A stretch of 64,000 nucleotides of DNA from Chlorokybus atmophyticus (lineage: Eukaryota > Plantae > Mesostigma and Chlorokybus algae): the NCBI GenBank assembly GCA_009103225.1, contig RHPI01002504.1, forward strand, positions 62,001 to 126,000. The letters are read 5' to 3'. The notes beneath the pieces were generated by a model, which was not told the DNA's origin, searched no databases, and was given only the letters and a program-made list of their open reading frames with translations. The translations under genes and the position numbers were made by a program. This document shows positions 1 to 64,000 of this stretch, piece by piece. The first letter of the stretch is position 1; every line of letters begins with the position of its first letter.

Positions 1-135
1 CCGCATGTGCAGTATACAAAAATCTGTGTGCGAAGGGTCAACCAACTGCAATGATAATGTCAACAACATCACACTCACATATGATGGATGACTATCGTTG
101 TGTCTTGCAAGTGACAGCATGCAGTGACACTCACT

Positions 136-511
136 TCAGCAGCACCATGAACGTCTGCGAGTTGACTTGAAGCCGAATGTGGTGAGCGTCTGTGGTTCGC
201 AAGCTCTCGCGCAGTCCGGACGTAAACATGCTGCACACACAAAGACGTTACAGTGGCCAGTTAGCACCCAACACATGCAGCAACGCAAGAGTGTGTGTTC
301 ATCATGCTTACGAGCGGAAGTAGCTGCAGGAGGCCGCCAGTATGGCCACGTGCGCATGCACCTCCACCGTCTGCCCCTCCTTGTGCCCATCCAGCACAAA
401 AACGACGTCTGCAAGCAGAGGATTATCGACCATATCAGCCAGCTGCAGCCGTAGCTCAGTCGTCGCCTCCTCAGCAGCCGCTGCCTCCGCCATGTTGGTG
501 ACAGCTTCCAA
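136..511 (-). CDS. BTB/POZ-domain protein, 5' exons (gene probably continues off the left edge; start uncertain)
   Basis: Exon LADMVDNPLLADVVFVLDGHKEGQTVEVHAHVAILAASCSYFRS, GTAAG intron, then exon MFTSGLRESLRTTDAHHIRLQVNSQTFMVVLL. This matches the BTB signature (DVxF...HxxILAAxSxYFxxMFxxxLxES). Confidence 0.85.
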
Positions 512-854
512 TCAAGCTGCTTTACTGCGCGTTTACATGCATGAGCACGTTATCTCAACTGAGCAACAATCGCTGGGCGACACGCCTACTTTCTGAAATG
601 AAGTGCACTGCACTCAACCGAGTTACATGCTTGCTTTCTCGTGTGTTTGTGTGCGCATATTAGAAAACAGAATATCGCAGTACGTGAATAACCTGGTCAG
701 CTTGCAGGGCACAAACAGACACAACTACGAGGCCAGTGGTGTATCGGGTACTTGCCAAAACGCAGCTAGTTTGTGAAACGGTTCGCGAGGCTGGTTGTTG
801 GAAGCTGCAACAATCAAGAGGTAGAGCTACTTGAGTTTGGAGCACTTTATAATG

Positions 855-960
855 CTTGAAGTGTGCAGAGCAGCATGCTTTGCACAGTTCCAAGTTGCCT
901 CAGCTTGACTTGGAAGTGTGCAAAGCAGCATGCTTTGCACACGTCCAAGTCAAGCTAAGG
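855..960. repeat. Two adjacent related hairpins; the second has 30-bp arms (898-927 / 931-960, 2 mismatches, 3-nt loop)
   Basis: cctcagcttgacttggaagtgtgcaaagca-gca-tgctttgcacacgtccaagtcaagctaagg; a shorter degenerate copy lies at 855-894. Confidence 0.9.
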
Positions 961-1456
961 TAACAAACGAAAAGCGGCCTTGGAAACCGTCAAGCAAGCA
1001 GCCCGACTAGTTTATACAGAAAAACAACACACAATGACAGCAGCAGTAAGATGAAGCCCGTAAGAATTACAATTCCATTATCCATAATGGAGACTCCTAT
1101 GAGCAGCTATCTTCCTCTCCTTACCCGTTTCAGCCGGCAGTCACGCCGACCAACCAGCAGCAGCGCAGCAAAGCAGCAAGCCTGGGCAAGCTGCTGCTGT
1201 CGCCTCCCAAGCACTGACTCTCACCTACCCATCACATGAGCTAGCACCCATTCAGCAACCAGCTTGAGGGCCCAACCTACCTCCCAGCAAAACACCCACG
1301 CCCAACCAATGGTTATTGATGTTATTGACAAACAGAAACCAACCAACAGACCGCCGCCGAGTCTGGCCTGGCCTGGGCAGGCCTGGTGAAGCAGCGGCCT
1401 GTTTAACCAGGCCGCGCGCACAAGATTTAGTCTTGTGCGCTTGTGCGTAGGCCAAC

Positions 1457-1465
1457 AAACCCTAA
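1457..1465 (+). promoter_or_regulatory. Telo-box (AAACCCTAA) upstream of the RGP1 start
   Basis: Exact plant telo-box about 80 nt before ATG 1543; function is inferred only. Confidence 0.4.
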
Positions 1466-1542
1466 TACTGAGGCAGTGACGCTGTGCCACGTGGCAGTAC
1501 GGGGAGGTCGCAGTGGCGGCGGCGGGCGGTAGGGAGGGCAAG

Positions 1543-4427
1543 ATGGCCTCGAGCATAGCGGAGGCGCCGTTTCTGCGGATTTCCGCCACCGTGGACCGCC
1601 TGCACTACCGCCCGGGCGACACTGTCGTCTGCATTGTTGAGGTGCGTGTTGCGTGTGCACAGTTGGTGCACAAGCAGTGAATTGTGCACCAACTGCATTT
1701 GCATTTGAATGCCTCCATAGCTGAGTCAAGGCTGACGGTCTATCAGTAAGTTCATTACTTTGTATCTCCTATGCAAGCGATGCCGTACATTATTGTAGCG
1801 TCATGCTGATGGTGAGACCTATCCTTTTTGCGACACAGCAGCGCCGCAGTAGCTTGCTCTGAGTGTTGTGACTACCATTTGCATTGCCAACCTCCCATTT
1901 TCAACAAGCCTCCAATAAGTACGTGGCCATTTGTTTAGGTGTCCTTGGCCATTCCTCAGAGTGCTCCCGCCTCCGTGGCAAAGTTTTCCGCTGTGCTGCA
2001 AGAACTGACTGTGCAAGCCACGGCGACAGAGAAGGTTGACCCTACCTGGATAACGTTGCCCACCTCATCTGCGCAAGGAGGAAAGACAAAAGGTAACTAG
2101 CAATGCAGCATGCAAGCAGCTATGTCCGCAACTTACAAGCTGTAACTGACACACACTCTACGCTATTTGTGACTAGCACACATGATCCATGGCAAGTATG
2201 CTATGTTGCTTGCCCATCGTTCTGTTTTAGTATGAGGTGGTGTGTGCTACAATAACACACACATGTGTACGTATGTAGCTGGTACTGTGCGCTCTCAACA
2301 TCTGTTTGTGCTCATGCACTCATTAGGTGAAAGGTTGATTTTCAGTTCAACGGCCATGAAGCTGCTGGAACATGAGGCGATCAAAGCGCACCAAGTACGA
2401 AGATGTATGTGATGCGATTGCTGCTAAATCACACTGCCCACTCTCCACTCTTGCTAGGTAGCCATTGCAACTCAAACCGTATATGCCAAAACTCAAGCAG
2501 TAACCCACAAGCCCATAGCTTCCAATCTAAACCCTGTCTGTGCATTTGGCAGTTGCTTGTCGCGTGACATTGCCGGATGCGCTACCACCGTCGTACTTGG
2601 GAACCGCTGTGCGCTACAGCTACGTGATTACAGCGCATGCACAAGGGCCCGCGGGCATATCTCCCCTGGTGGTGCGCGTGCCATTGCGTGTGTGGGTTCC
2701 CAGCAGTGCCGCTGCTTACAGCTTAGCACATAGCACTGCGCCTCTCCCGTCAAGTAGCCCAGGCACTGAGCTGCAGCAAGGCCAAGGTGTGCATCAAGTT
2801 GCACAGAACAGCTGCTGCGTTGAGGGAGTGCATTGGGGTTGTGCACTCACATGTTGTGACCTCCTCAGGGCCTGTTGTAGAGTTCAATGTTGGCAACAAT
2901 CTACCCGCTGTGAGAGTGCGTTGGAAGGAGCTGCCTGTCTCAGAGCAGGTGTGCGCATACAAGTGAAGACTGTTGCGCGCACTACTGGTCGTTAGACTGT
3001 TGTGTGTTGTGCAAGGTCAGATGCAAGCAAACTCATTGCTGGTGATTAAACTCTGATGGCGTTTTAGGAAGCACGGGCGCATCAGTCTGGGGCTGCACAA
3101 TCGCTGGAGCACGAGACTCCCATAAGTGATGGCAACTCCGGTCCCAGCAGTGAGGATGAACCAGATGCGGTGCTGAAGTTGAAGAGGATCAATGTGCGTA
3201 GCAGCTATGATGGCGACCCTATCTACCATTCACCGCCAACAGTAGCCAAGCTTGCTGCAATGGGCATCTTACCTGGTGCGTATGGCAATAACTTGCCAAA
3301 TACTCAACAGACATTGCAGCTGTGCCTTGTCATCTCAGGAGCGCTTGTTCAATGTAGGTATGGGCTCAGTCCCCGAAGGTAGTCCCACAAAGCTGCATTG
3401 GAAAGATGAAGATGAAGCACAAGCGTCACCGCTTGGTATGCAGCATACTTTTTGCGACCAGCCGCTCATCTGCGTTATTTTTGGCTTGTGAGATGCAACA
3501 TGTTAAATCCTTGTGCAGCCACAATATGGGGGCGGACTTTCAACATCCGATTGGGAGAACACCCACTGGTTCGGTTTTCTCTAAGCAACCCCTCTGCGGT
3601 GTACTTGCTGGGTGACACGGTAAGCATCACATTTCGCAGCAACATTGCTGTAACGCTTCGTGCGAGTTGTTGTGGGCTACACTTTAGTGCTGAGCAGTAT
3701 GCTTTTGCGCAGGTGTCGGGCATTCTGGACTTCAGCTGCAGTAGGAAAGGCGCAGTTGTGCAATGCCAACAGGTGCGAAACAAGTCGCACCATTGGAAGA
3801 AGACGCGTTTTTGAGGTCAACAGCCACCCCGCTAAACTGCAGTTACAAGAGTTGTGCCTTGCAGGTCACTGTAACACTTGAGACCGAAGAGATCATAGCG
3901 CCTGAACACCTGCACAGGTCTATTCAGTCTGGTTCCATCCGAAAGGTAACAGTGAAGAGCATTGTCAGCACTTCACTCTGAACTACTTGGCCAATGCTGT
4001 CCAAGGATGACCCTGTTGTATTCAACAGGTGCACACAGAGTTCCAAGAGTTGTGTACCGACACGCTGATCACCAACTTCATCTTCACAGTCCCAATAGAC
4101 GCAACGGCCGCGTTCACGTCATCCTTGGCGTCCTTCCGCTGGCTCCTGTGCTTTGAGTTTGTCGCGCTGCAGCAGCCTCCGGACGAGCCCGAAGTGCGCG
4201 GCTTGTTTGGTGTGCGTGCTGCAGTCAAACCCAAGCCGCAGCTTGAACGACTGCACTGGTCGATGCCCATCGCTGTGCTGTCGCCGCCTCCCTCGGGCGC
4301 GCTGCCCTCACGCCTTCGCAGGAAGCATAGCAGCGGAGGTGGAGGTGCGGGTTGGACCTCGCACGTTGGGGATAGCTTCAGCAAGCAGGAGAACAACGGG
4401 CAGCAGTCCTTCCCGGTGACGGCTTGA
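1543..4427 (+). CDS. RGP1: Rgp1-family protein (Ric1-Rgp1 Rab6/Ypt6 GEF subunit), multi-exon
   Basis: Spliced exons read MASSIAEAPFLRISATVDRLHYRPGDTVVCIVE / RVTLPDALPPSYLGTAVRYSYVITA / GRTFNIRLGEHPLVRFSL...LGDTVSGILDF / TNFIFTVPIDATAAFTSSLASFRWLLCFEF...LERLHWSMPIAV, with canonical GT-AG introns and a stop at 4427. Confidence 0.8.
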
Positions 4428-5799
4428 CAAGGTGGCGTGTGCTGATGTGTAGCCTTAGCTATGTGTGTGCATGTGCTCTTGTCGTGTGTTGGGCGCACAC
4501 AGGGCCCCTTAAGCTGTAGTCAAGGCACAAGCCAAGGGGGGTGGCTTGTGCATGTCCCTGAGTGGAATTGGTGCTGCCCTGCATGCGCATGAGTTTCACC
4601 TGGCCAAAAGCGGGTTATGTCTGGCTGTGTAGCAAACTACAATTACTTACAAGTTTGGAAGACACGATGTGCGCCTGGTACCGATACCTTCAGTGTGTCA
4701 TGCTACGTATAGCCCCTGCTTGATAATTAGTGGTCATGGATGGAGCTGTGCACCCCCTGAACGGTGTTGCGGCCCACAATGCGGCCATGCTTCTGTGATG
4801 GAGTACGACCTGTGTCAGTGCTGTGCAACTTCAACATGGATACATTCAGGAGCAAATATCATAGGGAGCCATAGGCCAACACGATTATGTCCCAAGTGAG
4901 CAATAAGTAGAGTAGTGGCGTGTTGTTGCCAAGGCAATGCTATACACTCGTGTTGGCATCCTCGTCAAATGTGCCTCCTCCTTGGAAGTTGTACACGAGA
5001 TAGTATGCCAGGTTAGTAGCATGCATGGTGTCAAGCACACAATTGTTGGTTGGTTGGTTGGCGTGTGGTGTAGTTTGTGAATGCATAGGCTTTCCGATGG
5101 TACTGATGCAAATGTGCTGAAAACACGCCAGGTAACACAAAATCACACGCTCACTCGCACACACAGCAGCAAATAGGCAAGACGAAACTATTAAGGCACT
5201 GGCAAGGGCTTGCTAAGCTGTGTGTTTTGTATGCATGTGTCTTGTATGTTGTGTGGGTCACAGCCACAGCATTGCATATAATCTACATAATGTCATGCAC
5301 AACATCCAGTACTTGGCACATGCCATCATGCTTACACTCTACACCAGCAGATTACCACCGGGCTGCCAACTCTACCTAACACGCTAAGCCCCTACCCCAT
5401 CAGTCACACCAGCATGCGTGGTGTCCAGCAATCACCTGCGCATGCGCCTTGGTCAGCGGCGAGCACCGTCACAGCATCAACCGCAGCAATCAGCCGACGT
5501 GTAATGCATGGTGTGTATGTGGGTGCAAGAATGCGAAACGCATATGCCCATGCATGCGACATGCTGAGTGTGCGCTTAGCACAGAGCATGCAGGCCAACA
5601 ACCATTGAGACTTTCATCACCGGGCTCACCTAGTCTACCACCTACACGACACTGACACCCCATCAGTCATGCAAGCATGCATAAGTAACAACTGTAGTAG
5701 TAGTAGTCACCTGCCCACAAGGGCTGTCTGGTCACAATGCTGCTTGAAGTGCTGAGCGCCTTCCTGAATCATGTGCTATTGCCCCAATGCCCCCCCGCC

Positions 5800-5987
5800 N
5801 NNNNNNNNNNNNNNNNNNNNNNNNNNNNNNNNNNNNNNNNNNNNNNNNNNNNNNNNNNNNNNNNNNNNNNNNNNNNNNNNNNNNNNNNNNNNNNNNNNNN
5901 NNNNNNNNNNNNNNNNNNNNNNNNNNNNNNNNNNNNNNNNNNNNNNNNNNNNNNNNNNNNNNNNNNNNNNNNNNNNNNNNNNNNNNN
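5800..5987. other. Assembly gap (N run) flanked by short C runs
   Basis: Ns in the sequence. Confidence 1.
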
Positions 5988-6913
5988 ATAGGTGTGCGTC
6001 CCCCCCCCCCTCTCACCTTAAGCTTAAGCACACCGGATCCAGTGTTCAACCTCATAGGGGTGTAGTACACTGCAGCGGCCCAATAGCGCCGCAATCTCAC
6101 ATGAACCAAGGCAACAACTCTGTCTCGGTACACACACTATATCAAACGGTCACAAGGTCCCAGTGTCCAAACCATAGCGCTTTCCAAGCAACACAAGTCT
6201 AATACAATCACAATGCAAATGCACATCACAACTCAACTATGCACCATAGCGCGCATCAGCTGCGTAGGCCTCACGCCAAGAGCACTGCCGCGCCCAACAG
6301 GGTAGTCATGGGGGCAGGTCGCGGTGGTGGCCAACCCGGAGGTGCGCACACGGCCGTCGTCGCTCTCTCCAACAGAGATACGCCCTGAGCCCGCTGTAGA
6401 GCACAAGCAAACCGCTGCCTACTCAATAAGCTATGTAAGCTATGTTAGTAAGCCATCTAGGCGCTATAATAGCACTCGTCTAACACACGCAACCATGTAT
6501 TCAACAACAGCAATCTGCACAACACCTTAAGTAACGAAGATCACCCTTTTCGTTCCAACAGAGACGAGGGCAACAGAGCCGCGATGCCCATCGCAAGCCC
6601 GGAAGGAGAGGGACCGGGGTTGCGATGCCTCTCCTTCTTCCGACCGTTCAAGCTGTCCGGCACCGGGAATCGCTCGTTCTTGGCAGGGTACAAGTCCTGC
6701 GAGGCACATGCACAGAAAAACATGAGCATGCGTACGTGCGCATGTGTCCACTCGCGCACGCCTGTATGCGTGTGTATGTGCGCGCGCGCATGTCCATACA
6801 TGTTGGAGTGCGTGTGCAAATATCCCTGTGCGTTTGTGCGTGTGTGCATATGCATATGCATATGCGCGTGTGCAAATGTGGATGCCACAACAGTACATCA
6901 CACAACTACTGCA

Positions 6914-9900
6914 TCAATTGCTGACCCATATTGGGAGGTCCCATCCGTCATCCTTGTAGAAGGCAGATTTCCATGCGCGGAGTGCACGTGCGTAAGCGCT
7001 GAGAAAATGAAACTGCAGGCTGCCCCACTGCAAGTCATGAATGAACGCCACCTGCGCAAGCAGGTGGATATGTGCATGTGCGTGCTTGCACACAAAGACC
7101 AACATCCACATACTGTGCATCAGCACCTCACCTCAGCAAAGCTGGGTTGGATTATAAGATTGTTGTGCGCGCGGTCTAGCAACACCATGTGGCTCACGTG
7201 CCGGAAGCCCAGTATGCTGTAAGGCAGGTAGGTGATCTGCATGACACATGCGTGTGTTCACACATGTTTGTGTACATGTGGGTTCATGAGGCAAACTGAA
7301 CGTGCTGATTGCAACAAATACCAACACACACATGCATTAACCTCATCGCGGGCGTGCACGATGCGGAATGATACGGGCACGAGGTCGTCGTACGCTCTCA
7401 CAAAGGCGCCATTGCCCACACGTGGAGAACCAAAAGTGTACGTGCTGACCTGGTTCAGAAGTGAGTAGTAAAATGAGTTGATGATTGACTCCTGTTTGAT
7501 AACCACCTATGCAGACGCACAAGCACACTCACTTGGCTGTTTTCCAGTTTCATGACCCTTCGCACATCGTACGCGCACAGAGTGGCCAAAGCCCCTCCTG
7601 CACGCATCAACACATGATGCCACAGACACCAATACACACGCTACTGATACACTTCGCATTGCACAACATACATACCCAACGAGTGCCCTGTTATGAGGAC
7701 TTTGCGCCGGTTGTTTGCCGACAACTCCTTTGCCAGATTCTCAAACACCTGTACAAAGAAAGTGAGTCACACATACACACGCGCGCACTAGCATGATGGT
7801 ATAATCTTCTCACAGCCACAACCACCCAACACCTGGTCTGCTATGCGCCTCCACGCGTATAAGAAGCCCGTGTGCACTTTCACTCCGCTGCCGCCGGAAA
7901 CGCTCTGCTTACCCGTTGCCGCATCCAAAACCTAGCAAAAGAAATCAACCGACACGTGTGCGTGTGCGCACACGCAAATGTGTGCGCGCGTGCGTGTGTG
8001 TGCATGCGTGCGTGAGCACGTTTTGTTTGTGTCCGTGTATGCGTGCACGCTCGTGCACATTTGTGCATGCCTACGTGCGTGCGTGAGAGAGAGCACACCA
8101 GCTGCGGACCCAACCTGACCAGCCGGAGATGCCGTGATGCCTTCACTAACATCACCAACCTCCCCTGCAAGCAGGCAAGCATTTCACAGTTCACATACCA
8201 CTCCACACCTACACGAACCTGACACACACCAACCCTTAGAATCCCAACACGTACCCGTCTCGTCCGTCGGCAAGTGAGGAGGGCGTGTTGTTGAGTTGTT
8301 GCTTTCTCCTCCTCTCCTCTTCCGGCGCATCCACGCGAACACGTGCCGCGCCAAGTGCGGGAGGCCGCGTATCGTTTTGCGCAGCGTCTTACGCACGAGC
8401 CTCAACGCATCCCTCTGCTTGGCATACTCCTGCCTCTCCGATGATGTTGTTGTTGTTGATGTGGTTGATTGTTGATGCTCAATGCCACTATTGCCACTCT
8501 CTTGCCCTCCTTCTTCTTGTACAGTCATATTGTCGTCATTATCACGATCGAAATTGCCACTATCGTCTGCGTTACGCTGGCTGTGCCACACGTGGAGCGG
8601 CTCCGGCCTCGCGCGTTGGCGTTGCGTGGACACGCCGGACATGTTGGCTTCCAAGTCTTGTGCGGCAACGCTGTTGTTGTTGTTGGCATCAGAGAGTGGG
8701 GGTTGGGAGTCTGAAAGTGGGGGTGGGTTGCCAACATTGTCTTCGTGTTGGTCTGTGCGTGCGGTGGTGAAGAGCGAAGCGTAATCGCGCTCGCGCTTAA
8801 TGTAATGCGCGGGTTCGAGGAGGTTTGTCAATAAGAATTGCGCGTCCGTCAACGCGCTTGTTAACGACGACGTGCCGCGAAAGGCCACCACAATGTGGTC
8901 CCTGCATGGAATGTTGTACATGTGACATGTTGTGTATCTTGCACACGCGTGTGCGCGTGCATGCAAGATACACAAGCACATGTTGCATACACATACACAC
9001 TCTTTGTTATAGCTCTTAATGAAGTGTGGCATGCACGCACATACAAAATTGCACATACAGCGTGCAACAACCCCACCTTGACGTGTAGAATCGCACGTTG
9101 GAGTCGCTCGCCTTGTCCACAACCTGCAGGCTGAGCTCGAACTCGGTCCCGTGCTTGACATTTGCCTTCTCTATCGTCTGCTGCACCGTCTGCCGCGTGT
9201 AATACGCCGCCAATGCAAAATTCAACGCCCTCACGCTGCCACATAACACCCAACATGTCACCCAACATGTCACCCAACACGCTGGGTTGTGTGACAAAGA
9301 CGACAGCCCCACACTTACGCTGTCTCAAGGGTGAAATGAGGTGCTTTATGTTGTTGTGTATCGGTGTCGTTGTCGCAGTCACGACTGTTGTTGTTGTCAT
9401 TTGTGTCGGCTTGGGGGGTATCTTGCAGGGAGAATGTGGGTGCGTTGTTGTTGTCGTGCACGTTGCTGCTGCTACTGCTTCTCTCTTGCCACGAGAAGTT
9501 GTTGTCGCCGCGAAGCCAACCACCCAACGCGGACGCGTGTGAGTCCGCCGGCAAATGAATAGTCCCCTGCATGCGTGTGTGTGTTTGTGTGTGTTGGGAT
9601 GTGGGTACTGGATGTGGCATCTCAAGTGTTGTGAGTAAGTTGTTTGATGGTGAAGGACACATGCCTGGCTGAAGAGCCAGCACAGAATGATGAGTGGGAG
9701 TCCCATCAACACGTATGGAGGCCCCAAGAAGTCCTGCGTAACAGACGGCGTGCGCGTGTGCGTGTGTGCATGTATATGTGTATGTGTATGCACACGCGTG
9801 TGCGTGGCGGTGTCTGCGTGTGTGAGTGTGCGCGCGCATGCAATGTGTGGAGTGCACAACATAGCATCAAAAACGCGCGCCTGCGCCTGCGCATGTGTGC

Positions 9901-12560
9901 GTGTGTGCATGTGTGTGTATGCGCGTGCGTGCGCGCATGCGCGTGTCTGCATGATAATTTACTCTGTAGCGGCCTTCAAAGTTAAGGAAGCTGTCCAGAG
10001 GGATGAGGGCGAGCGTGAGGGCGCCAAAGCTGACCAGAAGCGCCCACAACACGCCCGTCGACCATATGAAAAACTTGAAACCCAACACTTTGGCCCTGAA
10101 CAAGAGCAGATGTTAGTGACCGCACAATCTGTGCCAGGAAGCACACACAACCGCTCGTGCTCGCGGTCAGGTACATGTGCGCGCACACACACGCACGCGT
10201 ATGTGCGTGGGTGTGTCGTGCTCACGCTCACGTACACGTCTGCACGTGCACAACTACAAACAGACACCCACTCACCCACCCACCCACCCACCTACCTATG
10301 AAAGCCGCTCTCCCTCAGCGCTCTACTCGACACGTGCGCGCTCCAGCACACATGAATGAATATCATCACATCGCTGGCTGCCATCGCTGCCGCCGCGACG
10401 ATGGCTCCAACGTTCCCTTCCGCGTGGTGAATGGATATCCTCACGGCGGGTATCACGAAGATGAAGGGGTATATCGCCGCGCTGAAGTCGAGAGTGACTT
10501 GCAAGGTGACGCGGGCGAGGTAGTAGACCAGGACGAGGAGGACTTTTGGGGTGTAGAAGTGGGGAGGGAGGGAAGGGGAGAAGTGGCGGTAGGAGTGGAC
10601 AATGCAGAGCCTGTAGTGTATGCAAATGCTTGGCAAGTTGTGTGCTCGCGTGCGTGCGTGCGCGCGTGCGTGTCAGCAGACACTGTGTGGCGATATTATG
10701 CATGCAGGTGTATATGTGTGCATGTGCGGATGCGTGCGAGTGCAGAGGCGCGTGCGCACGCACACACATGCACACATGCGCACGCGATGCATGTGTCTCC
10801 GTGCGTGCGAGCGTGCGCATGTGTGCACGCACGCACAGAGACTATTCTAAGGTCATGTGCGCACGCATGTTACTTGATATGTGGTTGCGTGCACATGCAC
10901 ACACACCCACATATCCCCACCACTGACCAGTAGAAGTAGTAGGTGCATATGCCGACGGGTCCCAGCACCCTGAACACCTCCCTGCTGGCTCGTCGCTGCC
11001 TGAACTCGCTCGACATCTCGATCACGGCCGTCGGCACCGCCTGCGCCACGGCGTACCCGCCCAGCAACAGCCCCACCCAGACCTGCGACAAGGTGGTGTG
11101 TCGTGCGTCGTGCGGGGTCAGCGGATGGAAGCGCAGAGTGTGACCAAACCAACCTGCTCGGGGACGCGCATGGTGGCGGGAGCGCGACGGACGCGACGGA
11201 GGAATAAGGCGAGCATGAGGACGACGACGAGGAACAGAACCCACCTACGGGGGGGCGCGCACGAGATGTGTGCGTGTATGCATGTCTGTTTGTGTGGGTG
11301 TGGGTGTGCGCGGGTGCCTGTGCCAGTGCCAGTGCGGGTGCGGGTGCATGTGCACAAATGTGTGTGACTGTGTCTGTGTCTGTGTGCGTGTGGGTGTGGG
11401 TGTGGACGTACTGCATGGCGTCGGCGAGTGCGGTGGCTCCTCTCGGGTGCGGTCCTTTTCCGCTGCGGAAGGCGTGTCGCGCGAGGACCACCGCCGCCGC
11501 GCAGTACCCGCCCGACACCGCCACGGACACAATCAGCATGCATCCCAACGCGTTCAGCTCGCGCTGCCGGCATGCGGGTGGGGGCGCGTATGTGAGTGAG
11601 TGTGCGTGCGCGCGTGTATGTGTGTGTGGGTGCGTGTGGGTGTGGGTGCGTGTGTGTGTGTGTGTGTGTGTGTGCGCACGTGAGTGTGTGTGTGATGCAC
11701 GCGTGTTCGATTAGCACGTGCGTGCGTGCTTGTGTGAAGAGTGTGTGTGTGCGCGTGCGCGCGCGCCCCCATGCGTGTGCATGCATACGCACATAGGTGT
11801 GCGTGCATGCGTACATCTGTCACACCTGTGTTGTGATCTCAAGTTTGAGTTTCGGGGGAGCGCGGTGGGCGTGCACCTCGTACCTGCAATTGTTTACTCG
11901 TGCACATGAAGCAACCACCACGTTGACGACCACGACAACGACAAGCTACACAAACTAACGACACAGACAACGCCTTCTTTGCCAAGGGGACTGAACTCTC
12001 TTCACACATACCAACATTAGACACATACATGTGTGCTCTGTGTGTTGCATGTTGTGTCCAACATGCAACAACGACTTCTATTTACTACCACTCAACCACT
12101 GGCGGTGATGTTGTTTGTCTCACCTGCAGCTCTGCTCCGGGTTGGCTGTGGTCAAGCTTCCATCGCATCTTGCTTTCGCCTGATATCATGACCAACTCTA
12201 TCAACACAACTCTTTCATAAGTGGCTACAACAAGCCGGAAGCTGCTACTGGCAAGCACGCAGACAAATTGCAGGAAGAATACCAAACGTTGGAATGCCAT
12301 ACCAACGTTGATGTGCGGCATTGATAGCACAGCAGTACCTGAACACACACACTGCAACATGACGCATGATGGTAGTGGTGAGTGCTTGAATGTTTGGGTT
12401 GTTAGTTTCTTTTCTACATGCACACCGCTTACAAGTCACCTCACGATCTCCACTACTTTCCTCTCTCTCCTTCGCCGCCTCCTCATCCGCCTGCTCCTCC
12501 TGCTGCTCCTCTGCCATACCGTCCATGCCGCCGGAGGCAGACTCAGCTCCGGCGGCCGCC
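6914..12560 (-). CDS. Class-3 lipase with N-terminal multi-pass hydrophobic region, multi-exon (5' end uncertain)
   Basis: Exons in order: HIVVAFRGTSS...ALTDAQF; VKVHTGFLYAW; KVLITGHSL|GGALATLCAYD; YTFGSPRVGNGAFV...FRIVHARDE; ITYLPY; HFLSAY...SN stop. Upstream exons at 9.7-11.5 kb encode several hydrophobic segments. Confidence 0.8.
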
Positions 12561-13622
12561 GCCGCCGCCACCCATCACGTCCTTGTTCTGCCCCTCCTTC
12601 TCCTCCCCCTCGCCGTCCTCCTCCTCCGACGACGGCGGCGAGGACAACCACAGCCACGGCCACAACTACAACAGCATGCAACACAGGCGCCCACTTCACC
12701 TGTACCGCTAATCACTAGCCTTAATCACTAGCCTTAGACAGCCTGGCAGCAGCGGCGGCGGCGGCGGCGTAGGTATAGGAATAGGCGGCGGGTGAGGAGG
12801 CGGCGCAAGCAAGAGGCGGCGGGTGAGGAGGACGATAAGGGATAAGGGGGAGGAGGCGGCAACTGAGCAGGCAGCATCCATCAATTGTTCTCGCAAAATT
12901 GTCGTGTCACGCAACGCAGGCAATTGGCTGCATAGATAGATTGCCTCAGTCAACATCAGCAGCAGTGTCTTTCCTCTCTCTTGTGCGTGGGTTGTTGTTA
13001 TCCCCCCTCCATTTGGGTTGCGCTGCATGCTGAGGAGGTGCGGAGGACGAGGAGATTTCCGCCGCTATCGCCATGCATGCGCTCGGTTGATTGGCGCCTT
13101 CGCTGCGCCAACAACAGCATCCACAACGACAACAACAGTAGCATCAACGCCTTGTTGGCGTCATCAGGTCGTCAGCCATAGAGGCAGTCTTATGACAGCC
13201 GCCGCCTCACCTACAAGCTTAATTGTGAGCAACGTTGTCATTGCGGTCGTCGTTATTAGTGGTGTTGAAGTTGACGTTGGTGTTGGTGCTGTTGTTGCTG
13301 TTGTTGGTGTTGTCGTTGACTGGAGTGCATTTGTAGAGTTTCAGGTCACCACTCTCTTCAACAGCCAACAGTCACTTCACACGGGAGAGGAGGCACGCGC
13401 ACTACAAGAGTTTCAACACAAGCACCAATCTCAATACCAACAGCTTTGTGACAAAGAGAACCCGACAGAGTAAGCACAGCAACACCAGCAACACCACCAC
13501 CAACAACAACAACAACAACAGCAACGACAACGTCATCTTCACAACTATTGCATGCAGGTGTCATTCATTGTGCTTCACAACACACCAACAACAGCCACAA
13601 CCACCCCAACGCCGACAACACC

Positions 13623-16600
13623 ATGTCGAGCGAGGCGGCTGCGTCCGCGATGACGGCTTCTCCCCGCCTGCACGCGAGCGTGGAGCAGGCGAGCCCGTCG
13701 AGTCCGCCAGATGTGAAGGCGACGTGGCGGACGACGATGTGGCAGGGGGCGGGGATATGCGCCATCGTCGTAGGGGCATACGGTGAGACGATCGGGTTGA
13801 GCAAAGGGACGTGCGCGTGCGTGCGTGTATAAGTGTGTGTGCGCACGCGCTCAAGCTCGCGCGCGTATGGACCTGTGTGCGTGTTTGTCATCGCGTACTG
13901 TTGTATTGCGCGTGCGTGTGCACGTATGCGTACCTGTGCAGATTCGTGTGCGCATGTGCTGGTGTGCGCATCTGTGCTTGTGCACTCATGCAAATAGCCA
14001 CATGCACACCTGCCCACCCCTCTCGCATCCCCCATCACCCTCATCACCACTTCCCCCCCACCCTCAGGCGGCTACCGCCTCGCCCGCTACTACTACTCTC
14101 AGCACCAGCGCGGCGTCAGGGGCAAGCACGACGACAGCAGCAGAGAGGAACAACGAAGCAGCGAGACGGAGTGTGAACCGTGCAAGGAGGATGAGGAGAG
14201 CGGGGTCATCGCGAGCATCACGGCGGCCATATCCAAGAAGATGCGTGAGTGATTGAGGGGTGGCGTTTGGGGGTGGAGTGGAGTTGGAGGGGAGGAGGGA
14301 TGTGGATGTGGATGTGGTATGAGTGGGTGGGTATGTGCATGTGCAAATGCACACGCGCTTTGCACTTGCGCGCACACTTACAGATACGTGCCTGTTCGAG
14401 TGCGCGCATGCATTGATGTGCACGTACGCGCACAAACGCGCGCACGCATGTGCATGCGCGCACGCACACGCACACGCATGTACACATGCGTACACCCGCA
14501 CGCGTACGCACGCGTTTGCATGCACAAGCACATGTGTGCGTACTCCCTCAACCCGCACTCACCGTTTCCTCCCCCCTCCCAGCCGGTCTGGACTCCGTGA
14601 TGCCGGACACCGCCGCCCGCGCCCTCCGCATCGTGGCGGACGGGATGTCTCGCACCGTCGGCGGCGTTGGGCCCTGGGGACTCGCGGAGATCACGTTCGG
14701 GCTGTACGCGCTGGCCAAGTACCACGAACGGGCGAGGGTGATGGATACGATAGGGAGAGAGAGACCGCTGGAGGTGAGAGGGAGGGGGTGGGTGGGTGCG
14801 TGTGCGTGTGCGTGTACAAGCGAGTGTGAGTGTGGGGGTGGGGGTGGGGGTGGGCATGCGCATGCATATGTGCGTATACGTGCATGTGCGTGTACGTGCA
14901 CACATGTGCGTGTGCATGTCTGCGGGGGGTTCTTGCTGGGACAATCCTTCATGTTGTTGGGTACGATTATTGGAGTCTGCCCTGTCGTATTCTTCAGGTG
15001 GATGAGGTGAAGGAGCTTCTGCGTGACATCGAGCTCGTGGACGCGGCATACTACGGCGAGAGCGAGGAGGACAAGGTGGCTTTTCTCAACCAGGACCTCA
15101 ATCGTCGCAAGGCGCTCATGAGGGTGAGTATTTCAGTACATGCTTGCGTTACAACCCATGTTGTGTCTCTGATTGTACATCACTGGGCAGGGGTACGTGT
15201 ACAAGTACGTGGCGCAGTCGGGGATACTCGACCCGGCGTACTTTGTGTGCGTGGACGACGAGATCAAGTGCATCGTCCTGTGCATACGCGGCACCGCCTC
15301 ACCCGCAGACATGCTCACAGACCTCACAGGGTACTGTACTGCATGCGCGTGCAAGCGTGTGCGCATGCGTGTGCATATGTGTCCGTGTTGTGCACAAGCA
15401 TGCTTCGCGTGCATGTGTGTGTGCATGCCTGGGCGCGCAGGCGTGCCTGCATGCGCGATTGTCTGGCATAGGCGCGTGTGCGTGCGTGCATGTGCGTGTG
15501 CGTGTGTATGGGCATGCGCACGTACGCGCACGCAGGTGTGTGCATGTGCGTGTGCGCGAGAGCATGTACCGACATGTGTGCTCATTTACTGCGATACTAC
15601 AACCTTTTCGTGCATCCTGCCTCCAGTACGAGTGAGAGGTGCGAGGCCGACGACGAGGACAGCAGCTTCTACAACCACTTTGTCCACTGCGGCATGCTCC
15701 ACTCCTCGCGCAACCTCGTCGAGAAAGAGCGCGAGAGTCTCCAGGAGCTGCTGGCGCAGCACCCGGGTTACGGACTCAAAGTCATCGGACACTCGCTCGG
15801 GGCGGGCACGGCGGCGCTGGTCACCATGGCGCTCAGGGAGAACAAAGAGGTGGGTGGGTGCGTGTGGGTGTCGATTTGACATATGAGGGTACTTGGGATC
15901 GATTGAGGTGGTGACGCATAAGCATGTGTGCGTGCGCGCGCGCGTGTGTCATGGGACGGTTACATGGTGCGTGACATGTGTGCACGTGTGCTTGCGCGGG
16001 GCGTGCACGCGCGTGCACGCGTGGCATCAGGGCACATGCATGTGCACGCATAACGCATGGTATACAGACAGGCGTTACATACATGATCAGACAGTGTTGA
16101 ATGCTGTATGTCTGCTGATATGCACAATCACCCGCAGTTTCTGGAGGCTGCGGGGATCGAGCGCGCGGCCATCCGATGTCTCGCTTTCGCGCCCCCGGCG
16201 TGCGTGTCCGCGCGTCTGGCGGACGACTTAGCCGACGCCGTCACCTCAATCGTACTGCAGGTGAGTGATGAACACATCAACACGACCGTTGTCATCAGCC
16301 GTTGCAAGTGGAATTGTGTGAGATGTGTGCGCATGTGTGCGTGCGCGGTTTTATACGTGCGTGTGCGTGTGCTTGCGTCCAACATGTGTGTAGGTAAGCA
16401 TATTGTGTTAGGTGCATAGCATTGTGTGGAGGGGTGTGTATTTGTATGTGTATCTGTGCATGTTTGTATGTGCGCATGCATGTTTGCACACGCATGTGCG
16501 TGCATGGGTGCACCCGTTTGTCATTCACCTCGTGAGTGACATGTGTGCATTATGTGCAGGATGACATTGTGCCGAGGGCGTCGTTGAGTGCGTTGGAGGA

Positions 16601-17348
16601 TTTGAGGACGGAGATCCTGTTGACGGATTGGAAGACGGCCGTGGGCGTGGACGACAAGGACACGGGCGCGATCATGCTGTACCTTCACGACTACGTCTCC
16701 CAGGCCATGCAGCAGAGCCAACCGACCATGCAGCAGGTCGAAGCGTGGATACGACACTCGGGATCACTCAAGAGAGCCAAAGAGCAATTTGGCGGCAAGG
16801 AGAAGCTTGAGGAGGTGAGTGAAGTGGGTGGTGGTGATGGTGGTATTGTGAAATGTTGCGTTGTTGCGTTTAATGGGAGTGTTTTGTGCTTTATTCAAAC
16901 ACCCATGCACATCCATGATAACACCCGCACTCGCGCGCGCACACACACGTGCCCGAGTGTGCAGTTGTAAGCAGGCACACACATGCACATCTGTGCGCAA
17001 ACGCGCAGACACGTTCACCGACCCACATGCACAGTCAACTCTGGCCCCACGCGCGTACACTTTCACGCACACAGACACTCTCTTGCGCAGGTTGAGGAGA
17101 AGACGGCTCAGAGCAGTGAGGACGTGACTCAGCTCTCCAAGGCGATGCAGCTGATGCGTTCGTGGGGCATCGACGTGAGCGACTTGGAAGATCAGCAAGA
17201 CAGACAGGAGGAGGCCAAGCGCGACCCCAACAAGGACTCACCACCACCTAGTCCCGCACTCGATGAGACGCAAAGACTGTACCCGCCGGGGAAATTAGTA
17301 CACATCATACGCGTACCAGAAGAAGAAGTCAACAACAAGGAGAACACC

Positions 17349-17391
<43 letters not shown>

Positions 17392-17744
17392 GTGACAATG
17401 GCCATGGCAATGGGACCAAGGCACTTGATGGTGAGGCTGTTGATGGGCATGGTGAGGGTGAGGCCACGTCCACGTCTTCGTGGTGGTCTATTGGTTTGTG
17501 GAGCAGCGACACTGGCGACAACAGCAAGAATAACGGCGACAGCAACAACAGCAACGACAACAAGAAGATGAGGTACGAGGCGTGGTGGGGCGAGCCGGGC
17601 CAACGATTTGAGAAGATTGTGTTGTCGGACGGGATGGTAAACGACCACTTCACGGAGCAGTACCGCGACGCTCTTCGCGCCGTGCTCCAACGCATCGCAC
17701 CAGAAGAAGAAGAGGCTGCTGAGCCCGTCCCCGCACAAAAGTGA
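13623..17744 (+). CDS. Class-3 lipase, diacylglycerol-lipase-like, 9 exons
   Basis: Spliced reading gives IVLCIRGTASPADMLTDL; VHCGMLHSS; LKVIGHSLGAGTAAL; CLAFAPPACVS; DDIVPRAS; LYPPGKLVHI; FEKIVLSDGMVNDHF. The last exon has a poly-Asn (AAC)n tract. Confidence 0.9.
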
Positions 17745-18306
17745 CAGTGTGTGTTGTTGAGCAGTACCCGTTGATCGCCTCTAACGTTGGTGTCGGGGTA
17801 GTGAACTAGCTGGGTGTGAGTGGGGTTCATGTTGGATTTGTGCGTAGCGCAGTTGGGGTAGGCTAGCAGGTGGTGAGTGCATGTGCTGCAAGTGGCGCAG
17901 CAAGGACGCGTGTGGGGGTGTGTGCGTGTTGTGATGTGCAGGGAGGCAGGTGAGTGATCCTGCATGTTTAGACATGGATAGTTGCGTTGTTTGGTGTGCC
18001 AAGAAGTGAATACCAAACCGTCTTTGCCTCCCCTCTCTTATCGGTCCCTGTTGCATACAACAAGATGACATAACATTCAGGGCCAGACCATGCTCTAGCT
18101 TGCAGGAAGCTACAGTATGGTATGCCATCTAATTGTCGGTTTGTGGATGAAAGATGAAAAGTTTGTGCATTGCTGCTTTGCTCGCTGCGACCATACCTAC
18201 GTGCATGACTGTGTTGCATTATTGCGCTCTTCACCTTGATGTCAGGGCGCACTTGCAATAGGAGCGCGTTTCATTTCATCTGGCTGCCATGCACATGTAC
18301 CAATAC

Positions 18307-18497
18307 TTGGTGCTACATGCACTGCTCGCATGGGTGAACTAGTCGTTGCACAACCTACAGTTTCATTGCTTTCACTGCCGCAGCATTCTGGGAATATAGG
18401 TTAATGATACTGTAGGTTGTGCAACAACTAGTTCACCCATGCGAGCAGTGCATGTTGCACCAACCTATATACCCAGAATGCTGCGACAGTGAAAGCA
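18307..18497. repeat. Interleaved inverted repeats A-B-A'-B'
   Basis: A 18307-18367 pairs with A' 18403-18463 (3 mismatches). The loop B 18368-18402 is the reverse complement of B' 18462-18496 (2 mismatches). Confidence 0.9.
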
Positions 18498-19166
18498 TGC
18501 ACAGGATGTGCATTTGCTGAGTGTCAACAGTGCAGCACCGCACATATACTATTGGGCCAGGGTAATCGGTTGAGATAGTCGTAATACCTCAATCATATAG
18601 GCAGTGCAGACATAAACAGCGTGCAGTTTCAGGTCTGCAACGCCAATGCAGTTGCAAGCCTGGTGCTTACTACTGAATCAGATGTGGCACACTTCCACAA
18701 GTGCTAGAGCACTCACTTACCTGAAGCTCGTTTTCCTGCTGACAACCAGCAGAGACAATGCGGCCGCACGCGTAGGAACAATTTGCACAAAGGCTAGATA
18801 TTCATTGAAGCCAATGAAGCCCTTCAGAGACATCTCAATTTACAGTAGTACTGTTGTCTACAGGCGACTTAAACCGCTACTTGACAGCCGCTCGAGCTGC
18901 ATCCATGCCATCATCCTTTGGAAAGCATCCGGTGCAGAACATACTATGATGCTACCTCGCCACTGATGATGCGGCCAACATGCTACCTGTCATAAGGTGT
19001 GCACACCTGTCAGGAGCAGCAATTAGATAAGTGCTCTCATACCAGACACCAATAGTGGTAACTAAGCCGCCACATGCAAATAAAGTAAACATCAGGCATA
19101 GCAATCGAGGCTGCTAATGCCTCAACAGCACTAGCTTCTACTTCACTTATACTCACCTGTGCAAGT

Positions 19167-19652
19167 TTACTTCTCTGAAGAGTTAGGGCCGCGCTTCTTG
19201 CCAAAACCAACGACTGCAGCACAACGCAGAGAAAGGATGAATATTATGTCAACAGTCAAGCTCCCAAACGACAGGCCATGTGAAGGGACGCAGCAGACCA
19301 ACAGATATCAACCATAACTATGGATCAACCAACCTCTGGATGCAACATACCCTAAACTACAGCATCAACAGCAGGAAAGTATGCCCGGATGTATGTTCGC
19401 ATATGGAAGCAAAGGTCTGTGCGAGCAAGTGCCACCCAAATCCAACAACCCAGCTGCAGTTTGCTTCTTATACCGCAATTCAGTATGCAAAGCATGAGAG
19501 CAACACCCACCAACGTTGACGAAGCGTCGGTTGTATTTGAGGCGCTTCATGGCCCGTCCAGTCGCCTTCTTCTTCTTGTCCTGCTTGGCGACCTTGGGCG
19601 TCTGCCCGCGGACCTTGCCAGCACGCGCCAACGATCCGTGCACCTTACCCAT
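19167..19652 (-). CDS. RPS30: 40S ribosomal protein S30 (eS30), 62 aa, 2 coding exons (19652-19511, 19213-19167), no ubiquitin-like fusion
   Basis: [62 protein letters not shown]. Confidence 0.97.
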
Positions 19653-19768
19653 GGCTGCTCCCTGACCAAGCAAGCCGGATCAGACAAGGGCAAGCCGCTA
19701 AACCCGCCCCGCAGTCGACGCCGCCGACGCCAAGGACGAGGACAAAGAGGCCGTCATGGAGGCGGCGG

Positions 19769-19777
19769 CTAGGGTTT
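19769..19777 (-). promoter_or_regulatory. Telo-box (AAACCCTAG) upstream of RPS30
   Basis: + strand ctagggttt; telo-boxes are typical of plant ribosomal-protein gene 5' regions. Confidence 0.55.
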
Positions 19778-20190
19778 CACCGATTCACCCCGATCGACCG
19801 AACCGGATTACTGAATCCTGTTCTAGGAAGCCGGAACACAGAAGCCGAGTTGATAAAGCCAAGAGTAGCTAGGAAGCGCGGAAGCCAAACGGCAAGCCAC
19901 AACATAACGTCAGCGTTACGCAAGAGAACAAGATGTGGAGAAGTTCGTGGGACTTTTGAGTGGGTATTTTAGCTGCCAGTTTATTGGGGCGTGGAAGTCT
20001 GAAGACAATTTCTTGCAGCGTCGGAGCATGCATTTGGGCTGTTTGCATGCTTCAATTTGTTGGCATTAGTGTCGTCGTTGGCGGCAGCGGCGGAAGAGGC
20101 GGTGGCGACGGAGGAGGCGGCGCTGTCGCTGCGAAGGTTGTGGTCGTCTTGGTTGTGGTGTTAGGTGTCGTCCTTTTCCTTTCAGCGTGA

Positions 20191-22910
20191 ATGGCGCGTA
20201 AGAAGATCCGCGAGTATGACTCCAAGAGGCTGCTGCGTGCGCATCTGCTTCGCCTAGCTGGCATTCAGCTGGACCTCAAAGCTGTTCAGGTGAGCAGTGG
20301 AGGGAAATGAATCTGTTTCAGCGCATGCATTTTGTTGCAGTTGCATTGCTGTTGTGTGCTTGTGAATTTGTCGTTTCTTGTTCGCATGCTGGCGTGATTG
20401 CTGCTGGTTGTTGCAGCAATGGCTGTATGCAGTTGATGGGCAATGTTGCGCTTGATGTGGCAAAGCAGCTTGTGGTCGATTGGTTGGGTATTATGATTGC
20501 ATGAGACTATGCTTGCTCTTATTAGTGCTGCTGCAAGCGTGTGTCACAGCGCAAGCTCTCTTTCTAAGACGTGTCTCATTGCAAGTGCGTGCTGCGTGTC
20601 CGCATTGGCGTTCTTCATATTGAAATTCATCACAAGTCGACAACCAACCGTATATTATTGTCGTCACTCAAGCATGTCGAGATGCAAGCAGCATTGCTAC
20701 CTTGCTCTACCAAGCTTAGCTGCACGAAGTCCGAGCCTGCAACTCAGTTCATGCATGCTTTGATATGATGTCGAAAATGCTGGCATTTGATGATAACGTA
20801 AACCCATCGCATTATTAAGATATAACTTGCAAGTGTTGTGTGCGCCCACACTCGAGTGTTACACAGGTCACAAAGGACACGGACTGGGCTTTGTTGGCCA
20901 AGGAGAACCCATGGCTGGCGGACATGAAGCTGGTGGTGAAGCCGGACGCGCTGTTTGGCAAGCGTGGCAAGAGCGGTCTGGTGGGTCTCAACTTGAGTCT
21001 CCCGGACGCACAGACCTTCATTGCCGAGCGCATGGGCAAGGACGCCGACGTAGAAGGCACTCGCGGGCCCGTTCATCACTTCATTGTGGAGCCTTTCGTC
21101 CCGCATGAGAAGGAGCTTTACTTGTCCATTGTCTCAGACCGGCTTGGTGCCAAGGTGAGTGTTTGACAATCGCATGTTGTGACCAATCACCCTCTTTTTG
21201 TTGGTGCCTTGGTGACCAATGGTAGCAATGCTGCAGGTTTCATTTTCGGATGCAGGAGGCGTAGAGGTGGAGGAGAACTGGGAGCGGATGCGGTCTGTGG
21301 TTGTGCCGACAGACGCTCCGCTCACCCCCGATCTGCTCGCACCCCTGGTTGCACCCCTCCCACTTGAGGTACGCTATATCTGGGCTGTGTTGCAGTGTCA
21401 GTGAACCATTGAGCGTGCATGCGTGCTCGTTCTTGTGTTCATGCACATGGCACGCGCATGCATGTGCGCATGCCTGTGTGTGCGCGCGCGTGTGGTTGTG
21501 TGCAAGCGCGCGCTGTGCATGGCTGCCTGTGCGCATGTGCAGTGATCGCTTAATGAGTCATACTGCTAATTGGCCATGCAGGCGCGCTCAAAGGTGGAGA
21601 CCTTCATCAGAGCCGCATTCGCCGTTTACCAGGTAGCTGCTCAGCAGTCAAGGCCGCCACACAAGCATATTTTTCTCTTTGCCACGCATCTGTGCAAGGC
21701 TTCTCATCAAACTCAATGCGTGTAGGACCTGGACTTTACGCTGTTGGAGATGAACCCCCTGGCGCTGGTCGACAATGAGCCCTACCCTCTCGACATGCGA
21801 GGGGAGGTGGATGACACGGCAGCGTTCAAGCAGTCCAAGAATTGGGGCGATGACCTCGAGTTCCCGCAACCCTTCGGACGTGTCATGTCACCTTCTGAGG
21901 AGCAGGCAAGAGCAGTGCTGAACAGTACAAACACTTGTACACAACAAGTACGTGCCGTTGGCTTGATTAATCTGTTGTGTCTACACAGGTGCATGCTTTA
22001 GACGAGAAGACAGGTGCGTCGTTGAAGCTGACTATCCTCAACCCGCGCGGTCGCATCTGGACGATGGTTGCCGGTGGCGGCGCCAGCGTCATCTACTCGG
22101 ACACTGTCGGCGATCTTGGCATGGCGAGCGAGCTGGGCAACTATGCTGAGTATTCAGGCGCACCAAACCAGGTAACCTCCTTGCTTACACCTCGCACATT
22201 GAAAACAACTTCATGAAGCCAGTAACATTGGTAGCCTCGGCTTTGGCACTTTGCTAGAAGTATGAGACAGCGTAAACGATAGCGTTGCTGGTTCATAATC
22301 GTGATACACCCCTCTCTGGCAGGAGGAGACGCTAAAGTTTGCCCGTGTTCTGCTTGACTGTGCTACAGCTCCTCCTCACGATGGCCGCAACCGCGCGCTT
22401 GTCGTCGGCGGCGGCATTGCCAACTTCACTGACGTGTCACAGACCTTCCGTGGCATCATTCAGGTAACCTGCTTGTACAACAATGTCGTGTGCATGTGTA
22501 TTTGTGTGCATGCTTGCATGTGCTCGTGTGCGTGTCTGTGCGTGTGTCTGATAGCAACTGTTGTCTTTTAAGGCCATGCGCGAGAAGCAAGAGCAGCTGA
22601 AGGCGGCCAAGATGCGCATCTACGTGAGGCGTGGAGGCCCAAACTATGAGGCCGGGCTGAAGTTGATGAAGCAGCTTGGTGAAGAAATCGTCGTCCCCTT
22701 TGAGGTATGCACTCTGATATGACGGATGCAAGTTGTCATCATTTTTTGCTGGATGCATGACACACGCACAGTGTGGACGCATGCATGTGGGGATGTTTGA
22801 CTTAAATTGATAGGCTGTTCTGATAATCGTCATCACAGGTGCACGGCCCGGAAGCCAGCATGACCGGCATCTGTAAGGCAGCCATTGATTGGATCAAACA
22901 AACTCCATGA
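20191..22910 (+). CDS. ACLA: ATP-citrate lyase subunit A (alpha chain), 9 exons
   Basis: [15 protein letters not shown]; [19 protein letters not shown]; [10 protein letters not shown]; LEMNP...[15 protein letters not shown]; [23 protein letters not shown]...[12 protein letters not shown]; [10 protein letters not shown]; [10 protein letters not shown]; [12 protein letters not shown]. Confidence 0.97.
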
Positions 22911-23309
22911 AGAGCAGCAGTAGTAGCAGTTTATGTACAACAGCAGGCGCTGCAGGCATTGCTGCAACCTCTGCATGCCGCGAATAACTGTGTTGCCTGT
23001 GTGTAGGTGCACAGTGCGTATGAGTAACCCATGCAAACAGCTTGAGACTGCGTGCGTGCGTGCGTGCATGTGGTGAACTGCAGTAACAGCGTGTGAGCAT
23101 CATCTGGGCCATGCCCTGTCCATCCATTTATGTGGAAGGGCTTGAGCTTTGCTAGCATGAACCGTTGAGCCTGCAAGTTGCCGATGCAGCCAGGTCGGTC
23201 AAGACTGACTGACCATTGCCAACAACTCAGACTCTTGCAGAGCCCCCTCTTTGGAGCTATGGAACTTTTGCAAAGGCAGCTCCTCCTATCAGTGGGTTGA
23301 GCTGCGCAC

Positions 23310-24050
23310 TGACAGCGCCCTACCCTACCGCCCGTGACAGCCGACATGACAGCCTAGTGTATGAAGAGGCACGCCGTCTGGAGCTGGGCGGCAAGTCGCA
23401 TCCTGCTTTAAGGTAGTCCCAATGGTGCTGTTGTGGTCGATGCGGGCGTGAAGCCCGAGGCGCACACCTGCAAGGACATCTTCTTGGCCCGCGGCGGTCT
23501 TTCGCTCAAGGCGCATGCGAATCAAGGTCGTGTGCCAACGCGACTGTCGTGACACGGCTTTGCTGGCATGCGCCGCGTATTTGTTGATTTATCTTTATCA
23601 AGCCTTTATGGTAAAACTACTTGCTGACATCTGCCTCCTCATCCGCAAAAGCCGTATCTCCCCAACAGGTCTTTGGGAACGACGGCGCCTTCACTCAAGG
23701 CCTTTGAGCACACGTACCAAGAACTGTCCTTGCAGTGCCTCCGGATTCACGCGTCCGCATCAACCACAACAAGTCCAATGCCATGCAACTGTTGCATGGC
23801 ATTGACCTCTTTGTTGTGCATTGCATCAGGCGTTTGGACCGCCTTGAACGACACTGACGTGCCTTGCGCCCAGGTCCGGACTAGCGACATCCGCAAGAAG
23901 GCCGGACTGGGGTTGAGCACAGCAGTGACTATGCGCAATGCAGGCTGAATGGGCATCAAGCACGACTCTCTCTCAGTGGTAATGGATCGTATTGGGCTGT
24001 CACGTCAGCTGCCACGGGCGCTGAACGGGCGCTCTGTCAGCGCCCATCCA
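23310..24050. repeat. Degenerate long inverted repeat
   Basis: The reverse complement of 23331-23354 matches 23995-24018 at 21/24. The reverse complement of 23429-23478 aligns with 23725-23771. Confidence 0.65.
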
Positions 24051-24191
24051 TAGCCCGTGCTGCTGACAAGTCTGCGCATTGTTTTAAAGCGCAGAGTTTG
24101 GAAAAGGCAGCCCCAACGATATCGTCTAGCCTGCCTCCTGGTTGCGGTGCTGCAGCTCAATACGCCACCATCGCCGCCCAAGCCTTGCGCC

Positions 24192-26275
<2,084 letters not shown>

Positions 26276-27498
26276 AGAGAGATGCGGTCAAGTTTGTGTT
26301 TCCGTCTCATCAGCATGCATTTGACCTTGTACCAACAGAGTGTATGATAGCAGGGTTTTGTATAGCCGCAGCAGTGCTGCGCAACCTCTTGTTGTGCAGC
26401 AAGAACGGTCCGTGTACAGGGCGTGCATGGTATTGATTGGGGGACTCGTGCCTGTCAACAACCAAATACCTTTGTTACACGTAAGTGTGTACCAAGCGCA
26501 GGCGCAGAGTTCCCATATTATCATTGTTGTCTATCAGTTATCACACAATTCGTTGTGACTGTGTCTCATGCATACCAGTAGAGCCAATGCGCACAAGACC
26601 TTGGTTGCAGTGCCGTCGTCGCATGCTTTGTGTTCATGCACTCAACAAGATTGACGCTTCACCCCTTGATGGTAATGTTGCGTGTAACTAAAAGCATGCA
26701 CACATACATCCTTGCATTCTATTTATTATACAATACGCTCGTCGTGGTGATACATCAAACCGCAAACAGAGCCAAAACAGATGTGGTGTCTCCAACTTTG
26801 ATACAATTGTGCATCGCATTTCTTAAATACGTACGCACACCCAACGCCACCACCCAACCCCACTACTAGCACCTAACTGCCAGCAGCGACACAACGCTGC
26901 AGCACCACTACGCAGTGCGGACTTGCGCTGCGCACCGAAAGCAACGTGACGCAGAGGGAGCCAGAGCCGAAGGGGCGGGGCAGAGGGGCCCTGCCTAACA
27001 CACAAAGCGGCAAGGGTTACAACACAAGCGTGTGAAGGCGGAGACGGGCGTGGGATGACTGAGTGGGCGTGGGAGGAGGGAGAGGGGGCGTGAGAGGAGA
27101 GAGAAGAGAGAGAGGGAAGGAGGAGGGGCGAGAGGGAGAGAGAGGAGAGGGGGAACGCATGCGCATGCTGCATTGTCCTGTTGTAACGCTACTCTGCGTC
27201 CATACTACGTTGGCCTGACGCTGTTGCGGGTGCCATCCACAGGTGATGATTGAGAAAACCCGCATGCATGCATGACTAACGGTGTAGCCAAAGTAGTTGT
27301 AGTAAATGAAGAAGTTCATAGCTTTAGCCCGGTGGTGAGATGATAAGGTGACTGCCACTGACTGCTTGCATGCGTGGTATGCGTCACAACATGCATGACT
27401 AATACTTGTGACACTGTGCATACAATCCTTCGAGCATACCATCTTTTGTACACACGCACAACGACCAAACCCCCCCCCCCCTCCCCACCAACATAAAA

Positions 27499-27731
27499 NN
27501 NNNNNNNNNNNNNNNNNNNNNNNNNNNNNNNNNNNNNNNNNNNNNNNNNNNNNNNNNNNNNNNNNNNNNNNNNNNNNNNNNNNNNNNNNNNNNNNNNNNN
27601 NNNNNNNNNNNNNNNNNNNNNNNNNNNNNNNNNNNNNNNNNNNNNNNNNNNNNNNNNNNNNNNNNNNNNNNNNNNNNNNNNNNNNNNNNNNNNNNNNNNN
27701 NNNNNNNNNNNNNNNNNNNNNNNNNNNNNNN
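27499..27731. other. Assembly gap (N run)
   Basis: Ns in the sequence, preceded by a C run. Confidence 1.
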
Positions 27732-28979
27732 CCAATGACGCACGTGCACACACAAAATACGATCAATCACGCTCAAATTTCATCACGTGCAGACAAGTGC
27801 ATATTGTAAGTATACTACCACATACAATGTACAGTGATTGAGTTGCGTTGTGTCACTCGGCATACTCAGCATATGCACACCACGGGCACCCCGCGGGTGT
27901 TCACTACTGTGCCTCCAGGGCCAGGCCAGCATTTACCCAGTGGCCCCCACGAGTCGCCGCCAATTCCCCTCTCCATGGTAGTCAGTCTGCACATGTGTAC
28001 AAATGCGCGTGTGGTGGAAACACAATGCCACGATGCTGCATGAAGCCCTGTACACTGTGCTGTACATTGGCATGAAATGCTATGCTGCCGTGCACACATC
28101 GCGCATGGCATGTGCGTGTGTTATACTTCGCCATATGTACGCGATTAGGTGTGCTTCATATCGGCAAACACCGCAGCATATGCCCGCGCATAATACTTAG
28201 AGTCCATCAAGTTCGCTCGTGACTGCTGGAATGGAATGCAGCTCTGTTGCCAAGGCATTCAACCAGAAACCATGATATGTGCCCAGCCCTACGTTGGCCA
28301 ACTCCTGCTCACCGCATGCTTGCAGCTGGCACAGCAAGCCACTCTGACCGGCCCCATGCCAGCTGGCACCGTGCCAGCAGTGGCCACTGGCCACTGCTGC
28401 CCCATTGCTGAGTAGTGGTAAGGCAGAAAACAGAGTGAGGCAATGCAATGCGTTTGGAGGGGGCTGCACACCAAGCAACACAGCGGAAAAGCGCTGCAAC
28501 TGCAAGCAAGCAAAGACGCATGCACGTATACCTCAGCACAGGCTTGCACATTTGTGAGCACCGACAACTGTAAACTCAGGAAGGCAGAAACGGAAACGTG
28601 AGGTGGGCACCAGTAGCATGCGGGTGCTATGTGCATGGTTCAACTGACTCTCAGACTGTGAGCGATGACGCGCGCATTGAGCAGCTTGACAAGAGCGTGC
28701 GGTAACTGTAAATGCACGGCAAGCATGGCTGGCACACATGGACACTGGCAGACAGGTGAGCAGCTCTGGCATCATGGCAAGAGTGAGTCAATTGTAGGAT
28801 TTTCATTCTTCCAATGCTGAGAGGACAGCTCCTGGGTAGGCGGCAGTGCAATTGGCTTCTCAGTGCAACCGCCGCCGTCCTGCCCTCCGCGCCACCTAGT
28901 CCTGGTCTACCAGGCCAGCAGGCCAAGAGCTGCTCAGCAAGCCCTTTGGCCTGGCTTGTGCGCGTGGGCACAAGCCGCA

Positions 28980-30210
28980 CAAGAAGAAGCACTTTACCTT
29001 CAACGCGAGCCGCAGTGGCGTTGTTTTTGGCGCTACATGTGCTATGGATGGATGAAGCGCAGCACCCCCTAGCACTCCTCCTCCGCCTCGTGGTTGTTGT
29101 GCTTGCACGTGCGGGTGCCTTGGACCGCCGAAGGAAAGGAAAAGGAACTCGCCTGCTTTCGGCCTGCTGGCCTGGTAGGTGGGGAATTATAGCTGCTTGC
29201 GTCGTCTTCTGGTTGGGGCTCAGAGCAGCAGCGCGTGCGAGAGACAGAGTGTGTATGAGAACAAAGCTGCAGCACAAGTGTTTGAGGCATGTATGCAGGA
29301 AGCTGCCGCAGCTTCCAGCATGCATGCCTCAAAGAGGGCGGCCCTCTTGGAGAAGGTCCTGGACTCGTGATGGGAGGGCAACATCGACTGCTTCAGCAAC
29401 GGCATCTCCTTGCAGCTAGGTTGAGATGGAAGGGCAAGCTTGTTGTTGTCCTGTTGCTACTTGTGTAAATGGTGTCATGGTGCGATAGCAGCAGGCCAGC
29501 GCCGCATTCATGTCTGCAAAAGCTTTTGGTTGCACCCAATGCCTGTTTGGTATGTCTGTGGTATGTGGTGTTTGCTTTGTTAGGTCTGTCTGCTTTTCCA
29601 CTCTTGCTGAGAACCCTCTTTGGTAAAAGCTTGCCAGGTGGCCCGCTCACCAAGCAGCTGCTTGCAATGACACGCAGGCGATGGACAAGATTAATTGCTC
29701 TTGGTGGTTGTGTCGCTGAAGGCAGACGATTATGATCACTTCTGGTGTGACGCGCTGTGGCTGGGCACTTTGGTTATCTGGGCAAACTGCTGCGCCGCCC
29801 ACAAAACACTGACGTCATAACCCTTGAGATGAGTCCAGCAGTATGGTCTGCCAGCGCCATCTAGAGCTAGATGTTTGCCTCCTACACAGCAACAGCAGAT
29901 CAATGATCAAAGCTTAGCAAATGCATTGGTGCTTGTGCTTAACTCTAGGGTTTATGGCTCTGTTCGCTGTTGTCACACACAGGCCGAGGATAGAAGACAC
30001 GTACACGCTTTTGATTGAATTGCAGCTAAGGATGACGACAAGCTTGCAGACAGATGAGCTCAAAGCGATGTGCGTAGACTCAGTCCTACACCTGGGCATC
30101 CTTTGACATGAGCGCACGCGGCACTGTGGCGTGGCGCTCTGAGCTGAGGAGAGAGACAACCCCGTCACGTATTTGGTGGAGGTGGACGTGTTGCCAAGTC
30201 GTTGGCGCAA
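28980..30210 (+). pseudogene. Degenerate coding remnant of unknown family
   Basis: Protein-like stretches broken by single stops: SVYENKAAAQVFEACMQ...LLEKVLDS*WEGNIDCFSNG; GHFGYLGKLLRRPQNTDVITLEMSPAVW; TYTLLIELQLRMTT...HLGIL*HERTRHCGVAL*AEERDNPVTYLVEVDV. Confidence 0.3.
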
Positions 30211-30948
30211 TGGCAAGTGAGTTAATTGATGTTACCCACTGCACAACACAGGGACGAACGACGAACATACCTACTAGTGCTGTAGTACATGCAACTGTAT
30301 ACGGTATATAGTACACTGCTACTGCTACACGTATGCAAACGCCAACGCAACAAACGCAAAGTCGATTGGTGCAGCGATGAGACCGTCGCTGAACAATCTT
30401 AAGTGCTGCGAAGTCTCTGCATGAAAGGAGAACTGCCCCAGACCAGCCCTCTGCTAGCAAAGGTATGCATGCGTCGCATGCGTGCGTGCACTTGTGAGGG
30501 CATCTGTGGGCATATGCAAGCAAAGGTATGCAAGCGTCCGTGTGCGCACATGTGCAAGTTAACCTTCAACCAACCACTTGCTACTGTGTACAGATTGCAG
30601 CGTCCAATACACAGCACATGGACGGTCACTGTCCAGACCGTCACAGTCAGCTTGCACATGCTGTCATACACTACGTTGCATACGTATCCTGTACACACAC
30701 ACGCATGCAGGCATGTGCACACTCTGAGGGACCGATGTACCGATAGCATACGAGAGGCTCATAAATGGGGCTGGCTATATCAAGTGTAGGCAGTGCGCTA
30801 ACTACCTGTCCTGATGCACGACCAAGACTGCAGGTACAACTGCAATACCACTATTCAAGTGGCTTTCAATAGGGAGTTGCGATATGCGGATAGGGTGACC
30901 AACTTGGAGGAATACCACCATGTCACACCCGGTGAGCCTACTAGTAGC

Positions 30949-33900
30949 CTAGTCTGAGACTGGAGGAGGAGGAGAGCCAGCCTCATCCTCCTGAGGGGGA
31001 GGGGAGTCTGAAGGGAGTGGTGGGGGAGGAGAACTAGCCTCAATCTCCAGAGGGGGAGGGGAGTTCGAAGGGGGTGGTGAGGGAAGTGGGCAGGACTTGC
31101 CGAGTTTGGTGTTGTAGTAGTAGCCTTGCACATCATATTGTTGCAGGGATGCAGGGTATTTTCCGCACAGGTTGGCATTGTTATGTAGGTAGCTGCACAT
31201 CATGCGCAACAACAAAGCGAGAGCGTGAGCGTGCAAGAACAAGCACGTTAGTGGCAGCACGTGACCAGGTGTTACAGCAATGTGCTTGCAATGTGTGTTG
31301 CAACTCACACTAATTGGAGGCGGTTCAGGTTGCTCAATGTGCTTGGCACTGGTCCGGAAAGCTGATTGTCGTTGAGAAACCTGTCATCACGCATGCATGC
31401 ATGTCAGCCAATGCAACACAAAGTGTACGAGTCCACATGCAATGGTATGCTGTACACCACAGCATAGATACATGTACAACTTACAATAAGCGAAGTTTGA
31501 TCCAGTTGCCCATTGTGCTCGGCAATGGTCCAGTAAACTGGTTGATACCAAACCTCCTGTGCACGCATCATAGATAAGCACGTTGTACATGTTAGCCAAG
31601 TGTCGCAGAAGCATACGAGTTCACATGCAATGTGTTGCAGCTTATATGATATGCAACACATCATAGCCACAACTCACAGCTCCTCGAGGTTGATCATGTT
31701 GCCCATTGAGCTCGGCAACGGTCCGTAAAAATGATTTCCCTGAAGGTTCCTGTGCACAAGGAACCTTCAGGGAAATGTGCACGGAACCTTCAGGGAAATG
31801 TGCACGAATGTCTGCATGTCAGAGTCTATACATGGCGGAAGCATACGAATTACATGCAGTGCTTGGCTGCAACACATTACAGCAGCTGGCAGCCACAACT
31901 TACGCAGTGCGGAGGTTGACCAGGTTGCCAAATGTGCTTGGCAACATTCCGTGCAACCCAAGGTCCTGCAAATACCTGCACGCATGTATGCACGTCAGCG
32001 ACTACCTTAAACGCAAGTGTGCCAGACCACATGCATGGCATGCCGCAGCCACTTGTAAACAGCATGCATCAACTGATCATCAGTCACAATCAAGGCAGTT
32101 CAGAAACTGAAAACAGCACACATGTTTCCACAACCCGCTTACACTTGAGTGATTCCCATTCCGTCCTGGCAAGTGATGCCAGGCAAGGTGCAGATGTTGT
32201 AGTCGGGAGATGCGCCTAGGTCAGTCCAGTTGGGGATACCGTCCACCTTGTTGCCGTTCCCATCAGTCCAAGATACGGCCGCCTGCAGGTCCTTGAGCGC
32301 CGTGAATGCCACTGGGACGACACAGAGCAGAGTGAGTGCGGCTGTTGTTGCACGCAATTGCAAGCTGCCACACTGTGGCACACTATGCAACTATTGAGGT
32401 GCGTGTACATATGTAGTAGCGTGGCGAACAACTACAACTTACAGTCCCCGGGGGACGTGGGGGAAGGTGGTGGGGCGGGGAGCGGGCAGGGGCTGCCGTT
32501 GCCGAGGCTGGTGCTGTAGTAGTAGCCTACCACATCCGGTAGTTGTAGGAATGCAGGGAAACTCCCGCACAGGTTGATGTTGTTATGTAGGTAGCTGCAC
32601 AGCACGCACGCAAACACCAGGGGAGAGCGTAAGCGTGCAAGAACAGGCACTTTGGTGGCGCGTGACCAGGTGCCTCAGGGTTACAGCATTGCTTGCAAAG
32701 TGTGTTGCGGCAACTCACACAGTTTGGACGAGGACCAAGTTGCTCAGTGAGCTCGGCAATGGTCCGGAAAGCCGGTTGTCGTTCAGAAACCTGTGCACGC
32801 ATGCATGCTTGTCAGCCCACGCATCACGAAACGTACAAGTCCGCATGCAAAGGTATGCTGCACCACAGCATAGAAGATGTACAACTCACAATAAGCGAAG
32901 TTTGCGCCAGGCGCCCATTGTGCTCGGCAACGGTCCAGTAAACTGATTGATACCAAATCTCCTGTGCACGCGTCGCACATAAGTGTAATGTACATGTTAG
33001 CCAAGACATGTCCCAGAAGCATACAAGTCCATGCAATGTTTTGCAGCATATGATATGCTGCAATGCATCATAGCCACAACTCACAGCTCCTCGAGGTTGA
33101 TCATGTTGCCCATTGTGCTCGGCAACGGCCCGTAAAAATGATTATTCTGAAGGTTCCTGTGCACGAATGTTTGCATGTTAGCGTCTATGCATGGCGGAAG
33201 CATAAAAGTGCACATGCAACGGTATGCTGCGACACGTGACAGCCGCGAGATGGACACAACTACTTACGCAGAGCGGAGGTAGACCAGCTTGCCAATTGTG
33301 CTTGGCAAAATTCCGGACAACCCAACGTCCTGCAGGTTCCTGTACGCATGTATGCACGTCAGCCACCACCATCAATGCAAGCTCTGGAGGACCACATGCA
33401 TGGCATGTCGCAACATAGCATCACAAAGTCACAAAGCAGTCCAAACAACCAAGGCGTGGCAGTTCAGAAAACAAGACCACACATATTGAACCCGCTCACA
33501 ATTCAGTGACGGATCCGTCCACGCAAGTGATGCCAGGCAGGGTGCAAACGTCGTAGCGGGGAGACATGGCTAGGTTAGGCCAGCTAGGGATTCCGGCCAC
33601 CTTGTGGCCGTTCGAATCAGTATAAGATACAGCCGCCTGCAGGTCCTTGAGCGCCGTGACTGCTTGCCACGGATGCGACAGAGAGCGTGAGTGCGACTGC
33701 ATGCCATATGGAACACATGTACATGTAGCAGAGTGGCGAATTACAACTTACACTGTGGAGATTCCTTGGCGGTTGCAGCAGACGCCCCACGGTCTGCACG
33801 CAGATAAACATGCAAGTCAGCGCTACAAGTGAAAGCGTAAGCACAGACACTTGCAGCAGAAGCAGGCAAAGGGAGACAAGCAAGCAGTTGCACTCAGTTT

Positions 33901-34028
33901 TCGGCCGGAGAGCCACCCGCAGGCGCTCAGCAGCAGCAGGCTTCGCTGTTACCTGAGCTGAGCAGCAACAGCAATGGCAGAAGCAGTGGTAGCCAGCCTG
34001 CCGGCGCCAACGTTGACATCAAGTTCAT
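30949..34028 (-). CDS. Secreted plant-type LRR protein with internal tandem duplication and Ser/Pro-rich tail, 13 exons
   Basis: Signal-peptide exon MNLMSTLAPAGWLPLLLPLLLLLSS (34028-33953). Then two copies of [LRRNT-like exon ALKDLQAAVS...C.LPGITC; four ~72-nt LRR exons such as NLQNNHFYGPLPSTMGNMINLEEL; cap exon YLHNN.NLCG...CPLP]. Ends in an SPPP-rich tail. Confidence 0.85.
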
Positions 34029-37000
34029 CTTGGGCTTTGGGGATGCTGACCAGCTGCAGCAGCAAGAAAGAGAGAATAATCGGAGAGAGAGCGACGGACA
34101 CACTGAGAGTTGAGGCCGCTGTGAAGGCTGTGGCCAACACTGTGGGCGCTTCTGTTCATATAGGCCTACTACTACTGCGGTTGGGGCCGCGTCAGCAGCG
34201 GGCGGCCCATCTCGGTATGCAGCAATAGGTCGGACAGTGGTACGTCAGGCCTATTGTCGGCAGACCTGTTGCGCATGCGCAGTCGCGCTGCAGTGGCTCT
34301 GGCTGGAGGACATGACGGCGCGTTCACAGCTGATGCACGTGCGAGCGAAGCGGCATGGCGAGCGCGGTCCTTGGTAGCAGCGTCGTTATGTAGCGCCGCC
34401 AAGGTGCATATGCTCTTCTCCTGAGCATGCTGCTCCTGAGCACGCCACAGCGGAGCCTGCGCATAGAAAGTGCTGAAGCGCCCGGAACATGTCCATGCAG
34501 CATGCATCAGACGCATTGCAGCTGTCATTTCTTGATATTACTGCTGTGGTATCGCATCTGTATCGGTATGCAAGTATATATTATAGGCCTTCCAATTATG
34601 TTTATAGGCAGGACATAGGCTGTTGCTGGTGGAGCCGCGGGCTCCCGACCTGCCTTGTATGCAGCTTGTCAGCAGACCTATCGTGCACCCGCGCGTGCAT
34701 TTGCGCGCCGCACGCGCGCCTACCTGCGGTCACATTGCAGCGGCGTTCTGACGGATAGGACATGCAACCCCGGCATGCAGCGATCGCTTCATGTGCGTAC
34801 CCTATCAGCCAGAGTCTCACACAAGTGTTGTGTGGCAAAGCACTATCACCAATGCATAGCAACTCATGCAAATTGAGAGGTTTGCATGATGTGCTTGAAG
34901 GGATACCTCGTATATATATTGCTTCAGAAGCATTTCTTTTGTCGTGTAGTGCATCACCATTGTTGATAGTTGATTTTTTCATGCAAACATTTAAGATGTA
35001 TTTACAAAACAAAAGAGTTCAGCACACAAGGCTAGATACAGTAATACACAGTTGAGGTGATCTAGACATCAATCATGCTGTCTAATGAGTGGTAGCTACT
35101 ACAACTGAGGGTTAGGTGGTAAGTAGCGGGATTTGAAAAGGAGAGAACAAATCCTGAGAGGGTGACTTCGCGAGATCCAACAATGCAGACGGGAGAGGCA
35201 GGCAGTTTGCATAAAAAGAAACATACAAGGAGATGCGGGGGAAAGGGGGAGGCCATGTGGTTAGACTCTGCATGTGGTTGGGCCTTCGAGGCCTCGGAGG
35301 CCAAACCACATGGAGAGTTGAGATGATAGCGGACAGACACAAGAAAGCAACGGGCGAAGACATCAACATAAAAGTGTGGACTGAGAGGTGGAGGTGTCAT
35401 TCTATGCCCAAGACAGTTCCTCATGAATAGTCATTAAGAGAAATGTCGTCGTCTGTGCTAAGTGACCATGGTAGAGGGTGGAGGGGAGAGTGGAAGAGTG
35501 CCGGCTGCCCTCTCAACCATTTGCATGATGTCGATTGCTGACTGAATGAGCAAGGTCTGAGGTCCACTCTTTACTCCTAATAGTAGGTCGCTACGCCATT
35601 ATGAAATGTCACTGAGAGAGGTCTGAGGGTTTGACTGCCATAAGTTGTGCCTCATGCTCGCTGTCATCCAACCTTAGCCGGGCCGTCACCATCACTAATC
35701 TCCATGTGTAAATGAGCTCTGAAGGAGTGGACCAATTTCATGCGAAAGTCTAATCGAAGTGCACGCACAACCAGCTGACGTCCCGTACGTACGTGTGTCT
35801 AGAGCAATGATCGGTGCTCCTATATGGGTGACAGTCGGCCATTAGAGGAGTAGAGAAGAACACCTTGCCAGGCCTACCCAACAAGTGTCCTCTCTCTCGT
35901 GCCATACTGCTGAGGCGAGGAGAGGAACCAACAGGGGAGGGGGCGGCAGTCGGTGAACTTCATTATGGATAGGAGAGAGCGAGGAGGGCTGTCGTCTTCT
36001 CTGTGCTGGTTGACAGTTGTTGCTTGCTTGTCGTTTGTGTTGTTGACGTCAGCTTGGGGAGAGTGCAAGCCTGTGGGCTGAAGGTCTTGAAGACTGCATT
36101 GGGGAGGTGCAGATGGAGCCAAGAGGAGGAGACGGTGGTTGTATCGTCGTCCACGACCTGGGGTGAAGGGAGAGGAGACTAGCAACTGTGGTTTGCCATC
36201 CATTGCTTTGCCGCGTTCGCAAGCTGCAATGTAATATGATCATGAGCGGACTTGGTCATCTCAGAAGAACAAATGACCTCCCTGTCGTCCAGTCTCACCC
36301 ATCTTTATTTGCGGGNCTCTTACTTGGTCCGCACTGCGCCTTAGGTAATCTAGAGATAAACATTCCCCGTAATTTAACAATCACCTCCCTACCCGCTGCG
36401 GCTACCTGGTCTGCAGTGCAGTGCAATGCAGTAACCGTGCTGTCAGTGCAGCCCAGTAACCGTGCTGTCAGTGCAGCCCAGTGCAGTGCTGTGCTGTCTT
36501 GCTGCACTGCAGTGCAGTAGTGGCGTTTTGTAAAAAAAAGATTAAAATTTGTAAGACTATCGTATAGTAGAGGGGAAATAGCTTAGAAGGGTAACTTGCT
36601 TGTCTTAACAAAAATAGGACAAGCAAGGGAGAGGACATGGTCGTATGTGCCGCTCCGCTAGGAATTGCTAACAGCAACACCAATTCCAACTTCTCCATCT
36701 CCATCTGTGCTTGCAGGTTGATGCCAGAAGCATTAAGAGATGACCGCAAGATTGTTCGTAAATATGTCATCATATACATCAACAACGATGGATACATACA
36801 TATACAACTTCAAGCAGTGGTGTTTGTTAGAGGAAACATTATTCAACAATGTACATTATATAACGAGTTGTGTTATAATATTGTAACAACCATCTTGGCC
36901 TTGGTACTAAAAGTCGCTGCCATGAGAGGAGGCGTCACGGTCCAATGATAATGATTATTATGCGCGCCGTAAATCCTCCCGGGTTTAACCCGCGGCTTCG

Positions 37001-37195
37001 TGTCTGCGTTTCGGTGTGTGAGCTAACGTACCGGTATCTTACCGTAGCCGCACGACTCAGCGCGCAGTTGCGCGGACGACCCGCGTGTTCGACCTCAATA
37101 GTTGATCACATAAAACACAATCGCCGTCGCCGCACGCAACAGGGTTTGAACTTGTGTCCCAAGCTCGCGATACCAATTTAAAATTCAACTCGACC

Positions 37196-37218
37196 ATATA
37201 TATATATATATATATATA

Positions 37219-37288
<70 letters not shown>
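37196..37288. repeat. Compound (TA)n(TG)n microsatellite
   Basis: Direct reading. Confidence 0.9.
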
Positions 37289-37289
<1 letters not shown>

Positions 37290-38405
37290 TTATAATACGC
37301 GTGTTATTTATGTATTTACTTTAAAAAAAAGTTACTGTAATCCTTTTGCGGCTGTTAAAAGTTTGTGTGCCGCCACACAATGTAACGGCTTTCAAAGCTG
37401 GCAACACTGTTCTCTCCGATAGTGAGCCTATGAAGCACACACCGCCTCTGCCACCTCCGTCTCCACCGCCCCTCCCGGCTCTGTTCCCGTCTTCAACCAC
37501 ATGCACAAAGGCCAACCAGGCATGCGCACCAAACATGTGGGACTTGCCAGGCTTCCGCTGCCGCTGCCGCTGCCTCGCCGACATGTAATTATACGCACTT
37601 GCCTGCAATCGACAAGCTGAGTGATTAGCTGTCGTGTCGATGCCGTGAGCCGTAAATAAACCGCGTTTGATTGGCTCTGCGCGCACACACGCACACGTGC
37701 ACATAGGTCCCAAAGCTTGGTGACACCAAGTTCACGAACGCCTTCACTTCTTGTGCCCCGGCTGATTGCCGCTTCGTAGCTGCACGCTACGGTAGTGCAA
37801 GCGCTCGTCAACACACGCACGACAATCGGTATGCGGTGCTGGCGAGGGAGGCCACCGCAGCACTGCTCAGCTTCCTCACCCGCCTTCTCCATTGATGTGA
37901 AATCAATCTGCCGCAGAGCACTACTCACGTCCTCCCAAGGTATACCAATAAACACTTTTGTGATAGTGCCTTTCTCTTTTCAAAGAGGCGCGCACGCGTG
38001 CGCAATGTATGTTGGATTGCTCGCGTTGCTACCATGTGGGCACAGTGTCCTCCGCCATTGTCACCTTCCATTAGCAGTCCTGGCGCAGCTACTCATGCCC
38101 TCTTGCCGCTTGCACGGTGAGTGCTCAGCGCCACGCGCACTGTGGTTGTTGAGCACGTGACCGATATACGACGCACATGCACTCATGATATCATCAACAC
38201 AACCGTTGTATGATTTTGTTTGTAACTTTTATTAGGGGGAAGTGCCCCTCCTCCCTCCAATCCCCTACCCCAACACCACCACCAGCCACGCCGACGCCAC
38301 CGCCGACGCCGCGGCCGCGGCAGCTGCCGGAGCAAAATATGCTCTCGCTATGGCAGTGGCTGCGTTGATAGCGCCACCATGCGGCCGATATGGACATGAG
38401 TCTCA

Positions 38406-38568
38406 TGTCGCATGTCCATATCGGTGTTTCTTATCGTAACACTACATTAGGCCATTAAACCAGCTTAATAGCCCTAATATGGCTTAACTGGCCGTATAAT
38501 CTCGCTGGGACCCTTATGTATTTTTAAATGCAGGCGGGGAACCTCTATGAAGGTAGCACTCCGTTACA
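38406..38568 (-). mobile_element. 3' LTR of chromovirus-type Ty3/Gypsy element, preceded by a polypurine tract (38569-38577)
   Basis: Minus strand GGGGGGGAA|TGTAAC...GACA; clearly homologous to 56840-57004. Confidence 0.8.
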
Positions 38569-40384
38569 TTCCCCCCCACTTGGGTTTCAATGTCCTCATT
38601 GAAGGGTTTGCAAAGCCCCACCGTAAGTAAAGAAACAAAGTGGAGAACCACGGCTGAAGCGGTAAAGATGTCTGCCGTCACCCTGTTACCATTCACGTGT
38701 GGACACAGTACTCCAGTATCGCCGAAGAATTTCCTGGTAGTTGGTAAGATTCCTTTCGGGCTTCCATGTATTGTGTTCAACACCATACCCTTTTCAATTC
38801 ACTAAGTAAGACGGCGCCCGTCCGCGTCGAGGCTTACAGCGACTCGGGATTACTTCCACCATACTCAAAAGTATCGTCGCTTTCCACTGCAACGGGGGGT
38901 AGAGGAGGTTGAACTTGACCGTTAGAACGGTACGGTTTCAGTACACTCACATGAAACACATTGTGAATGCGTATCGACTTTGGCAAGTCCAAACGATACG
39001 CGTGAGTGCCGACCCGATTATTCACATTAAAAGGGCCTATTTAGTGAGGGAAGAACTTGCGGGTACCCACTCCCTTGATGGATATGTTTTTGGTGCTTAT
39101 AAGCACCGAACAGCCCACATCATACTAGGCCTCTCTACATTGTGCATGAGCATGGGCTTTTTGTCTGTGTTGCGCTGCGCGCAGACAGTCTTTTGCCAAC
39201 GCTAACCTATCTTGCATGGCCGAAGCCATTTCGCGCGCTTGCAGGCACGCGCGTTACGTCAGTAGCGGGCAACTTGATGCTGGCAGGACTCAGTGGACGC
39301 ACTCCGCAATTTAAGAAAAACGGAGTTTCCTGCACATTCTCTTGCCAGGCATTGTTAATCGCTAACTCAGCCATTGGGAGATAGATATTCCAATCACGCT
39401 GGTTTGGATGCACATAATGCCGGAAGGTTTCCAATCACTTGATTGGCACGCTTCGTCTGACCATCCGTTTGCGCATAATTGGCTGTGCTCATGTTTTGCT
39501 GAATGTGCAGGCGCGGATTGCGATCAAATACAAAGTTGCGAGGCAAGCCATGCAACTTGCACACAGACGCGACAAAAACCATTGTCAACTTACGGGAGCC
39601 TATCTCCGTGCGACAAGGGACAATGTGAATGATTTTTTATTAAACGGTCCACAAAAATTGCAATCGCAGTGTGACCTAATGCTGTCTCTAGAAGCTTATT
39701 AATACGGTCCATACTCACACTTTCCCATTTGCCATCGGAAATAGGCAAAGGTCGCGGCAACCCAGTGGGTTTCTAAGGCAACGGCTTGTCACGCTGACAT
39801 CTATTGCACGTGTCAACATATTGCTTTACGTTAACAGGCAACAATGGCCACCAATACAAATGTTGCGCTGCCTTAGTAGTCTTGCGATTGCCAAAGTGCC
39901 TAGCGTACGGTGGATCGTGTACACTGTACATGGCATTAGCTATGCATTTCACGCGCAGCTCAGCATGGCTAGGTATTACCAAGCTAGCGCCCATATAATA
40001 CAAGTTGTCTTTTACGTCAAGCTTTTGTACATTCTTTTCCATTGAAAACCATGGGTTTAAGGCATACCCATGTAAAACAGCTTGCACAAACTCATCATTG
40101 GGGAGAAATGTACCTTGCGTCGCAAGCAATTGCGCACGCATAACTGCCAACAATGATGGACAGCAACTCAGAGGATCTGCCACATTGGTCCTACCAGGCC
40201 GGTATACCCATTCAAAAGCAAATCGTAACAGAAACTCATTCCAACGAGCTTGCCTACGTGACAAGTTTAGCTGTGTTGAGAAGTACACTAATGGGTTGTG
40301 ATCAGTCACCATTGTAAACTGAACTCCCTCTAAATAACATTGCCATGGTTTACGAGCATGCACGATACCAAGCAATTCTTTCTC
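38569..40384 (-). mobile_element. Chromovirus pol 3' half, degenerate: RNase H C-terminus, integrase (H2C2 + core), chromodomain
   Basis: [18 protein letters not shown]...TDHNPL...LSRRQARW; HFGNRKT...YWW...[12 protein letters not shown]; AQTDGQTKRANQ; AYRLDLP...HNVFHVSVLKPY; YLVN*KGYGVEHNTWKPERNL (~38715-38810). Confidence 0.9.
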
Positions 40385-40806
40385 GGGTCTCGAGGAGAGT
40401 CGAGGTTCACGTTGTCTCGTACAGCTGGAAGCAAAGACATGCTTTCTGGACACGCCACGTCATTGACAGTCGGACCATGCATGGTCCAAACCTCACGTGA
40501 ATGGTCCCATGTATTTTTGGGGTCGCACCATGTCTGGTCCGGCCGGTTTACGGTCGCGTCAGGACCAGGTACGAGCCAGCCAGCGGACCAGGGACTTAAT
40601 ATATCATGCAAGTGTACTTTAAATCATTACTGGTCTGGCCAGCGGACCATCGACCGCAATATTTATTCATAAGCATCAGATGTTATTGCAAATGACGGAA
40701 AAGTGCTCTATCTGGAGCCGACGGTACCGGCCAGGCCCGGCCTGCGGGGCCGCAGGTTGCAGCGCACGAGGCCGCGGCGTCTTAGAAATGATTGGTCAAG
40801 AACACA

Positions 40807-40876
40807 TGCGTCCACCGAGAATCGAGCCCAAGACCTTTGGAATACCACGACACCCTAACCACTAAGCTACATGTGC
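40807..40876 (-). pseudogene. tRNA-derived remnant (tRNA pseudogene or SINE head)
   Basis: GCACATGTAGCTTAGTGGTTAGGGTGTCGTGGTATTCCAAAGGTCTTGGGCTCGATTCTCGGTGGACGCA: A-box and degenerate B-box present, acceptor stem mispaired, anticodon arm shortened. Confidence 0.6.
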
Positions 40877-41859
40877 ACGTACCGGTAAGAACAGTGTAAT
40901 ACTTGCGTTATAGACTGTACCGACGGCCGCTTGGCGACTGTCGGCGGCGGAAATTGCACAGGAAGTCGGCGTTGTGAATTGACAGGCCCATAGGCAGTGC
41001 ATGCGCTAGCAATGTGCATAGGCTGTACCAGTATTAATCAACGGTATTACGTTATTTTAGGTCATTATTGATGACACAGACAGCCGGCTGCCAAGGTTTG
41101 TAAACTATAATGCTTTGTTGGGGGCTGTCCATGAGTATGTACCCTTGTTAGGGGTTGTCAACATCCTGCTTGCGTGCGCATACATAAATCTACATGTGTA
41201 TATATGTAAGCATTTGTGTATATAGTATATATAGTATATATAGTATTCATATCATATAAACGTATATGTACGTTTACATGATATAAATGTTAAAAACCGC
41301 ATTGCGGCACCAACGTAGGTATTTACTGGCTGGTTGGACACAATGCTTGGTCGGGGCTGTCAATCATTCTGCGGTCTCATAAGAGAGCTATTATAAAAAG
41401 TGACGTTATTTAAGTATATTTTTTGTAAGTATTTTTACATGAGACATACCTTATATACGGCTCAACCTAAATATTACTGATATAAACATTCAAATCTGCG
41501 TATTGATGCGAATAAGATTAGATACATTTGTGTACACGCTAACATATATATATATATATTATATGATACATTCAATGCATTGACCTATACACATGTATAA
41601 TGTTCATATATATCCGTAGCTAGACTTTAATAAACGCATAGAACATGTTAATGGTGCATGTCCACAAAGTTTTGCAAATACACTTACGGTACTATGAAGT
41701 ACAATCAGCCGCCGGCTATCCACTTGCGGCTGTCCACGGGTGTATCGCCGAGAGTCGGTGCGGCTTGTCAACACGTTAAGTGCGCTTGTGCAATCAGGCA
41801 TTTAGGCAATCTATTGTACCTTAGGTAGGTTGGTGCTACCTACTCATGATAGCGGCAGG

Positions 41860-42207
41860 GCCGCGGTCACTGGTCCGTGCTGCACCGTACATAATGCGGC
41901 GCGGACCGAGCGGCACCATGTACGGTGCGTGTAGTAGGGCCACAGGACTGCGGGACCGCATGTGGTCCGCATTCCAGGGCCAGCGTACATTACTGGTCCG
42001 TGCCGCACCATGGATGGTGCGGCACGGACCATGCGTAGTGCGCGTCGCCGCGCCAGCCATGCACGGGCCGCGGGGCCCCGCCCTACCCTAACCCCAACCC
42101 GAATGGACCAGGAACGGTCCGTCCCCCGCGGACCAGGCAGTCCTGGCCCGCGGGGTACGGATTATGCATGGTCCGCGGGGTCCGTGAAAGGACCATGCAT
42201 GGTCCTT
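41860..42207. repeat. GC-rich hairpin/palindrome-rich insertion with short telomere-like tract
   Basis: 17-bp perfect stem 41994-42010/42015-42031; 20-bp palindrome 42188-42207; 11-bp inverted repeat 41882-41892/41918-41928; CCCTACCCTAACCCCAACCCGAA at 42081-42103; many GGACC/GGTCC units. Confidence 0.7.
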
Positions 42208-42289
42208 CAACGTCAAGCCGTGTGAGGCCCTTGTTACAGCCATCGCAGAGCATCATAAGCGAGTCGTTGTCGGCGCTGCAGCGCTCGCA
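42208..42289 (-). pseudogene. Truncated PHD finger at the integrase C-terminus
   Basis: CERCSADNDSLMMLCDGCNKG followed by HT in a shifted frame (C4-H half of C4HC3); the rest is cut off by the 41860-42207 insertion. Confidence 0.7.
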
Positions 42290-45200
42290 ACCCGTGCTGC
42301 GGGCGGGGCGAGGGTTTTTAATGCGCCAGAACCCTGCTACGTAAGGGAGGTGACATGGCGCGCAGTTCACCATGTTGTCCTTCAACCTCTCGCCGTTCTG
42401 GCCTAGGAGGTTCAGTACCCCCTTGGGGTACACCTTGAGCACCGTGAAGTCTCTGCGGGGAACAGAGGTGTCGAGCGCGTCGTTAGTGGCCTCCATGCAG
42501 TAGGCGAAGTCTCCTGCTTGAAACCGGCGTTGGCACTCCCCATGGAAGCCACTGCACATGCGCTCATAGCGTACCGTGTCGCGGTGCTGCGCGATGCGCA
42601 AGTTGTTGAAGGACATAGGGACTGTACGCTCAAATAGTGCTGTGCGCGTGATAATGCCATAGTGCATCCAGTCGGGGTCGTCGAGGTTGTTCACCATGCG
42701 ATCCACCTCTCGCTGTGCACGGATAGGAAGCAGCGACGATCGCCCGAACAATAGATAGTACGGGCTATACTCGCACAGAGCTGCCTGTTTTGACAGTCAG
42801 TATCCAAGAGCCACCCATGGGAGGTGGTCATCCCAGGTGTTTTTTTCGTACTCCAGCACATACTTGCGGAGTGCCTTCTTTATGGTCTGCACCGTGTGCT
42901 TGGCGAGACCGTTAGCTTGGGGGTGGTCACGCGAGGTACGGCGATGGTCGATGTAGCACCTGTCTAAGAGAGTGACGAACTCCCCTCTGAACTTAAGGCC
43001 TTGGTTCTCAATGCCTTGGACATGAGAGAGGAAGGCTTGAGCCAGCCCCTTATGGCTCTTGTCGGGTAGTGGCACCAGCTCCACCCACTTGGAGAAGTGC
43101 TCGATTATCACCAGGATGCAACGGTTGCTGCGTGCCGAGGGTGGTAAGTCTCTCAAGATGTCAAGTCCCCATCGGTAGAATAGGCCGGAGATGGGAAGAG
43201 GGTGTAATGTGGCGCTGCGCGTGTTAAGGCTGGCGCGCACCATGTTACATTGTTGACAGTGACTCACGAACTCTTGCACCTGCTTGTACAACCCATGCCA
43301 CCAATAAGTGTGCCCTCACAAGGCTGATTGTGCGCTTGACACCAAAGTGTCCAAGCTCAGTGTGGCGGGCTGTGATGATGCCTTCGGGTGTGGCCGGGTT
43401 CGGCACCTCTTTGTCTTTACCATAGAGGCGACGATACAGCTTGTCATGCGCTAAGCGGTACTACTGGGTGCGCTGGTTGACGCGGTCTTGCTCATGCGCT
43501 CATACCGGAGGGAAGCTGACCACTTTGAAGGAAGGAGAGGGATGGCTTGTCCATCCGTATGTCCTGCCTGGTGTCGGTGCGTGCCAGCTCTGTGTCATCG
43601 ACATCAATGTTGCCACCGTGAGTGGTCCCTGCGGGTGTGGAGGTCGTGGAGCCGGTGGACTCAGGAGCAGGTACCTCTTCAGTTGTTGTTGAGGCACCGA
43701 CGTTGGTCTTGCGCCCTGCGCGCAACGCGGCGATAGCAAAAATGGCAGCCACGGTCGGAGCTAATGATGCAAGGCCAAGCTTATGCCGAGCTGTAGTTGT
43801 ATCGTTGGTGCTCATGTGGGGGTTACGATTGAGTCCATCGGCGATTTCATTGGCGAGGCCTGCGGTGGTCAATCTTGAAGTCATACTCCTGTAAAAGCAA
43901 GGCCCAACGGGCAAGTTTCCCTGTTAAATGTTGGTTGGTCATCAACCACTTGTGTGGCTGATAATTGGTGATCAACTAAAATTGGCGGCCGAAGAGGCAG
44001 GGTCGGAAGAAGGAGATAGCCCACACTGCAGCGAGACACTCTCCTTTGTTACCGCTGTAGTTGGCCTTGGCACTGTTGTTGCTCCGGCTGGCGTACGACA
44101 CCACCCGCTCCGTCTTGCTCTCAGCGTGCTGCACCGGCACGGCTCCCATCCCGAGCTTGCTCCAATCGATGTGAAGGATGAAAGCCTTGGTGTAATTAGG
44201 GCGTTGAAGGATGGGTGCTGTGGTGACCTTGCTTTTTAGCTCCTCGGAAGCCTGCTGTTGCGGCTCCTTCCACACGAACTCCACTTCTTTGTTCAGTAGC
44301 TCGTTGAGGGGTCACGCTATCTTTGCGAAGTCCTTCACGAACCGGTAATGGTAGTTGGCAAGGCCCAAGAAGGCGCGTGAGGTTTGTTGGAGCAGGGATT
44401 GCTGCAAGGGCCTCCACCTTTGCCTGCTGTACGTACACACCGTGGGGCACAACCATGTGTTATAAAGAGGGTACCTTATGAGTGAAGAAGGTGCACTTGT
44501 CGGGTGCACAGTCATCCCCACTCCCTTGAGCCTCTCCAGCACCTCCTCGATGTCATGTGGGTGCTCTTCAATGCTGCGGCTGAAAATGAGGATGATTGTC
44601 GATGTAGCACCGCGCAAAGTCCAGCCCCTTCAAGGCTTTGTCCATCATGCGCTAAAACTTGGCGAGGGCATTCTTCAGCCCGAACGGCATTGCCTTCCGC
44701 TGGTACAACTGTCGGTTGCCTCAGAAGGAAGTTTTGTGCTTGTCCTCGTCCTTGATGGCGATTTGGGTGTACCCTTGGCGCCTATCGAGGATGCTGAAGA
44801 TCGTGCAGTCTCCTACATCGTCAAAAATGCCCTCTGCTGTAGGCATTGGGTACCTATCTTGTTTGGTCTTGTTGTTGAGGGGACGGTAGTCGCCGCACAT
44901 GCGCCGTTCTGTCCAGTTGCCTGCCGAATCCTTTTTCAGGGGCATAACGGTCGCGGCTGCAAAGTTTGATGTGAACTTCTCAATAAGGCATGCGTCCAGC
45001 AGCGCCTTACACCTCTATTCCATCATATCCTCCTCTAGCTTGGAGAGCCTATATTGCCGTCGAAACACTGGCTCAGTGTCCACCAATTCGATGTCCATCT
45101 TGTACACTGAACATGTACGCAGCTCCTTTACGTTAAGGCTGAATTGGCTCCTCCACTTGGTGAGGAGAGCCTCTAGCTTCTCTCCTGTATCCTCCGTTGC

Positions 45201-45389
45201 AAGAGGGCTAATGGCGTGGTCCCAAGACGTTGCGCTGGCAACCACTGGGATGTCTTCCACTGTCACTGCTGCTTGCTCCTCCATGTGAACCACCTCGAGG
45301 GCTGTGTGAGCTGCCTTGATGTCTGCAATATGAGCCCACCCCCCAGCCAGGTGTTTGAAATCCTCAAAAGACACATGGCAGCCCTGCAA

Positions 45390-46354
45390 CGCGAAGCTTA
45401 TCTCCAGCAGCCGGACCATGCTGTTTTGATCCATGGCGCGACCGAGCAGCTGAGATTGCTGAATGTCGGTCAGCGGGGACCCTGTGATATGTTGGGAAAA
45501 AACCCCATGGCGCGTTTGTGCTCACGTGCGTAGGGTTCTTCCAGCCCGCCCGTTGTGGTGTCGAACACCATGCCATCGCCGCTATTGCGGAAGGCATAGG
45601 ACCCTGGGTAGGACACCTACGTGGGAAGTGCGCTGCGCGGTTGACCAGGTTGGTTGCATTTGTAGAAGTGGATGTGGTCAAGACGTGTAACAGGTTGAGC
45701 TCTATGGTTGCGGTCGAGGATGTCATTAACCAAGAGGTTGCGTGGCCGTGTACTCCGCGTGTACTCTGCTGTCATCAGTTTTTCCGTGGTGGCCAGATTT
45801 GTCCACTTCGCACGGACGCGATGTGCACGGGAACCATGGCGCGTTCCGTTCACCTTGAGTGGATGCCCAAGCACAGAGCACACTTCCCTGTAGGTGGAGG
45901 CTACATGGGGACGCTGGCCAACTTCTAAGTGCACGTTTTCCATGATGTACCCTAGTGGCCTAAAGATCTGATGATGTTGGAGGAGGTGGATGCCTCTCAT
46001 CAACTCCCAAAACAGACATGAGCGAGGGTCGTCAAGGCCTTGGCCTTTTCTTGCCCTGAAGTAGCCTTGGCACTCCCATCCAGCTATTAACAAGTCGATG
46101 TTGCCAAGGGACAGCAAGTGGTCCTCTGTGATTAGTCGGATGGCTTGTGGCAATACTTTGATGATGCCTTGCAGTGCCGACGAGGGTAGTTGTTGTGGAT
46201 AGCGTCCGTGCACTTTACGCAGATGGTGCTTAAGGGATGTTTGAACGCGTGGATTAGGGTTGCAATAATAATACTTGGTGGCTTTGACGCCTGTATTGAG
46301 GACTGCAGCGAGACCACTGCCGATGCCTCCGAACAGTTCAAACACCGTGATGCG
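45390..46354 (-). pseudogene. C5 cytosine DNA methyltransferase domain within the retrotransposon pol (one nonsense codon, one frameshift)
   Basis: Motif I ITVFELFGGIG; IV DLLIAGWECQG (Cys codon 46070-46072); VI YIMENV (ENV 45932-45940); VIII RAHRVRAKW; IX EEPYAREHKRAMGF; X QLLGRAMD. TAG at 45617-45619, frameshift near 45478. Confidence 0.92.
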
Positions 46355-49300
46355 TTGCTGCCGCCGAAAGGTAGGTATGGAACTCTACGACTCCGGTGGC
46401 TACCATGTGCTGGTCTTGCATCATGTCGTGTCCCTTGTGGTGGTGGAAGCGCGAAGTGATCAGCGGCTGGGTCAGCAAGAGGTGTGCGTCCATCTGTGCC
46501 CGCTAACGGCGTTCAGCTGGGTCTTGTAATGCCACCTCCACCGTGGCATCCTTCGGCTCCTCAGTGTCAGGGATGGGAACGGCGTTGTCTGTGCGGCAAG
46601 GGGCTGCGGCGACGGCAGTGACTCTTGTGCGGTTGCTGTCATATGTGGCTGATGCCGTCTTCTGTGTGCGCACATGATTGCGCGTGGCTGTGGCAGCCAC
46701 TTTGCATTGGGCACGCGCGCGCGACACCAAGTCCAGAGGCAAAAAGCCCTGTACCTTTTCATCCCAATGTGGTCGGAACCATGCTCGCTCTGTCCAGCAG
46801 TCAAGGCCCATACCCACGGGGAAGTTGAAGTCTTGTCCAAGCAGGAAATCAACGGAGCTAGCATTGGTGACAACGCATTGATGAACGGTCTTTATGGTGT
46901 GGGTCGGGTCAAGCCCTTTCAACCGGATGCAGAAGGCCTCCTTGGTGACCCCGATCACCTTGTCACCACTCCCCATTGCTGTGTCCAATACGTATGGGCA
47001 GGGCATCAGGTCCAAACAAGTGATGCCAAGGGATCGCGCAAGGAAGCGCCTGATGATGAATCGCTGTGCACCGGTCCAACAGCATTTGCTTGGGTGCCAG
47101 GCCGTTGATGGTCACATGCTTGTTTTGGTTGGCTACCATGGCAGCGTTGGCGTTGATGTGTAGCCTCTGGGTGCGGGCTGTTGGCACTGGTGCCTCATGT
47201 CTCTAAGCTAAAGGTACAGCGCGCATCGCAACCAAAGCTCCTATGCCTGCTGGGTCTTGACTACCGCCTCGTTGTCCTCTCCCTCTGCTAAATCGACCTT
47301 GTCGTGGTGGTTGGTGGTACACGGGGAGGCCTTTGCACTAAGGGTTCCGGCGCTGGCTGTGGTAGAGGTGATGGTGGATGCCGCATTTGAAAGGATGGAA
47401 TTATGCCTGCCGGCTTCCCCAATGGTTGTGGAGGGAAGCCTGGCAGACCCGGTGTTTGCGGGCCTGTCTCGCGTTTTGCTTGCTTTGCGGCGTAGGTCCA
47501 TCGAACAGCATGAGCTGCCTCTCTAACCAATGTCCCTTCCCACGTGGTTGTGGGCTCTGTGTCCACATCGGTCTAGTGGTAATATTTTGGCATGGGCTGC
47601 CGGTATACTGTGCGCAGTAACTGCTGCTGCATGTTGTGAGTGACGGTGGGGACTCGCAAGATCCCTGCCATGTAGGCATCCCACCTGCCTTGTACCACGC
47701 CCACATCGAGCACGGTCATGGTGTGCGCTCGTATGGTGCGTAGGAGGTCGGTCTGCTGCGCATGTAGCTTGTGAGCAATAGCGATGCACCGACGTTGCCG
47801 CGATGCTTCTACTCCCGGCAGCCGCAGCATTGCCCCATGCACTCCCTCCAGAGTGTCTGGCGCGGTGATGGCAGCTTCATCGTATGCTTGCCGCAGCGAG
47901 GGTACAAATGCCCCCAACCATGATGCTCTGTCGCCAAAGGCGAATCTGGGGACAACGGGGTGATTGGCGACGAGCCACGTCACGAGTCGTGCTCGAGAGG
48001 CGCTGCCTTCTCGCATCCCCATTATCTGTCTCAATGCACTGCCCTCAGGCCGGTGCAGCATGAGTGCTTGCCGAATGAGAGCGGTACGAAGTTGTTGTTC
48101 TCCTACCATACCAGCTCCTCCTCGCTGGGTGGAATTTCCTTGTGGGGTGAGGTAACCTTGCCCTGCATCCCGCTGATCGTCGGGCATACCATCGATTAAA
48201 GGGGGCAGTAGCGGCGCGATTACCCCCTAATTGTTGCGCCAACGCCCTCGCTTGGTCAGCAACAATTGCTTGCCCTGGCTGGGTGACTCTGGTTGGTGCC
48301 GGTTGTACCACGGCAAGCGCAGTGGAGGTGCCAGCGACATCTGACGGTCTTGCGAGTTGCACCGCAGCGGCGCGTACTGCTTCGTACGCTTGTCGGCGTG
48401 CGTCAATTTGCACGGCTTGATCTGGTCGAGAGCGGTGTGTCTGTTCAAGAGAAAAGCACCGTTTTTGGTGACTTCCCGGTGTGAGTCCACTAAGTGCCGG
48501 GTCAGTGCCCGGCGACATGTTGGAGGTGGTCACCACGAGGTCCTGCATTTGGCAATGCTGAAGTCCAAGCAGGTCCAGCGGTAAAGGCTCAAAGTCAATT
48601 TGTTGCGCTGGCATGGGCTGTCGCTATCGGTTGGGTGCGGTCTGCAGCCTTGCGCGCAATGTTAAAAAAAACTAAGTTGCCAGCTCCAACACAGCGGGGC
48701 GTCGGTATTTGGACCAAAAGAGACGATCTCTCATTTTAGAAGCAGTGCCAGCTAAAATCTCATCTTCCAACTGTCATTGGGTGGGCTCTGGCAGTGTATG
48801 ATATTCGAGCAGTAGTAGCGGCATGATGCGATCACCTCGCGCTACGTGTGTCGTGCGTTGCCCCCCGAATCCGTACGCAATGGTGGTGGGCTCGATGTTG
48901 CGTAGGACGGACACCTAAGCGCGCTCTGCTTGCGGTCCGCGTGGCACTTGTTGAGTGTAATCAAGGTGCGGAGGAGGGGCCGCACGAACCCCTGATGGTG
49001 CGGCGGCATTGGCAGCTGGGGGTGACAGAGGTGCGGCAATATTAACTGCAGCAACAGTCGTGGCACCTGCAACAGTCATTGTGACGAAGGTTGCCGCTTT
49101 GAGCGTTGCAGCAGTCGGGACTGGGGCCGTGTCCGCAGTTGTAGCGGATGTGGTGCCAACACCACCAATGGGTACGCCAGCCATGGCAGCAGCCTCAGTG
49201 CCGGTCATCTCTGGCACCAACGTGGTGCTGGGTGTATCCGCGCTGGCGGCACCTGTGGGTGTTGTCATCGGCGGTGTCGTCGATGGGGTCGTCCCAGCAA

Positions 49301-49399
49301 GGGTTGTGGCCACCGAGCCAGCCCCACTTGTGGCCTTCAGCGACGCTGTTGTTAATGCGCCTGCCTCTCTGCGCGCACGTCTCAATGGTTGAACACACC

Positions 49400-49935
49400 A
49401 TGCAGGGGGGGGGGGTCTCGTTCACGTTTGGTGCCATTAAGGCCCATCGGGCAGCGTAGCAGGCTTGGTAGTTTTGCTCCTTGTTATCTTCCAGCTAGGC
49501 CACTCGTGCCATGAGGGCCGCGACTTGGTCGACAGCTTGTGAACTGGTTGCTCTGACAACAGCAGCTCCAATGTGAGGGCGTCCCTCAGGTCCCTTGCGC
49601 TGTGGAGGGCGGTTCTTCCCTCTGTAGCCAGTCTCCTCGTTTTGAGCGCCGGCGTGATTGTTGTTGGGGTTGTGGCCACCAGCGTTGTTGACGTTGTTGC
49701 CATTGTTGTGACCACCAGCGTTGTTGCTTTTGGTGTAGCCACCAATGTTGCTGTTGGTGTAGCCCCCGTGGTTGTTGTTGTTGTTATTGTTGTTGTTACT
49801 GACATAGCCACCAGCGTTGTTGCTGATGTTGTAGCCAATAGAGGGCCGCAGCTCGTGGAACTTGAGCCAGCATACTGCCTCCAAGTGTCCCGTCTTGTGG
49901 CAGTAGTCGCACACAAGCGTCACCAATTTGAGGAT
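49400..49935 (-). mobile_element. gag-like fragment with CCHC zinc knuckle and Asn/Gly-rich repeats
   Basis: CDYCHKTGHLEAVC followed by NNAGG/NNHGG repeats. Confidence 0.55.
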
Positions 49936-50643
49936 GCGTGGATTCAACACGGATAACCACATTACATCCACACCACCCATAAATACAATGCGGAGCGATA
50001 GCAACGCAACATATATTTCATACAAAATCAATAAGTGTTAAGTAATGCTGTAACTTGCATTGCATATTGATTACATATCACATTCACATAGCATCAAATA
50101 CCTACAGCATGTGTAGAATTGATATTGATCACTGTTGCTTGACACATGCCTTGCAGTATCCGCATTGACTTGTTAAGCAATTAATGCCAATCAATGTGGT
50201 CAACTTTGATTAATATGGCAACTTCTACAATTGATGACATTCATATTGATATCAATAATCGTAATAATATATAAATTTTATTAGATTATGACTGGCGTTG
50301 TGCGCTGCGGGTGGTGGCGGCCTGATCTGATCCGGAGGAGGCTACTGTAGCACTTAGACGGCATTGCCAACTTAGGCAGGATGAATGTTGGTTTGAGCAA
50401 TAATTTGTGCAGTGGTCACTGCCGACCTCAGGCTGTAATTACATTCAATAATAGGCCCGTGAAGTTACATTTTGGTACTCAACTAGTACATGGTTAGCAT
50501 GGTAAATGACAGAGGAAGAATTCCTTGTATACAGAGGAAGCCGTCAAGCTTGTCATGCGTTTGCAAGCAATATGCTAGCAGCAAACCAAGTTAAGGAATA
50601 TCACTACCTTGCTCTAGCCACTAAACTTAATGGCGGAAGTTGT

Positions 50644-51780
50644 TCACAAACCACAATTCCTTGGAAGTGTCTGAGTAATATCGCGCACCATGTGCACCTT
50701 CCTTAGAATGTTTTCTAACCCAACCACATCAAACCATGGTTGCCCAGCTCGCTCAGCCCATGTGTAGCGGCGCTGGCCGAGCAACGGTACTTGAGGGCCA
50801 TATTCATTATACCATCTGATTAAAGCGCAAGCATGTTCCGTTTGCTGCACATCCTTCATCAGGAACAAGAATCGCACTTGCCCAACCCATTCGACCACAC
50901 GGCTGTCAGTAACACCGCTGACAGCAACATCGTCAAAGTGGTCATAGCCATAGAAGTTAGGGTTGGCTCGCAATAGCTTTGAATTGCTATTGCCTCTGCT
51001 TGCAGCTGCAGCTTGTGGAGAGAGAGTGATACTGCGCACAACATCAACGTGCATACCTGCAATAATGTAATCAAATGCAAAACCCACGTGTAACGATTAC
51101 TTGTGATGCATATGGTGAAGTAAAGGGGCAACCATACACCCTAACGTGTCTGTAGAACAGCTGCATAATCATGCATGTGACCAGATGTTCTAACCTTATC
51201 CCAATGTATTGCAGGCAAGTTAACCCAGAGCACGGCATCCCCGCGCTTTCCACCACGACCTTCATAATCCAGTAGGTATTGCCGCGCAGCTAGGTGTAGA
51301 TGTTTTCACTCTGGCTGCTCTTCCAAACACTTGATTGCATACACGGAAGTTAGTTGCTCCGTTCGCATGCCTGCCAGAAACAACGCCGTGCGCCGAGACG
51401 GCAAGCGGTGATCGCCGAGGTTTGTTACCTGTATAAAGTGTGGCAATCAAGCAATGTAAGCAATCAGTTGAGAGGTCACTTCTATCACTTGTATCACGGT
51501 GATGGATCCATGCATTGACCATGTGCAATAACTACGATTGTGTGGCAGCTGCACATACCTGCCCGAGGTGTAAGTCCTTCCTACTCTTTCTTCTCCTTTT
51601 TGCAGGTATTAACGTGTTTATTGCTTTCGCGGCGCGCTTCCACGCTTTGTGGATGTGAGCTGTCTTCTTGCTAAGAGCCCTTCGCACAGCGACGCGCCTT
51701 ACCATCTGTTCAAGGCATAGTCAGGCAGGCAAGTAAGTGCATATATTGTAAGCGCCAAGTGTAGCTAGTCACCTGTGCAG
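50644..51780 (-). mobile_element. Plavaka-like (CACTA-related) transposase C-terminal remnant
   Basis: LEQMVRR; KHLHLAARQYL; LLRANPNFYGYDHFDDVAV...VGQVRFLF...ALIRWY...WFDVVGLENILRKVHMV. Family assignment is from remembered motifs, not a search. Confidence 0.55.
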
Positions 51781-51929
51781 CAACTGACTGAGCGTGCTTG
51801 TTGGTAGCACTGTATGGTTCATGAGAAACATTCTTATGGTCCTCTTCCCAAGTTTGTGCATCATATTCATCCAAGCCTGGTTACATTGAGATTACGGCAA
51901 CCTGAGGTTGCCGTAATCTTCGGTGCACT

Positions 51930-53250
51930 CCTTTTAATAGTGCCCATGTCGGCCACACCAATGGCACAGCATTGGAGCAATAAGGGCAGCATAAGCTGAC
52001 CGTTTGTCCTTGTTGCGCGTGACCGGAGCAGCCCGACTGCAACCTCGTCGAGGGGGCTCAGCACTCGCGCTTGCCATGGGACGTGAGGCGCATCGGTTGG
52101 TGTCCAACACTGCCTTCTCATACACCGCACGCTTGTGAATGGCTTGTGCAGTTTCGAAAGCTTCCTTGAGGGTGTAGCCGAGGGGCCTATTGTAGTTTAG
52201 TGTCAAAGGCGTCGACTCACTAAAGGTGGGGTCCAACTCATCCACGTACACCACTGCGGCTGCCTCCTCACTGACAATCTTGTGATCAGTGTCCCTCAGT
52301 AGTCCTTCCAGCCGCGAATACAGCCGGAGAGGGTCCTTGCTGGGCTTCCGTTGAAAGCGTCTCAACAATTCTACCTTGCTAATGGTCTAGGGCGGAAAGG
52401 TACGCCGCAGTGCCACGTACAAGTCCTAGAAAGGAGAGTCCGATATGATAGCACCAACGGTGATGGCTGGTGCGCGCAATGCCACCGAGCCAACTGTGAA
52501 AAGGCTGTCTCCTGCCGGAGTATGCGAGCCCGGTGTTGGCGGTACTGGTGTCCCCGTTTTTAAGGCTGCAGCTTGTTGTTCAACTTGCTGAGCCTCGATG
52601 ATGGCAGCGGTGCGGTTAAGCACTCTGGTCCGTCAATCGGCAGTCTTGACCCCGACCTCTGCAGGTGTTATCGAGGCAACAACCAGCTAGGCTTTTTCGT
52701 CCTCTGCTTGTTACATGGCTACGGCTCACGCCCGCCCAGTGACTGGGATTGGAGGGACCACTGCTGATGAGACAGCAGCTGCTGGGCTATACGTCAGTGC
52801 ATGTGCTATAGTGCTGACAAGCTCGCCATAGCCATCGACTCTATGCAGCTCAGCAATGGACTTCGACACTTCGTGTGCCTCATGATGATCAAGGTACTGC
52901 GCCATGATACGGAATGACACCTCATCTGACCAGTCTTTGTTCTTGAAGGGCTTGCTGCCGCATCTTGGAGTGGAACTTGATGATGAACTCATCAAGTGGT
53001 GTGGTGCCCGCAAATCTAGAGAAGCGCATGGAGTTGGTTGAGCTGGAAGGCTCTATTTCTTCGTCATCAATGTCCGAAGGAGGTGGAGAAGCTTGATGGC
53101 AAGGAGTGAGGTGGGAGCAGGTGAAGCCCGAAACGGGGCGTGAGCCTCTGCTGCTACGGTAACTGCTTCCTTCACTTGCCCGTTCGTAGGTGAGGTTGGA
53201 GGTCGGGCTCTAGCTGCTAAGGTCCCCCTCATCTATTGGCGAGAACGGGG
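51930..53250 (-). mobile_element. Degenerate retrotransposon gag with zinc knuckle
   Basis: RRFQRKPSKDPLRLYSRLEGLL...TLKEAFETAQAI...CHWCGRHGHY; broken by frameshifts. Confidence 0.65.
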
Positions 53251-54081
53251 TGGGCGTGCTCATACAGTTGTTGCGATGGTGAAAGTGTATGAAGGGTAGA
53301 GTGTTTGTGCTCTACACGGTTATCTCATTGCTACTACCACTCACCGCACTAGTGCTTGTGCGCAGTATGTGATGACAGTGATAATAATGCACGATGATGT
53401 ATCCCACTGCAAGCTGCACTTTTGGTGTGCAGGATGCAACCACACTCATTTTAGCAAAGAGGGTAACACTGTGAGTCAACAAGCCACTACTAAAGGTAGT
53501 GCTGTTTACACGGGTCGTTGCATGAGTGGAAAATGTGTTACACTATTAAGTGGTGAATGAGCAAGCAACACGTGAATGCTATGCCCTGACTAATGCCAAC
53601 AAGCACACCGCGATCCAGCACACCAAGCTCACAGCAATAACAAGCACGGTGCACACGAGCATGCACAGACTTTCACACGGTGAGGGGATTCTTGGTAACC
53701 AGGATAGCGTGTTTGTAGTTCAAGTCGCTTCACACAAGCTCCTAGCTTTCTCACTGACAGTGTCACCAGCTGATCCGGTGAACACCGCGACTACATGTAC
53801 AAGTTAAATTATCATGACTGTTCAGAACACAAGCTAACGATCATATAAGGGCTATTCCCACAAGAAACTCCCCTTCGATATAGAACATAATGTATAACTG
53901 ACTTCACAAGTGAAACAGCTACGCGCGGTGCCTATGTAGACTACGGTCATGAGCTAGTCCAAGGTCATGATCTAGCTACTCGTCAGTGACGCGCGCGGGT
54001 TGGTATGCTGATAGTCCGAGCGAGGGTCTTGATGTGAGCATGCCCGATGTAGGCTAGCACACGAGGACAATTGGCATGGCA

Positions 54082-56839
54082 TCTTGCTCAATGGTAGTGT
54101 AGTTCACCTCTGCTGGGATGAATTTCCTACTCGCATAAGCACATGGTCTGCCATTTTGCAACAATACTGCACTACATCAAAGGGTGGAGGCATTGCTCAC
54201 CACAGTGAAGTGTTTATCCTAATTTGGCAATGCCAACACTGATGCCGAAAAGTCAAGGCCAACTTCACTTGTTGCATAGCAGCTTCTTGTGCTGCTGTCC
54301 AAGAGAATGGGGCATCCTTACGCAACAATTTAGTTAGAGGCACCACAACTGTAGAGTACCCCATCAGAAAACTTGCGAGAATAGTTTGCCAACCCTAAAA
54401 ATGACCGCAACTACTGGATATTCTCGGGTTGAGGCCATTCTTCAACCACTTGCACTTTGCGAGGGTTAGGTTTAACACCCTCCCCACTGACAATATGCCC
54501 TAAGATTGGCAACTCAATCTTGCAAACGTCACACTTTGACTAGTTGGCATAAGCGGTGTGTTTGCAATAAAGCAAACACCGCTTTCAGATGCCTTCTGTG
54601 CTCTTCTTTTATTTTACTGAAGACAATCATGTTATCTAAGTAAACCATAACATGCTTTCCAAGAATGTTACTAAAATCTTATTCATTTCCTTTTTAAACA
54701 CCGCAGGTGCATTTTTCAATCCAACAATAGTACTTTGTATTGATAATGGCCTGAGGGTGTTCTAAATGCCGTTTTGTGGACATCAGAAGGGTGAATACGG
54801 ATTTGATGATACCCACTTGTCAAATCTAGCGTATTGAAATACGCATTACCCGACAGCTTTTCAAACACATCAACAACCCGCAATAGCGGGTATTGATGTT
54901 TTATCGTGATCTTGTTCAAAGCACGATAATCCATCCACACACATGCGCAATTTCCCACTCTTTTTCATCACAAACAAGATGGGTGCGCCAAAGGGTGAAG
55001 AACTTAGTTCAATCAATCCCTTTTCCAACAACTCTCTGATTTGTGTTTCCATTTCCTCCCTCTCATTGGGGCTTAGCCTATATATTGGCCGAAACAGGGG
55101 TTTACCATCAGGAATAACCGGATTGTGTGTCCAACACCTCGATCATGGTGTAAGTCTGGCAACTCATCTCAGAATATGTTTTGATACTGATGAATGATGT
55201 CTGCAACACCTTCCGTACTGCCTGGCACAAAGTCGTCAAACGACGTTAAGTGCACCAGAAAAACCGGTGTGTTTTTACGCAATGCACGCTTCACTTGCAG
55301 TGCAGTGAGAAGCGCGGGGTCAGTTTGCTTATGTTCCAAGCTATGTGACCCTATCACAGACAATATTACACTCTTACGGCCCTTCTTCACTGTGCAATCG
55401 TGCGCCGGTATCCAATGTCATTTCGACATTATCCTGCCATTCTTGTCCTAGCACCACATCAACACCAACTATGTTAATGGACACTATTACAAAAGTTAGG
55501 TTGGCATAATAACTACCAATCTTTACTTTCGTTTTGATTTCTCCTTTCATTGGCAACGCTCCCCCAGCATCGGCAGCTGAAAATGCTGAGGGTTTGCACA
55601 TTATTTTATTGCGCACAACCCATTGTTCCCCAATAAAGTTGTGTGTCGCATCAGTGTCAATCAAGATCGAACTATTTACAACCTGCATTGTGCCATTGAA
55701 TGTCCACAACAAAGGTACCACTCGTCCTTGAACAGTAGCCAAGAGTCCGTGACTAATGCGGGGGTTGATCAAAAAAGCTGACAATCGTACTAACCTTGTT
55801 TCACGCTTGCTGAATTGTTACAACACAGTAACCCCCCGTGTGCTTGCTTTCACCATAAGCCATGATACTTTGGCACTATTACCACCATACTCAAGGTTTT
55901 GTGCTTGTTTTGCAAGTAAGTCAATGCATGCAACACGTCAGTAAGCATGTTGAATTTCACAAGTACCAGTACACAAGCATTTCCTTCCACTTTTTCAACA
56001 ATCAAAAGTGGCAGCTTGTCATATGCTTGCCATGCATGTGTCATTACATGCACTTGGGACAGATCATTATCCAAGTTTACTGCCTGCATCTCAAGCAACT
56101 GGCTATCAACCACTTTTGTATCAGTCTCGGCGTAATCGTATTCAGCTTTCTTGGCCTTGCCCTTCGCCTTGTTTGGGCAGATTTTTGCAATGTGGCCCGG
56201 CTGACGGCACATGAAACAGTTGCGAGCCGCAGCAGGCGCGACACCACTTGTAGCACCTGTGTGGGGCATATAAGTCTTCGGCTTCTTTGCCGCGTGCACA
56301 CTCAGTTGAGGGTAATGCTTGCCTCCCACTCCATGCGGCTTAGCCGCAGCTGCTATATGTGATTTTTTCTGCATCGCCATGTCGTCATTGTACATGTATG
56401 CACTCAGCTTCTGCAATGTGGCCAAGTCGGTAGGAACCCAAGGCATTCCCGTTGCCGTGTTGTACTGCAGCTGATTGCGCACCCGCGCATCTAAGCCGCG
56501 CTTGTACAACTCAAGCTGCTCGGCCTTATCCATGAGCATCAGGCCACTGTTGGCGCAACCCACCAATGTCTGAAACTCTTGCAGATACATGAAGCGGCCC
56601 GACCCACCTGTTGCAACTTGCTGAGCTTGTTGCGAGCATGAGTAGCCGAGTCCATGCCACCATAGCGTTCCACCAGAAACTGATACAGTGCTTCTACTGT
56701 CTTTAAAGCACCATCATCTGTCTGTCTCGCCCATTCGGTGAGTGCGTCAGACGGCATAAGCAACTCAGCAATAGCAATGTGCTCACCAACCGGGCGTCTT
56801 AATGCTATTAAATAGTGCTTTACGGTCACCACCTCGTCG
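54082..56839 (-). mobile_element. Chromovirus gag-pol 5' half, degenerate: gag (CCHC), protease, RT, RNase H N-terminus
   Basis: CFMCRQPGHIAKIC; ILIDTDATHNFI; IYRLSP...IELSSSPFGAPILFV.KKSGKLRMCV/DYRALN...DLTSGYHQIRI...KTAFRTP.GHY; GRPCAYASRKFIPAEVNYTTIEQ. Confidence 0.9.
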
Positions 56840-57004
56840 TGTCTTATGTCGATATCAGTGTTACTTATCGTTACACTACATTCGGCCATTACCACTAGGT
56901 TAATGGCCCTAATATGGCTTAGTTGATTGTATAATCCCGTTGGGACCCTTATTAAATTATAGATAAGGGTGGGAAATCTTGATGGAGGTAGCACTCTGTT
57001 TACA
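56840..57004 (-). mobile_element. 5' LTR of chromovirus-type element
   Basis: TGTAAAC...AGACA; about four-fifths identical to 38406-38568 by hand alignment; lies directly upstream of gag. Confidence 0.8.
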
Positions 57005-57875
57005 GCATTGGCCTCCCCTCTTTTACAGTACTACTTAGCGTAATCAGTAACTGTCAGATGCAGTTCGTGTCCGTTGTCTCATAAACACGTATGCATTGGC
57101 ATGTGACCTCTTATTAACGGGAGCGCAGGGTACTACCTACTGTAAGTGTCATGCCTATATGGCTGACAAAAGTCACAGAGAATGATTAAGTCTCCGTACC
57201 TTATTGATGTGAGTTGGAAGGGACTATTGGGTTTCCCATGCCTTAAGCGAGTGTAGTGCTTACGGGGTGTGCTCTCATGCGGTCTGCTCTTAAGCCTATG
57301 CGGCCTTGAGTATGATAACTACAGTGTAGTACTTGTGTAGTTACTACACAAGGCATCAATGAGGGCTAGCACATAGCTATTCAATGCTTATGGCATGTAA
57401 CCCTTTGTCATTTCTAGTATTGCGAGTTGCCACAAAAAGTGGCAGTCACGAAATTGTGAGCCATGTTGGCAAACCACATGAAGTGTATTGTGGTAGTGCA
57501 ATTTGCCATTCGTATGACAGTCCCAAGGCAAATGGTGCTTGTGGCAATCCGTAAGTACATGTGAATTAAGGGAGCCTGAGTTTGTAGCTCTAAGGTAGGA
57601 TTAGGTAACAATCCTACCTCTAAGAGTAACGGTTACTCCTGCGATAACCCAAGGTAGTTGAATACTCCCGAGGTGGAGTATGTTGGTTCCGATGTGGGAA
57701 CAAGGTCCGACCTAAGCTAGCGCATGGTGACAAGGCCTAGGTGGCCATGAACATCATGTGTGCCAAGTCGGGAGACCAGCATGTGGTATAAGTGCTAAGT
57801 TGCATCCTTGAGTAGGGATCGGATTTGTAGGGATCGGTTCATTACTTAAGACATCAATGTGTGTTTGCCTTGCAA

Positions 57876-58180
57876 GAGGGCCACTTGTGCATGGGGTGCC
57901 TAGTCGTTAGCTGTTGAAGGGGCTCTCTCCCTCATCCCTTGTGGGGTGTGGGGTGGTGGTGTTGTGCACGTGTGTGTTGTGGGCGCGGGTGTGCCTGGAG
58001 CTGGTGGTAGAGCTGAGTGAAGAGGCCGATGGTCATCCTCTCCTCCCTTGGTGCTGAGCTACAACTTTCCCTGCAAGGTGCTGCAGATGTGACGCTAGTG
58101 GGACTTCCGTTTGTAAGTCCTCCGTGCTTGTGCATAAGTTTGCCGATTGGACCAGCAGGTAAGTGAGTGGTATCGTTACA
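57876..58180 (-). mobile_element. LTR-like remnant (second family) followed by PBS-like TGGCCCTC
   Basis: TGTAACGATACCAC...GCACA-AG-TGGCCCTC; an inverted homolog lies at 61027-61316. Confidence 0.6.
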
Positions 58181-58869
58181 ATAGGCTTTTGTACGATCGC
58201 AGCCATGCTGTCACACTATGGCACAAGGTTGCAGTGTGTGTGTGGTTGTGTAGAAAGAATCGTGCACAGCTTGCATGGTATCAAAGGGAAGATTTGTGAT
58301 TGCTAGCAACAGGCATTTAATTTGCTACGTGAAAACACAATTGGTTTAAATTTAACGGCAGTGCCACGCTAGTGCGGTTGCCACATTTTACACAAGACGA
58401 ACAAGTACGGACAGGTGCTACCAATATTAGCAACTTGGTGCGTTTTAAGTTGTCTGCTTACAAGCTGGTCAAGCCACTCTTACCGGTACATAAAAGACGG
58501 TTTGCAGAAAAGGAGCGCGCACATAACACAAACATTATTAGGACAAACGCAGGTGCACGCATAGGGTAACACGGCAGGGCTTGAACCACAGCAGACACAA
58601 CAAGATAATGAACAAGAGATAGGGAAATGCCTACCAGACAACACACTTGTACGTATACGCTGATTACCCACTTGACTAGGCTATGCTAGAGAGGTGCCTA
58701 TACGCGAGCGGGATTGGTGCCTACGTGTAAAGCAGGCTTGGTAGAAAGGTCAGTGGTGGACCAGCGGCATGTCACTAAGCTGAGCTATATAGCGTAAAAG
58801 AGGCAAGGAGAGGTGAATAACGCACCAGCCCACGTGCAATTAGCGGTCACGCCGCCAAGTGTGCCACTT

Positions 58870-59388
<519 letters not shown>

Positions 59389-59701
59389 TCCAAAAGGGGG
59401 AGCATGTCAGAATTTGACATGCTTGCACAACACATGCGCACAGCCTTGCGCAACGCGCACGCGCGCGCACACACACACGCATCGAGGAAATGCTTTATGC
59501 GGCATGAGTTGATAAGGGTGTGCAAGCTGTGCAGCAGCTGTGACCGTTACAGTGTTGCCTGTCTGGTGCATTGCTGAAGTACAACGGCAATCGCAGTGCG
59601 GGATCTGCGCTTTAATCCATTGGTAATGGAGGGTTTTGGAGCGATGATGGGGAGAGTTTCGTTGTTCACGACAACCAAACTCCTTAGAGGGCATGATGCC
59701 C

Positions 59702-59734
59702 AGGCCCTAGCAAGGACGGTCCTTGCTAGGGCCT
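59702..59734. repeat. Perfect 16-bp inverted repeat with 1-nt spacer
   Basis: aggccctagcaaggac-g-gtccttgctagggcct. Confidence 0.9.
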
Positions 59735-61026
59735 AATGTCTCGATTTTAGTTAGCAATGATGCGGCGGGAATGTGTGTAGGCACTGCAAAGTGATAGGCA
59801 ATTATGTCAAACTCAGGCACGCATAGCTACCAAGCTAGTTCAACTAGCTTCCCAATGAGGCAATTGCAAAAGTGGTAGTGGTAGGCTTAATATTGGAGAA
59901 ACTCGACTCCTGAGGTAGTTTAACTTAAGGGAGCGTTGCGTTGATAATTGATGCGTAATGGGATGAGGCACAGTGGAGTGCAAGGCACTTTGAACGTGTG
60001 ACACCATTACGGTGAGGCCAAGTGTATACAGTACAAATTTTGATGGTTCACATTGAGAATCCGTATGCTCACAAGCAAGGCTGGCAAGGCAGGCAGCCTT
60101 GCCAGATGTCTCAGACCCCGAGTTCAGAACATAGCAACCAGTACTTGTGCAAGTGTGTAATAAAATATAAAACACAAAAACTCACTTAAACTCGAGCTCG
60201 TTATAATGTTAACTAGATCCAATCAACAAAACAATTTGTATGTTAGGTGTAATGCAACTTAATTTTAAAATCGGCATGATGCGATTGTAAATAATAATCT
60301 ACAATAATCGCATCATCATTTTTGTGTATGCATGTGTCATGCGCGTGCGCGTCGGTGGTGCAACGCATTAGTTATAAAGGGTCTCACGGTTATATTACAC
60401 GAGTTGGGGCTAAGTTATGGTCAGCACATCGAGGTGTAACTTAATTACGCTGGTAGGACTCATATGTGATGGAAAGTCGCTGGTTGTCACTGATTTGGGA
60501 GTTGTATGTAGTTATGGCAGCTAACGTGACTAAACCGATTAGAGAGACATGTTACGGAGGGTATGTATGCGTCATTGACTTGTGTTGCAGCTAGTTGAGC
60601 GCAAGTCCCTTGTTCTATTGGGAGTATACAGCTGCTTGGAAGGCTTCAAGACTTGGTTGGCTGTTGCCTTGGTTGTATGCTTGCCTTGAGTGTGCACATG
60701 CTTGGATGTGCCGGTGTGAAGTGTATAAGCGTGTGCCACACCTTGTAAACGGACGGAGCCACATGCCCCCGTGCATCACATGCCAATTGCAAGTGTAGCA
60801 GCCCATTCTTTGGTCCAGGTTAGCTAACACACGCGCTTGTTATGAGTGTCGTACCATGTGTGTGAGTATGTACACTTGTGGGGCATCTTCGGAAGGTCTC
60901 GAGCTAGCACACATGCATGGAAGAAGCTACAACGTGTGAAGATTAAGAAGGTGCAGCATCATAAGGCCATGACAAGCGCAAAGACGACATCCTCGAGCAA
61001 CGACGAGATATGGCACGACACATGCA

Positions 61027-61316
61027 TATAACAATACCACTACTTACTTGCTGGTCAGGGCTTGGGAAGCTTATGCACAAGCACTAAGGATTTACAGCGC
61101 AAGTCCCACCACCACAGTGCAGGGTAAGTTGCAGCACCAAGGGAGCAGAGCATGACCACCAACCACTCACATAGGTACATCCTTAGGCACACTCACGCCC
61201 AACACACCCACACCAACACACACTACACCACACCCCACAAGGGATGAGGGGGAGAGCCCGTTCAACAGCTATTAGTTAGGGACCCCAGACACAAGTCACA
61301 CACACTAGTGGCCCTC
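61027..61316 (+). mobile_element. LTR-like remnant (second family), inverted relative to 57876-58180
   Basis: TATAACAATACCAC...CACACCCCACAAGGGATGAGGG...GACACA...TGGCCCTC aligns with the reverse complement of 57876-58180. Confidence 0.6.
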
Positions 61317-61339
61317 AAGTGGTGAACACACTCCCATTC

Positions 61340-61880
61340 CTACTCAAAGTTGCTACAAGGCGTTTGTACCATTTGCTGCTCTCCCGACCTGGCAATGTTG
61401 TACCGTATGATCCAGACATATTGCTATTGTGGAGGGCTCACATGAACATTCAACGCATATCACATGGTGCGTGGTCGTATTATATTATATGCTATGAAGT
61501 GCAAACCCGTAGGGAAATTAAATATGAATCCCAATGATGCTCGAGATTTGAATTTTTATTTTCGGTTACGTAATAATGAATTACGAGGCGTGTCTGCTTC
61601 AGTACTCTCTCGACCTGTCAGGCCTACAGAGTCTGCACGATTGTGGTAAAAAGTCTCTACAATTGATCAAAGTCGCGCAATTCACATCTTCGATTCATCC
61701 TCACCAACTATGCGCTTTAAGATGCTTTGTCAAAGATGCTCTGTCAGTTCACGACCTCATGTGCCATCTCCTGTTAATATATGCTGCGCGAGCCCGCATG
61801 CTTTATTTGAAATTACATTTTATATGCTGCGCGAGCCCGCATGCTTTATTTGAAATTACATTTTATGCTTATTTTGAGCA

Positions 61881-61922
<42 letters not shown>

Positions 61923-63670
61923 GAAAAAGCACGGGTGTGAACGAGTAACGTGGTAAAGTATATTAACGTGGAGTCTTTGGGAAAGTACGTTTACGAGCTG
62001 AAACAATTGCGCCTGGTTCGATTTTTAAGCTTTCATTCTGTTTCTTACATAAAAGCTTACTTTTACAACCATCTGTTAAAATATGTATGCTTTCGCATGG
62101 ATTTGAGCTGTTGAGTGTAAACAACTTAGATTGTGCATATTATATTAAGTGTGTGATAAAAAGTTTGATATCAAATAATAATGATCTTGAAGATATAGTG
62201 CAGTGTAACTACGCTCCTGACAATATGCATGGTGATAAACAGATTCAAATGTTGAATCAAGTACAACGATACATGAGCGGTTTCCTTTTAGTGCAAGGTC
62301 TAGCAAGCCGTGTGTAAAACAATCAAATAGACGTGCAATTGGACTCAATACAAGATATATGCTATTCGACTGAGTTTGCTCATCTGCAGCATTTACCGTT
62401 ATCACAACAACAGCGACTTGTGTTTAATTCAATTGTGACAAGTACAGCGGGATTACATATTGTGTACGGACTTCCGGACTGTGGGAAAACCTTTTCAACT
62501 CAGCATATCATCAACCATTACCGTGCTCAAGGTGTCGTGTGTTTGGTAATGCATCCACAGAGGCAGCAGCTTGTCATTTAAGCAAAAGTGCCAAAACCGT
62601 GCACGCAGCATTTGCAACGAATCTCAGGTGTGTATGTCTCACACCTATTGATGCTACAAACGAATTGTTGCAGGTGTTATTATTATACAAAGTGTTTATC
62701 ATCGATGAAATCTTGATGTTATCTGCAATGTTGTTTAATTATATTACGAACAGAATACGACAAGTGCACAATTTTGTTGGGCAGTTTTTACTGTTTCATG
62801 AGTTGTTACAAATCGTACAAGTTGTATTGATTGGAGATGTAAAACAGTTACCACCTGTATGCTTCTATGCTTCCAAAACAGTTACCACCTGTATGCTTCT
62901 ATAGAACTAAAGGAGTATGTTTGACTTGTCATATCGGTTATGCAAGTTTACTGCTTATTGCTTAAATTCATAATGTGAAAGTTTTCGTGCGCCATGCCAC
63001 TGACACGGACTTTTTTTTGATTATTTTGAACAAAATACGAAGCGACGCCTATGCAACAAGACGTTGACAGCATTCTTGGTACGTGTTATATAACAGAGGA
63101 TGATGCTATACGTCGTATGTCGAGTGACACTACCATACCGTGTTCACATGTTGCTGATGCACGACGTTACAGTATATTAATGTTTAATAGATCATTCACA
63201 TTGCTGAACTACAATAGTGTCTGAATGACATCAATTTTCATGCCGTTGGTTAAATAGCAATTGGAGCCAAAATCATGATGACGTACAATCTTGAAATTGC
63301 AGAAGGGGTCATTTATGGAGTATGCGGAGTTGTTACACAACTACATTTTAAAGGGTGTAAAACAGTAGGCTTTGTTGTAATGTTGTCCAATGGTTACACT
63401 CAACTCGTGAAACAAAGTTTTGTTTGAAAAACACACCTACGTGGAGTGACTTATTAGAAATGAACGTTTTCAGTAACATTGGCTTATGCCATCACAGTAC
63501 ACAGAAGTCAAGGAGTCACAATAGCGCCACACACACTGATACATATCAAGGAATCGTTTTGTCCAGGGCTATGGTATGTAGCTTTGTCCCGTGTCACCAA
63601 CCGACACCTTTTGAATATTGTGGGAAAGCCATCTGCATGCGATATGAAGCCCATACCTTGGAATATATAA
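61340..63670 (+). mobile_element. Helitron Rep/helicase remnant (Rep C-terminus + PIF1-like helicase), pseudogenised
   Basis: NVVPYDPDILLLWRAHMNIQ...WSYY; IVYGLPDCGKTF (motif I); FIIDEILML (II); IGDVKQLPPV (III); LAYAITVHRSQGVTI; GLWYVALSRV (VI). Many stops, and internal duplications at 61778-61863 (43 bp x2) and 62841-62902. Confidence 0.85.
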
Positions 63671-64000
63671 CATGTCCTTTGCAGATCGATTATGGCATCC
63701 ATGGACGAGCTGGATGACATCTTTAACATCATGAATCAAGAGTTTGCAAATCAACCTCGACACAGAGAGACTCTCTCCCCACAGCAACGTAGCGCATTGG
63801 ACAACAACGGCATTGAGCCAACACAATATAAAAGCGACTTGAAAAACAGAGGAACTAAACGCGCTGTTCGAAAAAGGACGTGCACAGCGTGAAAGTTTCA
63901 AAACCGAAACTGGCAACCTTGATCCCCCAACTGGTGAGTGGTTTCTTGTAGCACATGGCACAATTGTGGCTTTTTTACGTACGCTTTCGCAACTATTGAT

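What the first reader, a model, noticed from the sequence alone, without database searches (positions are those of the whole stretch)
42208..47190. Ty3/Gypsy retrotransposon encoding its own C5 DNA methyltransferase inside pol
Seen in sequence: DNMT motifs I, IV, VI, VIII, IX and X in canonical order, intronless, between the aspartic protease and RT. Motif X (LLGRAMD) runs in one reading frame into the RT N-terminus (ORF 45434-45015), so the DNMT is part of the polyprotein rather than a later insertion. Established: DNMT capture by retrotransposons has been reported in charophytes and dinoflagellates (de Mendoza et al. 2018), where retrotransposon DNMTs were shown to methylate CG de novo. Possibly new: the host lineage, the WECQ variant of the PCQ motif and the PHD tail. 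Inference: the element methylates its own cDNA. This copy is dead (one stop, frameshifts).
Basis: partly seen in the sequence, partly recalled or inferred. Interest (0 to 1): 0.9.

Follow-up and report, generated by a model that had tools for sequence, protein, structure and literature searches.

The report
Dead algal Gypsy retrotransposon carrying DNMT3
This is a broken copy of a jumping gene that carries its own DNA-methylating enzyme; the family was described in 2018 in another streptophyte alga, so the locus is real but adds a new host, not a new kind.

Summary
On the minus strand, 47190-42227 reads protease, C5 DNA methyltransferase, RT, RNase H, integrase and half a PHD finger. It is collinear at 40-45% identity with intact single-ORF polyproteins of relatives. 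The DNMT passes Pfam PF00145 and keeps motifs I, IV, VI, VIII, IX and X in order. Motif X runs in frame into the RT N-terminus.

It is a member of the published KnitGypsy-Dnmt3 family (de Mendoza 2018). A Klebsormidium nitens contig has the same order, and its DNMT and RT group with this copy. This scan already flagged other copies on other DNA of this genome, which earlier notes call Chlorokybus.

Corrections:
- The copy has at least 8 in-frame stops and at least 4 frameshifts, not one stop.
- Only the first half of the PHD finger is left.
- The "WECQ" motif is the family consensus, not a local oddity.
- De novo CG methylation was shown only for the dinoflagellate DIRS enzymes. The Klebsormidium Gypsy DNMT showed no activity in yeast, which the authors called inconclusive.

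Added here: relatives carry the DNMT at two positions. It lies between PR and RT in streptophyte algae and between RNase H and integrase in chlorophytes. The two groups are sisters in both the DNMT and RT trees, which suggests one capture and one relocation.

Verdict: new member of a known kind.

The parts
46764..47190 (-). Aspartic protease, with a frameshift exactly at the active-site motif (MLLD 47085-47074 in one frame, TGAQ... from 47075 in another).
   Evidence: tblastn of intact relatives: P0191 676-779, P0189, P0050, P0014, P0111 and Mesostigma P0302 all map to 47075-46764. Motif coordinates.
46349..46763 (-). Poorly conserved linker between protease and DNMT.
   Evidence: No similarity to relatives. 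The same linker is 7-30% identical among intact relatives.
45429..46348 (-). DNMT3-like C5 cytosine methyltransferase domain with motifs I-X in order. One in-frame stop (45617-45619) and one frameshift (about 45473-45500).
   Evidence: PF00145 at 31.6 bits against a cutoff of 22. 43% identity to the P0191 DNMT over 304 aa. PDB hits are all DNMT3A/B/C. Motif coordinates.
45105..45428 (-). DNMT-RT linker, in the same frame as motif X and the RT N-terminus.
   Evidence: ORF 45015-45434 and its upstream open frame. Aligned with P0191 1260-1390.
44300..45104 (-). Reverse transcriptase with several in-frame stops and a frameshift that splits the YIDD motif at about 44598.
   Evidence: tblastn to P0191 1238-1624 and 1550-1796. 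Weak RVT_1 hit on ORF 44721-44945.
43862..44284 (-). RNase H domain of Gypsy type.
   Evidence: PF17919 at 4e-28 and PF17917 at 1e-17 on ORF 43976-44284. tblastn.
42560..43487 (-). Integrase: H2C2 zinc-binding part (43487-43314, another frame) and DDE core, with a stop at 42797.
   Evidence: tblastn to P0191 1953-2321 at 45% identity, and to P0182, P0050 and P0179 for the zinc-binding part.
42227..42289 (-). First half of a PHD finger (C-x2-C...C-x2-C). The second half is absent.
   Evidence: Aligned with the complete C4HC3 finger of P0191, 2300-2344. Relatives carry PF00628.
47191..50100 (-). Possible 5' part of the element (gag region with a CCHC knuckle at 49911-49870 and low-complexity runs). 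Assignment uncertain.
   Evidence: Same GC block (0.55-0.57) as the pol, against flanks of 0.46. Multi-copy contigs reach at least 48000. No similarity to the gag of relatives. The CCHC lies about 930 codons before the protease, against 170-600 in relatives.

Best explanation
Window 47190-42227 (minus strand) is an old, inactivated copy of a Ty3/Gypsy LTR-type retrotransposon. It belongs to the Gypsy-DNMT3 lineage first described as KnitGypsy-Dnmt3 in Klebsormidium nitens. Its pol polyprotein reads protease, DNMT3-like C5 methyltransferase, RT, RNase H, DDE integrase and PHD finger.

Shown here:
- The DNMT is an inherited, integral pol domain.
- The domain order is the one found in streptophyte-algal relatives.
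- The domain is of DNMT3 type and keeps the catalytic Cys, ENV and RxR residues.
- The copy is dead and truncated in the PHD finger.

Inferred:
- In live family members the DNMT is made as part of pol and stays next to RT.
- There it methylates cytosines de novo on the element's new DNA copy, or at the integration site.
- This would give the new insertion a host-like methylation state.

I put about 0.9 on the identity and about 0.45 on this mechanism. The confidence figure given for this explanation is for the identity.
For: - Pfam hit above the gathering score.
- Collinear tblastn to intact polyproteins P0191 and P0189 at 40-45% identity across PR, DNMT, RT, RH, INT and PHD. Both are single uninterrupted ORFs on their contigs.
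- K. nitens contig DF238327.1 carries CCHC plus DNMT followed by RT-RH-INT. Its DNMT (GAQ93235.1) falls on the window's side of the DNMT tree, and its RT falls in the window's clade.
- The family profile hits DNMT3A/3C/3B at E 1e-24, ahead of DRM (1e-14) and M.HhaI (1e-11).
- The AlphaFold model of a relative's domain has pLDDT 95.7. Its 50 best Foldseek matches are all DNMT3A/B/C.
- DNMT identity among intact relatives is 41-48%, close to RT (48-53%) and INT (45-55%). Linkers are 7-27%.
- In an RT-seeded scan, every relative with RT at 40% identity or more and enough flank carries the DNMT.
- Two sequencing runs hold exact pieces of this locus plus hundreds of contigs at 85-95% identity, including over the DNMT. 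The family is therefore multi-copy in the organism.
Against: - No terminal repeats or target-site duplication could be found for this copy.
- No gag similarity was found, so the element's ends are not defined.
- Enzymatic activity of this class has never been shown. The K. nitens domain was inactive in yeast, called inconclusive.
- The Pro of the Pro-Cys catalytic dipeptide is Glu in most members.
- The organism name rests on earlier notes of the scan. I could not confirm it myself.
Confidence: 0.88

Rival explanations
1. The DNMT is a host gene or another element that landed inside a Gypsy copy (a nested or chimeric locus), not part of the element.
For: The copy is heavily damaged, and the window is a pile of TE fragments: a second Gypsy RH-INT at 38834-40468 and a third RT at 53997-55109.
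Against: The same order and spacing occur in one uninterrupted ORF in P0191, P0189, P0050, P0178-P0182 and others. They also occur in K. nitens, Closterium and Mesostigma. Motif X and the RT N-terminus share a frame here.
Confidence: 0.02
2. The domain is conserved but no longer works as a DNA methyltransferase. With Glu in place of the catalytic-loop Pro, it would serve as a DNA- or chromatin-binding, tethering or regulatory module of pol, or act on RNA.
For: Glu-Cys replaces Pro-Cys in 70% of RH-DNMT-INT members and 94% of PR-DNMT-RT members. KnitGypsy-Dnmt3 showed no methylation in yeast.
Against: The catalytic Cys is invariant, and the motif VI Glu and the two motif VIII Arg are invariant in the 35-row alignment. 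The FxGxG SAM motif is near-invariant. Pro-Cys and Glu-Cys members coexist in one conserved family, K. nitens among them. The yeast result was called inconclusive because human DNMT3B also failed. The model is a complete DNMT3 fold.
Confidence: 0.2
3. The two positions of the DNMT in pol (PR-DNMT-RT and RH-DNMT-INT) reflect two independent captures of similar DNMT3 genes by sister Gypsy lineages, not one capture followed by a move.
For: The two architectures sit on opposite sides of one branch in the DNMT tree (SH-aLRT 94). No cellular DNMT3 outgroup was available to test whether they are each other's closest relatives.
Against: Both share the derived GW[E/P]CQ motif IV and a long conserved target-recognition stretch that does not align with DNMT3A. 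In the RT-RH tree, rooted on DNMT-less Gypsy elements, all DNMT carriers form one clade (SH-aLRT 96). No DNMT-less member with adequate flank lies inside it.
Confidence: 0.2

Closest known systems
KnitGypsy-Dnmt3 of Klebsormidium nitens (de Mendoza et al. 2018, PMC5890265)
   Same: Ty3/Gypsy backbone with an intronless DNMT3-like domain inside pol. Same order, gag(CCHC)-PR-DNMT-RT-RH-INT. Same side of the DNMT tree and same RT clade. The host is a streptophyte alga.
   Different: Different host genus. The sampled K. nitens copy has FPCQ in motif IV where this copy and most relatives have WECQ. The published A...B-A-B repeat layout could not be found in this truncated copy. This copy is dead.
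Chlorophyte Gypsy elements with RT-RH-DNMT-INT-PHD (proteins of Scenedesmus, Haematococcus, Monoraphidium, Chromochloris and many metagenome contigs)
   Same: Sister clade in both the RT-RH and DNMT trees. Same GW[E/P]CQ motif, same target-recognition stretch, and a PHD finger after the integrase.
   Different: The DNMT sits between RNase H and integrase, not between protease and RT. I found no paper describing this arrangement.
SymbioDIRS-Dnmt3 of Symbiodinium (same 2018 paper)
   Same: A DNMT3-type domain captured into the pol of a retrotransposon. Two domain orders coexist there too.
   Different: DIRS elements use a tyrosine recombinase, so this is an unrelated backbone and an independent capture. 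These are the only retrotransposon DNMTs with shown de novo CG activity.
Cellular DNMT3A/3B/3C
   Same: Best sequence and fold match: E 1e-24, TM 0.82 normalised to the target. The motif X context, LLGR, resembles that of DNMT3A.
   Different: No PWWP or ADD domains. Motif IV is GWECQ against SPCN. The target-recognition stretch is different and longer.

Membership tests
Gypsy-DNMT3 retrotransposons (KnitGypsy-Dnmt3 type) | Ty3/Gypsy pol order PR-RT-RH-INT with a DDE integrase | tested here: met
   Pfam RT_RNaseH_2 at 4e-28. Collinear tblastn to intact polyproteins.
Gypsy-DNMT3 retrotransposons (KnitGypsy-Dnmt3 type) | Intronless C5-MTase domain inside the pol reading frame | tested here: met
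   Motif X and the RT N-terminus share one frame here. Relatives have single ORFs of 2072-2374 aa.
Gypsy-DNMT3 retrotransposons (KnitGypsy-Dnmt3 type) | DNMT at the same position as in the K. nitens element | tested here: met
   K. nitens DF238327.1 has CCHC plus DNMT, then RT-RH-INT. The window has PR, DNMT, then RT.
Gypsy-DNMT3 retrotransposons (KnitGypsy-Dnmt3 type) | DNMT and RT group with the K. nitens element in trees | tested here: met
   In the DNMT tree the window and GAQ93235.1 sit on the same side of the 94% branch. In the RT-RH tree both are in the PR-DNMT-RT clade (SH-aLRT 88), inside the clade of all DNMT carriers (96).
Gypsy-DNMT3 retrotransposons (KnitGypsy-Dnmt3 type) | DNMT of DNMT3 type | tested here: met
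   Profile against PDB: DNMT3A/B/C at E 1e-24. Foldseek top 50 are all DNMT3.
Gypsy-DNMT3 retrotransposons (KnitGypsy-Dnmt3 type) | Split direct repeats A...B-A-B in place of paired LTRs | tested here: inconclusive
   No direct repeats of any layout lie around this copy. It is truncated at the 3' end and its 5' end is undefined. Relative L005 does have permuted repeats.
Gypsy-DNMT3 retrotransposons (KnitGypsy-Dnmt3 type) | DNA methyltransferase activity | not testable with these tools
   The published yeast test of the K. nitens domain was negative and called inconclusive.
C5 cytosine DNA methyltransferase (PF00145) | Profile score above the curated cutoff | tested here: met
   31.6 bits against 22.
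C5 cytosine DNA methyltransferase (PF00145) | Motifs I, IV (Cys), VI (ENV), VIII (RxR), IX and X in canonical order | tested here: met
   Coordinates. Column statistics.
C5 cytosine DNA methyltransferase (PF00145) | Pro-Cys dipeptide in motif IV | tested here: not met
   Glu-Cys here and in most relatives: E in 94% of PR-DNMT-RT members and 70% of RH-DNMT-INT members, Cys in 100%.
PHD finger (C4HC3, PF00628) | Eight zinc ligands C4-H-C3 | tested here: not met
   Only the first four Cys are present (42289-42227). Relatives have the full finger.

The most novel reading that the evidence does not exclude
The Gypsy-DNMT3 lineage is not a Klebsormidium-lineage acquisition. It is one capture shared by streptophyte algae (Chlorokybus, Mesostigma, Klebsormidium, Closterium) and chlorophytes (Scenedesmus, Haematococcus, Monoraphidium, Chromochloris). 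After the capture the DNMT moved once within pol, between the PR|RT junction and the RH|INT junction. The enzyme has kept a non-canonical Glu-Cys catalytic motif under purifying selection. That would make it an old, pan-green 'self-methylating' retrotransposon clade with a movable epigenetic module.
Probability: 0.55. Interest if true: 0.55.

Novelty: new member of a known kind. Interest (0 to 1): 0.35.

Why it matters
The locus itself is a dead copy of a published kind of element, and the scan has flagged other copies in the same genome. Its value is as a data point. It puts the DNMT-carrying Gypsy lineage in one of the earliest-branching streptophyte algae. With the relatives found here, it suggests the lineage spans the green algae and has carried its methyltransferase at two different places in pol. 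That gives a natural experiment for asking what a retrotransposon gains from encoding a DNA methyltransferase. It also supplies natural intact Glu-Cys and Pro-Cys enzymes for the activity test that failed for the Klebsormidium domain in 2018.

Tried and rejected
- Terminal repeats: the repeat finder over 36-56 kb and self-BLAST at word size 7 found no LTRs and no A...B-A-B repeats.
- Gag: tblastn with the N-terminal parts of eleven relatives, including Mesostigma and K. nitens, found nothing upstream of the protease. Pfam found nothing on ORF 47573-48187 and only a sub-threshold zinc-finger hit on ORF 49495-50031.
- Organism identity: an exact look-up of the DNMT ORF found no record, and run names were coded. 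The name Chlorokybus rests on earlier notes only.
- Domain order of the published K. nitens element: neither the paper's text nor its supplements state it. I settled it from the K. nitens contig instead.
- Read depth: it is lower over the DNMT than over RT-INT, but the tool states that contig depth cannot rank parts. A single contig that skips 45569-46621 has only 22 letters on one side. Neither is used as evidence.
- CpG observed/expected: 0.76 in the element against 0.78 in the whole window, which is not informative.
- Rfam on 41-51 kb: no match.
- Protein Atlas: it says only 'C5 methylase'. Its nearest clusters are phage proteins by language-model features, which I do not read as ancestry.
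- Outgroups: none of cellular DNMT3 were available, because the one representative search lists only the best 150 hits.
Full report
**What is there**

The minus strand of 47190-42227 carries the remains of one pol gene.
- Three-frame translation and the ORF list show a protease, a methyltransferase-like ORF (45617-46345), RT pieces, an RNase H ORF, an integrase ORF and a Cys-rich tail.
- Pfam scores the 242-aa ORF as DNA_methylase PF00145 at 31.6 bits (cutoff 22). It scores ORF 43976-44284 as RT_RNaseH_2 at 4e-28.
- The six DNMT motifs lie in canonical order at 46342-45429.
- Motif X (45449-45429) is in the same open frame as the RT N-terminus (45104-45078).

**Is the DNMT part of the element?**

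Yes.
- A full HMMER search of 1.84 billion representatives with the DNMT ORF gave 1073 hits, 77 of them below 1e-30. Most long hits are retrotransposon polyproteins.
- The intact 2358-aa ORF P0191 and the 2352-aa ORF P0189 align collinearly with the window at 40-45% identity. The matches are PR at 47075-46764, DNMT at 46348-45473, linker plus RT at 45500-44370, RT-RH at 44593-43862 and INT-PHD at 43306-42227. Both are single uninterrupted genes on their contigs.
- Among intact relatives the DNMT is 41-48% identical. RT is 48-53% and integrase 45-55%, while linkers are 7-27% and gag 16-28%. The domain is therefore kept by selection like the core enzymes.
- An RT-seeded scan of metagenome contigs does not depend on the DNMT. 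It gave 79 loci. Every locus with RT at 40% identity or more and enough flank carries a DNMT. Gypsy elements at 36% or less do not, with one exception that does.

**What kind of DNMT?**

- The single ORF hits only DNMT3A/B/C in the PDB.
- A 35-sequence family profile hits DNMT3A/3C/3B at 1e-24, plant DRM at 1e-14 and M.HhaI at 1e-11.
- An AlphaFold model of the domain of P0191 has mean pLDDT 95.7. Its 50 best Foldseek matches are all DNMT3A/B/C, at E about 1e-20 and TM 0.82 normalised to the target.
- The 'WECQ' motif is not peculiar to this copy. Across 185 relatives the Cys is invariant. Trp is at 91-94%. Glu is at 70% (RH-DNMT-INT elements) and 94% (PR-DNMT-RT elements). A minority has Pro, including the K. 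nitens copy with FPCQ.

**Which family?**

- One hit, P0154, is GAQ93235.1 of Klebsormidium nitens. Its contig DF238327.1 encodes CCHC plus DNMT, followed by RT-RH-integrase. That is the order seen here, and this is the species in which KnitGypsy-Dnmt3 was described.
- Other named hosts with this order are four Closterium strains and Mesostigma viride.
- A second, larger group of relatives has RT-RH-DNMT-INT-PHD. Its named hosts are Scenedesmus, Haematococcus, Monoraphidium and Chromochloris.
- In the DNMT tree the two architectures lie on opposite sides of one branch (SH-aLRT 94), with the window on the PR-DNMT-RT side.
- The RT-RH tree was rooted on DNMT-less Gypsy elements from the RT-seeded scan. 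All DNMT carriers form one clade (96). The RH-DNMT-INT group is a clade (100). The PR-DNMT-RT group, with the window and K. nitens, is its sister (88).
- The simplest reading is one capture and one move within pol. Two captures are not excluded, because I had no cellular DNMT3 outgroup.
- I found no paper that describes the chlorophyte arrangement or names Chlorokybus with such an element. A 2026 preprint still refers to 'streptophytes (Gypsy-DNMT3)'.

**State of this copy**

- It is more damaged than stated. There are in-frame stops at 45617, 45015, 44721, 44652, 44460, 44312, 43976 and 42797.
- Frameshifts lie at the protease active-site motif (47074/47075), at about 45480, at the RT YIDD motif (about 44598) and between 43860 and 43310.
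- The PHD finger stops after its fourth Cys at 42227. What follows is a 370-bp cluster of GGACC/GGTCC palindromes that relatives do not have.
- No terminal repeats were found, and no gag similarity.
- The GC-rich block runs from about 42.0 to 50.1 kb. That is close to the 8.26-kb unit of relative L004, so the 5' part may be present but unrecognisable.
- Contigs of two public runs hold exact pieces of this locus. They also hold hundreds of contigs at 85-95% identity, some over the DNMT, so the family is multi-copy in the organism.
- The scan has already noted such elements on other DNA of this genome, with 25 notes. Those notes name the genome Chlorokybus. I could not verify the name independently.

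**Mechanism**

- Shown: the domain is inherited with pol, conserved, of DNMT3 fold, and keeps its catalytic residues.
- Inferred: it methylates the element's new DNA copy or its integration site.
In yeast, only the SymbioDIRS-Dnmt3 domains made 5mC. The KnitGypsy-Dnmt3 domain did not, and the authors call this inconclusive because human DNMT3B also failed.
- I give self-methylation about 0.45. I give a non-catalytic or altered role about 0.2.

**Verdict**

The finding is real and correctly read in outline. It is a dead member of a known family in a new host genus, so its interest is moderate to low. The family-level pattern is the part worth following up: two DNMT positions, a sister relation in both trees, and a conserved Glu-Cys motif.

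Noticed in passing
window 41845-42210 and 40470-40600: Two clusters of GGACC/GGTCC-rich palindromes. The exact 16-mer GGACCATGCATGGTCC occurs at 42190-42205 and 40472-40487 (3 matches allowing 2 mismatches, against 0.05 expected by chance). They bracket an AT-rich stretch of about 1.25 kb. They sit exactly where the DNMT element's PHD finger breaks off and where a second Gypsy fragment begins. This may be a small insertion of about 1.75 kb with subterminal repeats.
   Followed up: partly
window 38834-40468 (-) and 53997-55109 (-): Fragments of two other Gypsy elements with no DNMT: RNase H-integrase at 38834-40468 and RT at 53997-55109. Both are about 25% identical to the DNMT family.
   Followed up: partly
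window 25129-26124: A perfect (TC)498 dinucleotide array that ends at an N (26125), so probably at an assembly gap.
   Followed up: partly
L004 1-18357 (ENA metagenome contig ctg159469_5x_c): An intact PR-DNMT-RT element is assembled as 2.2 head-to-tail units of 8262 bp at 99.8% identity. Only 1185 bp of non-coding DNA lies between successive pol ORFs, and there is no internal repeat. This could be a tandem array, a circle or an assembly artefact.
   Followed up: partly
L005 8590-9940 and 17146-18801: An intact relative has permuted flanking repeats, with segments A and B in different order on the two sides of the ORF. This recalls the published A...B-A-B layout.
   Followed up: no
proteins P0011, P0031, P0039, P0121, P0216, P0277 and about 160 more: A large group of Gypsy elements has the DNMT between RNase H and integrase, with a PHD finger at the end. 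Some also carry a G-patch domain. The named hosts are all Chlorophyceae. I found no description of this arrangement in the searchable literature.
   Followed up: partly
window 31097-31757 and 32499-33164: A direct repeat of about 670 bp at 83% identity, 1.4 kb apart.
   Followed up: no
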